This document shows, in pieces, positions 1 to 64,000 of a stretch of DNA of 64,000 bases. Origin of the DNA: an uncultured Gemmatimonadaceae bacterium. Lineage in GTDB: Bacteria; Gemmatimonadota; Gemmatimonadetes; Gemmatimonadales; Gemmatimonadaceae. Position 1 is the stretch's first letter. The number at the start of each line of letters is the position of its first letter. The notes beneath the pieces were generated by a model. The model did not search any database. It was not told where the DNA came from and worked only from the letters and a program-made list of their open reading frames with translations. The DNA lies in NCBI GenBank assembly GCA_963817955.1, contig CAWFQK010000005.1, positions 96,001-160,000 on the forward strand. The letters run 5' to 3'. The position numbers and the translations under genes were made by a program.

Positions 1-579
1 GAAGTGTTTGACTCGACGTGAAACGCGCCCGGTAGCCGGATCACGATGCGTTGCGAGAGTCGGATCGAGAATCGCCTCATTGTAGCAACCCGATGTCGGC
101 GTCTTGCAGTACAGGATGTTGTACGCCCCGTTCTGCGATGCGGCATGGTCGGTGAACGTCAACATCACCCATCCGGCCGGATCGGACGTCGGCACGAACC
201 GCAGCGGCGTTGTGAAGTCGACGTGCGCGTGACCGGTATTGTCGAGCCACGCCTTGACCCAGACGCTGGTGATGCTTGTCGCCATCTGGCAGGGCTTGTC
301 CCATTCCGTGGCCCCATACGTTGAAGTCACGGGATTGCACAGCGAGTGAGCCGGGATGTTGACGGTGTTTCCAGCGCCTAACCAGAACTGGTTATTCCGG
401 TTCGGGTCGACCGGGATAACGAAACGAAGTGTGTCCCACCCAGTGAGCGATTCTGTCGCGCCGCCGCCAGTCACCTCCGGTACTTGTGAGGCTTCGCTCT
501 TGGGTGCCACTGGTCCATCACTGCACGCGCCCAACAGTACGGCGACTGCGATCAGTCCAGCCCACCCTGTCTTAGTCAT
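1..579 (-). CDS. Hypothetical lipoprotein, 3' end runs off the window
   Basis: Not in the ORF track (no stop in window). ATG at 579 with GGAGG upstream; translates MTKTGWAGLIAVAVLLGAC (lipobox) and stays open to base 1 (...RRVKHF). Confidence 0.8.
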   Translation of the reverse strand, partial: MTKTGWAGLIAVAVLLGACSDGPVAPKSEASQVPEVTGGGATESLTGWDTLRFVIPVDPNRNNQFWLGAGNTVNIPAHSLCNPVTSTYGATEWDKPCQMATSITSVWVKAWLDNTGHAHVDFTTPLRFVPTSDPAGWVMLTFTDHAASQNGAYNILYCKTPTSGCYNEAILDPTLATHRDPATGRVSRRVKHF

Positions 580-758
580 CAAAGCCTCCGTCGGCAGTTG
601 ATTGTGGTACAACGCAGCACTCGTTACGCGTCGGTGCCGCGTACACTGTGCGACTCGGATTATCGGCTGACGGCAGCGGCGTTTAATTTTTTCGCGAACT
701 CTGCCACGAAACGTTCCAGACTGGAACGAACTGCATCAGGCCCAAGCCCCTGTACCGC

Positions 759-1148
759 ATGGACGCATCGAACGTCCCTGGACGTCCTTACACGTGCGTG
801 TACGACGGCACGTGCGCCGTCTGCACGCGCTTCTCGCGCGTGCTGCGTAGGTGGGACCGGCACGGACAGATCGAGGTGGTTCCGTCGCAGGCGCCGGGGG
901 TCGCGGCGCGCTTTCCCTGGATTTCCGCACGCGACTACGCCGAGGCGCTGCAGCTCATCGGCCCGGGCGGCCGTACTTGGCAGGGTGCGGAAGCAATCGA
1001 GAAGCTTCTCGAAGTGTTGCCGAACGGGAAGCTGGGGGGGTGGCTGTTCCGGATCCCGTTCGCGCGGACGTTCGCCGGTCGCTTCTATAAATGGTTTGCG
1101 CGCAACCGCTACAAGCTTGGTTGTGGCAAACACTGTCGGTCACGGTGA
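759..1148 (+). CDS. DCC1-like thiol-disulfide oxidoreductase (DUF393)
   Basis: N-terminal YDGTCAVC (DxxCxxC) and C-terminal YKWFARNRY typical of DUF393. Confidence 0.9.
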   Translation: MDASNVPGRPYTCVYDGTCAVCTRFSRVLRRWDRHGQIEVVPSQAPGVAARFPWISARDYAEALQLIGPGGRTWQGAEAIEKLLEVLPNGKLGGWLFRIPFARTFAGRFYKWFARNRYKLGCGKHCRSR

Positions 1149-1238
1149 GACACGTGTCCTGTTACATGGCCGACTCGTGTGTCGTCTTTTGCGTGCCTGG
1201 CGACGTTGCCTGCGCGTGCTTTCCGCGATCCCCGGTCG

Positions 1239-2321
1239 ATGTCAGTCTCAAAGAAACTCCTCTTCATTGTTGCGGTCGCGGCATGTACGCGCGCTCCGTC
1301 CGGCACCGTTACGTTCGGCGCGGCCGGCCCGTTCAGCCAGGCGTACGGCTTGGCCAATAAGCAGGGCATTCAGCTCGCCCTCGACGAGATCAACGCGTCG
1401 TGGGGCGCACAACGCCACCTCGAGATCATATTCGCCGACGATTCCGGGAATGGCGCGCGCGCCAGTACGATCGCGCAGGGCTTCGTGGACGACATGCGCA
1501 TCATGGCCGTTGTGGGGCATGTGAACTCCGGCGCCATGGTATCGGCCGCCCGCGTGTACGACACCCACCTCGCCGCCGTCGCGACCACCGCAACATCGCC
1601 GAGCCTCACCGGCATCTCACCCTGGGCGTTCCGGGTGATTCCGAGCGATTCCGCGAACGGCATGACGATCGCTCGCTTCGTCAACAAGCTTGGCCGCAAG
1701 CGGGCCGCGGTGCTCTACGAGAACAACGCATATGGACGGGGCCTCGCCGACAATTTCCGAGATAGTTTCGCCGGCCAGATCATCACGATTGATCCAATCG
1801 GCGAGAGCGCCGATCAGAACTTCGAGCCATATGTGAGCTGGTACAAACGCGAACACCCAGACGTGGTGTTCGTCGCCGGCACCGACGCAACGGGCCTCTC
1901 GTTTCTCAAGGAAGCGCGACGCCAGCAGCTCACCGCCGATCTCGTTGGGGGCGACGGCTGGCAGACGGTTGCGCCGAGTCCCCTCGCCGAGGGCGCATAC
2001 GTTGGCGCGCCGTTCAGCGCACAGGACCAGCGCCCCGAGGTACAGACATTCGTGGCTGCCTACAAGAAGCGATACAATACCACACCCGACGGCAACGCCG
2101 CGCTCGCGTATGATGCCACCAAGTTGTTGGCGAACGCGGTGGAGAAGGTTGGCGCGAACCGGAAGAAGATCCGCGATTATCTCGCGGGACTCACCGAGGC
2201 CGACGCATATCACGGCGTGACCGGGGTCATTCGCTTCCGCCCCGACGGAGATCCCGTCGGCAAAGGCATCGTGATAACGCGCGTGCATCAGGGCATGCTA
2301 CAGGTGGAGGCGAGCCAGTGA
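1239..2321 (+). CDS. Branched-chain amino acid type (LivJ/K-like) solute-binding lipoprotein
   Basis: Lipobox VAVAAC; motifs [35 protein letters not shown]. Start moved to the second ATG. Confidence 0.9.
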
Positions 2322-4027
2322 GCACCCTCGAGCGCCTCAAGCTGAAGACGATTCGCGGCCGCCTGTGGCTGGGCTTCGGCGTTCTCGTCGCGTTGCTCCT
2401 GGTCGCCGGTATCGTGGCACGTCGATCGTTCGCCGGAATGTCGGCGACGATCACGCAGTCGCTCACCGAGGTCCAGGCCGAAGCGCAGCTTTCCAGTCAG
2501 TTGTCAGCCGACGCAGCAAAGACCATCGAGGCGGGCGCCCGATATCTCGAGACGCGTGACAGCACGGCACAGAACGCCTTTCGTAAATTCGGCTGGGCGG
2601 CGCACGACATACAGCACCAGATGAATGAACGGCCGAACCAATCGGCCGGTGAAGTCGCGATGGTTGCGACGATCGACAACAAGTTGTCGGCGATGGAAGT
2701 GAGCTACGCGCTCGCGCATCGCCTGACTGATCTCGGGCGCATGGATGATGCGCGCAAAGCAGCGGCCCAGGCGCGCGGCTCGATTGACGATCTTCTCGAC
2801 AACATCGAACGGCTCGGCGCCTTGAAGGCGCAGAAGGTGGCGGTGGCCAAGCGGGAGCTCGCAGCGGAGGCCGATCGGCGTTCGAGCTGGCTGCTCCTGC
2901 TCATCGGCGCGGCCCTCGTGTTTGGGATTCTCGTGGTGATGTACACCGTGCGAGGCATTGGAGAGCCGCTCGACGCACTCGTACAGCACGCTCGGCGGCT
3001 GAGCGAGGGCGACCTCACGAGCCGCGCGCAGACCGACATGCCGGGCGAGTTCGCCATTCTCGCTTCGGCCATGAATCAGACTGGGGAATCGCTGTCGCGG
3101 GTTGTCGGGGTCGCGGCCCGCACGGCGGAGGAAGTCTCGAGCTCGGCGCACGACCTGGCATCCGTCTCGGAGCAGATCTCGCTCTCGGCCGGCCAGATGG
3201 CAAGCGCCATGACCGACGTCTCCCATGGCGCCGAAATCCAGGTGCAGCAACTCCGCACGGTAGACGAAACGCTTCAGGTGATTCGTGAAGCCGCCGACGG
3301 CGTGAAGAAGCGTTCAGCAGAGGTCACCGATCTGGCGCGCAGCATCGAAGGCGTTGCCCAGGCGAAACGTCTGGAGATCGATCGGGCACTTGGGATTCTC
3401 GTGGACGTGAAGCACAGCGTCGAGGGTGCGGCAGGGGAGATCCGCGCGCTCAATATCACGGTGACCGACATCAACCGCTTCGTGGTTTCCGTCGGCCAGA
3501 TTGCCGACCAGACGAATCTTCTGGCGCTCAATGCAGCGATCGAGGCGGCGCGCGCCGGCGATGCGGGCCGCGGATTTGCCGTGGTCGCCGACGAAGTGCG
3601 GAAACTGGCCGAGCAATCGCAGAAGGCCGCCGATGACATCGTCCAGATGACGGGCGCCGTCACGTCGCGCGTAACATCGAGCGCGCGCGCCATGGAGACA
3701 AGTGCCGGTCGTGTCGGCGAGATTGAAACGGTCTCGCGCGACATTGACGGTGCGCTCCACACGATTACCGAAGCAGCCAGACGGACCCGCATTGCCGCCG
3801 TCGGCGTGACCAGCGCCGCCGAAGCCAATGCCCACACCGTGATCAGCGTTGCGAGCAGTCTCGAGTCTATCGCCAGGACTGCCGAAAGCCACGCCGCGGC
3901 TGCCCAAGAGGTGAACGCGTCGACGCAGGAACAGTCGGCTGCCTGCGAACAGATGACGTCTGCCAGCAACGTGCTGCTGCACGGGTCGACGCAGCTGAAG
4001 GCGCTTGTCGGCGGCCTGAGGACGTGA
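2318..4027 (+). CDS. Methyl-accepting chemotaxis protein (2 TM, periplasmic helical sensor, HAMP)
   Basis: MCP hairpin [42 protein letters not shown] overlap with the upstream gene. Confidence 0.95.
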
Positions 4028-4063
4028 GAGCGGCTCGACGTTACTGACCTTGGCGAAGGTCAG

Positions 4064-4098
4064 GGGGATGGGGGATGGGGGATGGGGGACGGGGGACA
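4064..4098. repeat. Heptamer tandem repeat (GGGGATG-like x5)
   Basis: ggggatg x3, ggggacg, ggggaca. Confidence 0.85.
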
Positions 4099-4114
4099 CG
4101 CGACAACGGACCCC

Positions 4115-4160
4115 TGTCATTCTGAGCGACCCTGTTATCCTGAGCGAAGCGAAGGATCTC
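4115..4160 (+). repeat. REP-like element (partial copy followed by full copy)
   Basis: tgtcattctgagcga, then tgttatcctgagcgaagcgaaggatctc (4133-4160); matches copies at 6146 and 61589. Confidence 0.8.
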
Positions 4161-4293
4161 TGCGAACGGCGGGCCGACGGGATGGCTGGTCGTGGCCAGG
4201 CAGGCGCAACGCGCCGGACTCAGTCTCAACGGTTCGCGCTGTTCCCGCCGCCAGCGCTGAACATCGGACAAAGCAGTATTTGAGAGGGGAGGA

Positions 4294-4327
4294 ACGCGAA
4301 CGGCCGCCCGAGGGCGGCCGTTCGCGT
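4294..4327. terminator. Hairpin downstream of the minus-strand gene ending at 4361
   Basis: Perfect 16-bp inverted repeat acgcgaacggccgccc / gggcggccgttcgcgt. Confidence 0.65.
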
Positions 4328-4360
4328 GTACTGCGGGGTGTGACCTACTGGTGCGGCGTG

Positions 4361-4898
4361 TTACACCGCCGGCAACTGCGAGGCCGGAGGTGGTGGTGCT
4401 GCCGGCGGTGTTGCTGGCGCCGCCGTAGTGCCCTGCGTAGTGCCTTGCGTGGTACTGCCCTGCGTCGTGCCCTGCGTACTGCCCGGCGGCGTGGCATCCG
4501 CTGGTGCCGCGCTCGCGCGAGCGCCGATCTTGATGCCCGGCTTGCGCGCAACGCGCTTCGCCGTGGTCCAGGCCGCCTGCAGGCCGGCATCGGCGCCGAT
4601 CAACGGCAGCAGCAAGCCGTTGAGTACCGTGATGATGGTGCGACCACGCCGCTCCTCGGCCGCCAGCGATGCCGTCGCCCCGCTTCGGACCACGGTTTGC
4701 CCCGATCGCCCATCTATGACGTCCTGCAGCGCCTGCGCGGAGGCCTGCAACCGCGCGAGGAAATCCGCCGGAAGCCCGTTAGCCGTGAACACCGCCACGT
4801 GGCGCGCCGCGGCCTCGCCCATTGCTGCCGCCGCGGCGAGCAGTCGCGTCGTCGATGCGGCGGAGCGCTTCGAGCATACTACCTTCGTGGTATTTCAT
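4361..4898 (-). pseudogene. Hypothetical helical protein gene, apparently frameshifted or internally deleted
   Basis: GGAGG-preceded ATG at 4898 (MKYHEGSMLEALRRI...) is out of frame with the protein-like body (ASTTRLLAAAAAMGEAAARHVAVFTANGLPADF...) ending at 4361. Confidence 0.55.
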
Positions 4899-4981
4899 GT
4901 GGCCTCCCGGCCAACGGGGCGCCGAAAGAGAGCTGCCCCCGACGGGCGCCCGACGCGCCGGGGTCGAAAAACGGGAACATC

Positions 4982-6010
4982 CGCCTCGAGCGGTTGCGGT
5001 GTGGTCTTGGGGAGTTGCGCTGTGGTCTTGAGGAGTTGCGATATCGTCTCGGAGAATTGGGGTGTCGTCTCAGAGAGTTGGGGTGCCGCCTCAGCGAGGT
5101 GAGGTGTCGTCTCGGAGAGTTGGGGGGCCGCCTCAGCGAGGTGGCGTGGCAGCTCGAGGCGTTGGGATCCCGTCTCAAGGCGTTGGGGTGCCCGCTCGAC
5201 GAGTTACGATCCCAGCTCGACGAGTTGGAGTGCTCTCTCGCCGCACTCCGATTGCGTCTCGGCGAGTTCGGATTCCAGCTCGACGCGCCGGGGTGCCGTC
5301 TCGCCGCGTTCCGATTGTGTCTCGACGAGTTGGAGTGCCGTCTCGCCGCGCTCCGATTGTGTCTCGACGAGTTGGAGTGCCGTCTCGCCGCGCTCCGATT
5401 GTGTCTCGACGAGTTGGAGTGCCGTCTCGCCGCGCTCCGATTGTGTCTCGGCGAGTTGGAGTGCCGTCTCGCCGCGCTCCGATTGTGTCTCGGCGAGTTG
5501 GGGTGCCGTCTCTGCACGCAAGAGAGCCGTCTCGCGGCGATGCGATGCGATCTCGACGCGATCGCATCCCTCCTCGGCAAGTTGCAATGCCTGCTCGGCA
5601 CGCGAGGATCCTGGCTCACCGCGCTGGGATCCTTGCTCGCCGCGTTACGATTCCGTCTCGACGCGCAACGATCCCTGCTTGATCCGTTGCGATTCCGTCT
5701 CGACGCGCAACGATCCTTGCTTGATCTGTTGGGATTCCGTCTGGGCAGGCGACGATCCCAGCTTGGCGCGTTGCGATCCTATCTTGGCGCGCGACGATCC
5801 CTGCTTGACGCGTTGCGATGCCATCTCGCCGCGTTAGGATCCCATCTCGACACGATCGAATCCCATCTCGACACGATCGAATCCCATCTCGACACGATCG
5901 AATTCCATCTCACCACGATCGATCCCGTCTCGACCCATTCGCATTCGAAGCGTGTCAGGATCGATCCCGTCTCGACCCATTCGCATTCGATGTGTGGCAC
6001 GAGCGATCCC
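4982..6010. repeat. Degenerate 21-nt-period array with a 42-bp x5 core (5293-5512)
   Basis: Unit gtgccgtctcgccgcgctccgattgtgtctcg(a/g)cgagttgga at 5293, 5335, 5377, 5419, 5461; atcccatctcgacacgatcga copies near 5839-5920; gtctcg/gctcg recurs every 21 nt. Confidence 0.95.
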
Positions 6011-6145
6011 GTCTCGCGCCCGCTCGTCCCACATTGATCATAGTCCTATATATTAGTTCCGAAATTGGGGGGTCAGCGCAAGGGCCAATGTGACCGATTG
6101 GCCAAAACCGACATGTTTTGAGCGTTTCGGCGTTAGTAGATAGTA

Positions 6146-6173
6146 GAGATCCTTCGCTTCGCTCAGGATGACA
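6146..6173 (-). repeat. REP-like element, inverted relative to the 4133 copy
   Basis: Reverse complement is tgtcatcctgagcgaagcgaaggatctc. Confidence 0.85.
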
Positions 6174-6242
6174 GGCTTGCCGTGTCCCGTGTCTCTCTCC
6201 TCACCAGACCTTCGCGACGCTCGACATTCGGCCCTGGTGCCA

Positions 6243-6283
6243 AGGAAAAGGCCGGAGCGACGCACTCGCTCCGGCCTTTTCCT
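6243..6283 (-). terminator. Intrinsic (possibly bidirectional) terminator
   Basis: aggaaaaggccggagcga-cgcac-tcgctccggccttttcct, just after the M28 gene stop. Confidence 0.8.
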
Positions 6284-6316
6284 CATTCGTGAACGTCTAG
6301 CGTCTCACTACGCCAC

Positions 6317-8107
6317 TTACTGCTGGCACCGCGCCTTCGGATCGCCGGCGGGCTTGTCGACTGCCGGCCGATGATCGAGATCGGCGACATACGTCCCGAG
6401 CTTGAACATGAAGTTGCCGATCTTCGCCATGTGCGGGTAGTCGATGTACTCCGGCTCATCCGTCACCTGGTGATAATCGCCGTGCAGACCGGTCGTGACG
6501 AACACGATCGGAATGCCATAGCGCGCATAATTGAAGTGATCGCTGCGGCAGTAAATGTTGTCCGGATGGCCGTTGGCATCGAACTGATAGTCGAGCTTGA
6601 ACGGCGCCTTTTCCTGGTTGTTGATCTTCTCGAAAATGTCACCGAGCTCCGTCGATACACGGCGTGAGCCGACAAGCTGCAAGTAGGTCGGCCCACCCTC
6701 GAACAGATCTGACGCCGCACCACGACCGACCATGTCCATGTTGAGCTGCGCGACAATCGACTCGCGCGGCACCGGCGGATGATCGGTCACGTACTGCGAG
6801 CCCCATAATCCCTTCTCTTCGGCAACGTGCCAGACGAAGAGTACCGACCGCTTCGTCTTCGGCTTGTCCTTCGCGAACCGCTCGGCGATCTCGAGGAGCG
6901 TCACCGTGCCCGAGCCGTCGTCGTCTGCACCGTTGCTGATCGAATCAATCCGAATACCGCCGTTCACCTTCCGCACGCTGTCGAGATTGATGTGGATCGC
7001 GGCGATCTGTGCGTTCAGCGAATCGAGGTGCGCCTGCTGGGCCGGCGCCGCCGGGCTGCAGTTCGCCTGCTGACGCCCGCCGCAAATCTTGTTCTGCAGA
7101 TTGAAGAGCGCGATGCGCTCGCGAATCGGATACGCCTGCTCGGCGTACAGGTGCAGCGAGTCGTGGTCGACACCGCCCGTTGCGCGGATGCCAATGTGGT
7201 CGTTGTGGGCGCCCATCGCCACCCATTCGTTCTTGAGCTTCGGGTCGCTGCCGATATACCCGGCGATGACGTTGCGCGCTGGCGCATCAGCGTCGATGAA
7301 CTTGATGTTGGCGCTCAGCGTTTTGCCGGCGGTACCGCGGGCCATTCCGGCGAGCGGTGCGCCAAGCAACTGCTCCGCGGCGTGCCGGGTAATCGTCACC
7401 GTCGGCGCCGTCGCGGGCTCTGCCGGGTCGGGCGTCAACTGGACGGCACCCTCCCGCGGATGCAACGCTGTGTTCACGAGCGCCGGCGTGAGTTGATCGA
7501 CAACCGTGATTGTCGCCGCTGGGCCATTCGCCCCAGCACCACGCCCCGGGCCCGCGCCCCCGCGCCCACCGCGCGCTCCACCTCGACCGCCACGCCCCGT
7601 GGCCGCCGGCTGCTCGTACAACACGATCTTGCCGTGCATCTGATCGGGTGTCAGCGCGTTCGTGGTGTCGCCGAGCACGCCACCGAACACGACCGGCGCC
7701 GATGCAAACGCCCCGACATTTCCACGGCCGGCGCTGGCCACGAAGTCCGTTCCCGCGTGCAACGTCACGCCATCAGCCGTGATCGTGGAATTCTGATCGA
7801 GCGACCGGCGAATCACCGGCACCTTCTGGAAATACGTGCCGTTGTCGCCCATTGGCTTGAGGCCAAGAGCCTTCAACTGCGCGGCGATATACGCAGTGGA
7901 CTTGACGTGTCCGCGCGTTCCAGTCTCACGGCCTTCCATGGAATCGGCCGCGTAGATGTACAGTCGGGTCTTCAAATCGGCCGCGGATATGGCTGCAGCC
8001 GTCGGTTGCGGAGTGTGCGTCCGCGGCTGTGACTTCGGATTTTGCGCGGCGGCAAGCGCCGGCAGTCCGAGCACCGCGGCGCCCAGGACATGAGAGAATC
8101 GCTTCAC
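6317..8107 (-). CDS. Secreted M28 family metallopeptidase with PA-like region
   Basis: [43 protein letters not shown] motifs; signal peptide from GTG at 8107. Confidence 0.92.
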
Positions 8108-8278
8108 GATGTACCCGTCGTATGAGGAGGGAGGGTCGTCTGACAGGATCAATCTATTTTCTGTACGCGGCTCGCGGAGGGGGTGCTGCATCATTCAGCC
8201 ATTGCGACACCCGGGCGGACCGTCGAGCTTCGAGTGACACCACGACCCGACCAACGCTTTCCGCCCCCAAAACGCTCC

Positions 8279-9400
8279 ATGCGCCTGGAAACTCTCGCCG
8301 TGCACGCCGGCCACGAGGTCGACCCCTCGACCGCTGCCGTCACTCCGCCAATTCATCTCTCGACGACCTATGCCCGCGAGGCCGATGGCTCCTATCGCGC
8401 CGGATTTCTCTATTCCCGATACGCGAATCCGAATCGCGCGGCGCTCGAGCAGTGTCTCGCGCTGCTCGAGGGAGGCGAAGCGGCAGCCGCGTTTTCGTCC
8501 GGTTCCGCGGCGACGATGACGCTCCTCCAAGCGATTGGACCCGGTTCCCACATCGTCGCGCCCGACGACGCGTACTTCGGCACCACCAAGCTGGTCCGCG
8601 ACGTCTTCGGCCCCTGGGGGGTGGAGCTGTCTGCCGTGGACATGACGGACCTGGCGAATGTGCGCGGAGCCATGCGCTCGAACACGAAACTCGTCTGGGT
8701 GGAAACTCCATCCAATCCGCTACTACAGGTAGTAGACATCGCGGCCATCGCCCAGATCGCACACGACGGCGGGGCAATCTGCGCGGTAGACAACACCTGG
8801 GGCACGCCAGTGCTTCAGCGGCCACTGGACATCGGGGCCGATGTCTCGATGCACGCAACCACCAAGTACCTCGGCGGTCACAGCGACGTGCTTGGCGGTG
8901 CGCTCGTTCACAAACGGAGCGACGAGCTGTTCCAGCGCGTGAACTCCATTCAGATGACGGGCGGCGCTGTGCCGTCGCCCTTCGACTGCTGGCTCACCAT
9001 GCGCGGTATCCGCACCCTTCCCTTGCGCGTGCAGGCACAGAGTGCCAGTGCGCTCCTACTGGCCGAATTCCTGGCCGGGCACCCACGCGTAGAAGCGGTG
9101 CACTATCCCGGGTTGCCGTCGCACGCCGCACACGACATCGCCGTGCGGCAGATGAGCGCCTTTGGTGGCATGCTGTCGGTTCAGGTCGGGCTCGACCGCG
9201 TCGAGTCGATACGCATCGCCAGCGCGCTCCAACTGTTTACACAGGCCACCAGCCTCGGTGGAACGGAGAGCCTCGTCGAACATCGCGCTTCTGTGGAAGG
9301 GCCGGGCACGCGCGCGCCAGAGAATCTGTTGCGCGTCTCGGTCGGCCTGGAGCACATCGAGGATCTGAAAGCCGACTTCGCGCAGGCGCTCGGCCACTAA
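8279..9400 (+). CDS. Cys/Met metabolism PLP enzyme (cystathionine gamma-synthase/lyase)
   Basis: [38 protein letters not shown]. Confidence 0.93.
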
Positions 9401-10098
9401 TGCCCGCCGGCGTCTTGCTCCTGAGCGGAGGCCTCGATTCGACGACATTGCTCGCAATCGCTCGACAGGATGGCTTCGACGTGCACGCACTCACCTTTCG
9501 GTACGGTCAGCGCCACGTCACAGAGATCGAGGCATCGCGCCGCGTGGCGTCGGAGTTTGGCGTACGCGACCACGTCGTGGTGGACATCGACCTGCGCACA
9601 TTCGGCGGCTCCGCGCTGACGAGCGACGTCGCCGTGCCGAAAGATCGCGACATGAGCGCCACCGCAGAGACCGGCATACCGATCACGTACGTGCCGGCGC
9701 GCAACACGATCTTTTTATCCTTCGCGCTCGCCTTCGCCGAGGTGCTCGAGGCACGCGACATCTTCATTGGCGTGAACGCGCTGGACTACTCCGGCTATCC
9801 AGACTGCCGGCCCGAGTACATCGCCGCGTACGAACGAATGGCGAACCTCGCGACGCGCGGCGGCGTGGAGGGCACGAGCCCGATTCAGATTCACACGCCA
9901 CTGATCGACCTCACGAAGGCGCAGATCATTCGCCGCGGCCTTGATCTTGGCGTGGACTATTCGATCACCCAGAGCTGTTACGACCCGGACGCTACCGGGG
10001 CGGCCTGCGGTCATTGCGATGCGTGCCAGCTTCGGCTCAAAGGGTTTGCCGAGGCCGGAGTGCCTGATCCCGGACGGTATATTTCGGGCAAGCGGTAG
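9400..10098 (+). CDS. queC: 7-cyano-7-deazaguanine synthase
   Basis: SGGLDS, YGQRH, TYVPARN, YPDCRP, SCY...CGHCDAC; TAATG coupling to the upstream gene. It is the C-terminal part of track ORF 8029..10098. Confidence 0.97.
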
Positions 10099-10105
10099 AC
10101 GACAC

Positions 10106-10738
10106 ATGTATACGGTCAAGGAAATCTTTCTCACGCTCCAGGGCGAAGGCGCGAATGTCGGGCGCGCGGCGGTCTTTTGCCGCTTCTCCGGCTGCAACCT
10201 CTGGACTGGGCGGGAGGAAGACCGGGCGAGCGCGGTCTGCGACTTCTGCGACACGGATTTCGTGGGCGTAGGCCCGGATGGAGGCAAGTTCGCGACCGCC
10301 GAGGCACTCGCTGAGGCCGTCGCGTCGCGTTGGCCGAGCGGCGACCATGCGCAGCGTCTGGTCGTATGCACGGGCGGCGAACCGCTCCTCCAACTCGATG
10401 CGGAAGCTGTTGGCGCGTTACACTTCCATGGCTTTGAGGTTGCCGTGGAGACGAACGGGACTCAGGAAGCGCCGCTCCGGCTTGATTGGATTTGTGTCAG
10501 CCCCAAGGCGCGCGCGCCACAGATAGTGTTGCGGAAGGGCAACGAACTCAAGCTTGTCTATCCACAACCAGGCGTCGATCCGGCACAGTACGAAGCCCTC
10601 GATTTCACGAATTTGTTTCTGCAGCCAATGGATGGGCCTTCCCTCGCCGAAAACACTCGAGCTGCAATGGAGTATTGCCTGGCGCACCCGCGTTGGCGAC
10701 TGAGCGTCCAAGCGCATAAGGTGCTTGGGATTAGGTAA
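10106..10738 (+). CDS. queE: 7-carboxy-7-deazaguanine synthase (radical SAM, CX14CX2C type)
   Basis: EIFLTLQGEG, C-NLWTGREEDRASAV-CDFC, TGGEP, ETNGT, VSPK. Confidence 0.96.
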   Translation: MYTVKEIFLTLQGEGANVGRAAVFCRFSGCNLWTGREEDRASAVCDFCDTDFVGVGPDGGKFATAEALAEAVASRWPSGDHAQRLVVCTGGEPLLQLDAEAVGALHFHGFEVAVETNGTQEAPLRLDWICVSPKARAPQIVLRKGNELKLVYPQPGVDPAQYEALDFTNLFLQPMDGPSLAENTRAAMEYCLAHPRWRLSVQAHKVLGIR

Positions 10739-10813
10739 AGCCGCGCCCGCGGATAAGCGTCACCGTCCCCCCATGATGTTCGCCACCGTTGCGTCCGATA
10801 CTCGCCTGTATTC

Positions 10814-10842
10814 TTGACGCTACCGCTGGGGCGGCTTAGACT
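10814..10842 (+). promoter_or_regulatory. sigma70-type promoter
   Basis: TTGACG-17 nt-TAGACT. Confidence 0.65.
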
Positions 10843-10948
10843 AACACAACGGACGGGCTTGGTGGCAAGGTCATTGCCTACCGAGGCCATCGTTACGCGT
10901 CGCCGAGCTGGCTCGTCGGAGACACAGACTCTAATAGGATTTCGGGAT

Positions 10949-11521
10949 ATGGCTTCATCGGCGACACGTTGTCTGCGCTTCGCGATCGTGCTATGCACGG
11001 CCGCGGCGTTGCACGTGCCCGTCGCCGGAGCCCAGCAAGCGCCGAAACCGTTTGAGGCTTTCAGCAACTCGGCGCAGTCGCTGCGCGATTCACTCGTGCA
11101 GATGGCCCGGGCGCAGATCGGGACGCGCTACCGGCGCGGTGGGACATCGCCGGAGAAGGGGTTCGATTGCAGCGGTCTCGTCAAATACGTGATGGCGGCG
11201 CTTGATCTCAAGTTGCCCCGCACGGCCCGCCAGCAGGCCAAGCAAGGATTGGCGCTCACACGCGACACCAGCAGTCTCCTGCCCGGCGACCTGCTCACCT
11301 TCGGCAAGAGCAAGAAGGGCGTGAGCCACGTCGGCATCTACATCGGCGATGGCAAGTACATTCACGCCAGCAGCGTCGCCGGACGGGTCATCGAGAGTTC
11401 GATCTACCGTCCGTCATCTCCGCTGATCAAGATCTGGCGGGGCGCGCGGCGGGTACTGTCGCTCGACGATTCGGTGCCAACGCTGACAATGACAACGGTC
11501 AGCTCCAAGAATCCAAACTAA
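10949..11521 (+). CDS. NlpC/P60 (C40) cell-wall peptidase
   Basis: Signal peptide; GFDCSGL, LPRTA, HVGIYIG, IHAS. Confidence 0.93.
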   Translation: MASSATRCLRFAIVLCTAAALHVPVAGAQQAPKPFEAFSNSAQSLRDSLVQMARAQIGTRYRRGGTSPEKGFDCSGLVKYVMAALDLKLPRTARQQAKQGLALTRDTSSLLPGDLLTFGKSKKGVSHVGIYIGDGKYIHASSVAGRVIESSIYRPSSPLIKIWRGARRVLSLDDSVPTLTMTTVSSKNPN

Positions 11522-11528
11522 GGCGACC

Positions 11529-12662
11529 TCAGGGTCGCTTTCGTTTTCCCAGCGTGCCGGTCGAATCGACCGTCGCCCCCGTCACTGGAAAATCGAGCGC
11601 ACTCAGCGAATCGACGAGCCTCCAAGCTCGGCGTGTCGAATCTGGCTCCAACACACCCGGCCAACGTTGTACGGTGGGCCGAAGTTCGGCCTGCACTACG
11701 TGTAACGGTGCGCCGATGGTGGCGCAGGCCACAGCCCCGCGGTTTGTCGGCTCGCGAAGCTTGAAGGGACCATAAGTCAACAGGTTCCCGAGAGAGTAAA
11801 AGATCAGGCGGTCCCCACGCCACTCGGCTGCGCGAAGCACGTGCGGGCCGTGTCCGACGACGAGCGTCGCCCCCCCGGCGATTGCGGCGTTGGCGAATGC
11901 CACGGGATTGCCGCGATTCATCTTCAGAAAGCGCTCGGTGCGGTTCTGCGTGCGTTGTGCCGATGGCCCTTCCGCGCCCAGGTGCATCGTGACGACGACC
12001 GTGCCATACCGCTCGGCGGCTCGGCGCACGTTGCGCATAACTGCGCCGAGGTCGCGCGCGTCTGGCGTGGTAGTGTCGGTATAGAAACCAAGCACCCCGA
12101 TCGTATCCCCGGATGGCAACGGCACTGGCGTGGCGATGGTGTCGGCCCCGGTTACTAGAACGCCGGCACGTTTCAGGTGCTCAATCGTCAACTCGCGCCC
12201 CCTATTGCCGGCGTCGCGCGAATGATTGTTGGCCACGTTTCCGACAAGGACCACGCTGCTGTCCACGAGGCGGCGCAGCGCAGCCGCAGCGCGCGGCGGC
12301 TGCCGAAACGCAAAGCAACTCGTGGAACGCGGGCCGCATTTTGGCACTGCGGGTCCTGCGCCGATGGCTCCTTCGACATTGAGGATCACCACGTCGGCGC
12401 CGGACAGGAATGGCCGTAGCGCTGGCGCCAAGCTGTCAGGGTCGGGGAGCAGCCCGAACTGTCGCCAGAGCGTGTCGGCGCCCGCCCGCGCCCAGGTCTG
12501 GTCGAGATTCGTCCCAAGAGTGACGTCGCCGCCGGCGCAAAGCCGAAACGGCATGGCGAGCCCTGGACGGGCGGTGCTCTCCGTGGGACGTTGGGTACGT
12601 TGTGCCCGCGCCACCGCGGGTGTGGCGAACAGGGCGACACAGATGAGCAGTGAGTCGCGCAT
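11529..12662 (-). CDS. CapA (PGA_cap) family metallophosphoesterase
   Basis: GGDV, LNVEG, ANNH, MHLGAE, GHGPHV, YSLGN; GGAGG before ATG 12662. Confidence 0.88.
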   Translation of the reverse strand: MRDSLLICVALFATPAVARAQRTQRPTESTARPGLAMPFRLCAGGDVTLGTNLDQTWARAGADTLWRQFGLLPDPDSLAPALRPFLSGADVVILNVEGAIGAGPAVPKCGPRSTSCFAFRQPPRAAAALRRLVDSSVVLVGNVANNHSRDAGNRGRELTIEHLKRAGVLVTGADTIATPVPLPSGDTIGVLGFYTDTTTPDARDLGAVMRNVRRAAERYGTVVVTMHLGAEGPSAQRTQNRTERFLKMNRGNPVAFANAAIAGGATLVVGHGPHVLRAAEWRGDRLIFYSLGNLLTYGPFKLREPTNRGAVACATIGAPLHVVQAELRPTVQRWPGVLEPDSTRRAWRLVDSLSALDFPVTGATVDSTGTLGKRKRP

Positions 12663-12999
12663 CAGACCTCCATCCAATTGGACCAGCATCCCGCGGCCGG
12701 CCTGGGCGCTCGCCTGAGTCCATTTCCCCGCGCCAATGCCACCCATTCAACCTATTCCCCGCTCGGGTTGTCTCATAGACGCTGAAACCCGGAGCCCCTT
12801 AGATACGTCAGACTGTTCGAATGTGGGACGCCGAATCCCACAGCCGAGCAAGGCTCCGAGAACGAGACTACGCATTCGCAGATCTAACTCGTTGTAGAGC
12901 GATGCGTTAGGCGCCGACAAAGCCAGGCATGGACTTTCCTTTAGCGTTGTATCGTTCTTGGTCCTCGTTCTACCCGCCATCACCGCACGAGACGGCCCC

Positions 13000-14256
13000 T
13001 TGGATATAAAGCGCGAACCTCCGAAACAGACGAAGAAGATCATCACCATCGTTGTTTGCGCGATCGGCGTCATCGCGGTCACGATCGGCGCCATGCGGAT
13101 GAAGCCGGCCGCGCCCCCAGTGGAGCGCGGCACGCTCTGGTTCGACGTGGTGAAGCGCGGCGAAATGAAGCGGGAGGTGAACGCCCCCGGTACGCTGGAG
13201 CCAGAGTACGTCCGGAACATCACGGCGCTTACCAGCGGGCGCGTCGAGCTACTTCCCGTCAAGCCCGGCGTGCCAGTCACGCAGAACACCGTGCTCGTGG
13301 TGATGAGCAATCCAGACGAGGAGATCAAGCAACTCCAGAACGAGCAGGCACTCAACCAGGCCGTCGGCGCGCTCGCCAGCCTCAAGACAACGCTGCATCA
13401 GGCGATTCTCATGCAGCAGGGCGCCGTCGCCAGCACACACACACAGTACAACAGCGCCGTGCGCATGGCGGCAGTGCAGGACTCACTCGCCAAGCGCAAT
13501 CTTTCCTCGGCCAATGACGTGGCTGCGGCACACGACCAGATCCTGGAATTCAAGCAACGTGTCGACATCGAGCAGAAGCGGCTCGACGACGTGCAAAGCT
13601 CGGAGCAGCAGCAGATCCAACTGCAGCAGCAGCAGATCGAGAGTCTCAGACGGATTCTGGCCCAACAGAAGGAACGCGTGGCCTCCATGCGCGTGACATC
13701 GCCGGAAGCGGGGCAACTTCAGAGCCTCGGTAACCCGCCGCTCGAGCTGGGGCAGTACGTGAACGCCGGCAGTCTGCTCGCGCGAGTCGTGCAGCCGGGC
13801 AAGCTGAAGGCCGTGCTCCGCGTGCCTGAGAATCAGGCCAAGGATGTGGTGCCGGGACAATCAGCGACCATCGATCTGCACAACAACAATGTCGTGAAGG
13901 GCCGTGTGATGCGCACCGACCCATCGTCGGTCGCCGGAACCGTGACGGTGGAAGTGTCGATCGACGATACGCTCCCCGCGGGCACGCGCTCCGATCTCGC
14001 CGTGGACGGAACGATCGAGATCGAACGGTTGTCAAACGTCATGAACATGGCCCGTCCCGGATTCGGTCAGGCCGAGAGTCCCGTCGGCATCTTCAAGGTC
14101 AGTCCAAACAAAGGTGAAGCACAGCGCGTCACCGTGCAGCTTGGCCGCGCGTCGGTCAACACGATCGAAATTCGCGGTGGCCTAAAGGTCGGCGATAGCG
14201 TCATCATTTCGGATATGTCGCAGTTCGACGCCACAAATCGCGTGAGAATCAAATAG
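13000..14256 (+). CDS. MacA/HlyD-like periplasmic adaptor subunit
   Basis: TTG start (MDIKRE...), TM anchor, coiled coil, lipoyl-like halves, GLKVGDSVIISD. Confidence 0.88.
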   Translation: MDIKREPPKQTKKIITIVVCAIGVIAVTIGAMRMKPAAPPVERGTLWFDVVKRGEMKREVNAPGTLEPEYVRNITALTSGRVELLPVKPGVPVTQNTVLVVMSNPDEEIKQLQNEQALNQAVGALASLKTTLHQAILMQQGAVASTHTQYNSAVRMAAVQDSLAKRNLSSANDVAAAHDQILEFKQRVDIEQKRLDDVQSSEQQQIQLQQQQIESLRRILAQQKERVASMRVTSPEAGQLQSLGNPPLELGQYVNAGSLLARVVQPGKLKAVLRVPENQAKDVVPGQSATIDLHNNNVVKGRVMRTDPSSVAGTVTVEVSIDDTLPAGTRSDLAVDGTIEIERLSNVMNMARPGFGQAESPVGIFKVSPNKGEAQRVTVQLGRASVNTIEIRGGLKVGDSVIISDMSQFDATNRVRIK

Positions 14257-14296
14257 AGCGTTCCCTGTCCCACCTTACCTTCCAGCCCCCCACCCC

Positions 14297-15052
14297 ATGA
14301 CTTCCGGGTCCGCATCCACGTCTTTGCCGGCCGGCTTTGCCGCCGCGAACGGAAATGGCAATCAGCCCTTGATCCGCCTGTCCGGCATCAAGAAAGTTTT
14401 CTACACCGACGAGGTAGAGACCCACGCCCTACAGGACATCCATGTCGAGGTGCAGCCAGGCGAGTACGTCGCCATGGAGGGACCGTCCGGCTGCGGCAAG
14501 ACGACGCTGCTCTCGATTCTCGGCCTGCTCGATACGCCGAGTGACGGCGAGTACACGCTGGCCGGCGAGCCGGTGGCGCAACTCACGCCATCGCAGCGCG
14601 CACGCATCCGCAATCGGCAGATCGGCTTCATCTTTCAGGCGTTCAACCTGATCGGCGATCTCACCGTCTACGAAAACGTCGAACTGCCGCTCACGTATCG
14701 CGGCATGTCGGCCGCCGAGCGCAAGCAGCGTGTGACGGACGCGCTCGAACGTGTCGGTATGAGCCATCGCATGAAGCACTATCCGGCCCAGCTGTCCGGC
14801 GGTCAACAGCAACGCGTCGCCGTCGCCCGTGCCGTGGCCGGCGACCCACTCATTCTTCTCGCCGACGAGCCGACGGGCAACCTCGACTCGACGAATGGCG
14901 AAGCCGTGATGGAGCTCCTCCGCGAGCTGCATCGTGGCGGTGCGACCATTTGCATGGTGACGCACGACCCGAGATACGCGGCGCATGCCGACCGCTCCAT
15001 TCATCTGTTCGACGGACGGGTGGTCGAAGAGCGGACCGCGCAGCCGAGCTGA
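14297..15052 (+). CDS. MacB/LolD-type ABC ATP-binding protein
   Basis: [30 protein letters not shown]. Confidence 0.95.
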
Positions 15053-15080
15053 ATGGGATGAGGGCGTGTAACTTGGAGCC

Positions 15081-15809
15081 ATGATGACCTGGTACTCAAA
15101 GTCTCGAACCGCGCCCATCGAGCGGCCGGCTACCGTCAGCGGACCACTGATCTCGATGCGGAATCTCGAGAAAGTGTTCGACACACCCGCCGGTCGATCG
15201 TACGTGCTACGCCGCATTACCGGCGACATCCAGTCGGGCGAGTTCGTCTCCGTCATGGGGCCGTCCGGCGCCGGAAAGTCGACGTTGCTCGCCATCCTCG
15301 GCATGCTCGACAGCGCCTGGTCCGGCGAGTTCCATTTTCTGGGGCAGCCGGTGCACGCGTTGAACCACAAGGACCGTGTCGCACTGAACAAGCAGCACAT
15401 TGGGTTCGTGTTCCAGCAGTATCACCTGATCGACGATCTGACTGTCGCCGAGAACCTCGACATCCCGTTGTCGTATCGCAACGTGAAGAAGTCGGAGCGT
15501 GACGCCATCGTGGCCGATACCCTCGATCGGTTCTCGATGGTCGCCAAGAAGGACCTGTTTCCCCGGCAGCTCTCGGGCGGGCAGCAGCAGCTCGTCGGGG
15601 TGGCCCGCGCCGTGATCGCCAAGCCCAATCTCATTCTGGCCGACGAGCCGACGGGCAATCTGCACTCGACCCAGGGCCGCGAAATCATGGAGTTGTTCAA
15701 GAAGTTGAACGATGCTGGCACGACGATCATCCAGGTGACACACTCAGAGGAGAACGCCAAGTTCGGCAACCGCATCATCGAGTTGCGAGACGGCTGGATC
15801 ACCGAGTAG
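15081..15809 (+). CDS. Second MacB/LolD-type ABC ATP-binding protein
   Basis: [30 protein letters not shown]. Confidence 0.93.
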   Translation: MMTWYSKSRTAPIERPATVSGPLISMRNLEKVFDTPAGRSYVLRRITGDIQSGEFVSVMGPSGAGKSTLLAILGMLDSAWSGEFHFLGQPVHALNHKDRVALNKQHIGFVFQQYHLIDDLTVAENLDIPLSYRNVKKSERDAIVADTLDRFSMVAKKDLFPRQLSGGQQQLVGVARAVIAKPNLILADEPTGNLHSTQGREIMELFKKLNDAGTTIIQVTHSEENAKFGNRIIELRDGWITE

Positions 15810-15843
15810 TACGGCGCCGGCCATCCTTCGCCAACGCGCATTC

Positions 15844-17211
15844 ATGAACGACGCCATGCGGCGGCCCCATCTGCTGATCGCCGACGATCAGATCGACGTC
15901 CTCGAGGCCATGCGCCTGCTGCTCAAGGGTCATGGCTTCGATGTCGACGCGGTGACGTCGCCGGCCGCCGCCCTCGCTGCCCTCGAGCGCCGCGATTACG
16001 ACGCATTGTTGCTCGACATGAACTACACGCGCGACACCACGTCGGGGCAGGAGGGCCTGGACCTCCTGCAGCAACTGCAGACGCTCGAGCCGGATATGCC
16101 GGTCATCGTGATGACCGCCTGGGGAAGCATCGACAACGCGGTGGAGGCCATGCGCCGCGGTGCACGCGATTACATCGAGAAGCCGTGGGACAATGCCCGA
16201 CTGATGTCCATTCTCACGACACAGATCGAGCTCGGCCGGGCCCTCCAGCGCGCCCAGCGCCTGGAAACCGAGAACCGTCTGCTCCGCCGTGATCACCTGC
16301 CGCACATGATCGTCGAGTCGGCACGGATGCAGCCGATCCTCCGATTGATGGAGCACGTCGGGCCATCTGACGCCAACGTCCTGATCACCGGCGAGCATGG
16401 CACAGGCAAAGAGCTCGTCGCCCAGTGGTTGCATGCGTCGTCGCCACGGGCGCAGCGATCCTTCATCGCCGTGAACATGGGCGGGCTCTCGGAAGGGCTG
16501 TTCGAGAGCGAGTTGTTCGGCCACGTCAAAGGCTCGTTCACGGACGCAAAGACCGATCGCGTCGGACGCTTCGAGCTCGCGGACGCCGGCACACTCTTCC
16601 TCGACGAGATCGGCACGGTGCCGCTCGCGCTGCAGTCGAAGCTCTTGCGCGTCTTGCAGACGGGCGACGTGGAGCGCGTCGGCTCGTCGAAGGCGCGGCA
16701 CGTGGACGTGCGCGTCGTGTCGGCGACGAACGCCACCCTGCAGAGCGAAGTGTCGGAGGGCCGTTTTCGCGAGGATCTGCTCTTCCGCCTCAACACCATC
16801 GAGATCCCGCTGCCGCCGTTGCGCGAGCGACGAGAGGACATCGCGCCGCTCGCCGCGCACTTTCTGCGGCGCCACGCGATGCGATATCGCAAGTCGCTCG
16901 GCGGCTTCGACAGCGGGGCCATGCAACTCCTGCTTGCGCACGCGTGGCCAGGTAACATTCGAGAGCTGGATCACGCCGTCGAACGCGCGGTACTGCTCGC
17001 ACACGGTGAACAGATCCGCGCCGCCGATCTCGGACTGCGCCAGGCCTCGAGCGGTGCGCAGCGGCTCGACGAGCTGCCCCTCGAGGACGTTGAGAAATTG
17101 CTGATTCAGAAGGCCTTGTCACGGTACGACGGCAATGTGAGCCGGGCGGCGCAGGCGCTCGGACTGTCGCGCAGCGCGCTGTACCGGCGCATCGCGTCCC
17201 ATGGACTCTGA
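15844..17211 (+). CDS. NtrC-family sigma54-dependent response regulator
   Basis: REC domain, GEHGTGKE, ESELFGH, GSFTDA (GAFTGA variant), WPGNIREL, Fis-type HTH. Confidence 0.95.
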   Translation: MNDAMRRPHLLIADDQIDVLEAMRLLLKGHGFDVDAVTSPAAALAALERRDYDALLLDMNYTRDTTSGQEGLDLLQQLQTLEPDMPVIVMTAWGSIDNAVEAMRRGARDYIEKPWDNARLMSILTTQIELGRALQRAQRLETENRLLRRDHLPHMIVESARMQPILRLMEHVGPSDANVLITGEHGTGKELVAQWLHASSPRAQRSFIAVNMGGLSEGLFESELFGHVKGSFTDAKTDRVGRFELADAGTLFLDEIGTVPLALQSKLLRVLQTGDVERVGSSKARHVDVRVVSATNATLQSEVSEGRFREDLLFRLNTIEIPLPPLRERREDIAPLAAHFLRRHAMRYRKSLGGFDSGAMQLLLAHAWPGNIRELDHAVERAVLLAHGEQIRAADLGLRQASSGAQRLDELPLEDVEKLLIQKALSRYDGNVSRAAQALGLSRSALYRRIASHGL

Positions 17212-18595
17212 GACCGGCGAGCGCCGCAGCCCCACGCCGTTCGCCGCACGCGCCCGATCGTTCGCCCCCCGCGGCTCGGCGCACGAACGACTGATTCTCC
17301 GCCTCACACTCCTCTCGGGACTGCCCGCGGTCGTCGTCGCCATGACGCTCCTGTGGCGCGACGGCTACACCGCCAAGGTGCAGTGGACGCTTGGGCTACT
17401 GATCGTCGGATGCTGGGTCATTACGGCCATCGTCCTGCGCGAACGGGTCGTCCGTCCGCTCCAGACGATCTCGAACATGCTCGCCGCGTTGCGCGAGGGG
17501 GATTACTCCATCCGGGCCCGCGGCTCAGACCGCGATGACGCGCTGGGTTTAGCGTTTCTTGAATCGAACCTGCTCGGGGAAACACTGCGCACGCAGCGTC
17601 TGGGCGCCATGGAGGCGACAGCGCTGTTGCGAACCGTCATGGCCGAGATCGACGTCGCGGTGTTTGCCTTCGACGAGGAGAATCGCGTGCGGCTCGCGAA
17701 CCGAGCCGGCGTGCGCCTGCTCAGTCAACCGGTCGAACGCCTGCTCGGCCGCACGGCAGACCAGGTCGGGCTCGCGGATGGCCTGAAGGGTCCGTCGCCG
17801 CGAACCATGGATGTCGCCTTCCCTGGCGGCGCCGGGCGGTGGGAAGTCCGTCGCGGCTCGTTTCGCCAGGATGGTCGGCCGCACACGCTCCTCGTACTCG
17901 CCGACGTGAGCAAGACGCTGCGAGAGGAGGAGCTCCAGGCATGGCAACGGCTCGTGCGGGTGCTCAGCCACGAGATCAACAATTCGCTCGCGCCGATCAA
18001 GTCCATCACCGCGAGCTTGCTCGGCCTCCTCGAGCGACAGCCGCGACCCGTGGACGCCGACGACGACATGCGTCGCGGTCTGTCGGTAATCGGCGGGCGG
18101 TCGGAGGCGCTCGTACGCTTCATGTCCTCGTACGCCAGGCTGGCACGGCTGCCCGCACCGAACAAGACGCGGCTGGACGTCGCGACGTGGGTGCGACGCG
18201 CCGCAGCACTCGAAACGCGGTTGCGGGTCACCGTCATCGACGGGCCGGCCACCGTGCTCAATGCTGACGGGGATCAGCTCGACCAATTGCTGATCAATCT
18301 GGTGCGCAACGCGGTGGACGCATCGCTCGCGACCGGCGGCGGGGTGCGCGTCCGGTGGATGCGTCAGACCGACTCTGTGGCCGTCCTGGTCGAGGATGAA
18401 GGGTCTGGCGTCGCGAGCAGCGCAAACCTGTTCGTCCCCTTTTTCACGACCAAGTCACAAGGTTCCGGCATCGGGCTCGTACTGTGCCGCCAGATCGCTG
18501 AAGCCCACGGCGGATCGCTGTCGTTGGAGAACCGCAATACCGGCCCTGGAGCTGTTGCGACGCTGCGACTCCCCACTCCATTGCAGGCAACCTGA
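17201..18595 (+). CDS. NtrY-like sensor histidine kinase (2 TM, HAMP, PAS)
   Basis: LSHEINNSL, NLVRNA, DEGSG, PFFTTK, GSGIGL. Confidence 0.92.
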   Translation: MDSETGERRSPTPFAARARSFAPRGSAHERLILRLTLLSGLPAVVVAMTLLWRDGYTAKVQWTLGLLIVGCWVITAIVLRERVVRPLQTISNMLAALREGDYSIRARGSDRDDALGLAFLESNLLGETLRTQRLGAMEATALLRTVMAEIDVAVFAFDEENRVRLANRAGVRLLSQPVERLLGRTADQVGLADGLKGPSPRTMDVAFPGGAGRWEVRRGSFRQDGRPHTLLVLADVSKTLREEELQAWQRLVRVLSHEINNSLAPIKSITASLLGLLERQPRPVDADDDMRRGLSVIGGRSEALVRFMSSYARLARLPAPNKTRLDVATWVRRAAALETRLRVTVIDGPATVLNADGDQLDQLLINLVRNAVDASLATGGGVRVRWMRQTDSVAVLVEDEGSGVASSANLFVPFFTTKSQGSGIGLVLCRQIAEAHGGSLSLENRNTGPGAVATLRLPTPLQAT

Positions 18596-18600
18596 TCGGC

Positions 18601-18860
18601 GGGTTGGGCCGCATTCGGCGCCTGAACACCTGTTCGTTCCCCTCGGAATTCTGTGACCGCACGGCGGACAGCATGGCGACGCGAAGCTGTGGAACGTCGG
18701 CGGCTACACGCACACGCTGTTCACCAATCTTCCGACGCGCGTCAACGCGCAAGATGGATCGAACACCGCGACGTTCGTGAACGGCACGACAGGCTGGGCG
18801 AACGAGAACGGCTGGCACGCTGGTGGTGGCGCATCACTGGGTTGGGGACGCACAGACTGA
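18601..18860 (+). pseudogene. Remnant of an outer-membrane beta-barrel paralog
   Basis: Start-less frame HGDAKLWNVGGY...NGWHAGGGASLGWGRTD* resembles segments of the 19330 protein; a terminator follows. Confidence 0.5.
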
Positions 18861-18876
18861 AAGCCGTGGAGAGCGT

Positions 18877-18911
18877 AGCAGCCCGAGCGTTTCGCTCGGG
18901 CTGTTGTTTTT
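18877..18911 (+). terminator. Intrinsic terminator
   Basis: agcagcccgagcg-ttt-cgctcgggctgtt followed by gttttt. Confidence 0.75.
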
Positions 18912-19014
18912 GGGAGACATCGGGCTGTTGTTTTTGGGAGACATGAGACGCGAGGCGCGAGACATGGGACACGAAACGCGAAACGCGAGACACGAGACAC
19001 GGGCCACGAGGCAC
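18897..19014. repeat. 24-bp direct duplication followed by a heptamer array
   Basis: cgggctgttgtttttgggagacat x2 (18897-18944), then ten GAGACAC-like 7-mers (18945-19014). Confidence 0.9.
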
Positions 19015-19179
19015 GGCAATCGCGTTCTCCCTCACATGTGGCCGCACATTCAGGGCCGGGTGATCTGGATTCCCCTGATGGTTTCTGTTGAGGTTGTGAC
19101 ATGGCCGATGAACATGACGAACCGACGACCGACAACCACCCCGACACGATCGCCGATCATTCGTAATTCCCGCCTCCCA

Positions 19180-19195
19180 CGGCACAGACCGTGCT
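19180..19195 (+). promoter_or_regulatory. sigma54 -24/-12-like site
   Basis: cGGcacagaccgtGC (GG-N10-GC with GGCAC). Confidence 0.5.
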
Positions 19196-19329
19196 CTCCA
19201 ATGGCGCGGTGCCGCGACGAAGTACGTCGACCGGGGACCTCGGTGTGATGCGGTGCACTGAGAAATCCTCGCCCGGTAGTCGTCCGCGGGGGCTAGTCGA
19301 ATAGGGACGACACAGAGGGAGGAGACCCA

Positions 19330-20190
19330 ATGTTAAACCGTAATGCTTTGATGCTCGTTGCCGGCGCGGCGATCTTCGCTCTCGACGGTTCTGCTATGTC
19401 GGCACAGGCACGTCCGCGGTCGACCAAGCGCATTCCCATCACGAAGGAAGCGCCCGGCGAGGTGACAACGCCCCGCGTCGATACCGTGACGATCTACCGG
19501 ACGGATACGCTGACCACACCAGGCCACGTGGATACCGTCATGACAACTGTCACACGCGTCGACACCGTGATTCAGACCGTGAATTTGACGACGAAACACA
19601 TCGGCGGCATGTACATCGGTGTGGCTGGCGGTGAAGCGCTGCCCTTCGGCGCCATCCGCACGGTGAATCAACCAGGCGTGCTCGGTCAGGTGCAGCTTGG
19701 TTGGCAGGGACTCAATACTGTGCTGGGCCTCCGCGGCGACGTCAGCCTCACGCAGTACGCCATGGCCGCTGACTACGTAATCCTGTCCGACCATCGCCCG
19801 TTGCTCTGGAACGGGAATCTCGACGCGAAGCTCAATCTGCCGGTCCTCACACATACACTCGGCAGCGCCGTGATTTTCACGCCGTATCTCATTGGCGGCG
19901 GCAGCTTCGTGAGCTTTAAGGATTTGCGCATGAAGCTCAACACAGACCAGGGCGTGGGCGGCGGCATCGGCCCACAGAACGCAGTCATCGCCACATCGGG
20001 TGGCTCGGGTTCAATTGTGGGAGATAATTCTTTTCACACCAACTGGGGATGGAACGCAGGCGGCGGTCTCGCCTTCCACGCAGGCCGTAAGGAAATGTTC
20101 ATCGAAGCACGCGGCGTGCGCTTCGTCCATGGCAGCAATTTCGAGAATTCGTGGCACGTTCCCGTGATCTTCGGCGTGAATCTGTACTAG
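19330..20190 (+). CDS. Outer-membrane beta-barrel domain protein
   Basis: Strong RBS, signal peptide, PYLIGGG and WGWNAGGG strands, C-terminal aromatic residue (FGVNLY). Confidence 0.8.
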   Translation: MLNRNALMLVAGAAIFALDGSAMSAQARPRSTKRIPITKEAPGEVTTPRVDTVTIYRTDTLTTPGHVDTVMTTVTRVDTVIQTVNLTTKHIGGMYIGVAGGEALPFGAIRTVNQPGVLGQVQLGWQGLNTVLGLRGDVSLTQYAMAADYVILSDHRPLLWNGNLDAKLNLPVLTHTLGSAVIFTPYLIGGGSFVSFKDLRMKLNTDQGVGGGIGPQNAVIATSGGSGSIVGDNSFHTNWGWNAGGGLAFHAGRKEMFIEARGVRFVHGSNFENSWHVPVIFGVNLY

Positions 20191-20240
20191 TAGGCACGGC
20201 AGGATCGCAGCACCGTCGTACGAAACACCGCAGTACGGAA

Positions 20241-20280
20241 TCGTGGCGAGCTGATCGATTCATCGATCAGCTCGCCACGA
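20241..20280. terminator. Perfect 19-bp hairpin (terminator or mRNA stabiliser)
   Basis: tcgtggcgagctgatcgat-tc-atcgatcagctcgccacga; no clear U-tract. Confidence 0.55.
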
Positions 20281-20420
20281 GTGCTGTTCCGGTCATTTGA
20301 CTCTCTGCTGCCGTATCCGCTGCGTGCCTCGTCATATTTCAGATGGCACCTTGGAACGGAATTGGCGTAAGTAGAGTGTAGCGCGCACCACACCAGCCGC
20401 GCTTCCCTGGACAGCATCCC

Positions 20421-21266
20421 ATGAGCAGCACCCAACTTCACACCCTCTTCGCTTCCCTCGCCGCCGCGGCGGCCGCGACCTTTGGTAGCGCGCCATCAAT
20501 CGCCTCGGCACAACAGGGCGTCGCGAGTGCCGGGCAGTACGCCGCACGCACGAAGGCAGGCGCCAATGACGACGCGGACTCGACCGACGACGCCCATGCG
20601 CGGTACTCCTTCAAGTCACGTGCGGACAGCATCTCTTGGGCGCGCAACCGTGCAATCGCCGCGCGCGCATCAGGCTTTCGCTTGGTCGTATCGCTACAGG
20701 ATCGCCATTTGTGGGCGATCGTCGACGAGGATACCGTGCTGAGCGCCCCGGCCGCGGTGGCAAAAGGAACGACGCTCGATTTTGGAAAATCGGAATGGAA
20801 GTTCGAAACGCCGCGCGGCATTCGTAGAGTCCTCGGCAAGGAAGCAGACCCGATCTGGCAGCCACCCGAGTGGTTGTACGCCGAGACGGCGCTCGAACAC
20901 GATCTCAAACTCGGCCATCTGAGCGCCGGCCACCCGATCAAGTTGAGCGACGGACGCCTGCTCACCGTGCAGAACGACGAGGTCGGCGTGATCGAGAATG
21001 GCCAGTTCGCGCCGATGCCGACCGACGAGCACATCGTCTTCGACAACACGCTCTACGTGCCACCGTTGGGCACGAAGAACCGCAAGGTGGAAGGCGAGCT
21101 CGGAAAGTATCGTCTCATCCTTGGGGATGGGTACCTGCTGCACGGTACGCCCTACAAGGAATCGATCGGCATGGCCGCGACGCACGGATGCGTACGCTTG
21201 CGTGACGAGGACATTGAATGGTTGTACGAACACGTCCCCGTTGGAACGCGCGTGTACATATACTGA
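20421..21266 (+). CDS. L,D-transpeptidase (YkuD family)
   Basis: Signal peptide; LHGTP...ATHGCVRL...VPVGTRVYIY. Confidence 0.92.
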   Translation: MSSTQLHTLFASLAAAAAATFGSAPSIASAQQGVASAGQYAARTKAGANDDADSTDDAHARYSFKSRADSISWARNRAIAARASGFRLVVSLQDRHLWAIVDEDTVLSAPAAVAKGTTLDFGKSEWKFETPRGIRRVLGKEADPIWQPPEWLYAETALEHDLKLGHLSAGHPIKLSDGRLLTVQNDEVGVIENGQFAPMPTDEHIVFDNTLYVPPLGTKNRKVEGELGKYRLILGDGYLLHGTPYKESIGMAATHGCVRLRDEDIEWLYEHVPVGTRVYIY

Positions 21267-21309
21267 CGGCGGCAAGGCAGTAGCCTTGCGCTCCGCGCTG
21301 TACGATGAC

Positions 21310-21341
21310 AAAGGCCCCCCGTATGAGCACGGGGGGCCTTT
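21310..21341. terminator. Bidirectional terminator between convergent genes
   Basis: aaaggccccccgt-atgagc-acggggggccttt. Confidence 0.75.
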
Positions 21342-21355
21342 GCTTGCCATAGGTC

Positions 21356-21385
21356 GGGATACTGCTCGCTTCGCTCGAGATGATA
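21356..21385 (-). repeat. Degenerate REP-like copy
   Basis: Reverse complement tatcatctcgagcgaagcgagcagtatccc resembles the REP consensus. Confidence 0.5.
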
Positions 21386-21469
21386 CAGTGCAATCATGGC
21401 GTCAGGCAAGCGTCAACCATTTGGGATGGCGTGAGTTGGACTTCTGGAAGCGGTTCCCCGTACCGCCGT

Positions 21470-22402
21470 CTACCGATCTACTCGTGCCGGTGTCTCGTTC
21501 CCGCCGTCCACCACGAACTTCCAAGTGCCGTCCACCTGGCGCTCCCACACAGTGAGGTACTTCCCGAAGCGCTGTACCGCGGCCCCTGTCGGACCACGAC
21601 CAGTGACGACGTACTCGCCAACGCTGAAGCCGAGGTCATTCGATCCGGCCACTGACGCGTACACAGGATGCCAGGTGAGCGACGACCCGCCACCATGTGC
21701 CAGATAGTACTTGTTCACCGCAACCGGACCGATGACGAGTTGCGGGTTGCCGAACACCATGCCGTCCGGCGCAACGGTGTTCGAGAACGCGTACGCCACG
21801 CCCATGCGGTCGGCCAGATCAGCAAACGAACTGTCGGCGGCACGCATGTGCGCCGTGGCGTCGGCGAGGTCGCGCGACATGGTCCGTGTGGGCGGCGTCA
21901 GCTGGTCGGCAGTGAAGCTGGTCTCTGACGCGGTCTCTGGTCCAATTTCAGCGTAGGCAGCAATCCGCCAGGGTTGTCTTGGATCGCGATGCCAGAAAGC
22001 GATGTACCGATCCACCTGGACGCGGCGCGATTGGGGCCTCGCATAGACAGCGACCCCGAACGTATATGCCGATCGCAAATCGTATGACACACCGCCACCC
22101 AGTGGCTGCCAGGATTGCGCGATGGCATCGCCGCCGATGTCCGGCGCACTCAGCACTGTGCGCACCGCGTTTCGCCCATAGACCGCCGGCAGACCACCCC
22201 GCAGATACACGACGTCAGCAGCGAGCAGCGACAAGGACCCGTTCACCAGACCGCGCGCGGCCACTGAATCTCCGCGCGTCTGATCGAGTTGAAAGAGGCT
22301 ATCGCGTGCCGGTAGGCGCGCCGGCTCCGGAGCCGCCACGTGGTGCCGCAGACTACATCCGCACAGCATCAATAGCGCTGGAAGAAGCGACCGCGTCGTC
22401 AT
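21470..22402 (-). CDS. Tandem NTF2-like (DUF4440/SnoaL) lipoprotein
   Basis: Lipobox LCGC; two domains ending YIAFWHR..WRI and GKYLTVWERQVDGTWKFVVDGG. Confidence 0.8.
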   Translation of the reverse strand: MTTRSLLPALLMLCGCSLRHHVAAPEPARLPARDSLFQLDQTRGDSVAARGLVNGSLSLLAADVVYLRGGLPAVYGRNAVRTVLSAPDIGGDAIAQSWQPLGGGVSYDLRSAYTFGVAVYARPQSRRVQVDRYIAFWHRDPRQPWRIAAYAEIGPETASETSFTADQLTPPTRTMSRDLADATAHMRAADSSFADLADRMGVAYAFSNTVAPDGMVFGNPQLVIGPVAVNKYYLAHGGGSSLTWHPVYASVAGSNDLGFSVGEYVVTGRGPTGAAVQRFGKYLTVWERQVDGTWKFVVDGGNETPARVDR

Positions 22403-22513
22403 GCTTCCACGCTATCGACCCCTCGAACGCCGCGCCAGGGTTGCGCCAGAGCATCTCGACGGTTTCTCTCGGCTATAAGTCTTTCAGTCAGCGCTACTTG
22501 GATGCCGGCTCGG

Positions 22514-22529
22514 CGGCACACGGATTGCG
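22514..22529 (+). promoter_or_regulatory. sigma54 -24/-12 promoter
   Basis: cGGcacacggattGC, near consensus TGGCAC-N5-TTGC. Confidence 0.65.
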
Positions 22530-22619
22530 CTTGGGCGGGACGCTCGTTCCCCCGCTACCCGGGTCAGCCATGAGTCAGCGAAGAAGCCCGCGCGCACGTC
22601 TGGTCAGCGAGCGTAACGC

Positions 22620-22862
22620 ATGAAAGTCGAGCAGCGCTGGCCGTCCACGCAGATGGCCCCGTCCACACGCGTGCGGATGATCGTCTCCGACGACGGTCGG
22701 CTATGGACGGTGCGCGAAGTACAAGCGCCGCCGTACGACCGGCGAGGAGCGCTCTCGCTCGTATTCGCCACGGACGACGCCATGCGTCGCGTACGGCATT
22801 ACCGCAGCGATTGGTTCGAGTGCTCGGATGTCGAACTGTACGCCATCAGCCTTCAGAAATAG
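22620..22862 (+). CDS. Small hypothetical protein (W-x-V-x-E...RRV...DW domain)
   Basis: Shares a motif with the N-terminus of the 29689 protein; sigma54-like promoter upstream. Confidence 0.75.
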   Translation: MKVEQRWPSTQMAPSTRVRMIVSDDGRLWTVREVQAPPYDRRGALSLVFATDDAMRRVRHYRSDWFECSDVELYAISLQK

Positions 22863-22866
22863 TCGG

Positions 22867-24156
22867 TCATATGGCAGAACGACGCTCGCGCACCTCGCGC
22901 CGTTGCCGGGGTAGCGTCAGCGTGAACGCTGAACCGTGGCCGAGTTGACTGGTCACCGTGATGTCGCCCCCCATGGCGCGCGCCAAGTCGCGGCTGATGG
23001 GCAGCCCCAGTCCCGTGCCGTCGCGTTTGGATGACGGATCTCCAACCTGTACGAACGGCTCGAATACCGCGCTGAGATATCCGTCCCGAATGCCGCACCC
23101 AGTATCAGCAACGTGTATGGACACTCGATCATCGCACGCCTCACACATGATCGTGATATGCCCGCCGGGCTCGGTGAACTTGATGGCGTTCGACAACAAG
23201 TTGACCAGGATCTGACGCGTCTTTTCGGGATCGGCATAGGTCGTCAGTTCGCAGTCAGCTGTGTCGCGCGCGGTGGCCACGACGTGCAGGCGCTTCGCCA
23301 GGGCCTGCGGCTCGACGAGCGTCTGCACATCGCTGATGATGTCGCGCACGACGATGTCGCGTGCATCGAGTTCCAGGCGGCCGGCCTCGATCTTGGCGTA
23401 GTCGAGTACCTCAGTGATCACGCCGATCAGATGCTGCTCGCTGCGCCGGATGCGTTCGAGCATCTCCTTTTGCTGCGCCGTGACCGGTCCATGGAGCCCC
23501 ATGGCGATCAGGTCGACGTAGCCGCCAATGGCGTTGAGCGGCGTGCGCAACTCGTGACTCATGGCGGCAAGGAAGCGCGCCTTGGCCGCGTTCGCCTCCT
23601 GTGCGATTTCTGACTCGTGCTCAGCCGCCGACGCGCGGCGGTCGCTTCGCATGGCGTTCGTGACGTCTTCCACGCGGTGAATGACGTAGGTCACCCGCGC
23701 GTCTTCGTCGAACACCGGGATGTTCGTCGGACTCCAGAACCGCTCCTCCCACCCGCCATCGGCCTGGCGCACGTTGTACTGATGCACCCGCATGGTTTCC
23801 AACGTGCCGCTCTCGACAACGCGTCCCAGCGACGCGAGCAGCGCGCGGACACTGGTCGGACTCCATTGCCCCGGTTGCTCGGCAAACACGTCGGACAGGG
23901 CGCGACCGAGAATGCTCCTGCCGGAGCCATCGGGGGCCGTCATCGTGGTGCGCAGATACGCATCGGTCACGGTGACGATGGTGAAGCGCGGCGGATCGGC
24001 GCGCACTACCAGGAGTGGAACGGGGACCGCGTCGAGCAGCCTCCGCAGGTCGCGCACCGGCATGCGCGTTCTTGCTGTGGAACGCCATGGTGCGCCGCCT
24101 GTTCTGCCGATCCAATCCGCTTCCATGATGACCACCTCCTGCCAGCCGATGGTCAT
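22867..24156 (-). CDS. Soluble PAS sensor histidine kinase
   Basis: PAS (EERFWSPTNIPV), MSHELRTPLNAI, NLLSNAIKFT, GTGLGL. Exact start uncertain. Confidence 0.92.
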   Translation of the reverse strand: MTIGWQEVVIMEADWIGRTGGAPWRSTARTRMPVRDLRRLLDAVPVPLLVVRADPPRFTIVTVTDAYLRTTMTAPDGSGRSILGRALSDVFAEQPGQWSPTSVRALLASLGRVVESGTLETMRVHQYNVRQADGGWEERFWSPTNIPVFDEDARVTYVIHRVEDVTNAMRSDRRASAAEHESEIAQEANAAKARFLAAMSHELRTPLNAIGGYVDLIAMGLHGPVTAQQKEMLERIRRSEQHLIGVITEVLDYAKIEAGRLELDARDIVVRDIISDVQTLVEPQALAKRLHVVATARDTADCELTTYADPEKTRQILVNLLSNAIKFTEPGGHITIMCEACDDRVSIHVADTGCGIRDGYLSAVFEPFVQVGDPSSKRDGTGLGLPISRDLARAMGGDITVTSQLGHGSAFTLTLPRQRREVRERRSAI

Positions 24157-24252
24157 GCATCTCCTGCACCTGCAAGACCGAACGCTTCCGCAGGCGCCGG
24201 CCGAGCACGCGAACAGCTGTCGGCCGTACCGAGCCGTGAAGGGCAGTGCGGA

Positions 24253-24855
24253 TCAGCGCGTAGTCGTTCTCGTATCGAACAACCAGTACAGCACGCCAGA
24301 GCTCGTGGCGCCGAGTAACGGGACGACGCTCACCGTTGCCCGCACCTCGACTGGCGTGTCGCCCATCCGGTGCAGAACCAGTCGCCAGTCGGTGACCATG
24401 GAGTCCGCCGCGAGACGCGAAACCTGTTTGCGAAATGCGTCGCGCTGCCCAACCTCGACCAGTGCGGCCATCGGTTTCCGTTCGAGGTAGCGCCCTTCGC
24501 GCCGGAACAACTCCGAGGCGGCGAGGTTCGTCTCGAGAATGGTCGCGTAGAGATCCGTAATCAACACCGGCAACGGCGAGTGCAGGAACAGGTTTCGATA
24601 ATGAAACAGGCGCTCGTCCTCGGCCGCGCGCGCGGCCCCGAGCAGCGCGTTCTGCTCACGCAGTTCCTCTTCCGCAACCTTCAACTCTTCGAGCGATGTC
24701 ATCAGCAATCCGGTGACCGCCGGCAATGCATCGGCACGATGGGCCGGGGGACAATCGCTCGAGCCATCGAGCACTTCGCTGGCCCGTGTGAGAACGGTGT
24801 GGCGACAACGCGCCAGTGCCGATAGGGTGGGATTGGATTCTGTTTCGGCGAGCAT
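24253..24855 (-). CDS. Coiled-coil plus PAS protein without output domain
   Basis: SLEELKVAEEELREQN helix, then YRNLFLHSP...ETNLAA PAS; paralogous to the N-terminus of the 25100 gene. Confidence 0.85.
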   Translation of the reverse strand: MLAETESNPTLSALARCRHTVLTRASEVLDGSSDCPPAHRADALPAVTGLLMTSLEELKVAEEELREQNALLGAARAAEDERLFHYRNLFLHSPLPVLITDLYATILETNLAASELFRREGRYLERKPMAALVEVGQRDAFRKQVSRLAADSMVTDWRLVLHRMGDTPVEVRATVSVVPLLGATSSGVLYWLFDTRTTTR

Positions 24856-25099
24856 TGGTGCCTCTCTGTGACGTCGTTTTCCAGTACGACTGCACCGTAC
24901 CTACAAGGCAAATTTTGTGCTGGCGCCGTACCGCTGAGGGTTGCGGCGCCACCGGCCACCGTTATGACGGAACTCGCGCAGAATGATGTCAGGCAATTCC
25001 CGGAATTGCGTTGGTCTGGTTCGCGGCATACGATCCGATGAGGACCAGGCGTCCACCGCAGCGACGTTCCTGGCCCTCCGCATCTTCGTCCATTAAGAG

Positions 25100-26532
25100 A
25101 TGTCTGATTCCCCGGAACAAGGCGCGCGCGCCACACCGGCGCAGGGATGGAGTCTCCCGATCGCCTTCTGGCAGGACGAAGTCGCGCAAGCTCGCTCGCG
25201 CGTCGCGGCCATGCGCGCCGGCACGTCCGCGAACGATCATGCATCGGGCGGCGCGCCCGCGTTGCACGAGCTGTCGCTGAGTTTCGAGGAGCTCTCCGTC
25301 GCCGAAGAGGAGCTGCGCACACAGAACGAAGAACTCGTACGGACATACGCGGCGGTCGACGCCGACCGCCAGCGCTATCGCGAGTTGTTCGAACACGCGC
25401 CCGTCGCCTATCTCGTCACCGACGAGCACGGCATCATCCAGGAGGCGAACGAATCTGCGAGCCGTCTCTTTGGTTGCCGCCGCGAGTGGATACAGGCAAA
25501 CCCCTCGTCGTGTTTGCACCGCAGTCGTCGCGCCGAGCGTTGCGGACATGGCTCGGATCGCTCGCCACGATCGAGGGGAGCATCACACGCTCCTTTCAGA
25601 TCCGGGACCGTCATGGGCACATCAGGCGGATCGAAGCCAGCGTCGCCGTGGCTCGTCGCATTGCCGATGCCGGCGTGGAGCTGCGGTGGCTGCTGGTCGA
25701 CCGAACCAAGCGCGCACGCCGCGAGCGGGAGCAACGCGCACGGGCGGCCGAGCTCGAAACTCTGGTCGCGGCGCGCACGGCAGAACTGCTGCAAGCGCAG
25801 GCGACGAAGGACCGGCTCGTGGCTACCGTGAGCCACGAGTTTCGCACGGCGTTGTCGGCAATCGGCGGCTACGCGGAGCTGCTGGCGATGGGCCTTCGTG
25901 GTCCGCTCACCGAACCACAAGCCGAGGACGTGCGACGCATCCAGCGGGCGTACCATCATCTCAGCCACGTCGTCGACGACTTGCTGAGCTACAGCAAGAT
26001 CATTTCGGGGCATCTGTCTCTGCACGTGACCGACGTGGCGCTGCGCGATGCGTTACGCGCCATTGCAGAATTGGTGATGCCGCAGGCGGCAGCGCGCCAC
26101 ATCACCATCACGCTCGGCGATACCGATCAAAGCCTGGTGGTCCGCGCGGACACCGACCGGTTGCGCCAGATCGTCCTGAACCTGCTTGGCAACGCGATCA
26201 AATTCGTTCCGACGCAGGGTCGTATCGACGTGCGCTGCCGCGCGGATGCAACCGACGTGTACGTCGACGTTGCGGACAACGGACCAGGCATTCCTCCAGC
26301 AGAGCGGGAAGGCGTATTCGAGGCTTTCGTGAGCCATCCTTCCCCGGCTGGCGTTGTGGGCACCGGACTCGGAATGGCGATCAGCCGCGATCTCGCGCGT
26401 GCCATGGGAGGAGATCTCGCCATCAAGCCGCAGGAAGACGGTGGAAGTTGTTTCGTGCTTCGCCTGCCGCGGAGCACGCCTCTTGCGACCATCGACTGCC
26501 GTGTCGAGCCGAATACAGACCCTGGATCATAG
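25100..26532 (+). pseudogene. Coiled-coil/PAS histidine kinase with a single-base frameshift near 25495
   Basis: Frame 25100 reads to REWIQ; the continuation GKPLVVF...SHEFRT...NAIKF...GTGLG is in the 25147 frame; one extra G in caggcaaa joins them. Confidence 0.85.
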
Positions 26533-26549
26533 CCAGCCGGAGGGCGTGG

Positions 26550-27590
26550 ATGTTAAGACGGGACATCATCGTGATTGGAGGGTCGGCAGGCGGAGTCGAA
26601 GCCCTCGAGACCATCGCCCGGACGCTTCCAGCATCGTTTGACGGATCGATCTTCGCCACGCTGCACTTTCCGGAGCACGGTACGAGTCTGCTCCCGGCGA
26701 TCCTGTCGCGAGTGAGTGCCGTTCCCGCCTCGCACGCCACGGACGGGGAGGCGATCATGCCAGGGCGAATCTACGTCGCGTCCCCTGACTACCACTTGTT
26801 ACTGACGCAGGACCGGATACGACTGGTTCGAGGCCCGAGAGAAAACGGCAGCCGCCCTGCCGTCGACGTCTTGTTTCGCTCTGCGGCCCTCGCCTTCGGG
26901 AGACGCGTGATTGGCGTCGTGCTCACCGGCAACCTCGACGATGGAACCGCCGGTCTCGCGGCGATCAAGCGACGTGGCGGCATCGCCGTCGTTCAGGACC
27001 CTGACAGCGCACTGTTTCCATCTATGCCACGCAGCGCGCTCGACAACGTTGCCGTGGATCGCGTGGTGAGCATCCAGCAACTCACCCAGGTGCTGATCGA
27101 ACTCATGGTCGAGCTCCCGCCTGACAACGAGATTCCGCCGACCGAACGCGACATCATGGAAAACGAGCTTGCCGCCGGAAACGTGCGCGCAATGGATCAT
27201 GCCGAAGAGCAGCATCCCGGTGTGCCATCTGCGTTCTCCTGCCCCGATTGCGGCGGCGTGCTCTGGGAACTGCACGACGGTGAATTCACCCGGTTTCGTT
27301 GCCGCGTCGGTCACGCCTGGACCGCCAATGCACTGTACGGCGAGCAAGCAAGAAAACTTGACGAGGCGCTCTGGACCGCGCTCCGCGCGCTCGAGGAAAG
27401 CGCGGCGCTCTCGCGCCGGATGGCGGCGCGCCACCGAGCACGCGGCTCGGATGGGCTCGCCGCGCGATTCGAAGCGCAGGCAGACCAGGCGACGTCTCGC
27501 GCCGGCGTGATTCGTGATGCCATTGCCGCTGACCGAGAATTGGACGAACAATCCATTGCCCAGGACGGAATTCCCAAGCGAGCGTCCTGA
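26550..27590 (+). CDS. cheB: CheB-type methylesterase without REC domain, with a C-terminal Cys-rich and helical extension
   Basis: GGSAGG, TLHF, RPAVDVLF, LTGNLDDG; then CPDCGG...CRVGH. It is the C-terminal part of track ORF 25470..27590. Confidence 0.92.
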   Translation: MLRRDIIVIGGSAGGVEALETIARTLPASFDGSIFATLHFPEHGTSLLPAILSRVSAVPASHATDGEAIMPGRIYVASPDYHLLLTQDRIRLVRGPRENGSRPAVDVLFRSAALAFGRRVIGVVLTGNLDDGTAGLAAIKRRGGIAVVQDPDSALFPSMPRSALDNVAVDRVVSIQQLTQVLIELMVELPPDNEIPPTERDIMENELAAGNVRAMDHAEEQHPGVPSAFSCPDCGGVLWELHDGEFTRFRCRVGHAWTANALYGEQARKLDEALWTALRALEESAALSRRMAARHRARGSDGLAARFEAQADQATSRAGVIRDAIAADRELDEQSIAQDGIPKRAS

Positions 27591-27601
27591 TGTCATCCGG
27601 C

Positions 27602-27617
27602 TGGCGCGCACCGTGCC
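27602..27617 (+). promoter_or_regulatory. sigma54 -24/-12-like site upstream of cheR
   Basis: tGGcgcgcaccgtGC. Confidence 0.5.
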
Positions 27618-27689
27618 AGACATGATACTTACACGCGCCGCGCGCGGCGCATCCGACGCAGCGCGACTCCTCTTCCGCCACCGTCCATC

Positions 27690-29636
27690 GTGTCTGAACA
27701 AGCCAACGACCTCGAGGCTCTCCTCGACTATTTGAAGCGGACGCGTGGGTTCGATTTCACCGGGTACAAGCGCACCAGCCTCGAGCGTCGAATCCTCAAA
27801 CGCATGCAGAGCGTGAGGGTGGCGTCATTCGCCGACTACCTCGATTATCTCGAGGTACACCCCGAAGAGTTCCCCGGGTTGTTCAACACGGTGCTCATCA
27901 ATGTCACCAGCTTCTTTCGCGACCCATCCACCTGGGAGTTCATCGCGGAATCAGTGATCCCCGATCTGCTGGCCCAACGCGCCTCCGGACACCCCCTTCG
28001 GGTGTGGAGCGCGGGATGTGCCTCGGGTGAAGAAGCGTATACCTTGGCGATGTTGTTCGCCGAAGCGCTCGGCGTCGATGCGTTCCAGGAACGGGTGAAG
28101 ATCTACGCCACCGATGTCGACGAAGAAGCACTCGCCAAGGCGCGCCAGGCGGCTTACAGCGAGCAGGAAGTGGCCGACATACCGCCGGCCCTGCTGAAGA
28201 AGTACTTCGAAAAGAGCGGCGGGCTGTACGTGTTCCGGAAGGACCTCAGACGCCATGTGATCTTCGGCCGGCACGACCTCATCCAGGACGCACCGATCTC
28301 GCACGTCGACATGCTCGTGTGTCGGAACACGCTCATGTACTTCAACGCGGAAACGCAGGCGAAGATCATCGCGCGATTCCAGTATGCGCTGGCCGACCAC
28401 GGCGTGCTGGTCCTGGGACGCGCCGAGACGTTGATGACGCACACGAACGCGTTCACGCCGCTCGATCTCAAGCGCCGCGTTTCGAAGAAGCTGCCGGCAA
28501 GCGCATACCGCGGCGATCGTCTGAAGTTCGCTGCGCGGCAGGCACAAGGTGACCAGCCGGAGCCCACCGACCAGGGGCTGCTCCGTGATGCGGCGTTCGA
28601 CGCGAATCAGACCGCGCAACTGGTGGTTCAGGTGAATGGCAGTCTCGCGCTGGCGAACGAGCGCGCCCGCGCGATGTTCGGCATTTCGCCCAGCGACGTC
28701 GCGCGCCCGTTGCAGGACCTCAAGATCTCGTATCGTCCCATTGAGTTGCGATCCATCATCGAACGCGTGTACCTCGAGCGCCGTCCGACGGTGCTGCCCG
28801 ACGTCGAGTGGATGTCGCTCAGCGGCGACAATCGTTGGCTGGAGGTGACCGTGGTGCCGCTGATCGGTCCGCTACGCGGAGTGATCGCCGGTGCAAGTAT
28901 CACGTTTCACGACATCACGGCAGCCAAGCGACTCCAGCGCGATCTCGAGCACACCCATCAGGAGCTCGAGACAGCGTACGAGGAGTTGCAATCGACGAAC
29001 GAGGAACTGGAGACCACGAACGAGGAGCTTCAGTCGACCGTGGAAGAGCTCGAGACGACGAACGAGGAGCTACAGGCGACGAACGAAGAGTTCGGGACAA
29101 TGAATGAGGAGTTGCAGTCGACGAACGAAGAGCTGCAGACGATGAACGACGAGCTCCGTCGACGCGACGAAGAGATCAATCGGGCCAACGCGTTTCTCGA
29201 GAGCATACTCGGCAGCCTGAACGGCGCGGTGATTGTCGTCGATCGCAAACTCAACGTTCTCCTTTGGAATGAAGGGGCGGAGGAGTTGTGGGGACTGCAC
29301 GAGGAAGAGCTGCGCGGCAAGAGTTTCCTCGACCTCGACATCGGCTTGCCGACCGAGCAGCTCGAGCAGCCCCTCCGCGCCTGCTTGAGCGGAGAACAAG
29401 AGCGCGCTTCGCTCACGATCGACGCGATCAATCGACGGGGCCACGACCTTACCTGCCGCGTGTCAGTATCGCCGGCACGCCCCCGCACCGGCGATATCCT
29501 CGGCGCAATTCTCGTCACGGAAGTCGTACTCGCAATCAAGCGAAACGGGCCCGGGAATGGCGACCGCGACGGCGCGAACGGACGCACCCAAACCCCCGCC
29601 AACGCAAAAAAACCGACACTGAACCGCGAGCGCTGA
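27690..29636 (+). CDS. cheR: CheR methyltransferase with PAS-coiled coil-PAS
   Basis: NVTSFFRD, WSAGCASGEEAY, ATDVD, CRNTLMYF; (EELQSTN/EELETTN)n coil between two PAS domains. Confidence 0.93.
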   Translation: MSEQANDLEALLDYLKRTRGFDFTGYKRTSLERRILKRMQSVRVASFADYLDYLEVHPEEFPGLFNTVLINVTSFFRDPSTWEFIAESVIPDLLAQRASGHPLRVWSAGCASGEEAYTLAMLFAEALGVDAFQERVKIYATDVDEEALAKARQAAYSEQEVADIPPALLKKYFEKSGGLYVFRKDLRRHVIFGRHDLIQDAPISHVDMLVCRNTLMYFNAETQAKIIARFQYALADHGVLVLGRAETLMTHTNAFTPLDLKRRVSKKLPASAYRGDRLKFAARQAQGDQPEPTDQGLLRDAAFDANQTAQLVVQVNGSLALANERARAMFGISPSDVARPLQDLKISYRPIELRSIIERVYLERRPTVLPDVEWMSLSGDNRWLEVTVVPLIGPLRGVIAGASITFHDITAAKRLQRDLEHTHQELETAYEELQSTNEELETTNEELQSTVEELETTNEELQATNEEFGTMNEELQSTNEELQTMNDELRRRDEEINRANAFLESILGSLNGAVIVVDRKLNVLLWNEGAEELWGLHEEELRGKSFLDLDIGLPTEQLEQPLRACLSGEQERASLTIDAINRRGHDLTCRVSVSPARPRTGDILGAILVTEVVLAIKRNGPGNGDRDGANGRTQTPANAKKPTLNRER

Positions 29637-29688
29637 TCGGCGAGCATGAACCGTGCACGTTTGCTTTCATTCTGGGAGGCCGGCCCTG

Positions 29689-30297
29689 ATGCGAGAGTTG
29701 ACCCGAAACGGAACGCCGTGGTGTGTGCACGAGCTCGACACGTCCCGCGTGCCCGGCGCACGAGCGGACCATTGCCTCATCTACGAGAGCGAGGACGTCG
29801 TCCGCCGCGTATGGGCATATCCGCCAGACTGGGATGCGCTCGCTGACGACCTGCTCTGGGCACTGATGGAGTCGCGTTCCGCGACGTACGCACCGAGCCC
29901 CCAGGAAACGGCAGAGTCGACGCTCACGCGCGAGCGAGCGGTAGAGATCCCGGTCACGCGCGAGCTCGCGACTATCGAGCGGGCGTTTGACGTTACGGCA
30001 CGTACGCGCTCGCTGCTGGCAGAGCTCCATGTGTCGCGGGAGTGCAGTCAGAGCCTGATCGACGAACAGCGCGAGCTACGAGAGCGTTGTCGAACGGTTC
30101 ATCAGGCAATGCAGGAGTCGGTGCGGGCCTACGCCATGTTGCTGCGGCGGGACGGCGTGCCGCCGGAACAGGCCTTGGTTCTGATCAAGCAGGCAATGCA
30201 GGGGGGCATCACCGGTCCCTGTTTGGACGAGATGGCGGCCGAGCAGGTGTTGCGCCACGGTGTTGAATGGTGCATCGACGCGTACTTCGCGGCGTGA
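29689..30297 (+). CDS. Hypothetical protein (small W-x-V-x-E domain plus helical C-terminal domain)
   Basis: GGAGG upstream; N-terminus similar to the 22620 protein; C-terminus ...GVPPEQALVLIK...WCIDAYF. Confidence 0.75.
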   Translation: MRELTRNGTPWCVHELDTSRVPGARADHCLIYESEDVVRRVWAYPPDWDALADDLLWALMESRSATYAPSPQETAESTLTRERAVEIPVTRELATIERAFDVTARTRSLLAELHVSRECSQSLIDEQRELRERCRTVHQAMQESVRAYAMLLRRDGVPPEQALVLIKQAMQGGITGPCLDEMAAEQVLRHGVEWCIDAYFAA

Positions 30298-31678
30298 TGC
30301 GCGAAGGTCCGTCATCGCCTGGATCGTCGTACAGATCGGCTCTGGTTCGGGGCACGTGGACCGTACCGTTTGCGTCAGCCTTGGCGAGTAGCGATTGCAC
30401 CACGCCAATCCGTCCAACCCGAAAACCGTATGCGGCTGCCGACATATAGAGCCGCCACACGCGATAGGTGACGTCGCCGACGGCCGCACGCGCCTCCGCC
30501 TCGTGCGCCTCCAGTCGCCGCACCCAATGACGGAGCGTCGTCGTATAGTGTTCGCGCAAACTTTCGACATCGCGCAACTCGAACCCCTGCTCTTCGGCGC
30601 TCGCGATCACTTCCGATGATTGGACGAGATCGCCATCGGGAAACACGTAGCGGCGCATGAACTGATCGCGACGCCAGAGATTTCGCCAGATCGGATCGAG
30701 CGGCGAATGCGGACGTGCATCGACCAGGCTCACAATGCCATGGTTGAGAAAGAGTCCGCCCGGCGCGAGCACGCGATACGCGACCGCGAAATAGTCGGGC
30801 AGCTTTGCCCTGCCGACGTGTTCCACCATGCCGATGCTGGCGATCTTGTCGAATCGCTCGGCTTCTCCCATGTGGCGGTAGTCGCGTACTTCGATAGACA
30901 CGAGGTCCGCGAGGCCTTCGCGCGCGATTCGTGCGCGCGCGAAGCTGGCCTGTTCCTCGCTGAGCGTGAGTCCGGTCGCGTGCACCCCGTAGTGCCGCGC
31001 CGCATGAATGACGAGTCCGCCCCACCCACAGCCAATATCCAGCAGGCGCTCTCCGGGTTGGAGGCGCAGCTTGCGGCAGACGTAGTCGAGCTTGGCCACT
31101 TGCGCCGCATCGAGGCTCTCATCGCCCCGCTCGAAGTACCCGCACGAATACACCATGCGCTGATCGAGCCAGAGCGCGTAGAACTCATTACCGACGTCGT
31201 AATGAAAGCGCACGGCCTGAGCGTCGCGCGGCGCCGAGTGCATGCGTCCGAAGCGGAACAGCTTGCTGGCGACGTGTGCGCCGGAATCGTCGGCGAAAGC
31301 CAGCGGCTTGTCTGGTGCAGGCAGCGCGAGCGCATCGCGCATCAGCCGCACCACGCCCGGCACTGATCCAATCCGGCTCACGGCAACGTCACCGAGGTCG
31401 GCGGCCGCTTCGATGTCGCCTTCGATGTCGATGTCGCCGTAGAGATACGCCTCGGCAATCGCGAGCTCGGAGGGCGGAAGCAACATGCGACGCAGCGCGG
31501 CCGGGCGACGAATGTCGAGGGTGAATCGCGCATCGCGGAGCGGCCTTTCGGTGGCTCCATCCCAATAGCGAACCGTGAAGTGGCGGGCGGGAGGCGGGCC
31601 GAAAAGATCCGCTACCACGCGCTGCGCTGCACGCACCGGCCCGTCTGCTCGTTGCGATGCCTGTGTTGGCTCTGGCAT
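30209..31678 (-). CDS. cfa: Cyclopropane-fatty-acyl-phospholipid synthase family methyltransferase
   Basis: HYDVGNEFY, MVYSCGYF, LLDIGCGWG, SIGMVEHVG, YVFPDG. Confidence 0.93.
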   Translation of the reverse strand: MPEPTQASQRADGPVRAAQRVVADLFGPPPARHFTVRYWDGATERPLRDARFTLDIRRPAALRRMLLPPSELAIAEAYLYGDIDIEGDIEAAADLGDVAVSRIGSVPGVVRLMRDALALPAPDKPLAFADDSGAHVASKLFRFGRMHSAPRDAQAVRFHYDVGNEFYALWLDQRMVYSCGYFERGDESLDAAQVAKLDYVCRKLRLQPGERLLDIGCGWGGLVIHAARHYGVHATGLTLSEEQASFARARIAREGLADLVSIEVRDYRHMGEAERFDKIASIGMVEHVGRAKLPDYFAVAYRVLAPGGLFLNHGIVSLVDARPHSPLDPIWRNLWRRDQFMRRYVFPDGDLVQSSEVIASAEEQGFELRDVESLREHYTTTLRHWVRRLEAHEAEARAAVGDVTYRVWRLYMSAAAYGFRVGRIGVVQSLLAKADANGTVHVPRTRADLYDDPGDDGPSRITPRSTRRCTIQHRGATPARPPSRPNRDR

Positions 31679-31777
31679 GCGATGCCGCGGTGCAACTCTG
31701 GGACCGCCGTGATGACGACAGCTATCAGAAACTCTCAGTACGCTAAAGCCGTACTGGCGAAGCAGGCCCAGCGTGTG

Positions 31778-31813
31778 CTGGGACGAATCGCGAATCTGGG
31801 ACGAATCGCGAAT
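31778..31813. repeat. 18-bp direct repeat x2 in a divergent promoter region
   Basis: ctgggacgaatcgcgaat twice in tandem. Confidence 0.85.
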
Positions 31814-31861
31814 CGCGAGACGGTTCATGCACCGCGCCCTTACTGCTAACGGAATAACCTC

Positions 31862-34276
31862 ATGACATTCATACGTGATGTTCGCTTCGCGGTTCGCGCC
31901 TTGAGCGGCACACCGCTCGTGACGGCGCTCGCCATCACGTGCATCGGTCTTGGTATCGGCGCCGTCACCACAGTGTACAGCACCGCGAGCGCGTTCACCT
32001 TCCGGCCCCTACCGCAGCTTCGCGATCCCGGCAACCTCATGCTCGTCGCGGAACAGCCGGCATCGGACCGGTCGCAGCGCGCCTCCGTCACGGCCGGCAC
32101 GTTTGCCGATCTGCGCGAGCTTCGGCAGTTCGCGGCGGTCGGCGCACTCGCCAACTGGACGGCCAACGTCGCCGGCTTCGACATTCCGGAGCGCGTCGAC
32201 GCCGCGCGGGTCAGCACGGACTTCTTCAAGATGACCGGCCGTTCGGCCGCGGTGGGCCGCACGTTCACCGAGGACGACATCCGGGACGATCGGCGCGTCG
32301 TCGTCCTATCGCACGGCTTGTGGCAGCGCCGTTTCGGCGGCGATTCTCGCGTGATCGGCTCAACCGTGCGCATCAACGGCGAAGACCACCAGGTCATCGG
32401 CGTCATGCCCGACGACTTCATCTTTCCCGCCGGGACGGAACTGTGGGCGCCGCTCGCGCTCTCGCCTGACGCCGCCGCCGACCGCACGGCGCGCTCGCTC
32501 TTCGTGATTGCCCGGCGCGCATCCGGCGTCACACCCGACGGCGCCGCGGCCGCGGTGCGACTGCTCGGCGACCGCATTGCGGCCGATCACCCGGACACGC
32601 ACAAAGGCTGGGTCCTCCGTGCGCAGCCGGCCGAGGAGTTCTTTGGCGCCGGACCGCGCCCGTTCATGCTCGTCATGCTCGCCGCGGTGGTGTTCCTCCT
32701 GTTGATCGCCTGCGCCAACGTGGCCAACCTGCTCCTGGTGCGCGCCTCGGCCCGACGTCGCGAAATGGGACTGCGCGTCGCGTTGGGCGCCACGCGAGGC
32801 CGGCTGGTGATCCAGCTTCTCACTGAAAGCATGCTGCTCGCGCTGGCCGGCGGCGCCGCCGGAATCGTGCTGTCCTGGTTCGGCGTCAAGGCCACCGCGG
32901 CGACAGTTCCCCTCGAGGTACAGCGGTACATCCCCGGGTTCGGCGCGATCAAGCTCGACTATCATGCGATGGTCATAGCGGCGGCGGTATCGATGCTGGC
33001 CGGTGTGGCGTTCGGGCTCGTGCCGGCGCTCTCCGGCTCTGCGGTTGACCTGAACTCTGCCCTGAAGGACTCTGGCCGGTCCGAGTCCCGGCGGTCGCGT
33101 CTGCGTGCGTTTCGCAGTGCTCTGGTCTCGGGCGAGATCGCGCTGGCGCTCATGCTGGTCGCCGGGGCGTCGCTGATGGCGACGACGTTCCGGCGCCTCG
33201 CGGTGAGTGATCCCGGATTCCGCACGTCGAACGTGCTCACGGCAAAGCTCACACTGCCCGAGGCCGACTTCCCGCGCGACAGCGCCGTGGTCCAATTCTG
33301 GGACCAGCTCCGCGAGTCGCTTGCCGCACAGCCCGCGATCTCCGCCGCCGAGATCACCAGCGTTCTCCCGATGTCGTGGAACGATCAGCGCATGAGCCTC
33401 TATCCGGACGGAGAGAAGCCGGAGAAGCCGGAGAACGCACCGGTCGTCGGATTCCGGCGCGTCTCGTCTGGATATCTCGGTGCGCTTGGCGTGCCGCAGC
33501 TCCAGGGTCGTTCGCTCACGGACGACGATCGATCGGATTCGCCGCTCGTGGTCGTACTGAGCGAAACAGCGGCGCACCGGCTCTTCAAGGGACGTGAGGC
33601 CATTGGCAAGCGTTTGGTGATCCGTGACCGGCCGGCCACCGTGGTCGGAATCGTGCGCGACGTGCGTGCGAACACGCTCACATCCGACTCACCGACGTTC
33701 GTGGTGTACGCGCCCATGTCGCAATGGCCGTCGCGCACGGCGTCAGTGGTGCTGCGCGTAGCGGCGGGCGACCCGACGGCTCAGACGGCGGCGCTGCAGC
33801 GCGTGATCGGGCGCGAGGATCCGCGGCTGGCCGCCGGAGAAATCTCCACGATGAAACGCGTAGTGGAGACGGTCACCTCGCCGCAATCCGCTACCGCACA
33901 GGTGCTCTTGGCATCGGCGTTCATCGCGCTGATCCTGGCGGCCGTTGGCACGTACGGCGTCATGGCCTACACCATGGCGCGGCGGACGCACGAGATCGGT
34001 GTGCGCATGGCGCTCGGCGCATCCTCGGGCATGATCGTTCGCATGATGCTCGGCGGTGCCGCGCGGATGGCAGGGATCGGCGTAGCGATTGGCCTGCTGG
34101 GAGCGGTGGCGTTGGGACGTTCGATGCAGGCTATCCTGGTCGACACCAACCCGGCCGATCCGACGATCCTCGCCATCGCCGCGTCGCTCTTGGGGGCGAT
34201 CGCGCTCACGGCGGGGTGGCTGCCGACCCGCCGTGCGACTCGCGTGAATCCCGTGACGGCGCTGCGAGCGGATTGA
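31862..34276 (+). CDS. ADOP-type duplicated MacB/FtsX ABC permease (orphan)
   Basis: 804 aa; LIACANVANLLL, RRREMGLRVALGA, RTHEIGVRMALGA, PTRRATRVNPVTALR. Confidence 0.92.
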   Translation: MTFIRDVRFAVRALSGTPLVTALAITCIGLGIGAVTTVYSTASAFTFRPLPQLRDPGNLMLVAEQPASDRSQRASVTAGTFADLRELRQFAAVGALANWTANVAGFDIPERVDAARVSTDFFKMTGRSAAVGRTFTEDDIRDDRRVVVLSHGLWQRRFGGDSRVIGSTVRINGEDHQVIGVMPDDFIFPAGTELWAPLALSPDAAADRTARSLFVIARRASGVTPDGAAAAVRLLGDRIAADHPDTHKGWVLRAQPAEEFFGAGPRPFMLVMLAAVVFLLLIACANVANLLLVRASARRREMGLRVALGATRGRLVIQLLTESMLLALAGGAAGIVLSWFGVKATAATVPLEVQRYIPGFGAIKLDYHAMVIAAAVSMLAGVAFGLVPALSGSAVDLNSALKDSGRSESRRSRLRAFRSALVSGEIALALMLVAGASLMATTFRRLAVSDPGFRTSNVLTAKLTLPEADFPRDSAVVQFWDQLRESLAAQPAISAAEITSVLPMSWNDQRMSLYPDGEKPEKPENAPVVGFRRVSSGYLGALGVPQLQGRSLTDDDRSDSPLVVVLSETAAHRLFKGREAIGKRLVIRDRPATVVGIVRDVRANTLTSDSPTFVVYAPMSQWPSRTASVVLRVAAGDPTAQTAALQRVIGREDPRLAAGEISTMKRVVETVTSPQSATAQVLLASAFIALILAAVGTYGVMAYTMARRTHEIGVRMALGASSGMIVRMMLGGAARMAGIGVAIGLLGAVALGRSMQAILVDTNPADPTILAIAASLLGAIALTAGWLPTRRATRVNPVTALRAD

Positions 34277-34304
34277 AGACGATCTCGGCCCGACCATCCC
34301 AAGA

Positions 34305-34349
34305 ACACCAAGCGGCCGCCGGCGAATGTTGCCGGCGGCCGCTTGGTGT
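34305..34349. terminator. Hairpin between convergent genes
   Basis: acaccaagcggccgccggc...gccggcggccgcttggtgt. Confidence 0.7.
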
Positions 34350-34408
34350 ATCGCGCCTTACATCGCCGACCGCGGTAGGCTTTAAAGAAGGCGCACGTCG
34401 CCCCCCCA

Positions 34409-35386
34409 TCACCCGCCGTGCCCCGTCCCCGGTCCGCCACTCGTCCGACCCGCAATTCGATCCCCTACCGCCGCAATGAGGATCACCACGCCCAGCGCAA
34501 TCTTCTGCACGTATGGGTCGACGTTCGCCAGATTCAGCCCGTTGGTGAGCACGCCAATGAACAGTGTGCCCCACACGGTGCCGGCAATGGTCCCCCGCCC
34601 ACCCGCCAGCGATGTGCCGCCCACCACCACGGCGGCAATCACGTCCAGCTCGTACTGAAGCCCCGAGTTGGGCACGCCGGCCCCCAGCCGCGACGCCAGC
34701 GTGAATCCGCCAAGACCGGCCACCAGTCCATTCAGCGCATACACGGTCCAGAGCACGCGCTGCGTGCTCACGCCGGCCAGCCACGACGCCTCCGCGTTGC
34801 CGCCCGTGGCATACACGCGGCGGCCGAACACGGTGCGATTGAGCACGAACGCGCCCACCGCGGTCACCACGACGAACACGTACACCGGCGCCGGAATTCC
34901 CAGCGGCACGGCGCGGCCCAGCGCGCCAAATGACGGCGGCAGGTTGCCAATGCTGCGGCCACTCGACACGATGAACGCGATCCCCCGCGCAATGGTCAGC
35001 ATGGCCAGCGTGGCCACGAACGGCTGTACGCGCAGATACGCCACGAACGTCCCGTTCATCACGCCGGTGGTGAGGCCCACGGCCAGCGCCGTGATCGCGG
35101 CGGCCGTAGCCGGCGCACCCGGCACCGCGGCCGCCGCCATCGCGCTCGCGGTGCCGGTGAGCGCCACCACCGATCCCACGGACAGGTCTATGCCACCGGT
35201 GAGGATCACCGCCGTCATGCCCACCGCCAGAATGCCCGTCACCGCGATGCTCAACGCAATGTTGACCAAGTTGCCCACGGTGCCAAACCCCGGCGCGATG
35301 GCGGCGAAGATCGCCGCCTCCACAATGGTCGCCCCCACCAGCGCGTAGTCGGCGGCGCGCTGCCAACGGGCCTTGGGCACGCTCAT
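34409..35386 (-). CDS. Monosaccharide ABC permease (RbsC-like)
   Basis: ILTGGIDLSVG, PFVATL, YELDVIAAVVVGGTSL. Confidence 0.93.
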   Translation of the reverse strand: MSVPKARWQRAADYALVGATIVEAAIFAAIAPGFGTVGNLVNIALSIAVTGILAVGMTAVILTGGIDLSVGSVVALTGTASAMAAAAVPGAPATAAAITALAVGLTTGVMNGTFVAYLRVQPFVATLAMLTIARGIAFIVSSGRSIGNLPPSFGALGRAVPLGIPAPVYVFVVVTAVGAFVLNRTVFGRRVYATGGNAEASWLAGVSTQRVLWTVYALNGLVAGLGGFTLASRLGAGVPNSGLQYELDVIAAVVVGGTSLAGGRGTIAGTVWGTLFIGVLTNGLNLANVDPYVQKIALGVVILIAAVGDRIAGRTSGGPGTGHGG

Positions 35387-35396
35387 TCGTAAACGC

Positions 35397-36878
35397 TCAT
35401 TGCACGGTCCCCAGCATGAGTGACGCCACGCGCTCCGGCGTGGCCTCGGCACGGCTCAGGGTAGCCGCCACGCGGCCGTTGCGCATGACCACCACACGGT
35501 CGGACATCCCCAGCGCCTCCGGCAGATCCGACGAGATCACCAGCAGCGCCGCCCCGTCGTCGGCCAGACGGCGCATGAGCGCATAGATCTCCGCCTTGGC
35601 GCCCACGTCGATGCCGCGCGTGGGCTCGTCGAACAGGATGATCCGCGAGCCGGCCAACATCCATCTCGCCAGCACCACTTTCTGTTGATTGCCACCAGAC
35701 AACTGACCCGCCAGCGTGGCGATGGACGGCGCCCGAACGCTGAGCGCTTCGGTCCAGTGCGACACCGCGGCCCGCTCACGGTGGCCATCTATCACACCGG
35801 CGCGCGCGAACCGCGTGAGCGACGCGATCGACACGTTGTCGCGAATGGCGGCAATGAGCACCAGGCCCTGCCGCTTGCGATCTTCGGGCAGCAGCGCCAC
35901 GCCGGCATCGATAGCCTCGCGCGGCGAACGCGGCGCGTAGGGCGCGCCGTCCAGCAGCATCCGTCCGCTGGTGAGCGGCGCAGCGCCGGCAATGGCGCGG
36001 GCCAGCTCGGTGCGTCCCGATCCCACCAGGCCTACCACACCCACAATCTCGCCGCGGCAAAGCGACACGCTCGCGTCGCGCACGGGTCCAGAACACAGGC
36101 CCTCGAGCCGCAGCAGCTCCGGTCCCTGCTCGCCGCGCGCCGCCGGATACCCCGCCGCGAGTTCGCGGCCAATCATGAACCGCACGATGTCGTTTCGCCC
36201 TAGCTCCCTCGCCGGCCCGCTCGCCACCACGCGGCCGTCGCGCAGCACGGTCACGTGATCGGCCAGCCGCGCGATATCGTCGAGCCGGTGGGACACGTAC
36301 ACAATGGCCACGCCCGCCGCGCGCAGTTGCTCCACCACGGCGAACAACGCTTCCACTTCCTCCTGCGCCAGAATGGCCGTGGGCTCGTCCATGATCACCA
36401 CGCGCGCGTCGGCCGCCACGGCCTTGGCAATCTCGGTCATCTGACGCGCCGCCAGCGAGAGCTCGCCCACTCGCGCGTCGGTGGCCAACGACGTCTGTCC
36501 CAGCCGGTCGAGCACCGCTCGCGTGCGCTCGGCCAGCCGTGCGCGATCCACCACTCCCGCCCGCGACGGCTCAGCGCCCAACAGCACGTTCTCGGCCACG
36601 GTCATGTCCGGGACCAGCGTCAACTCCTGGTGGATCATCCGGATGCCGCGCGCCTGCGCATCGCGCGGCGAACGGAATCGAACCGGCGCGCCGTCTATGG
36701 CCAGCGCGCCCGCATCGGGCGACACGGCGCCGGCGAGCGTATGCATGAGCGTCGACTTGCCGGCGCCATTTTCGCCGGCCACGGCGTGCACCTGGCCGCC
36801 GCGAATCTCAATGCTCACGTCATTCAGCGCGAGCACGCCCGGGTACCGCTTCTCGAGTCCCACCGCCGACAGCTGCAC
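35397..36878 (-). CDS. Monosaccharide ABC ATP-binding protein (RbsA-like, duplicated)
   Basis: GENGAGKST, PEDRK, LSGGNQQK, DEPTRGIDVGAK. Confidence 0.95.
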   Translation of the reverse strand: MQLSAVGLEKRYPGVLALNDVSIEIRGGQVHAVAGENGAGKSTLMHTLAGAVSPDAGALAIDGAPVRFRSPRDAQARGIRMIHQELTLVPDMTVAENVLLGAEPSRAGVVDRARLAERTRAVLDRLGQTSLATDARVGELSLAARQMTEIAKAVAADARVVIMDEPTAILAQEEVEALFAVVEQLRAAGVAIVYVSHRLDDIARLADHVTVLRDGRVVASGPARELGRNDIVRFMIGRELAAGYPAARGEQGPELLRLEGLCSGPVRDASVSLCRGEIVGVVGLVGSGRTELARAIAGAAPLTSGRMLLDGAPYAPRSPREAIDAGVALLPEDRKRQGLVLIAAIRDNVSIASLTRFARAGVIDGHRERAAVSHWTEALSVRAPSIATLAGQLSGGNQQKVVLARWMLAGSRIILFDEPTRGIDVGAKAEIYALMRRLADDGAALLVISSDLPEALGMSDRVVVMRNGRVAATLSRAEATPERVASLMLGTVQ

Positions 36879-36899
36879 GCCCGGTCTCGCTCGCCTCCC

Positions 36900-37871
36900 T
36901 CAGCGCGGCGCAGGATTTAGAGAATCCTTACCGGGCGCCGCGGCGGCGGCCTGCGAGTCCACCATCGTGACCGGTACGGCCACGCTGGCCGCCGGCGTCT
37001 GGCCGCCCAGGTACGCGGCAATGGCGTCAATGGTCTTTTGTCCGATGAGCGCCGGCTGTTGCGCCACATCGGCCCGGAGCGCCGTACCGCCGAGAATGGC
37101 GCGCCGCGCCTCAGGCCCTGCGTCATAGCCCACGATCACCGCATGGCTCTTGTGCGCTTGAACGGAGGCCAGCGTGCCCAGCGCCGCCTCGTCGTTGATG
37201 GCGAAGATGGCACGCACGTTGGGGTGCGCCTGGAGCAGGTCGTCGGCGGCGCGGAGCGACCGGTCGCGCACCCCGGCGCCCTCGAGTTGCGCCGCGAGCA
37301 CGAGCCTGGGATGCGTCGCCAGCCCTTGCGCGAAACCCCGCTGGCGATCGATGGTGGTTTGCACGTCGTTCTCACCAATCACGCCCACCTCTCCGCTGTC
37401 GCCGAGCGCCTTGGCAATGAACTCGGCCGCAAGGCGTCCGCCCTCCACGTTGTCCGACGCGACGTGCGACACCACCGATCCGCCCTGGGCGGCAATGTCG
37501 GCGGTGAACACCGGGATCTTCGCCGCGTTGGCGCGCTCGATGGCCGGCCCAATGCCGCGCGTGTCCACCGGGCACACCACGATGGCGTCCACGTGCTGCA
37601 CCACGAAGTTGTCTATCTGCGCCTGCTGCTTGGCCAGGTCCCGGTCGCCCGACGTCACCAGCACCCGATACCCGCGCGCGGCAGCGGCGGCGCGCAATCC
37701 GCCTTCGAGCTCGCGGTAGAACTCGTCCTCCCGCGTGAGCAGCGTGATGCCAATGGTCTTGGATGCGCTGGCCCCGCGGCCGCACCCCGTGCCGGCAAGG
37801 CCGAGCGCGAGCGGAAGCAGAGCGGTGAGCAGCCGCGTGGAGGCGCGGCGGAGCGTGGGAGTTGACTTCAC
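36900..37871 (-). CDS. Sugar-binding lipoprotein (RbsB-like)
   Basis: Lipobox GTGC; SDNVEGG, FAIND, VGYD, QQP. Confidence 0.92.
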   Translation of the reverse strand: MKSTPTLRRASTRLLTALLPLALGLAGTGCGRGASASKTIGITLLTREDEFYRELEGGLRAAAAARGYRVLVTSGDRDLAKQQAQIDNFVVQHVDAIVVCPVDTRGIGPAIERANAAKIPVFTADIAAQGGSVVSHVASDNVEGGRLAAEFIAKALGDSGEVGVIGENDVQTTIDRQRGFAQGLATHPRLVLAAQLEGAGVRDRSLRAADDLLQAHPNVRAIFAINDEAALGTLASVQAHKSHAVIVGYDAGPEARRAILGGTALRADVAQQPALIGQKTIDAIAAYLGGQTPAASVAVPVTMVDSQAAAAAPGKDSLNPAPR

Positions 37872-38001
37872 GGGAGATCTCTGGATGACAGTCTGGGTGG
37901 CGGCACGAAATGGGCCGCTGCAAGCTTCGCACGTCGCCGCGCGGTCTGCAAGCGATTAGCCTTCGAGTGACGAACGGCAATCTTTCTCGGAGACGCGTAC
38001 C

Positions 38002-41000
38002 ATGCGACGGTTTGCAGTGGGCCCCCTGGCTGTCCTCTTCCTCGCCGGCGCGGTCGTCACGCCCCTCGGCGCGCAGCGCGACGTGACGACGACACCGACG
38101 ATTTACGCCGTCGGCTACGCCCACCTCGACACCGAGTGGCGGTGGGAGTACCCGCAGACCATTCGCGACTATCTCGCCCGCACGATGAGCGACAACTTCG
38201 CGCTGTTCGAGAAATATCCCGACTACGTGTTCAACTTCTCGGGCGCCAACCGCTACCGCCTCATGAAGGAGTACTATCCGGCGGACTACGCGCGGGTCAC
38301 CGCCTACGTACGCCAGGGTCGCTGGTTTCCCGCCGGGTCGTCCATGGAAGAGGGCGACGTGAACGCCCCGTCGGCCGAGGCCATCATTCGGCAAATCCTG
38401 TACGGCAATGACTATTTTCGAAAGGACTTCGGAATCGCCAGCGCCGAGTACATGCTCCCCGATTGCTTCGGCTTTCCCTGGTCGCTGCCGAGCATTCTCG
38501 CATACAGCGGAGTGAAGGGCTTCTCCACGCAGAAGTTGGTGTGGGGATCGTCCGTGCCCGATCAGCCCACCACGCCGTATGGAATGGAAGGCAAAGGCGT
38601 TCCCTTCAACTTTGGCACCTGGGTGGGACCCGATGGCCAGGGCGTGCTGGCGGCGCTCAACCCGGGCAGCTACAGCAGCCGCGTGGGCTACGATCTGAGT
38701 CGCGCCGACGCGCGCGACTCCACGGCACGTCCGGCGCCGCCGCACACCTGGCTCGAGCGTCTCCAGGAGAACAAGCAGAAGCTCGGTCTCATGGCCGACT
38801 ACAAGTATTACGGAACCGGCGACGTGGGCGGCGCGCCCAGCGATTCGTCCATCATGTTCATTCAGCGGGCCGTGAGAGACACCGGCGGGCCAGTCAAGGT
38901 GATCTCGGCGCGCGCCGATCAGTTCTTCCTCGACATCACGCCCGCTCAGGCGGCGCGCCTGCCGCGCTACGCTGGCGAGATGGAGTTGCAGAACCATTCC
39001 GCTGGTTCGCTCACGTCTCAGGCATACCTCAAGCGCTGGATCCACGAAGATGAGCTACTCGCCGGGGCGGCCGAACAGGCGTCGGTGAGCGCCGCCCTCG
39101 TGGGCGCCCGTGCGTACCCCATGCAGCGGCTCACCGACGCGTGGACGCTCATGATGGGCAACGATTTTCACGACATTGCCGCCGGCACCGCCACGCCCAA
39201 GGCTTACGAGTACGCGTGGAACGACGCCGTCATTGCCATGAATCAGATGTCGGGCGTGATCACCGACGCGACCAGCGGCCTGGCATCGGCGATGAACACC
39301 AACGCGACCGGAACGCCGGTGGTCGTCTACAATTCATTGAATGTGCCGCGCGCCGACGTGGTGGAGGCCACCGTCGCCATGGGCGGCGCGGCCCCAGCGG
39401 CGGTTCGTGTGATAGGGCCCGACGGCCGAGCCGTGCCGGCACAGCTCGAGCGCTCGGCGAATGGACGGACCAAGGTCGTCTTCCTCGCGTCGGCGCCCTC
39501 GGCCGGCTCCGCCGTGTACGACGTTCGCCCGGCCACGGCCGCGGCCGCGGCAGGAGAGCTGCACGTGAGCAACCACTCGCTGGAGAACGCCCGCTATCGC
39601 GTGGCCATCGACGGCAACGGCGACATCTCCAGCATTTTCGACAAGAAGTACAATAAAGAACTGCTCGCGGCGCCCATGCGCCTTGCGATCAAGGATGACA
39701 CGCCGGAGCAGTGGCCGGCGTGGAACATGGACTGGACCGACGAAATCAAGGCGCCCCGCGCATACGTGGCGGGCACGCCGGTCATCAGCGTTTCTGAAAA
39801 CGGGCCCGCGCGCGTGGCCGTCACCATCGCGCGGCAGAAGGACAGTTCGACCTTCGTGCAGACCGTGCGTCTCGCCGCCGGGGACGCCGGCAACCGCGTG
39901 GAGGTGCACGCGTCCATCGACTGGCACGAGCCGAACGCCGCGCTCAAGGTGCTGTTCCCGCTCACCGTGTCGAACGACAGCGCCACCTACAATTGGGACG
40001 TCGGCACCATCAAGCGCGGAACGGCGTACGACCGCAAGTTCGAGGTCCCGTCGCATCAGTTCATCGACCTCACCGACAAGAGCGGCGCGTATGGCGTGAC
40101 CATCCTCACCGAGAAGAAGAACGGTTCCGACAAGCGCGACGACCACACCATTGGCCTCACCCTGCTGCTCACACCCGGCATCAGCGCCGGCGGCCGCGGC
40201 TACGCCGATGAGTCGTCGCAGGACTGGGGGCATCACGAGCTGGTGTACGGCATTGCGGGCCATGCGGGCGACTATCGCGCCGCGGGCACCGATTGGCAGG
40301 CGTGGCGCCTCGACGCGCCGCTCATGAGCTTCACCGCGCCCAAGCACGGCGGAGCGCTGGGCAAGCAGTTCTCGCTGGTGCGCGTGTCGAACCCGCGCGT
40401 GCGCGTACTCGGGTTCAAGCGCGCCGAGCAATCACAGGAATACATCGTTCGCGTGGTGGAGCTCGACGGCAAGCCGCAGCGGAACGTGCGCCTATCGTTT
40501 GCCGCGCCCGTTGCCAGCGCGCGCGAGGTGAACGGCCAGGAACAGCCACTCCCCGGCGCGGCGACCATTGCCGGCGGTGCGCTCGTCACCCTGCTCGAAC
40601 CTTTCCGCGTACGCAGTTGGGCCGTTACGTTCGGTGCTCCATCGGCGCATGCGCGCTCGCTCGCTTCACAGTCCGTGGCGCTTCCGTACGATCTCGCTAC
40701 GGCGACCACCGACGGCATGCATTCGACGGGCGGCTTCAACGCGAGCGGTGAAGCGCTGCCCGCCGAGATGTTGCCGAGGACTCTGGCGTTCGACGGCGTC
40801 ACCTTCACGCTGGCGCCGGCGAGCAGCGGCGCGGCCAACGCCGTGGTGGCGCGCGGGCAGACGCTGACCCTCCCTGCCGGCCGGCACAGCCGCGTGTACG
40901 TGCTTGCCGCCTCGGCCAACGGCGACCGGACCGCCACGTTCCGCGCCGGCGCCACGCCCGAGGACCTCACCATTCAGGATTGGGGCGGCTACGTGGGCCA

Positions 41001-41472
41001 GTGGGACAACCGCCGGTGGACGCACGTGAACCCGACCGCCGCCGAGATCGCGCAGGCTCAGGCGCAGGCCGCGCAGCGGCAGGCCCAACTGCGCGTGCGC
41101 ATCGACTCGCTGGCACGTGCGGGAGGCGACACCACCGCGCTCGCGGCGCAGTTACGTCGGGCGGCGGCGGGACGCGGCGCGCCGCGCGGCCACGAGGAGT
41201 ATGCGGGCCTCACGCCGGCGTTCATCAAGCCGGCGTCCATCGCCTGGTACGCCTCGCACAAACACACCGCCCAGGGCGCGAATGAATTTTACGACTACTC
41301 ATACCTGTTTGCGTATGCGATCGACCTACCGCCAGGGGCGACCACCCTCACCTTGCCCAACGATGACGCCATTCGGGTGTTGGCCGTGACGGTGGTGGAC
41401 GGGCCGGCGGGGGTGGTTCCGGCGGCAGCGCTGCATGATGTGGTGGGAGGTCGGGCGGCGGGCCAGCGGTAA
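38002..41472 (+). CDS. Secreted GH38 alpha-mannosidase
   Basis: Signal peptide; AHLDTEWRW, LPDCFGF, YYGTGDVGG, FHDIAAGT. Confidence 0.92.
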   Translation: MRRFAVGPLAVLFLAGAVVTPLGAQRDVTTTPTIYAVGYAHLDTEWRWEYPQTIRDYLARTMSDNFALFEKYPDYVFNFSGANRYRLMKEYYPADYARVTAYVRQGRWFPAGSSMEEGDVNAPSAEAIIRQILYGNDYFRKDFGIASAEYMLPDCFGFPWSLPSILAYSGVKGFSTQKLVWGSSVPDQPTTPYGMEGKGVPFNFGTWVGPDGQGVLAALNPGSYSSRVGYDLSRADARDSTARPAPPHTWLERLQENKQKLGLMADYKYYGTGDVGGAPSDSSIMFIQRAVRDTGGPVKVISARADQFFLDITPAQAARLPRYAGEMELQNHSAGSLTSQAYLKRWIHEDELLAGAAEQASVSAALVGARAYPMQRLTDAWTLMMGNDFHDIAAGTATPKAYEYAWNDAVIAMNQMSGVITDATSGLASAMNTNATGTPVVVYNSLNVPRADVVEATVAMGGAAPAAVRVIGPDGRAVPAQLERSANGRTKVVFLASAPSAGSAVYDVRPATAAAAAGELHVSNHSLENARYRVAIDGNGDISSIFDKKYNKELLAAPMRLAIKDDTPEQWPAWNMDWTDEIKAPRAYVAGTPVISVSENGPARVAVTIARQKDSSTFVQTVRLAAGDAGNRVEVHASIDWHEPNAALKVLFPLTVSNDSATYNWDVGTIKRGTAYDRKFEVPSHQFIDLTDKSGAYGVTILTEKKNGSDKRDDHTIGLTLLLTPGISAGGRGYADESSQDWGHHELVYGIAGHAGDYRAAGTDWQAWRLDAPLMSFTAPKHGGALGKQFSLVRVSNPRVRVLGFKRAEQSQEYIVRVVELDGKPQRNVRLSFAAPVASAREVNGQEQPLPGAATIAGGALVTLLEPFRVRSWAVTFGAPSAHARSLASQSVALPYDLATATTDGMHSTGGFNASGEALPAEMLPRTLAFDGVTFTLAPASSGAANAVVARGQTLTLPAGRHSRVYVLAASANGDRTATFRAGATPEDLTIQDWGGYVGQWDNRRWTHVNPTAAEIAQAQAQAAQRQAQLRVRIDSLARAGGDTTALAAQLRRAAAGRGAPRGHEEYAGLTPAFIKPASIAWYASHKHTAQGANEFYDYSYLFAYAIDLPPGATTLTLPNDDAIRVLAVTVVDGPAGVVPAAALHDVVGGRAAGQR

Positions 41473-41494
41473 AGGTGAGGCGGTTCGCCTGACA

Positions 41495-43690
<2,196 letters not shown>

Positions 43691-43866
43691 TGACTTGGGA
43701 GTCCCGATGGTGGACGCACCGTCGTGCGGCGGACAGCGACTCGCGATGCCGCGGGCCGCTGCCTGACGCTATTGCTGGAGACGCGCGGCGTAAAGGGAGT
43801 TACGGCTGAGCGCGGTGTGGGGGGCGGAGGATTCGGGGGGGGGATGCAGCGCTCGGGAAAGCGAGG

Positions 43867-43904
43867 CGTACGCCATTGACGTGTATACGCCTTTGGCGTA
43901 CTAT
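43867..43904 (+). promoter_or_regulatory. sigma70 promoter with a palindromic toxin-antitoxin operator
   Basis: TTGACG (43876)-17 nt-TACTAT (43899), overlapped by tacgcc-ttt-ggcgta and an imperfect upstream copy. Confidence 0.75.
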
Positions 43905-43911
43905 GTTTGTC

Positions 43912-44223
43912 ATGGAACTGATTGAGACGTCGATCTTCACGAAACAGGTGCAAGCGGCGCTTTCGGACGAGGAGTACCGGGCCTTTCAGCTTCATCTCAT
44001 CCTTCGCCCCGACGTCGGACCGGTCATTCCGGGCTCGGGTGGGCTTCGCAAAGTGCGATGGCAACTCGCCGGCCGCGGAAAACGGGGCGGCGCGCGGGTG
44101 ATTTACTATTGGCGAACGGCGCAGAATCAGATCGTTCTCCTGTTTCTCTACCCGAAGAACGTCCGAGCGACGTTGACGCCCACTGAGCTGAAGACGTTGC
44201 GGGAGCTCGTCGGCGATGAATGA
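43912..44223 (+). CDS. higB: RelE/HigB2-like toxin
   Basis: IETSIF, IPGSGGLRKVRW, GKRGGARVIY, YPKN; toxin-first order. Confidence 0.88.
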   Translation: MELIETSIFTKQVQAALSDEEYRAFQLHLILRPDVGPVIPGSGGLRKVRWQLAGRGKRGGARVIYYWRTAQNQIVLLFLYPKNVRATLTPTELKTLRELVGDE

Positions 44224-44240
44224 CCTAACTGGAGGGAAGC

Positions 44241-44582
44241 ATGCGCAAGGAACTCTTTGACCAACTCGTGGCGAGCGTGAAGGAGATGAAGGAGATCCAG
44301 GCCGGTCGACGGACGCCCGCGCGCGTCACGCGGGTTGAGGACCTCGTGGCACAGGGGACTCCAGACGTCGCCGCCCTGCGGGCCCGATTTCGCCTCAGCC
44401 AGGCGAAGTTCGCTGCGCTACTTGGGATCAGCGTCGACACGCTACAGAACTGGGAGCAGCACCGACGGCAGCCAGACGGCCCGGCGAAAGTGTTGCTTCG
44501 TGTGGCGGCGGCACATCCCGAGGCGCTTTTGTCGGTCGCCCAACCCACACGAAAGTCGCGGACGAAACGAACCGCTGCTTAG
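44241..44582 (+). CDS. higA: HigA2-like XRE HTH antitoxin
   Basis: ELFDQLVASVKE N-terminus; LSQAKFA...TLQNWEQ..RQPDGPA. Confidence 0.88.
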   Translation: MRKELFDQLVASVKEMKEIQAGRRTPARVTRVEDLVAQGTPDVAALRARFRLSQAKFAALLGISVDTLQNWEQHRRQPDGPAKVLLRVAAAHPEALLSVAQPTRKSRTKRTAA

Positions 44583-44695
44583 TGGCGAGATCGCGCGCGA
44601 TAACCTGTCGAATCGATCGAAGCCGGCAGTGTCTGCGTCCAGGGCTCGCCCACTGAGAAACTGACCCACAAACTGACCACTTCGCCAAAACGCAA

Positions 44696-44730
44696 AGAGC
44701 CCGGCAGCACATAACGTGTTGCCGGGCTCT
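44696..44730 (-). terminator. Hairpin directly downstream of the tRNA-Gln fragment
   Basis: agagcccggcagcac-ataac-gtgttgccgggctct. Confidence 0.7.
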
Positions 44731-44775
44731 CAGTTGCCCCTCCTAGGCTCGAACTAGGACTCTCCTGATCCAGAG
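44731..44775 (-). repeat. att-like 45-bp duplicate of the tRNA-Gln 3' half
   Basis: Identical to 53270-53314; begins exactly at the 7-nt anticodon loop. Confidence 0.95.
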
Positions 44776-44933
44776 AGCGAAAAGAGCGTCGCGCTCGCGA
44801 TCCACTGCACGATCGTGGACTGGTGGCGTGCGAGCGATCGGCGCAGCTTCAGCATCGACATGCGTCCCACACCTCCTCTGCTGCTGTGATGAAGCGCGGG
44901 ATGGGCGACGGCCTCGCCCACCCCGCGGCGGAG

Positions 44934-45323
44934 TTACATCCCGCTCTTCTTCTTCGTGGCCTTTTCGGCCTTGGCCTCGCCATGCTCCGACGCCGGCGAT
45001 TCGTGCTCGGTGTTGACCACCGCGCCGGTCTTCGCGTTGACGTTCACCTCTTCGATGCCAGACTTCCCCGGCACCTTGAGCTCGTACGAGTAGATGAGCC
45101 GGCCGCCCTCGTTCTCGAGCTCGACCGCCTGAATGGTGGCGTTCGGGATGCGGGCCGCGGCCGTCTTCGCCGCGTCTGCTTCGGGCACCGTTGCCTGCTT
45201 GACGAGCTTGGCCGGCAGGTCGCGCTTGTATTTGGGCGTCGGGCCCTGCGCAGCCAACGTCGCGAGCGCCGCGGTCGTGATGACGCCTGCGGTAATCAGA
45301 ACGTGCTTTATCGAACGAGCCAT
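44934..45323 (-). CDS. Secreted PepSY-domain protein
   Basis: AGGAG RBS, signal peptide, VELENEGGRLIYSYEL...VNVNAKTGAVV. Confidence 0.88.
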   Translation of the reverse strand: MARSIKHVLITAGVITTAALATLAAQGPTPKYKRDLPAKLVKQATVPEADAAKTAAARIPNATIQAVELENEGGRLIYSYELKVPGKSGIEEVNVNAKTGAVVNTEHESPASEHGEAKAEKATKKKSGM

Positions 45324-45467
45324 AATAGTGCTCTCCTGCTTGGGATAGCGCCGCCTCTGTAGATGCGCAGCGGGAGTACGGCTGACGAAACGAGTGGTCG
45401 TCTGCGCACGGATGTAAGCTGGCAACTGCTACCTGAACGCAGCCTAAACGCTGCTCGTGCGCGACTC

Positions 45468-46907
45468 CTACTCGCCGGCCGGCAGCCCCAACACGAACAC
45501 CGTGCCGGTCTCATCCGAGCGCGCGAGCTCGAGCGTGCCGCCGTGTGCCTCCGCGATCCATCGGGCGATGGAGAGGCCGAGTCCAGCGCCGCTCGTGACC
45601 ATATCACTATCGTGCGACCGTGCGGCGTCGCCGCGCACGAAACGATTGAAGATCGTCGGTTGGAGATCGCGCGGGATGGCCGGGCCGCGATTCTCTACCT
45701 CAATCCGATATGCTCCATCTCGGGGCGAGAGGCGCACGTCCACCGATTGGCGCGGCGCCGAGTGCTTGATCGCGTTATCGAGCAGGTTGATCAGGAGGCG
45801 GTGCAGGAGTGCCTCATCGCCAACGAACGGCGCCTCGCCAGGCGTGGCGAGGGCGATCTCCACTGCGCGGGCGTCGGCCAACGAGCGGACCTGCCGGACG
45901 CACTCCGCGACGAGCTCGTCGAGATACAGGGGCGCACGTCGGAGCGGCAGCTCGCCTGCATCGGCGCGGGAAAGAAAGAACAGATCGTCGACGATGCGTT
46001 GCAGGCGAACCGCCGCGGCGCGTACGACGACCAGCGCGTCCTCGTATTCCGCCGCGGTGCGCGGCGTTCGCGACAACGCCAGCGTCGCCTCGTTCTTCAC
46101 CACCGCGACTGGCGTCCGCAACTCGTGCGAGGCATCGGCCATGAACTGTCGCTGCTGCGCGAACGCCTGCTCGAGCCGCGCGAGCAGGCCGTTGATCACC
46201 GCCGCCAGCTGTCCCACCTCGTCGTCGGAGCGCCCGAACGGCACGCGCTCGCTCAGGTTGCTTGCCCCGATTCGCGCCGTGGCGTCGCGGACTCGCACCA
46301 TGGGCGCAAGGCTACGGCGCGCGAGCAACCAGCCGCCGAGCCAGGCGAGGAGCAACGCCACCGGGATCGCGATCGCGATCGCCGTGCGCGCTTCACCGAG
46401 GGTTTCCACGTCGTCGTGTATCGACGTCGCCGCGGCGATTGTGAACGACCCGTCGCGCATGCGCAACGGCGCCAGCGCGACGCGGTATCCGCCCTCCTCG
46501 TCGGGCAACGTCGTAGTCATCTCTCGCGCGATTGGCGCCGACGCGAACTCCGCGCCGAGGCGCCGCGCGTCGAACGGCGGCTCGGAGTCTGTGTTCGCTG
46601 ATAGCCGCGACGGCGGAATGCTCGCCGCGACCACACGGCCCGCGGCGTCGAACACGACGAACGCGATCGTCCGAAAGCGCATCTCATGCAGCACCTCGTC
46701 GGCGGCGCCTCGCGTCAACGACTGTCTGCCGCGCTCGGCGAGCAACTCCGTACGGAGATCCGACAGCGCGTCGCGCAGCGCCGCGTCCGTTCGCGTGCGC
46801 GTCGCGTACACGACGAACGTGTACGCGCCCGCCGTCACGGTTACGAGGAGCACGGCCAGAACCGCCGTGTGCCAGAGCGCGAGGCGCGCGCGAACCGACG
46901 CGAACAT
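45468..46907 (-). CDS. CusS/QseC-like HAMP sensor kinase
   Basis: FMADASHELRTP, NLLDNAIK, GAGLGLSI; TGATG overlap with the regulator. Confidence 0.92.
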   Translation of the reverse strand: MFASVRARLALWHTAVLAVLLVTVTAGAYTFVVYATRTRTDAALRDALSDLRTELLAERGRQSLTRGAADEVLHEMRFRTIAFVVFDAAGRVVAASIPPSRLSANTDSEPPFDARRLGAEFASAPIAREMTTTLPDEEGGYRVALAPLRMRDGSFTIAAATSIHDDVETLGEARTAIAIAIPVALLLAWLGGWLLARRSLAPMVRVRDATARIGASNLSERVPFGRSDDEVGQLAAVINGLLARLEQAFAQQRQFMADASHELRTPVAVVKNEATLALSRTPRTAAEYEDALVVVRAAAVRLQRIVDDLFFLSRADAGELPLRRAPLYLDELVAECVRQVRSLADARAVEIALATPGEAPFVGDEALLHRLLINLLDNAIKHSAPRQSVDVRLSPRDGAYRIEVENRGPAIPRDLQPTIFNRFVRGDAARSHDSDMVTSGAGLGLSIARWIAEAHGGTLELARSDETGTVFVLGLPAGE

Positions 46908-47608
46908 CACCACGTACCGTCGCCGTGGGCCCGGTCCTCGAGCTCGGCGAGCATGTACCCGGCACCGCGGCGCGTATGGATGAGCGGATGGTCCGTGCCA
47001 CCATCCACCTTCCTCCGCAAGCGACCGATGTACACTTCGAGCGCGTTGGAAAAGGGGTCGTGATTCTCGTCCCACACGTGTGCCGTGATGTCCGCGCGGC
47101 TCACGACTTCGCCGGCATGGCGCGCCAGATACTCGAGCATCGCGTACTCGCGCGTCGTGAGTGCAATCGGTCTGCCTCCGCGCGCGGCGGTCTGGCTCCG
47201 TGTGTCCACCGTGAGATCGCCGACGGCGAGCATCTCGGGCACGACCGTGTGTCCGCGGCGGAGCAGCGCCCGAATGCGCGCCAGGAGCTCGTCGAGCTCG
47301 AACGGTTTCGTGAGGTAGTCGTCGGCGCCCGCATCCAGCCCAGCGACCTTGTCGCGAATCGTGTCGCGCGCGGTGAGCATCAGGATCGGCGTACGGATGT
47401 CGCGTGCCCTCAGCGCCCGCGCGACTTCGAGGCCGTTGCGCGCCGGCAGGGCCACGTCGAGCACGATCGCATCGTACTCGTTGAGGACCGCCTGGAGCAT
47501 GGCGGTGTCGCCGTCTCGGGCGACGTCCACGGCATAGGCATTCTCTCGCAGCGCCTTCGCCAGCGAACGGGCGAGAAGCGCGTCATCTTCAGCGATGAGC
47601 ACGCGCAT
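46907..47608 (-). CDS. OmpR-family response regulator
   Basis: AEDD, MLTAR, GADDYLTKPF, HTRRGAGY. Confidence 0.95.
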   Translation of the reverse strand: MRVLIAEDDALLARSLAKALRENAYAVDVARDGDTAMLQAVLNEYDAIVLDVALPARNGLEVARALRARDIRTPILMLTARDTIRDKVAGLDAGADDYLTKPFELDELLARIRALLRRGHTVVPEMLAVGDLTVDTRSQTAARGGRPIALTTREYAMLEYLARHAGEVVSRADITAHVWDENHDPFSNALEVYIGRLRRKVDGGTDHPLIHTRRGAGYMLAELEDRAHGDGTW

Positions 47609-47757
47609 GGGTGAACGCCGCCTCCGCTACGTCTCGCCAGCGACGACTCATAAAAGTCATTGGATGCCGAATGGTGATGGTTGCGATTCGGCCGAGCGAG
47701 CGCCCGACGTGTCGCAACGTACCAATCCGTACCTGACGGCAGGCTAACAGCGAGCGT

Positions 47758-50700
47758 CTACGCATTGCCGAGTCGTCCGTGCGGATCGAGCAGCAGATAC
47801 AATCCCGGAAGCGCAAGCAACACGATCGGACCGGAGAGGACAAAGCCGCCGATGACGGCGATCGCGAGAGGTTGCATGAGCTGCGCACCAGAGCCCAGCG
47901 CGAGCGCGAGAGGCGCCAGCGCGAAGGCTGTCGCGAGAATCGTCATGGCCACTGGCCGCAGGCGGCGACGGGCCGCCTCGGACCACGCCTCGTACGGGGA
48001 TCGCCCGGCTTGCAAGGACAGCTTGGCCTCGTGGATCACGAAGATCGCATTCTCGCCCACGATGCCAACCATCATGATGGCGCCGACGTAGCTCGAGATG
48101 TTGAGACTCTGGCCGGTGAGCACCAGCGAACCGAGGACGCCAGCCAGCACCGACATCGCGCACAGCGCCACGACGATGGGCGCACGCCAATCGCCGAACT
48201 CGAAGAGCACGATCACGCCGACGAGCACGAGGCCCGAGAGCAGCACGTAGAGCAGACTACGGAACGACTGCTGTTGCTGCTCGTACAGTCCACCGTATTC
48301 GACCGTCATCCCGGGGCCGAGATGCGCGCTCTGCTGCACCGCGCGGCGTACGTCGCCCATTGCGCTGCCGAGGTCTCGGCCCTCGAGCCGTGCGGTGATC
48401 CCGAAGTACGTCTTCAGGTTCTCGCGATCGATCTCGACTTCCGGCGCACCGGTCCGTACGTCGGCCACCATGGCGACGGATACGAGACCGGCCGCCGGCG
48501 GTTTGGCGCGAATCTTCAGCGCCGCGAGCGATTCGGCTGGCGGCGCAAACACGCGCAGGTCATACACGCGGTCGCCGATCTGCACCGTGTCAGCCACCGT
48601 GCCGCTCACCGCGGGTTCGATCGCATCGTGAATGTCTTGCGTTGTGAGCCCGTACGCGGCCGCGGCTCCCGGCTTCACAGCGATCGTCAGCGCAGGACCC
48701 GCGATCGTCAGCCCGTTGAAGACGTCGGCCACACCCGGGACCTTGCCGACCGCGTCGGCCACGCGGCTCACGGTCTTCTCGAGCACCTGCTCCTGATCGC
48801 CGAAGATCTTCACATCGATCGGCTGCGGAGCGCCGCCCGTGAGATCGCCAATGTTGTCCTCGAGCAATTGCCCGAAATCGGTGGCGATCGCCGGTTCCAC
48901 GGCGGCGATGCGGCTGCGCAGATCCTCGATCACGGCGTCGATGTCCCGCCGCTGCTTCTTCGGCTTGAGCTTGATGACGTAGTCGCCGGTGTTGGGCTCG
49001 GTGATGAAGAATCCGAGCTGCGCCCCGGTACGCCGCGAATAGGTCGCGACGTCCGGAATGCTCATGATGACACGCTCGGCCTGCCGTAGCATCTCGTCCG
49101 TCTCGGCGAGCGACGTCCCCGGCGGTGTATGGTAGTCGAGAATGATGGATCCCTCATCCATGTGCGGCAGAAAGTCGGTGGCGATGTGGCCGTAGAGGAC
49201 ATAGGCGATGACTATCAGTACGACGACGGCTGCTGCCGGGATCACGCCGTATCCGACGACGACCCCAACGACTCGGCGGTAGAGGCGGTCGGCTCCCAAG
49301 ACGAGGGCGCGCGCCCATCGGCCCGCGCGTGGAGCCGGCGTATCCGGGAGCGAGCTGCGTGGCGCGACCGGCGCGTTGGGCACGAATGTCGTCACGGCGA
49401 CGGGTACGACGAGGAGCGCGATGAAAAACGAGACGACCAGCGTGATCGCCATCGTCAGCGCGAGCGGCTTGAAGAACGCGCCGACGACGCCGGACAACAG
49501 CGCGAACGGCAACAGAATCACCGTCGTCGCCAGACTGGAGTTGACGAGCGCGGGCAGGAGCGCACGGATGCTCGTCCCGGCCGGATCCCGGGAAGCCTCG
49601 CCGACGTCGCGCCCGTGGTGTTCGATGTCCTCGATCACGACGATTGCATCGTCTGCGATGAGGCCCAGCGCCGCCGCGACGCCCGCGAGCGTCATGAGAT
49701 TGATCGTCTGATTCAGCACGCTGAGGAACAGCGCGACGATTGCGATTGTGAGCGGAATCGCCACCACGGCGATGAGCGTCAGGCGCCAATTGCGCAGGAA
49801 CACGAGCAGCACGAGCGCCGCGAGGCCCACGCCGATCAGGATCGCGTCGCGCGTGCCGTTGACCGAATCAGAGACGAATCGCGCCTGGTCATAGAAATTG
49901 ATCCACTGCACGCCGCGGGGCAGCAGCTGCGGCTGATCGCGAAACAGTTGGGCGACCGCGGCGGCGATGGCAACCGTGTTCGCCGCCGGTTGGCGAATGA
50001 CGTTGACGAGAACGGCCGGATGGCCATTCGCCGTCGTGCGGATGTACGACGTCTGGTCCGCGACGGTGATCGTCCCGAGCTGGCCAAGGGTCGCGGCCGG
50101 CCCATTGTCGGCCGGCACGGAGAGCCGCGCGATCTCGTCGGTCCCGGTGACATGTCCATCGACGAGCGTCAAGTACAACTCGTGATTGCGCTCGATGAGG
50201 CCCGCGGACTGGACCGTGTTCTCCTTTGTGATCGCGGTGATCACGTCGGTTGCCGTCAGTCGACGTGCATCGAGCGCGCGATGATCCAGGCGCAATTGGA
50301 ACTCGCGCCGTCCCCCGCCCTGGATCTGTACCTGCGACACGCCGGGGATGCGAACGAGCGCGGGCTTGAGTGTGTACTGCGCGAAGTCGTAGAGCTGCGC
50401 CATCGTCTCCCGGTCGGAGATGAGCGCGTAGCCCTGAATCGGAAACACCGCGGGGTTCATCCACTCGACCTCGATCGTTGTCTCGTTCGGGAGAGCGGGC
50501 CGAACGCGCTGCGTCTCCGCTTCGATGCGCTGGACTGCCACGACCATGTCGGTCCCCCAGGAGAACTGCGCGTCGATCTCGCTCGATCCGCGCGACGTCG
50601 TCGAGCGCACCGACTGGATGCCCGGCACGCGCAGCATCGCCTCCTCGAGCGGCCTCGTCACGGTGGCCATCATGAGAGCCGCCGGTTCCTCGCCGACGTC

Positions 50701-50847
50701 CGCGATGACGCGCACGAGCGGAAACGTCACCGATGGAAAGATCGAGGACGGCAGACCGATGACCTTGTAGACGCCGGCAGCGGCGAGGATGGCGAGGAGC
50801 AGGAAGACGCCGACAATGCGGCGCCGCGCGACGTCGATCAGCTTCAT
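47758..50847 (-). CDS. RND efflux permease (AcrB/CusA superfamily)
   Basis: About 1030 aa; GLIADDAIVV, RLRPVAMT, QPLAIAVIGG. Confidence 0.93.
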   Translation of the reverse strand: MKLIDVARRRIVGVFLLLAILAAAGVYKVIGLPSSIFPSVTFPLVRVIADVGEEPAALMMATVTRPLEEAMLRVPGIQSVRSTTSRGSSEIDAQFSWGTDMVVAVQRIEAETQRVRPALPNETTIEVEWMNPAVFPIQGYALISDRETMAQLYDFAQYTLKPALVRIPGVSQVQIQGGGRREFQLRLDHRALDARRLTATDVITAITKENTVQSAGLIERNHELYLTLVDGHVTGTDEIARLSVPADNGPAATLGQLGTITVADQTSYIRTTANGHPAVLVNVIRQPAANTVAIAAAVAQLFRDQPQLLPRGVQWINFYDQARFVSDSVNGTRDAILIGVGLAALVLLVFLRNWRLTLIAVVAIPLTIAIVALFLSVLNQTINLMTLAGVAAALGLIADDAIVVIEDIEHHGRDVGEASRDPAGTSIRALLPALVNSSLATTVILLPFALLSGVVGAFFKPLALTMAITLVVSFFIALLVVPVAVTTFVPNAPVAPRSSLPDTPAPRAGRWARALVLGADRLYRRVVGVVVGYGVIPAAAVVVLIVIAYVLYGHIATDFLPHMDEGSIILDYHTPPGTSLAETDEMLRQAERVIMSIPDVATYSRRTGAQLGFFITEPNTGDYVIKLKPKKQRRDIDAVIEDLRSRIAAVEPAIATDFGQLLEDNIGDLTGGAPQPIDVKIFGDQEQVLEKTVSRVADAVGKVPGVADVFNGLTIAGPALTIAVKPGAAAAYGLTTQDIHDAIEPAVSGTVADTVQIGDRVYDLRVFAPPAESLAALKIRAKPPAAGLVSVAMVADVRTGAPEVEIDRENLKTYFGITARLEGRDLGSAMGDVRRAVQQSAHLGPGMTVEYGGLYEQQQQSFRSLLYVLLSGLVLVGVIVLFEFGDWRAPIVVALCAMSVLAGVLGSLVLTGQSLNISSYVGAIMMVGIVGENAIFVIHEAKLSLQAGRSPYEAWSEAARRRLRPVAMTILATAFALAPLALALGSGAQLMQPLAIAVIGGFVLSGPIVLLALPGLYLLLDPHGRLGNA

Positions 50848-51842
50848 TCGACAACTCGTGACCCATCCGGCAACCCAACCTGCCCGGACGTGATCACGCG
50901 TTGCCCGACCGTGAGCCTTGGCGCGATGATCTCCGCCCACATCGAGTCGACTATTCCCGGGGACACGCGCACCCAATGCGCCCGGTTGTCCGCGCTGACA
51001 ACCGCGATTTGCGTGACGCCGGTGATGTCGTCACGCAGTAGGGCGGCTTTCGGCACCGTCGGCACGTTCACGTGCTGATTCACAACGATGTCGGCGGAGC
51101 CGAACAGGCCTACGGTCACCGGAATGGACGGCGGCTCGAAATCGAGCCGCACGCGCATGGCGGCGGTCGAGCCGGTATCGGAGGGGACGACGCCCTGCAC
51201 GCGCGCGGGAATCCAGCCGAACCGCGCGGTCAGCGCGACGCGCGCTCGTTGACCCGCGTGGACGTACGCGAGATCACCCTGCGATATGTCCGCGAAGAAC
51301 AGCATCTGCCCGGTCACCGCGAGGCTGATCAGGCTGTCGCCCTGCACGACGCGCTCTCCCGTCGATGCCGCGCGCGCAATCACCACGCCACGCTTCGCGA
51401 CAGTCAGCGGCGTGAGCACCAGGTTCGCCTCTGCCACCTGCAGTGCCCGTTCGGCGTCACTCCGCTCGGCCGCGGTGCGCGCCCCGAGCAGCATCGCGCG
51501 CGCACCGCGGAGTGCGGCGTCGCTGTTCTCGGCCATGATGGTGCCGACCGACTGTCCGGCACTGACCACGTCACCGACGTTGGCCGTGAGCGCCGTGAGC
51601 ACACCGTTGAACGGTGCGCGCACGCGTTCGTCGTCGAGCACGTCGGTCTCGCCCGGTCCGCTGACCGTCTCCTCCAGGGTTCGCAGCGTCACAGGCGCCA
51701 TCGTCACGGGCGTCGAGCCAGTGTCCGCCGCCGTGCCCGGATCGCTCGTTGTGCCCATCGAGTGACCCGGATTCTTGTTGCCGGACCCGCACGCCACGCA
51801 CCACGCGATCGCGACCGCCGACCCGATGTTGCGGATGATCAC
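50844..51842 (-). CDS. RND periplasmic adaptor lipoprotein
   Basis: GTG start overlapping the TolC stop; CVACG lipobox; VPKAAL, GQRVITSG. Confidence 0.88.
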   Translation of the reverse strand: MIIRNIGSAVAIAWCVACGSGNKNPGHSMGTTSDPGTAADTGSTPVTMAPVTLRTLEETVSGPGETDVLDDERVRAPFNGVLTALTANVGDVVSAGQSVGTIMAENSDAALRGARAMLLGARTAAERSDAERALQVAEANLVLTPLTVAKRGVVIARAASTGERVVQGDSLISLAVTGQMLFFADISQGDLAYVHAGQRARVALTARFGWIPARVQGVVPSDTGSTAAMRVRLDFEPPSIPVTVGLFGSADIVVNQHVNVPTVPKAALLRDDITGVTQIAVVSADNRAHWVRVSPGIVDSMWAEIIAPRLTVGQRVITSGQVGLPDGSRVVE

Positions 51843-53101
51843 GGAGTTCCCCAGCGGATGAACCGCGCTTCGGCTTGCTCGTAGTCGCGCGTGGCATCTG
51901 CTTCGGCGATTTGCGCCTCGACCCATGCGGTGTACGCGTCGAGCACATCGAGCGCGGTGCCGACGCCGCCCCGATACATGCTCTCGGCCTGCAGATAGGA
52001 GTCCCGCGCGATCGGGACTGTTCGCGTGCGAAGCTGAACGATTCGATACAAGTCATCGAGTTGCTCGACCGCGCGCGACCATTCCAGCTGTGCCTGGCGG
52101 CGGACCACGACGGCTGAATCCGCCGCTTGCCGCACGGCGAGTTGCGCTTGTGCCAGTCGCGCCTTGAAGACACCGGCGTCCCAGAGCGGCCACGTGAACC
52201 ACAACGTCAGCTCCGCGCCGCCGCCGCTTCCGGAGTTGAGCCCGGTGCCGGCGCTCGAGTTGCCCAAGGTCGGCAGCCATCCGATGTCGCCGGTGACCGA
52301 CAGCTGCGGGAGGCGATCCGCGCGCGCGATCGCCACACTGGCACGCGCCGCCGCGGCCAACGCGTCGGCTTGCGCGACATCGGGAACGGTGAGCCATGGC
52401 GCGCCCATGCTCACGCGGATCGGCGTCGGCGCAGGCAATGGCTCGAGGGCCAGGGGTTCGCGCGGTGGCCGCCCCATCAAGTCGTTCAGGTCGACCTGCG
52501 CTTCATCGAACGCGCGCTCCGCATCAGCGATGTCGGCCTCCTGGGACGCGACACGTGCCCGTGTGCGCAAGACGTCGCTCGTGACGCCTTGCCCGGCCGC
52601 CTGCCGTGCTTCGATCAGCAACAGGTAGGCGCGGAGCCGATCGAGACTCGAGCGCCTGATCTCGATCGTGCGTTGTGCGTCGAGCCCATCGGCAAACCGG
52701 AGTCGCACGCCCAGGTCGACGTCCTTCTGCGTGACGCGATACCCCGCCGCCGCGGCTCGCGCGATGTGCTCGGCGTTCGTCTGGTTGGCGCGCATCCGGC
52801 CTCCGTCAAAAAGCGTATCTGCGCCGATCGCCTGGAGCCGTGCGTCGCCCGACGTATATGCCCGCGGGGCGCCATCGTGCGCGTCGCCATCGAGGATCAA
52901 ACGCGGTTTGCGTCGCGCCTGCGCCTCGCGAAGCTGTTGAAGCGCGATCGACACATTCAGCGCCGCGATGGGCAGGTGGGCGTTCGCCGCCCGTGCCGCG
53001 CGCAAGGCGTCGTCCAGCGTCAGCGTCGTCTGCTGCGCTGCTGCATGGCGCGACGCGAGCGACGCTGCCACTAGCACGATCACCGCCGTTCGTCGTATCA
53101 T
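51839..53101 (-). CDS. TolC-family outer-membrane efflux protein
   Basis: LTLDDAL, two OEP repeats, YRGGVGTALDVLDA. Confidence 0.9.
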   Translation of the reverse strand: MIRRTAVIVLVAASLASRHAAAQQTTLTLDDALRAARAANAHLPIAALNVSIALQQLREAQARRKPRLILDGDAHDGAPRAYTSGDARLQAIGADTLFDGGRMRANQTNAEHIARAAAAGYRVTQKDVDLGVRLRFADGLDAQRTIEIRRSSLDRLRAYLLLIEARQAAGQGVTSDVLRTRARVASQEADIADAERAFDEAQVDLNDLMGRPPREPLALEPLPAPTPIRVSMGAPWLTVPDVAQADALAAAARASVAIARADRLPQLSVTGDIGWLPTLGNSSAGTGLNSGSGGGAELTLWFTWPLWDAGVFKARLAQAQLAVRQAADSAVVVRRQAQLEWSRAVEQLDDLYRIVQLRTRTVPIARDSYLQAESMYRGGVGTALDVLDAYTAWVEAQIAEADATRDYEQAEARFIRWGTP

Positions 53102-53272
53102 CGAGGCCGGTTCGGGTCGACAGATTCTCTTTCGAATCCCAAGCTCGATGCAGACACCGCGCCGACGAGCAGAATGTCATGTGCGCGACAGGTAGCACTG
53201 CTCGACCGCGGTGGGGCGCGCACGCAAACGCCCCGCACCACCGAAGTGATGCAGGGCGTTGATCTTACGCAG

Positions 53273-53345
53273 TTGCCCCTCCTAGGCTCGAACTAGGACT
53301 CTCCTGATCCAGAGTCAGGCGTGTTGCCAGTTACACCAAGGGGCA
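53273..53345 (-). tRNA. tRNA-Gln (CTG), CCA not encoded
   Basis: Acceptor tgcccct/aggggca, anticodon arm cctga-ctCTGga-tcagg, T-loop gttcgagc. Confidence 0.97.
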
Positions 53346-53383
53346 GTTTTCCCAGATTTGTGCCGGTTCTCCCGAACCCCTTG

Positions 53384-53412
53384 ATTATAGTTTGAGGGGG
53401 ACGGGCGATCAA
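53384..53412 (-). promoter_or_regulatory. sigma70 promoter of tRNA-Gln
   Basis: TTGATC-17 nt-TATAAT on the minus strand. Confidence 0.75.
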
Positions 53413-53483
53413 CCCCGACTCACCGCTCCACATGGGCCGCCCAGCCGTCGAACGCACGCCGTAACCCCAGCAGCGACTTTCAT

Positions 53484-54812
53484 TTGCAGATATCGCGCTC
53501 GACCGCTCCCGCGCGGATCCTCCGTGCGACTGTCGCCGCCTTCCTCCTCACAGGGATCGGCGCCTGCGCCGACTCCCTGCGCGGCGTTGGCGGCAGCCCC
53601 GCGGCCGCGGCCGACCATGCCGATCAACTGTTCGACGCCTTCGCCACGCGGTTCAACGCGGTCGAGATCGGACCACACTACAATATCGCTCGGGTCCGGC
53701 TGGCAGAGTCGGCCCTCGTGCCATCGCGCATCTTCAACGATACGGCGATCTGGGTTTCCCGTCCGTCGGCCGGCATCCGACTGCTCTATGTGAGCGGAAC
53801 CCTCGTGGACGGTCACTACCACTTGGACTCCCGCCCGCTGCTGAACTCGCCGGCCCGACCGGGCGACACTCGCCATACCATCGCGCTCGAGCAGCTCGCC
53901 TCGTCAGGCTACCGCTGGGACACCAGGGTGGACTTCGCCCTCGGCGCGGCGAGCGCCGACGGTATTGGCAATCTGATATTAGACCTGTTGAAAGCACCGG
54001 AGGGCCGCAGCGAGCGCGAGCTGCGCGAGGACTACCGGTCCACCGTGCCGCGCGCCGCCGCGGCGTTCGGCCGGGGCTTCTCCGTCGATTCGCTGCGCGT
54101 CACGCCAGGCGGCGCCGGAACGACCACGGTCGCCGTGACGCTCGGCTACCATCCCGAGCTCATGCGCGCCACCTACCCGTTGCTGGCGCAATACCTGGAC
54201 AAGTATCTCGGACCGGCACGGTATCGCTTCACGCTGTCCGACCCGGCCGGCGCCGTGCTCTTCGACATCGTGGGACGTGATCGCCAATTCACGGCGCGTT
54301 ACCGCCTGCAGCAGGGGAAGCTGACGTCGCTCTACGGTCTGCCGCACCCGTGGCCCGATAGCCTCGTCCTGACGTCCGACCTGTCGCTCAAGGTGAAGAT
54401 GTTCACGGTTGGCTACCATGGCCTCGTGACTGACTTCGTGGTCTCCAACACGGGACACGAGCGCGCCTGGACGATCAACGCGCGCCAGGAACCGAAGTGG
54501 GACCTCCCGCTCATCACCGAACGGCTCATTCGATCCCCGCTCCACCGGCCCTTCGACGGCGCAGGCTCCATCTTGCGGCTCGCGGTGCGGGATAGCGCCG
54601 GGCAGCAGACGGTGTTCTCGCGGCGCACGCGCTTCGACGTCCAGGAAAGCCCCATCGTGCGCTTCCTCGGGTCGCTCGCGTCGCACGCGATCGGCGATCT
54701 CGACACTCGCGTCGAAGTCGAGGAGGACCGTTTCATTCGCGAGGGCTTCTCGGCGCTCCAGGCGGATGTGCGCGCCCTGGGCATCCACTGGCGGGCCGCC
54801 GACCAGAAATAG
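53484..54812 (+). CDS. Hypothetical lipoprotein
   Basis: 442-aa ORF with genome-typical codons and lipobox IGAC. Confidence 0.75.
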   Translation: MQISRSTAPARILRATVAAFLLTGIGACADSLRGVGGSPAAAADHADQLFDAFATRFNAVEIGPHYNIARVRLAESALVPSRIFNDTAIWVSRPSAGIRLLYVSGTLVDGHYHLDSRPLLNSPARPGDTRHTIALEQLASSGYRWDTRVDFALGAASADGIGNLILDLLKAPEGRSERELREDYRSTVPRAAAAFGRGFSVDSLRVTPGGAGTTTVAVTLGYHPELMRATYPLLAQYLDKYLGPARYRFTLSDPAGAVLFDIVGRDRQFTARYRLQQGKLTSLYGLPHPWPDSLVLTSDLSLKVKMFTVGYHGLVTDFVVSNTGHERAWTINARQEPKWDLPLITERLIRSPLHRPFDGAGSILRLAVRDSAGQQTVFSRRTRFDVQESPIVRFLGSLASHAIGDLDTRVEVEEDRFIREGFSALQADVRALGIHWRAADQK

Positions 54813-54981
54813 AGAACGCCACGAAGCGTTAGCTCGTGGCGTTCTTTGAACCGGGAGGCATCTCGCCGGATCTGCTCGCGCACCGTCATTGGAACTCTGC
54901 GTCCTACCGAACGGCGGCGGGCACATCCCATTTGGCGAGAAGTGTGCCGAACCGATGAATCTTCGCAGCGTGACGCTGCCA

Positions 54982-55054
54982 TGGAGCTGACCGGGATCGA
55001 ACCGGTGACCTCTGCAGTGCGATTGCAGCGCTCTCCCAGCTGAGCTACAGCCCC
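54982..55054 (-). tRNA. tRNA-Ala (CGC), CCA not encoded
   Basis: Acceptor ggggctg/cagctcc with G3-U70; anticodon arm ctgca-atCGCac-tgcag. Confidence 0.96.
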
Positions 55055-55114
55055 TCGACCAATCGTCGTACAAGGAAAAAGCCCCGCCAAGGCGGGGCCA
55101 CTCCCGACTCCACA

Positions 55115-55143
55115 AGATTAAGGGACGCAGGAAGGAGAAGCAA
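55115..55143 (-). promoter_or_regulatory. sigma70 promoter of tRNA-Ala
   Basis: TTGCTT-17 nt-TAATCT. Confidence 0.6.
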
Positions 55144-55254
55144 GATCTACACGGGCGCGCAACTGCTGGGATCGCACAACAGCTTGTTTACATCACGCAC
55201 CATCGCGACCTTGATCCCGCACGCTCCACAGCCTCAAGCCCGCCTCGCATAATC

Positions 55255-56211
55255 ATGTTCTCCGACCTCCGCGCCACCGATGTTCTCGCCGCCGCCCATC
55301 GGATCAGGCCGCTCATCAAACACACACCATTGCTGCGCAGCGACGCGCTGAGCACCATTTGCAAGGGCGACGTCTACCTCAAGCTCGAGAATCAGCAAAC
55401 GACGGGGTCGTTCAAGTTGCGTGGCGCACTGAACGTTCTGTCCACGCTCCCCGCCGCGGTGCGCTCACGCGGGGTGGTCGCGTCATCGGCCGGAAATCAC
55501 GGGCTGGGCGTGGCGTACGCCGCCAAGCATTTCGGCGTCGCCGCCACGATCTTCGTACCAAGCACAGCCCCTGCGGTAAAGCGCGACGGCATTCGCGCCC
55601 TCGGGGCGACGATCGACACGACGCAGCCGGACTACGACGCCGCGATGGTCGCGGCCAAGACGTTCGCCGTCGACCATGGGTCCACGTTCATCAACCCTTG
55701 CCTGGGCGACATGCTGCTCGCCGGCCAGGGAACGGTGGCTCTCGAGATCTTCGAGGAGTTGCCCGACCTCGCCACGCTGGTGCTCAACGTGGGCGGTGGA
55801 GGACTACTCGGCGGATGCGGCACGCTCGCTCGCGCCGTCGCACCCGCGGTGCAGATCATTGGCGCACAGAGCGAGTACACCAACGCCATGACCGTGTCGC
55901 TCGCCGAGGGACGCGTGGTGGACATCGACAACCGGCCAACGCTCGCCGACGGACTCGCCGGCCAGATCGATGACGAAGCGCTCGACATCGGCCAGCACAC
56001 GCTCGACGAGATCATCACGCTGAGTGAAGAGGAGATCGCGTCGACGATTGCCTGGATCTGGACGGAGCATCACCAGCGCGTCGAGGGCGCGGGCGCCTGT
56101 GCCGTGGGCGCGGTGCGGAACCGGAAAGTCACGATCCGCACGCCGGCAGCGATAGTCGTCAGCGGCGGCAATATCGATGCGGCGAAGTTCGAGAAGATCG
56201 TGAACCGCTGA
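55255..56211 (+). CDS. Threonine/serine dehydratase family PLP enzyme
   Basis: KLENQQTTGSFKLRGA, SAGNHG, VGGGGL, SGGN. Confidence 0.93.
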   Translation: MFSDLRATDVLAAAHRIRPLIKHTPLLRSDALSTICKGDVYLKLENQQTTGSFKLRGALNVLSTLPAAVRSRGVVASSAGNHGLGVAYAAKHFGVAATIFVPSTAPAVKRDGIRALGATIDTTQPDYDAAMVAAKTFAVDHGSTFINPCLGDMLLAGQGTVALEIFEELPDLATLVLNVGGGGLLGGCGTLARAVAPAVQIIGAQSEYTNAMTVSLAEGRVVDIDNRPTLADGLAGQIDDEALDIGQHTLDEIITLSEEEIASTIAWIWTEHHQRVEGAGACAVGAVRNRKVTIRTPAAIVVSGGNIDAAKFEKIVNR

Positions 56212-56233
56212 TCGTCAGATCAGAGCACGCCAG

Positions 56234-56266
56234 GAGCCTCGGGACACGTCAGGTGTCCCGAGGCTC
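56234..56266. terminator. Hairpin between convergent genes
   Basis: gagcctcgggacac-gtcag-gtgtcccgaggctc. Confidence 0.7.
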
Positions 56267-56287
56267 TCTATCGTACGGCCCTCGATC

Positions 56288-56842
56288 TCAACGGCCGAAC
56301 GAACGATCGCGGTCCGGTCGGTTCTCAGCGCCGAGCGGCGCGTTGCTGCCGCCTAACGGATGCGGATGGCGCGCGCCCTCGCTCTGATTGTCGATCGCCA
56401 CCTGCCGTTCCTGCGCGGTTGAGCGGGTGTTCTGGAAGGTTCCTTCCAGTTCGCTGCCCGAGCCACCGGTGTTCACCGGCGATGCACTGCGGCCGCGCGA
56501 CTGTCCGCGCGCCTCGCCACCGCGACGGCCTATGGCGGCCATGTGCTCGCGATTGCGACTCACCGCCATACCACCTTTGCGGCCAGCTTCGCGCGCCTCG
56601 CCCGAATCGAATTCGTGCGCGGTGCCTTTGGCATGCGCCGCTCTTCCACCCTTGCTGGCAATTTCCTTCTGCTTCCCACGATCCATCGACGCGAACCCGC
56701 GGTTGCTCCGGGAGCGCGCCTGAGCGCCACCCTGCGAGCCACTCTGCCGCGCGGTATCGTTCGACGTGTCACGATGTCCGGCGCGATCGCTGTGTACACC
56801 AGACGTCGTGATCCGATCGTCGCTACCCGGTCTGTTCGGCAT
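56288..56842 (-). CDS. KGG-repeat stress-induced protein (YciG/GsiB-like)
   Basis: RGFASMD..KQKEIASKGG, EAREAGRKGG; AGGAGG before ATG 56842. Confidence 0.88.
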   Translation of the reverse strand: MPNRPGSDDRITTSGVHSDRAGHRDTSNDTARQSGSQGGAQARSRSNRGFASMDRGKQKEIASKGGRAAHAKGTAHEFDSGEAREAGRKGGMAVSRNREHMAAIGRRGGEARGQSRGRSASPVNTGGSGSELEGTFQNTRSTAQERQVAIDNQSEGARHPHPLGGSNAPLGAENRPDRDRSFGR

Positions 56843-56957
56843 CCTGCTCCTCCTAGAGATTTGGCGCGTTCCGCGGTGGACGTGCAGTCCCGCACCTGCG
56901 TTCGGGTTCGACGCCATGTGCCCCAAGGCCCCCCCGGGCCATTGCGACCTGATGGTG

Positions 56958-56973
56958 TGCAAACTGCTTGCCG
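56958..56973 (-). promoter_or_regulatory. sigma54 -24/-12-like site for the KGG gene
   Basis: cGGcaagcagtttGCa. Confidence 0.55.
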
Positions 56974-57278
56974 TGCCGTGGCCGGTTGCACGAACAACCG
57001 CGCATCGGCCTGTCGTCAGCCCGCTACTGCTCCTTCTCCTAGCAAACTCAGTACCTCGACGGGAGAACTCACTTCGAGATCGTGTCGACAATGCCTCGAC
57101 AGATTCCCGTATGTGTTGCTTGCATGCAGCAGAGCTCACCCGAATGTTGATCGACGCGAACAACTCCACCGTGGCCTACGTCACCGATGGGACATTGTCC
57201 GTCACTGCATGGTGAACCGCTCCAGCGCCAACCCAGGATGGGCAAAAACGGTTCCAGGTGACCGCTATATTCCCCGCC

Positions 57279-58211
57279 ATGTCGCTGAGCATTCGCCTCC
57301 TCGGAACATCCGCCTCCAGGCCGACAGTCGAGCGCAACGTCTCCTCCCTCGCCATCCACCGCGCGGGTGAGACGCTGATGTTCGATTGCGGCGAGGGCAC
57401 CCAGCGCCAAATGATGCGCTACGGGATTTCCTTCGCGCTCGAGGACATCTTCTTCACGCACATGCACGCCGACCATCTGCTCGGCGTGATTGGTCTGATC
57501 CGTACGATGGCGCTGCAAGGCCGCACGGAGCGGCTCCGCCTGTGGGGACCGCGCGGATCGATCCGCGTGTTGAAGCGGGCGGAGAGTTTCGGCTTCGAGC
57601 GACCCACGTTTCCCGTCGAGATCCTCGAGGTGGAAGCGGAGCAGCGCATCGAGCGTGGCGGATACGCAATCGCGGCGTTCCCCGTGGAGCACCGCGGCTC
57701 CGCGTCGCTCGGCTACGCGCTCGTGGAGGAAGATCGCAAGGGCCGCTTCAATCCCGATGTGGCGCGTGAGCTAGGAATTCCCGAGGGGCCGCTGTGGGGC
57801 AAGATCCATCGCGGCGAAGCAATCACGCTGGATGACGGTCGCGTGATCGAGTCATCGGTGCTCGTCGGGCCGGCACGCCCCGGACGCACGGTGGTGATCA
57901 CCGGCGACACGCGTCCCTGCGCGGCAACGATCGAGGCGGCACGCGACGCCGATCTCCTGGTGCACGAAGCGACGTTCGGCGACGAGGAAGCAGAACGCGC
58001 CATCGAGACAGGACACTCCACGGCGCGCGAGGCGGCGCAGGTCGCACGCGAGGCCGGCGTCCTCCGGCTCATCCTCACCCATTTCTCGGCGCGGTATTCG
58101 CGCGATTCCTTGGTGCTGGACCGCGAGGCACGTCAAGTGTTTTCGGAACTGGTCATCGGGAAAGACGGCATGGAGATCGACGTGCCGTTTCGCGATGCGG
58201 ACAGCGAGTGA
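57279..58211 (+). CDS. rnz: Ribonuclease Z
   Basis: LGTSASRPT, DCGEGTQ, THMHADH, exosite GIPEGP, GDTRP, HEATF, GHST, THFSARY. Confidence 0.96.
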   Translation: MSLSIRLLGTSASRPTVERNVSSLAIHRAGETLMFDCGEGTQRQMMRYGISFALEDIFFTHMHADHLLGVIGLIRTMALQGRTERLRLWGPRGSIRVLKRAESFGFERPTFPVEILEVEAEQRIERGGYAIAAFPVEHRGSASLGYALVEEDRKGRFNPDVARELGIPEGPLWGKIHRGEAITLDDGRVIESSVLVGPARPGRTVVITGDTRPCAATIEAARDADLLVHEATFGDEEAERAIETGHSTAREAAQVAREAGVLRLILTHFSARYSRDSLVLDREARQVFSELVIGKDGMEIDVPFRDADSE

Positions 58212-58238
58212 GGCGGCCGTACCACACGCCTCCCTGCT

Positions 58239-58529
58239 CTACCCGTTCGACGCCACCGCCGGCAGAAACGGATCCGGCCGCGAAATCCGCATCGAGCGGC
58301 GGTACAGCTTCGCCAGATCGTCCGGGGTCAATCCGTCGAGAACCTTCTTTTTCGACAGATGCGACGTGACGCTGCGGGCTTCGGGGCCCGTGCTGATGAA
58401 CCAGTTGTAGCGATCGAGCCGCGAGCTTCCGGTTTGCCGATTGCGGAAGATCACCATCGCGTTGCTCGAGCCGGCAAGATCGACGTCGACGGACCAGGTG
58501 ATGCCGTCGGGAGAGCGCCAGGTTTTCAT
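58239..58529 (-). CDS. Small hypothetical protein
   Basis: MKTWRSPDGITWSV...; fills the intergenic gap with genome-typical codons. Confidence 0.7.
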   Translation of the reverse strand: MKTWRSPDGITWSVDVDLAGSSNAMVIFRNRQTGSSRLDRYNWFISTGPEARSVTSHLSKKKVLDGLTPDDLAKLYRRSMRISRPDPFLPAVASNG

Positions 58530-58652
58530 TGCGTGAGCAGTAGGTTCGTGAACATGCGTGGTGGATTGCCAGACAACAATCTCTGGATGCGGCTGCCCAG
58601 CAGCATAGCTCAAATTAACAGGGGCTGAGGTGCGCCAACTCACAACCATGTG

Positions 58653-59144
58653 CTATCCCTGCTTTCTGCTCTTCTCCGCCTCTCGCTCCCCCAACCGCAG
58701 GCGCCGGCGCTCCTGTGCCGCATGGAACCGGCGCAGCTCGTCCGGCGTTTCGGGCGTCAGGGGCGGCACTTCGATTGGCCGGCCGTTCCGGTCGACGGCA
58801 ACAAAGGTCAGATAGCACGAGTTGGTGTGCCGGCGGTTTCCCGTCATCAGCTCTTCCGCTTCGACGCGGATACCCACCTCCATGGACGTGCGTCCCGCAT
58901 AGTTCACGCTGGCCTTCATCAGGACCAGGTCACCCAGGTGAATGGGCTCGCGGAAATCCACGCGGTCGATCGACGCGGTGACCACGGCGGCGCGGCAGTG
59001 CCTGAACGCCGCGATCGCCGCGCATTTGTCCATCATGGAGAGCACCACTCCGCCAAACACATGGCCCAGGTTGTTGGCATGCTCGGGCATCATGAGTTCG
59101 GACGTCTCGTGCTGGCTTTCGCGTACGGTCTTGGGTGGGAGCAT
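58653..59144 (-). CDS. Acyl-CoA thioesterase (YciA-like hotdog fold)
   Basis: MPEHANNLGHVFGG, VTAS, GRTSMEV, YLTFVAVD. Confidence 0.93.
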   Translation of the reverse strand: MLPPKTVRESQHETSELMMPEHANNLGHVFGGVVLSMMDKCAAIAAFRHCRAAVVTASIDRVDFREPIHLGDLVLMKASVNYAGRTSMEVGIRVEAEELMTGNRRHTNSCYLTFVAVDRNGRPIEVPPLTPETPDELRRFHAAQERRRLRLGEREAEKSRKQG

Positions 59145-60318
59145 GACTGGTGAAGAAGAGAGGTGCCGTCGCCGAGCGGGCAGATGCCACTCGTGAGTTC
59201 TGATCGTACGTCGCTGCCTCATCGAAAGCGCGGGCGAGCGCGCGGCGTTCGGCGTCGCCCACCGGCGGCTGGTCGAGCCATTCAATGCGACGGAGCGGCG
59301 CCTGAACGGTGGCGATCGGCCACTCGTGTTTGGATGAATCGGAGATCGATACCCGTGCGTTCTCCTGCGCCGAATCATACCGCGCAATCACACGATATCG
59401 CCTGTGGTCCCAGACGTCGTTGCCGGCACTGTCGGCACGGGCAAGTCCGGGGCGTGACTCGCTCCACCACGGGACCGAGTCGCCACGCAGCGGCTCGAGC
59501 TCCAGCACGTTCCCCGCGGCACCCTCACCCTGGCCGGGAACGCCAAACATTATCGCGGGCCGATCGCCGTCCGCCGAGACCGTGAAGCTGCGCGGGTCGA
59601 ACCGTGCGCGCTCGACTGCGTCGGCTGCTCGGCGATCGTCTCCGACCAGCTCGGGTCGTTTTCGGGCGATGGAATCACGCTCCGATTCGAACGCGCCGCG
59701 TCCCGAGACAATGAGACGCTGGCCTGCGTCCATGCCGAACAGATCGGTGGCAAGACGGGCCTTGCCCGACCGCAGATCGACGACACCGCGGCGTGTCGAG
59801 TGCCAGGGACGGCGACCGGGAAGATCGACGTCTACATGGTATTCATACGAGACGTACGGACCGAACACTTCCAGAATCTCGACCTCAGCCGTTGCCGTCG
59901 TACTCGGGTTCGCTTGGCCTTCCTCGTCCGGCTCTAGCGGACGTTCATCGGGATGCGCCCGGGCATATGCGACGGCAATGCGCTGAACGGTGGTATCGGC
60001 AAAGATCAGGGTGCTGTCGCCAGTGAGCAGATCTCGGCGGTACAGACGTTCTCCCACGAGCTGGGCATCGTCGTACGACTGGTCGTCGTCGCTGGCGAAC
60101 AACTCGTAGAACCGGCCGTCGTAGCGCGCCAGCGTCAACGGCGCACCGCGCACGCGCATGTGTCCGGCGGTGGTCGTCACCCAGAAGGTGGAGTCCACGC
60201 TGCTGAGCAGGAACTCGGCGACAGGCGGTGGCGCGGAGGTCGTGGGACGCGTGCCGGAACATGCGGCGAGCACCATCGACGCGGCGCACGCGGCCCGGCG
60301 TACGCGGGAAGCTTGCAT
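58930..60318 (-). CDS. Hypothetical lipoprotein, 3' end overlaps the thioesterase gene
   Basis: Lipobox VLAAC; protein-like down to about 59150, then reads through the next gene in another frame. Confidence 0.7.
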   Translation of the reverse strand: MQASRVRRAACAASMVLAACSGTRPTTSAPPPVAEFLLSSVDSTFWVTTTAGHMRVRGAPLTLARYDGRFYELFASDDDQSYDDAQLVGERLYRRDLLTGDSTLIFADTTVQRIAVAYARAHPDERPLEPDEEGQANPSTTATAEVEILEVFGPYVSYEYHVDVDLPGRRPWHSTRRGVVDLRSGKARLATDLFGMDAGQRLIVSGRGAFESERDSIARKRPELVGDDRRAADAVERARFDPRSFTVSADGDRPAIMFGVPGQGEGAAGNVLELEPLRGDSVPWWSESRPGLARADSAGNDVWDHRRYRVIARYDSAQENARVSISDSSKHEWPIATVQAPLRRIEWLDQPPVGDAERRALARAFDEAATYDQNSRVASARSATAPLFFTSHAPTQDRTRKPARDVRTHDARACQQPGPCVWRSGALHDGQMRGDRGVQALPRRRGHRVDRPRGFPRAHSPG

Positions 60319-60395
60319 GCTGGCAAATATACTGCGTGGAGAGACGCCCGAGTGGTCATTACATTCCTCGCACTCCTCTCCCATACAGCCGATCC

Positions 60396-61559
60396 ATGCT
60401 CGCATTTCGTCGGTCGCTCTTCGCGCTCATTGCCGTTGCTGCCTGCACCGCCTCGGCTGAGCATGCTGCCCAACCCTTGGCCAGCTCCGCTGGTGGTACG
60501 CCGCCGGTGTCGGCACGAATCACCGCGACGAGCGCGGGCGAGGTCGCCCAAACGGCGCCGACGGTGGTGCGCGCGCTGTACCTGAACCGATGGGCATCGC
60601 AGAGCAAGCGGCGCATGGCCAAGGTGATCGCCACGGCCGACGAGACGGAGATCAACGCCTTCGTGATCGACATGAAGGACGAGTTCGGATTGAACTACAA
60701 CACGTCGAACCCGGACTTCGCCAAGAACGCAGGGGTGGCGAACAAGATCAGGAACGTCGCGGCGCTGCTCGATACGCTGAAGGCGCACAAGATCTTCGCT
60801 ATCGCGCGCATCGTCGTATTCAAGGATTCCGTCACCGCGCGCGTGCACCCCGAGTGGACCATCCGGCGCACCGACAACTCGGTGTGGCGGGACAAGAAAG
60901 GGCTCGCCTGGGTGAATCCATATCATCGCGAGCTCTGGGAATACAACATCGGAGTAGCCGAGGAGTTGGTGAAGCTCGGATTCGGCGAGATCCAGTTCGA
61001 CTACATTCGCTTTCCCGAGCCGTACGCGAGCTTACCAGCGCAGGTGTTTCCCGGTGCGAACGGCATGTCGAAGCCGGACGCATTGGCGGCGTACCTCAAG
61101 GAAGCCAAGACGCGGCTCAACAAGCTGAACGTACGCTCCACGGCCGATGTCTTCGGCCTGGTGACCACGGTGGGCGGTCCGCTCGAGGTGGGACAGTACT
61201 GGGAGAAGATCTCACCGGTGGTGGACGTCGTTCTGCCCATGGTGTACCCATCGCACTATCCGCATGGCGAGCTGGGTATCGCGAACCCGAACGCCGAGCC
61301 GTACAAGGTCATCTTCACGTCGATCTCGCGCGCGCGGGAGCGGGATAAGAAACTTGGCATCACGGAACCTGAGCACATTCGGCCGTGGCTGCAGGCGTTC
61401 ACGCTCGGCAAGCCGGAGTACGGCGCGGAGCAGCTCGAGGCGGAGAAGAAGGCGGTGTACGACGCGGGGTACGATGGGTGGGTGATGTGGAACCCGGGGT
61501 CGATTTACGACGTGTACATGCCGGCGTTGGAGAAGACGTTGGTGACGCGGAAGCGGTAA
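60396..61559 (+). CDS. Putative glycoside hydrolase lipoprotein (DUF4015-like)
   Basis: Lipobox VAAC; VIDMKD, ARIVVFKD, EIQFDYIRFP, MVYPSHY, RPWLQAF. Confidence 0.85.
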   Translation: MLAFRRSLFALIAVAACTASAEHAAQPLASSAGGTPPVSARITATSAGEVAQTAPTVVRALYLNRWASQSKRRMAKVIATADETEINAFVIDMKDEFGLNYNTSNPDFAKNAGVANKIRNVAALLDTLKAHKIFAIARIVVFKDSVTARVHPEWTIRRTDNSVWRDKKGLAWVNPYHRELWEYNIGVAEELVKLGFGEIQFDYIRFPEPYASLPAQVFPGANGMSKPDALAAYLKEAKTRLNKLNVRSTADVFGLVTTVGGPLEVGQYWEKISPVVDVVLPMVYPSHYPHGELGIANPNAEPYKVIFTSISRARERDKKLGITEPEHIRPWLQAFTLGKPEYGAEQLEAEKKAVYDAGYDGWVMWNPGSIYDVYMPALEKTLVTRKR

Positions 61560-61569
61560 GGGCGCACGT

Positions 61570-61616
61570 TGTCGCCTGAGCGGAGCGTTGTCATCCTGAG
61601 CGGAGCGAAGGATCTC
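61570..61616 (+). repeat. REP-like element (partial copy followed by full copy)
   Basis: tgtcgcctgagcggagcg, then tgtcatcctgagcggagcgaaggatctc (61589-61616). Confidence 0.8.
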
Positions 61617-61662
61617 CATAGGCTGCAGCAGCAACGCCCACCCACCCCCATCAGAGGCGCAC

Positions 61663-62049
61663 ATGAAGCGAGTCACTGGCATCGGCGGCATCTTCTTCAA
61701 GGCGAAGGATGCACCGGCGATGCAGGCTTGGTACAAGCGCCATCTCGGCATCGATGTCCAGGAGTGGGGCGGTACCGCGTTCACCTGGACCGACTCAGAT
61801 GGCAAGCCCACGGGCGGAACGACCGTCTGGTCGGTTGCTCCGGAGGAGAGCAAGCAGTTTGCTCCCAGCACGGCCTCGTTCATGGTCAACTACCGCGTTG
61901 AGGACCTTTACGCTTTGGTCACGGCGCTCAGAGCGGAGGGCTGCAACGTCCTCGACAAGATCGATGACTCGGAGTACGGCAAGTTTGCCTGGGTCATCGA
62001 TCCGGAGGGAAACAAGGTTGAGTTGTGGCAGCCGCCGGCTGGTCAATAA
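61663..62049 (+). CDS. VOC/glyoxalase family protein
   Basis: VTGIGGIFFK, MVNYRV, YGKFAWVIDPEGNKVELWQP. Confidence 0.92.
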   Translation: MKRVTGIGGIFFKAKDAPAMQAWYKRHLGIDVQEWGGTAFTWTDSDGKPTGGTTVWSVAPEESKQFAPSTASFMVNYRVEDLYALVTALRAEGCNVLDKIDDSEYGKFAWVIDPEGNKVELWQPPAGQ

Positions 62050-62050
62050 G

Positions 62051-62113
62051 GGGACACGGGACACGGGCGGGGACACTCACAACGCACAACTCACAACTGG
62101 AAACTCGAACCTC
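62051..62113. repeat. Heptamer tandem arrays
   Basis: gggacac x2, then ACAACTC-like 7-mers. Confidence 0.7.
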
Positions 62114-62184
62114 GCCGACCGGTGGGCCGACCGCTACGGAGCCGCCAGCGACATCCAGCCGCTCAAGACCCGGAGTCCAATTGC

Positions 62185-63837
62185 TCACTCCAGCTGCCCG
62201 CCTCGCTCGCGGTACCATGCCGCCGTCTCCCGTGCATCACATACGACAGCGTCCGGGAATCCCCCCAGGGCAAGGATCGCGATCGCGTTCGTGCTGACGG
62301 ACGTACCCTCGTGGAGAAGATATTCAAAGGAGAGTTGGCCATTCCGCACCTCCTCCCGGAAGTGGAATGGCAGGTACTGCGGCAGCAGCTTCACAAGATC
62401 CATGTCATGAGTGGCGACGATGACCAGATCTCCCTCGCGGTCGAGGTGGGCGAGCACCGCCTTCGCCGCGGCAACACGCTCGATGGAATTCGTCCCCCGA
62501 AACAGCTCGTCGATCAGGATCAAGCGTGAGTCAGCGCCCGTCGAGGTGAGGAGCGACGCGACCGCATTGACCTCCGCGCGGTAATAGCTCGTCCCTTCGA
62601 TCAGGCTGTCCACGCGGCCAATCAACGTCAGCACTGCGAGGACCGGTGCCTCCCAGCTGTCCGCGAAGACGGTGTGGAGAGACTGGGCGAGAATGGCGTT
62701 GACGCCAACGCTACGGAGAAACGTGGACTTGCCCGACATGTTGGAGCCGGTGACGAGCATGCTGCGCCCCTCGATGTCCAACGTGCTGCCGACCGGATTG
62801 GAGAGCAGGGGATGAGAAAGCCCTGAGAATGCGAGCCGCCGTGCACCGTTGGGGCAGAACGTCGGCCTGCACCAGCGCGCCTCCTCCAGGCGTAGCGTCG
62901 CCACGGATTGTAGCACGTCGAGCTCACCGATCGCTTCGTACGCTTCCCGAATCGTATGCTGCCCTGCGCGAATGGACGTGGCGCTCAATGCGTACGAGGA
63001 GACGTCGATCAGAAACAGTAGGTTCAGATACTCGTATAACATTCCGCCTAGCGTGTGTCTGTCCGGCTCGAACGCGAGCCAGGTGGCACCGCGTCCAATC
63101 CACTGCAGCCGCGGGACTGCACGCCGAAGCGTCTCGGTGCGAGAATTGAGCTCGGGCGCGCCCAGCGAGCCAAGGGCTCGGCACGCCTTCAGCAGCGTCG
63201 GAAGCATCCGCATCGCCGGCAGTGCAAATTCGATCGGCGGACGCACGGCCGCCCGGACGTAGGCGTTGACGAGCATCATGGCGACCACAGCCAGGATCGC
63301 CTGTGGGAACCAGAACATGGCGGCGAAACTGCCAAGCCCGAACACACTGAGAAGTGGATAGACCGCTGGCCAGCGCAGGGGAATGGCGTCCATTCCCTGA
63401 AACAGCCGGCGCAGCGCACTGGCGCCTTCATCGGCCAGTGGCGACAGCCTCGATCGTATCGACCGCCTCAGCTCGTGCTCGCCAATCAGCCGATTAACGC
63501 AGATCTCGAAGTGCTCCAGAGACGCGATCGTGTGGTCGGATCGCCTGAGTCGGGCGTACAGCAGATGCTGGCCCGGCCAGCTCGCCGTGCGATCGAGGCG
63601 TTGATAGACCGCATCCATGTCGAGATCGATCCACGCACTCTCGGGATGCGCGGCGGGTGGCGGACTGATCGAGGTGAAGTAAAGCGCGACGTCCGCCATG
63701 TCATGCACGCGGTCGACGTCATGCTCTTTTCGTCGGCGGAGCGCCAGCGTCATCCCGATGGCCCGGATTCCGAAGGACACGACGATGAACAGAAACAGGG
63801 CGCCGACGAGAAGGGGCGCGGAGCCGAGGTGCGTCAT
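62185..63837 (-). CDS. Membrane-associated MutS-related ATPase (domain V only)
   Basis: TM segments; HPLL, TGSNMSGKSTFLR, SYY.AEV, IDELFRGTN, ATHD. Confidence 0.88.
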   Translation of the reverse strand: MTHLGSAPLLVGALFLFIVVSFGIRAIGMTLALRRRKEHDVDRVHDMADVALYFTSISPPPAAHPESAWIDLDMDAVYQRLDRTASWPGQHLLYARLRRSDHTIASLEHFEICVNRLIGEHELRRSIRSRLSPLADEGASALRRLFQGMDAIPLRWPAVYPLLSVFGLGSFAAMFWFPQAILAVVAMMLVNAYVRAAVRPPIEFALPAMRMLPTLLKACRALGSLGAPELNSRTETLRRAVPRLQWIGRGATWLAFEPDRHTLGGMLYEYLNLLFLIDVSSYALSATSIRAGQHTIREAYEAIGELDVLQSVATLRLEEARWCRPTFCPNGARRLAFSGLSHPLLSNPVGSTLDIEGRSMLVTGSNMSGKSTFLRSVGVNAILAQSLHTVFADSWEAPVLAVLTLIGRVDSLIEGTSYYRAEVNAVASLLTSTGADSRLILIDELFRGTNSIERVAAAKAVLAHLDREGDLVIVATHDMDLVKLLPQYLPFHFREEVRNGQLSFEYLLHEGTSVSTNAIAILALGGFPDAVVCDARETAAWYRERGGQLE

Positions 63838-64000
63838 GCTTGCCAGAGCCGCGCGGCCGTACCCCTGCGCACCTCGACCGCCTTCCGCACTACCGCTGTA
63901 CCCTCCGCACCCCGTCGATCAACCGCTCGACTTCATCCTCGCTCGTGTAACAACTGCACCCCACTCTGAGCAATCCATCCGGCACGAGCCCCAGCCGCTG

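Follow-up and report, generated by a model that had tools for sequence, protein, structure and literature searches.

The locus lies in a window of 64,000 nucleotides, the whole stretch of Gemmatimonadaceae DNA analyzed here. It comprises genes for a receiver-less CheB, a CheR-PAS-coil-PAS protein that lacks an output domain, and two EE-helix-PAS paralogs. The features referred to below are as follows.

2318-4027: MCP gene, one of the genome's MCP matches, 19 kb away
22867..24156 (-): PAS-HisKA-HATPase kinase, probably a mere neighbor outside the module
24253..24855 (-): kinase-less helix-PAS protein, 200 aa (Pfam PAS)
24649..24696 (-): candidate methyl-accepting helix, residues 54-69 of 24253 (conservation)
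24685-24687 (-): Glu57 of 24253, predicted methylation site (heptad position c)
25100..26532 (+): helix-PAS-HisKA-HATPase kinase gene, frameshifted, in two frames
25280-25327 (+): EE helix of the 25100 kinase gene, starting at residue 61
26550..27590 (+): receiver-less CheB methylesterase with a C-terminal tail (Pfam)
about 27222-27323 (+): Cys3His β-ribbon of the CheB tail, which also has a helical hairpin (invariant residues)
27690..29636 (+): CheR-PAS-coil-PAS methyltransferase without an output domain (Pfam and CheR motifs)
about 28959-29189 (+): acidic heptad coil of CheR (heptad matches)
29689..30297 (+): uncharacterized 202-aa protein, a syntenic companion and possible member or output (synteny)

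Pfam and NCBIfam match only the esterase part of CheB (CheB_methylest, residues 8-182) and find no receiver (REC) domain in 26550-27590. In the AF2 model (pLDDT 94.5), the core superposes on the solved CheB 3sft with a Z score of 31.2 and an rmsd of 1.4 across 184 residues. The catalytic residues are intact: Ser12, His39, and Asp131 are invariant in 41/41 aligned sequences, as are Cys231, Cys234, Cys251, and His255 of the tail, which bears out the initial annotation of a CheB that lacks REC, keeps its Ser/His/Asp motifs, and adds a Cys/His tail. The Cys3His tail may bind metal. This tail domain, which has no Pfam name, is present in 2005 proteins (about 2000 sequence clusters); stand-alone tail proteins appear as Atlas leads (0.91-0.92), together with 219 short matches, mostly on short contigs. 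Fold searches returned only generic helical-hairpin matches (Z 8-9, two MCP fragments included) that barely cover the ribbon, and these were not accepted as homologs. Leu281-Glu282-Glu283 is at least 90% conserved. The LEESAA helix of CheB was rejected as a methylation substrate, being a weak candidate with fewer than two of the four small-residue positions of the consensus.

Pfam divides CheR into CheR_N, CheR, PAS, coil, and PAS, with the CheR motifs intact and no output domain found in 27690-29636; together with the heptad matches, this agrees with the earlier description of a coil between PAS domains. Six consecutive heptads of the coil match [EQ][EQ]xx[ASTG][ASTG], a run reached by 0/20000 shuffles of the coil, and a seventh lies at 473. 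The coil is highly acidic (28 Asp/Glu versus 5 Lys/Arg within 91 residues), and long fused proteins in 78 further genomes of the family carry a homologous one. In MCPs, methylation occurs at EE/EQ pairs in heptads. Measured against the methylation consensus and position-c rule, as given in PMC6829392, the CheR coil has three or four of the four small positions at six pairs, the best matches at the locus, versus two of four in the helices of 24253 and the kinase. The coil, the better fit to the consensus, is probably the main substrate of CheR, and we consider methylation of this coil highly probable.

The 24253 product consists of a short N-terminal helix, a long EE-pair helix, and a PAS domain. 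Its AF2 model (pLDDT 86) places helices at residues 9-29 and 37-91, and Foldseek supports the PAS fold. The initial annotation had the two PAS proteins begin with EE helices; the quoted helices are present, but they lie inward of the N terminus, from residues 54 and 61 onward, and in the predicted model of 24253 the short helix comes first. That 24253 and 25100 are divergently transcribed paralogs is upheld by 48% identity across 84 aa; the gap between them contains no match to a sigma-70-type promoter. Across the 120 homologs among the matches listed (181-249 aa), helix conservation is 100% at Glu56, 95% at Glu57, 100% at Glu62, 96% at Glu63, and 99% at Glu64. The two-heptad pattern occurs in just 4/12266 frames of the genome, three of them at this locus. 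Aligned with the last heptads and following PAS of CheR, the 24253 helix-PAS segment is gapless across 78 columns and keeps the heptad register, although the match is weak (probability 33, E 4.6e-4).

The 25100 kinase gene is split between two frames, the helix and first PAS half lying in 25100-25831 and the remaining PAS and HisKA-HATPase in 25147-26532. One base is missing near 25493 relative to 5/5 aligned relatives. The orthologs in G009, G012, G016, and G029 are intact in a single frame, and that in G028 contains a stop. The genome-wide frameshift background is 4/136 orthologous genes (53,169 aa aligned); an assembly error is possible but uncommon, and we lean toward a genuine frameshift and hence a pseudogene, with the kinase branch probably dead in this genome. 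Three soil sequencing runs hold small word shares, no RNA run being among the holders listed, and the soil-run contigs list no indel but barely touch the frameshift bin. The initial annotation had overlooked the frameshift.

A synteny survey, proposed with that annotation, found the gene order of the module conserved within the genus. A metagenome scan (80 loci) was used solely for gene order; these loci were left out of the Glu57 comparison below because the scan was seeded with the intact motif. A 29689-type gene follows cheR in four genus loci (G004, G006, G016, and G028), sits some 0.6 kb farther downstream in G009, and, in loci that have lost the kinase, cheB, and cheR, directly faces the 24253 gene. 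The 29689 protein, encoded just beyond the range covered by the initial annotation, matches no Pfam or PDB family (Atlas 0.77), and its C-terminal domain, found in 109/400 family genomes, is too widespread to prove membership of the module. The 22867 kinase, which lies within the range of the initial annotation, is not a conserved member: it has no EE helix, its N-terminal part has no match in any fetched locus, and it was rejected as a component.

Helix-PAS genes are present in 30/39 genomes with this CheR versus 16/359 without, counts in which kin are not independent. Glu57 is intact in 18/18 genomes with this CheR and changed in three of the six without it, a small sample: to Ala in G027, Gly in G018, and Gln in G391 (just 68% complete). 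Each of these is sister to an intact, CheR-bearing row. G027 and G018 are 99% complete, neither tailed CheB nor coil CheR was found in them, and their control columns differ at 0/38 and 1/38 positions, respectively. G008, also without this CheR, carries E63A. Change of Glu57 to Ala or Gly falls on five separate branches, and at least five database proteins carry a Glu57 change. In G007 and G011 the motif is kept and a CheR ortholog was not found, the genomes being 79% and 81% complete; G007 carries a fused MAC1. In another genus (g60), the 24253-type protein has no cheB/cheR neighbor in the loci read, and 8/9 genomes having it carry this CheR; genus-level searches found no additional genomes with a 24253-type gene. 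The first pair reads AD or DD in a second kinase-less clade, which adjoins cheB/cheR. What is new here is that Glu57 occupies heptad position c, where methylation usually occurs, and is changed in half of the genomes without this CheR. Judged from these sequences, Glu57 is a likely methylation target, and its methylation in trans is somewhat favored, but this residue may just be the surface position that tolerates substitution best.

Could CheR instead methylate its own coil alone, with the partner helix a structural signaling helix that arose by coil-PAS duplication and was kept for dimerization or docking? The better consensus fit of the coil speaks for this, as do G110, G147, G172, and G194, where CheB and CheR occur with no detectable partner; seven of nine CheR-bearing genomes retested with a family profile likewise yielded no helix-PAS partner. 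In the genus g25, moreover, six genomes that lack this CheR have retained helix-PAS kinases whose first EE pair is intact, and the three checked hold other CheRs. We nevertheless regard methylation in cis only as rather unlikely: it leaves unexplained both the tight helix-PAS/CheR co-occurrence and the repeated loss of Glu57 alongside the enzymes while control columns hold.

The initial annotation proposed that methylation tunes soluble kinases, with 24253 as a kinase-less partner or decoy. Paralogy of 24253 and 25100 is compatible with a decoy or dominant-negative partner that has no other target, as is the divergent arrangement: of 36 informative loci, 12 have the kinase as the first neighbor. 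In 13 of the 36, however, 24253 is retained with cheB/cheR but without the kinase. About half of the cheB-linked loci lack the kinase (13 of the 25 that have cheB or the kinase as first divergent neighbor), so 24253 is not simply its decoy. The kinase is also broken here and in G028, and no further helix-PAS gene was found in the genome besides the pair at this locus. The proposal is weakened accordingly, and we consider a pure decoy improbable. Still less credible, to the point of near dismissal, is the idea that the pair provides additional adaptation enzymes for conventional chemoreceptors: the genome has seven MCP matches over the cut-off, including the one in the window, but CheW already occurs with CheB and CheR at two other places, the same coil occurs in fused CheB-CheR-kinase proteins, and the module's neighbors across phyla are helix-PAS outputs. 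The MCP gene within the window had been overlooked earlier; the absence of cheA and cheW, noted then for the window, extends to the contig, since no CheW domain was found there.

Wuichet and Zhulin reportedly defined methyl-accepting coiled-coil (MAC) systems computationally. In their MAC1 class (Wuichet and Zhulin 2010), CheB and CheR are incorporated (bioRxiv 10.1101/2022.05.07.491037, PMC6943060). PMC6943060 also mentions MiST3 profiles for MAC1 and MAC2. Like MAC1, the locus has no CheA/CheW and combines CheB, CheR, and PAS with a kinase and the same acidic heptad coil, a coiled coil of methyl-accepting type that follows CheR and PAS. Unlike MAC1, its parts lie on three or four genes (CheB, CheR, and the kinase being separate ORFs ending in stops in this genome and relatives, not one polypeptide); CheR retains the long coil, a separate two-heptad helix is carried by the output protein, one partner is output-less, and CheB has a Cys3His tail. 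As in MAC2, separate cheB and cheR adjoin an EE-helix kinase in those relatives whose kinase is intact, and the order kinase-cheB-cheR holds in the window and relatives. The CheR of MAC2 is stand-alone, whereas here it carries PAS-coil-PAS, and the kinase has often been lost or disrupted. The locus resembles MCP adaptation in its catalytic domains and in having EE sites at heptad position c, but the candidate substrates lack the MCP signaling domain, CheB lacks the receiver domain, and the cluster has no cheA/cheW. In Bacillus cereus, a separate methyltransferase, RsbM, is reported to methylate the S-helix of RsbK; this hybrid kinase, a membrane protein of CHASE3-HAMP-GAF architecture, controls sigma B (PMC4574943, PMC12848376). 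Methylation of a non-CheA kinase's signaling helix by a separate methyltransferase is thus not new (PMC4574943). Here, by contrast, the substrates would be soluble helix-PAS proteins, and the passages on RsbM/RsbK mention neither a CheR with a coil, nor a tailed CheB, nor a partner lacking an output.

By its sequence features, the module is a split MAC1-like system with its parts on separate genes, and the in trans substrates initially suggested are supported by helix-PAS/CheR co-occurrence, genus synteny, and Glu57 change on enzyme loss. From this anatomy and conservation we infer a mechanism in which CheR, with SAM, would methylate glutamates at position c, chiefly those of its own coil, and would also act in trans on Glu57 of 24253 and its counterpart in the kinase, while the tailed CheB would strip the methyl groups. 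Charge neutralization would tighten the coiled coil before the PAS domain and so shift the output that follows it: a kinase (some genomes), a GGDEF-EAL enzyme (others), or a protein contact (24253 family). Chemoreceptors, CheA, and CheW would be dispensable. We give moderate credence to this chain as a whole, with cis coil and trans helix methylation. More speculatively, and with a low probability, the circuit may be kinase-free: its main conserved target would be the output-less 24253, signaling by contact (candidate, the 29689 product); on cheB/cheR loss a neutral residue at Glu57 would fix a methylated-like state, and a metal- or redox-sensitive Cys3His ribbon would gate CheB in place of phosphorylation.

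MAC proteins were stated not to be experimentally characterized (bioRxiv 10.1101/2022.05.07.491037), and our literature searches found no later experimental test under that name. The module offers small soluble parts and a named residue, Glu57 of the 200-aa 24253 protein, to which gene loss in relatives points, so that whether, where, and in trans MAC helices are methylated becomes a direct mass-spectrometry question. The CheB tail may represent a new, phosphorylation-free control of a methylesterase. The split MAC1-like module is common in Gemmatimonadaceae and present in other phyla, and the substrates of its chemotaxis-type CheR/CheB are probably small soluble partner proteins, not chemoreceptors.

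The predicted methylation module described here lies in the window, positions 96001-160000 of contig C5, in a genome of 4.5 Mb (nine contigs, 94% complete), whose close homologues carry the source-given name Gemmatimonadaceae. The module and its surroundings comprise the following features (window positions; an EE helix is a helix with paired glutamates):

22867: neighbouring kinase, probably outside the module, that lacks an EE helix and a syntenic match
24253-24855, minus strand: helix-PAS protein of 200 amino acids, without an output domain
25100, plus strand: helix-PAS-HisKA-HATPase gene, split over two frames
26550-27590: CheB, with no receiver domain
27690-29636: CheR, with the order CheR_N-CheR-PAS-coil-PAS
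29689-30297: uncharacterised gene that accompanies the module

The view of CheB as a receiver-less enzyme with intact catalytic motifs is borne out: S12, H39 and D131, like the tail residues C231, C234, C251 and H255, show no variation across all 41 sequences. In the predicted model (pLDDT 94.5) the CheB core is joined by a small β ribbon at 225-258 and, over residues 259-338, by a helical hairpin. The Cys3His tail, which matched no Pfam family, may bind metal; InterPro/PIRSF has an entry for CheB proteins that lack the receiver and are extended at the C-terminus. The tail occurs in 2005 of 2743 candidate proteins, and the tailed CheB in 28 loci spanning many phyla, often adjoining long fused CheB-CheR proteins. 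In one database protein (P0177), on a 1.3 kb contig that is possibly a chimeric assembly, the tail is joined to a sigma-54 activator fragment.

A split form, with a helix-PAS gene directly after cheR, is found at L001 (a cyanobacterium), L003 (a further member of Gemmatimonadota) and L024 (a member of Thermoanaerobaculia). The outputs of helix-PAS proteins are chiefly kinases (HATPase_c in 55 of 66 long representatives), with GGDEF-EAL in L001 and L218. In L001 (11707-15876) one cheR is followed by two such outputs, GGDEF-EAL and a kinase, and therefore a single enzyme pair may serve both. At L221 and L222 (∼7830-8450), a helix-PAS segment with receiver-like sequence ahead of it lies upstream of, and on the same strand as, cheB and cheR. 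The helix-PAS protein has a match in 46 of 400 family genomes, with the EE helix absent from 3 matches (G033, G079 and G090). For the coil-PAS half of CheR, 40 of the 400, including the unpublished G061, hold a close orthologue; 78 more, including G344, have only weaker matches to this half, nearly all within long fused frames. With G061 and G344 left out, helix-PAS matches occur in 30 of the 39 CheR genomes, against 16 of the remaining 359, a co-occurrence that the P value overstates because the genomes counted are related, not independent. For 7 of the 9 remaining CheR genomes, the family profile gave no helix-PAS match either. We conclude that the split module is real and widespread.

The initial annotation proposed two paralogous PAS proteins. 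The helix-PAS segments of 24253 and 25100 are indeed 48% identical over 84 amino acids, but the 25100 gene is broken into two frames. It is one base short near 25493 relative to five of five relatives; sequencing reads leave both a real loss and an error possible, and the background of frameshifts in this genome is 4 of 136 genes. Two further apparent frameshifts, at ∼10088 and 14297, are seen against orthologues in G009, a family genome. The 120 listed homologues of 24253 span 181-249 amino acids (in a search limited to 110-350), and within the genus an orthologue with a short open frame is present in 12 of the 30 other genomes. Our gene-order survey covered 56 distinct 24253 orthologues, each set of duplicates being represented by the locus met first, at the cost of hiding a few longer loci; 20 had too little upstream DNA and 36 were scored. 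In 12 of these the first divergent neighbour is the kinase; 13 have cheB there and no kinase, 5 have the 29689 gene, and 6 have none of the three. The G028 kinase gene, moreover, has a stop within the helix. The kinase is therefore dispensable, and the more constant partner is 24253. All 11 kinase loci that were scored keep the CheB tail, whereas 7 of the 11 kinase-less loci scored (L056, L150, L151, L154, L160, L176 and L180) have lost it, on approximately three branches, which hints that it serves the kinase branch. At L188, a 24253 orthologue with E64Q directly faces the 29689 gene, with no cheB or cheR between them. The C-terminal domain of the 29689 protein is single copy in this genome, but 109 of the 400 family genomes have it (including the unpublished G061, G087 and G186), so its link to the module is suggestive only. 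An 80-amino-acid ORF at 22620-22862 (plus strand), assigned to no family, resembles the N-terminal part of this protein; a third relative lies on contig C4 near 679974.

The CheR coil is strongly acidic (28 acidic versus 5 basic among 91 residues). Against the small-residue positions of the methylation-site consensus, five of its pairs score 3/4 and a sixth 4/4; partner helices score 2/4 and the CheB tail below 2/4. The 24253 helix-PAS segment aligns with the last two heptads and PAS domain of CheR without gaps and in register, if weakly (probability 33), which suggests a shared origin. E56 and E62 of 24253 are unchanged in 120 homologues, and E57, at heptad position c, is altered in six, every time to A or G. 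Within the 24-genome clade of 24253, all five glutamates are intact in 18 of 18 genomes with a CheR orthologue. Among the six without one, G027 has E57A, G018 E57G, G391 E57Q and G008 E63A, and G007 and G011 are intact (G391, G007 and G011 being 68-81% complete). On this sample of six, glutamate change without CheR (4 of 6) gives a Fisher P of 0.0014, or 0.0099 with Q uncounted and 0.035 within the genus. Neutral replacements mimic methylation in chemoreceptors. On the tree, G027, G018 and G391 each adjoin intact CheR-bearing rows. Of 38 other conserved columns, 0 are altered in G027, 1 in G018 and 5 in G008, whose protein appears generally relaxed. At 99% completeness, G018 and G027 have two short CheR frames apiece and no more, and searches of both found no tailed CheB and no coil-CheR. 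With database proteins added, five of the E57-changed ones coming without genome context, a quick tree shows five branches on which E57 has become A or G. Against this reading of E57, six genomes of genus g25 without this CheR have unlinked kinases with the first EE pair intact, a second kinase-less clade, adjoining cheB/cheR, retains the second pair but not the first, and G355 retains E57 despite a broken CheR.

Of the reported absence of cheA, cheW and cheY from the window, the part on cheA and cheW holds: CheW+CheB+CheR sets lie on contigs C4 and C7, not on C5. An MCP gene (2318-4027, plus strand) is present, 19 kb from the cluster. This orphan MCP has heptad EQ/EE consensus sites in its C-terminal part and is preceded by a periplasmic binding protein gene (1179-2321). 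The long repetitive open frame at 4082-6037 (plus strand; no Pfam match, ∼14-residue repeats) is perhaps the shadow of an opposite-strand gene. The genome totals are 4 CheB, 3 CheR, 7 CheW-domain matches and 7 MCP matches above cut-off. The fourth cheB (C7, 127277-132251) lacks a receiver and is flanked by a kinase-like and a receiver-bearing gene; no cheR was detected beside it, and the locus looks like a MAC2-type (methyl-accepting coiled-coil) locus minus the methyltransferase.

From these sequences we infer a mechanism in which, most likely, CheR would methylate both the coil that it carries and, acting in trans, the helix of the partner, and the tailed CheB would reverse this. Charge neutralisation would then most likely alter the coiled coil preceding the PAS domain, and hence output. 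Candidate outputs for 24253 are a heterodimer with CheR or with a kinase, or contact with the 29689 product. MiST3 includes profiles for both MAC1 and MAC2 (PMC6943060). The locus would work like MAC1, but its CheB and CheR are not fused in the kinase polypeptide; the MAC2 arrangement, with cheB and cheR as genes apart from the kinase, is found only where the kinase is intact. In RsbM/RsbK, a kinase helix is reported to be methylated in trans (PMC4574943, PMC12848376). Our literature search, which took in few subscription journals, turned up no paper on a module split in this way, on a partner without a kinase domain or on a Cys3His tail. The module is of value for its kinase-less partner, for the contrast seen at Glu57 and for the tail of CheB, which has no name.
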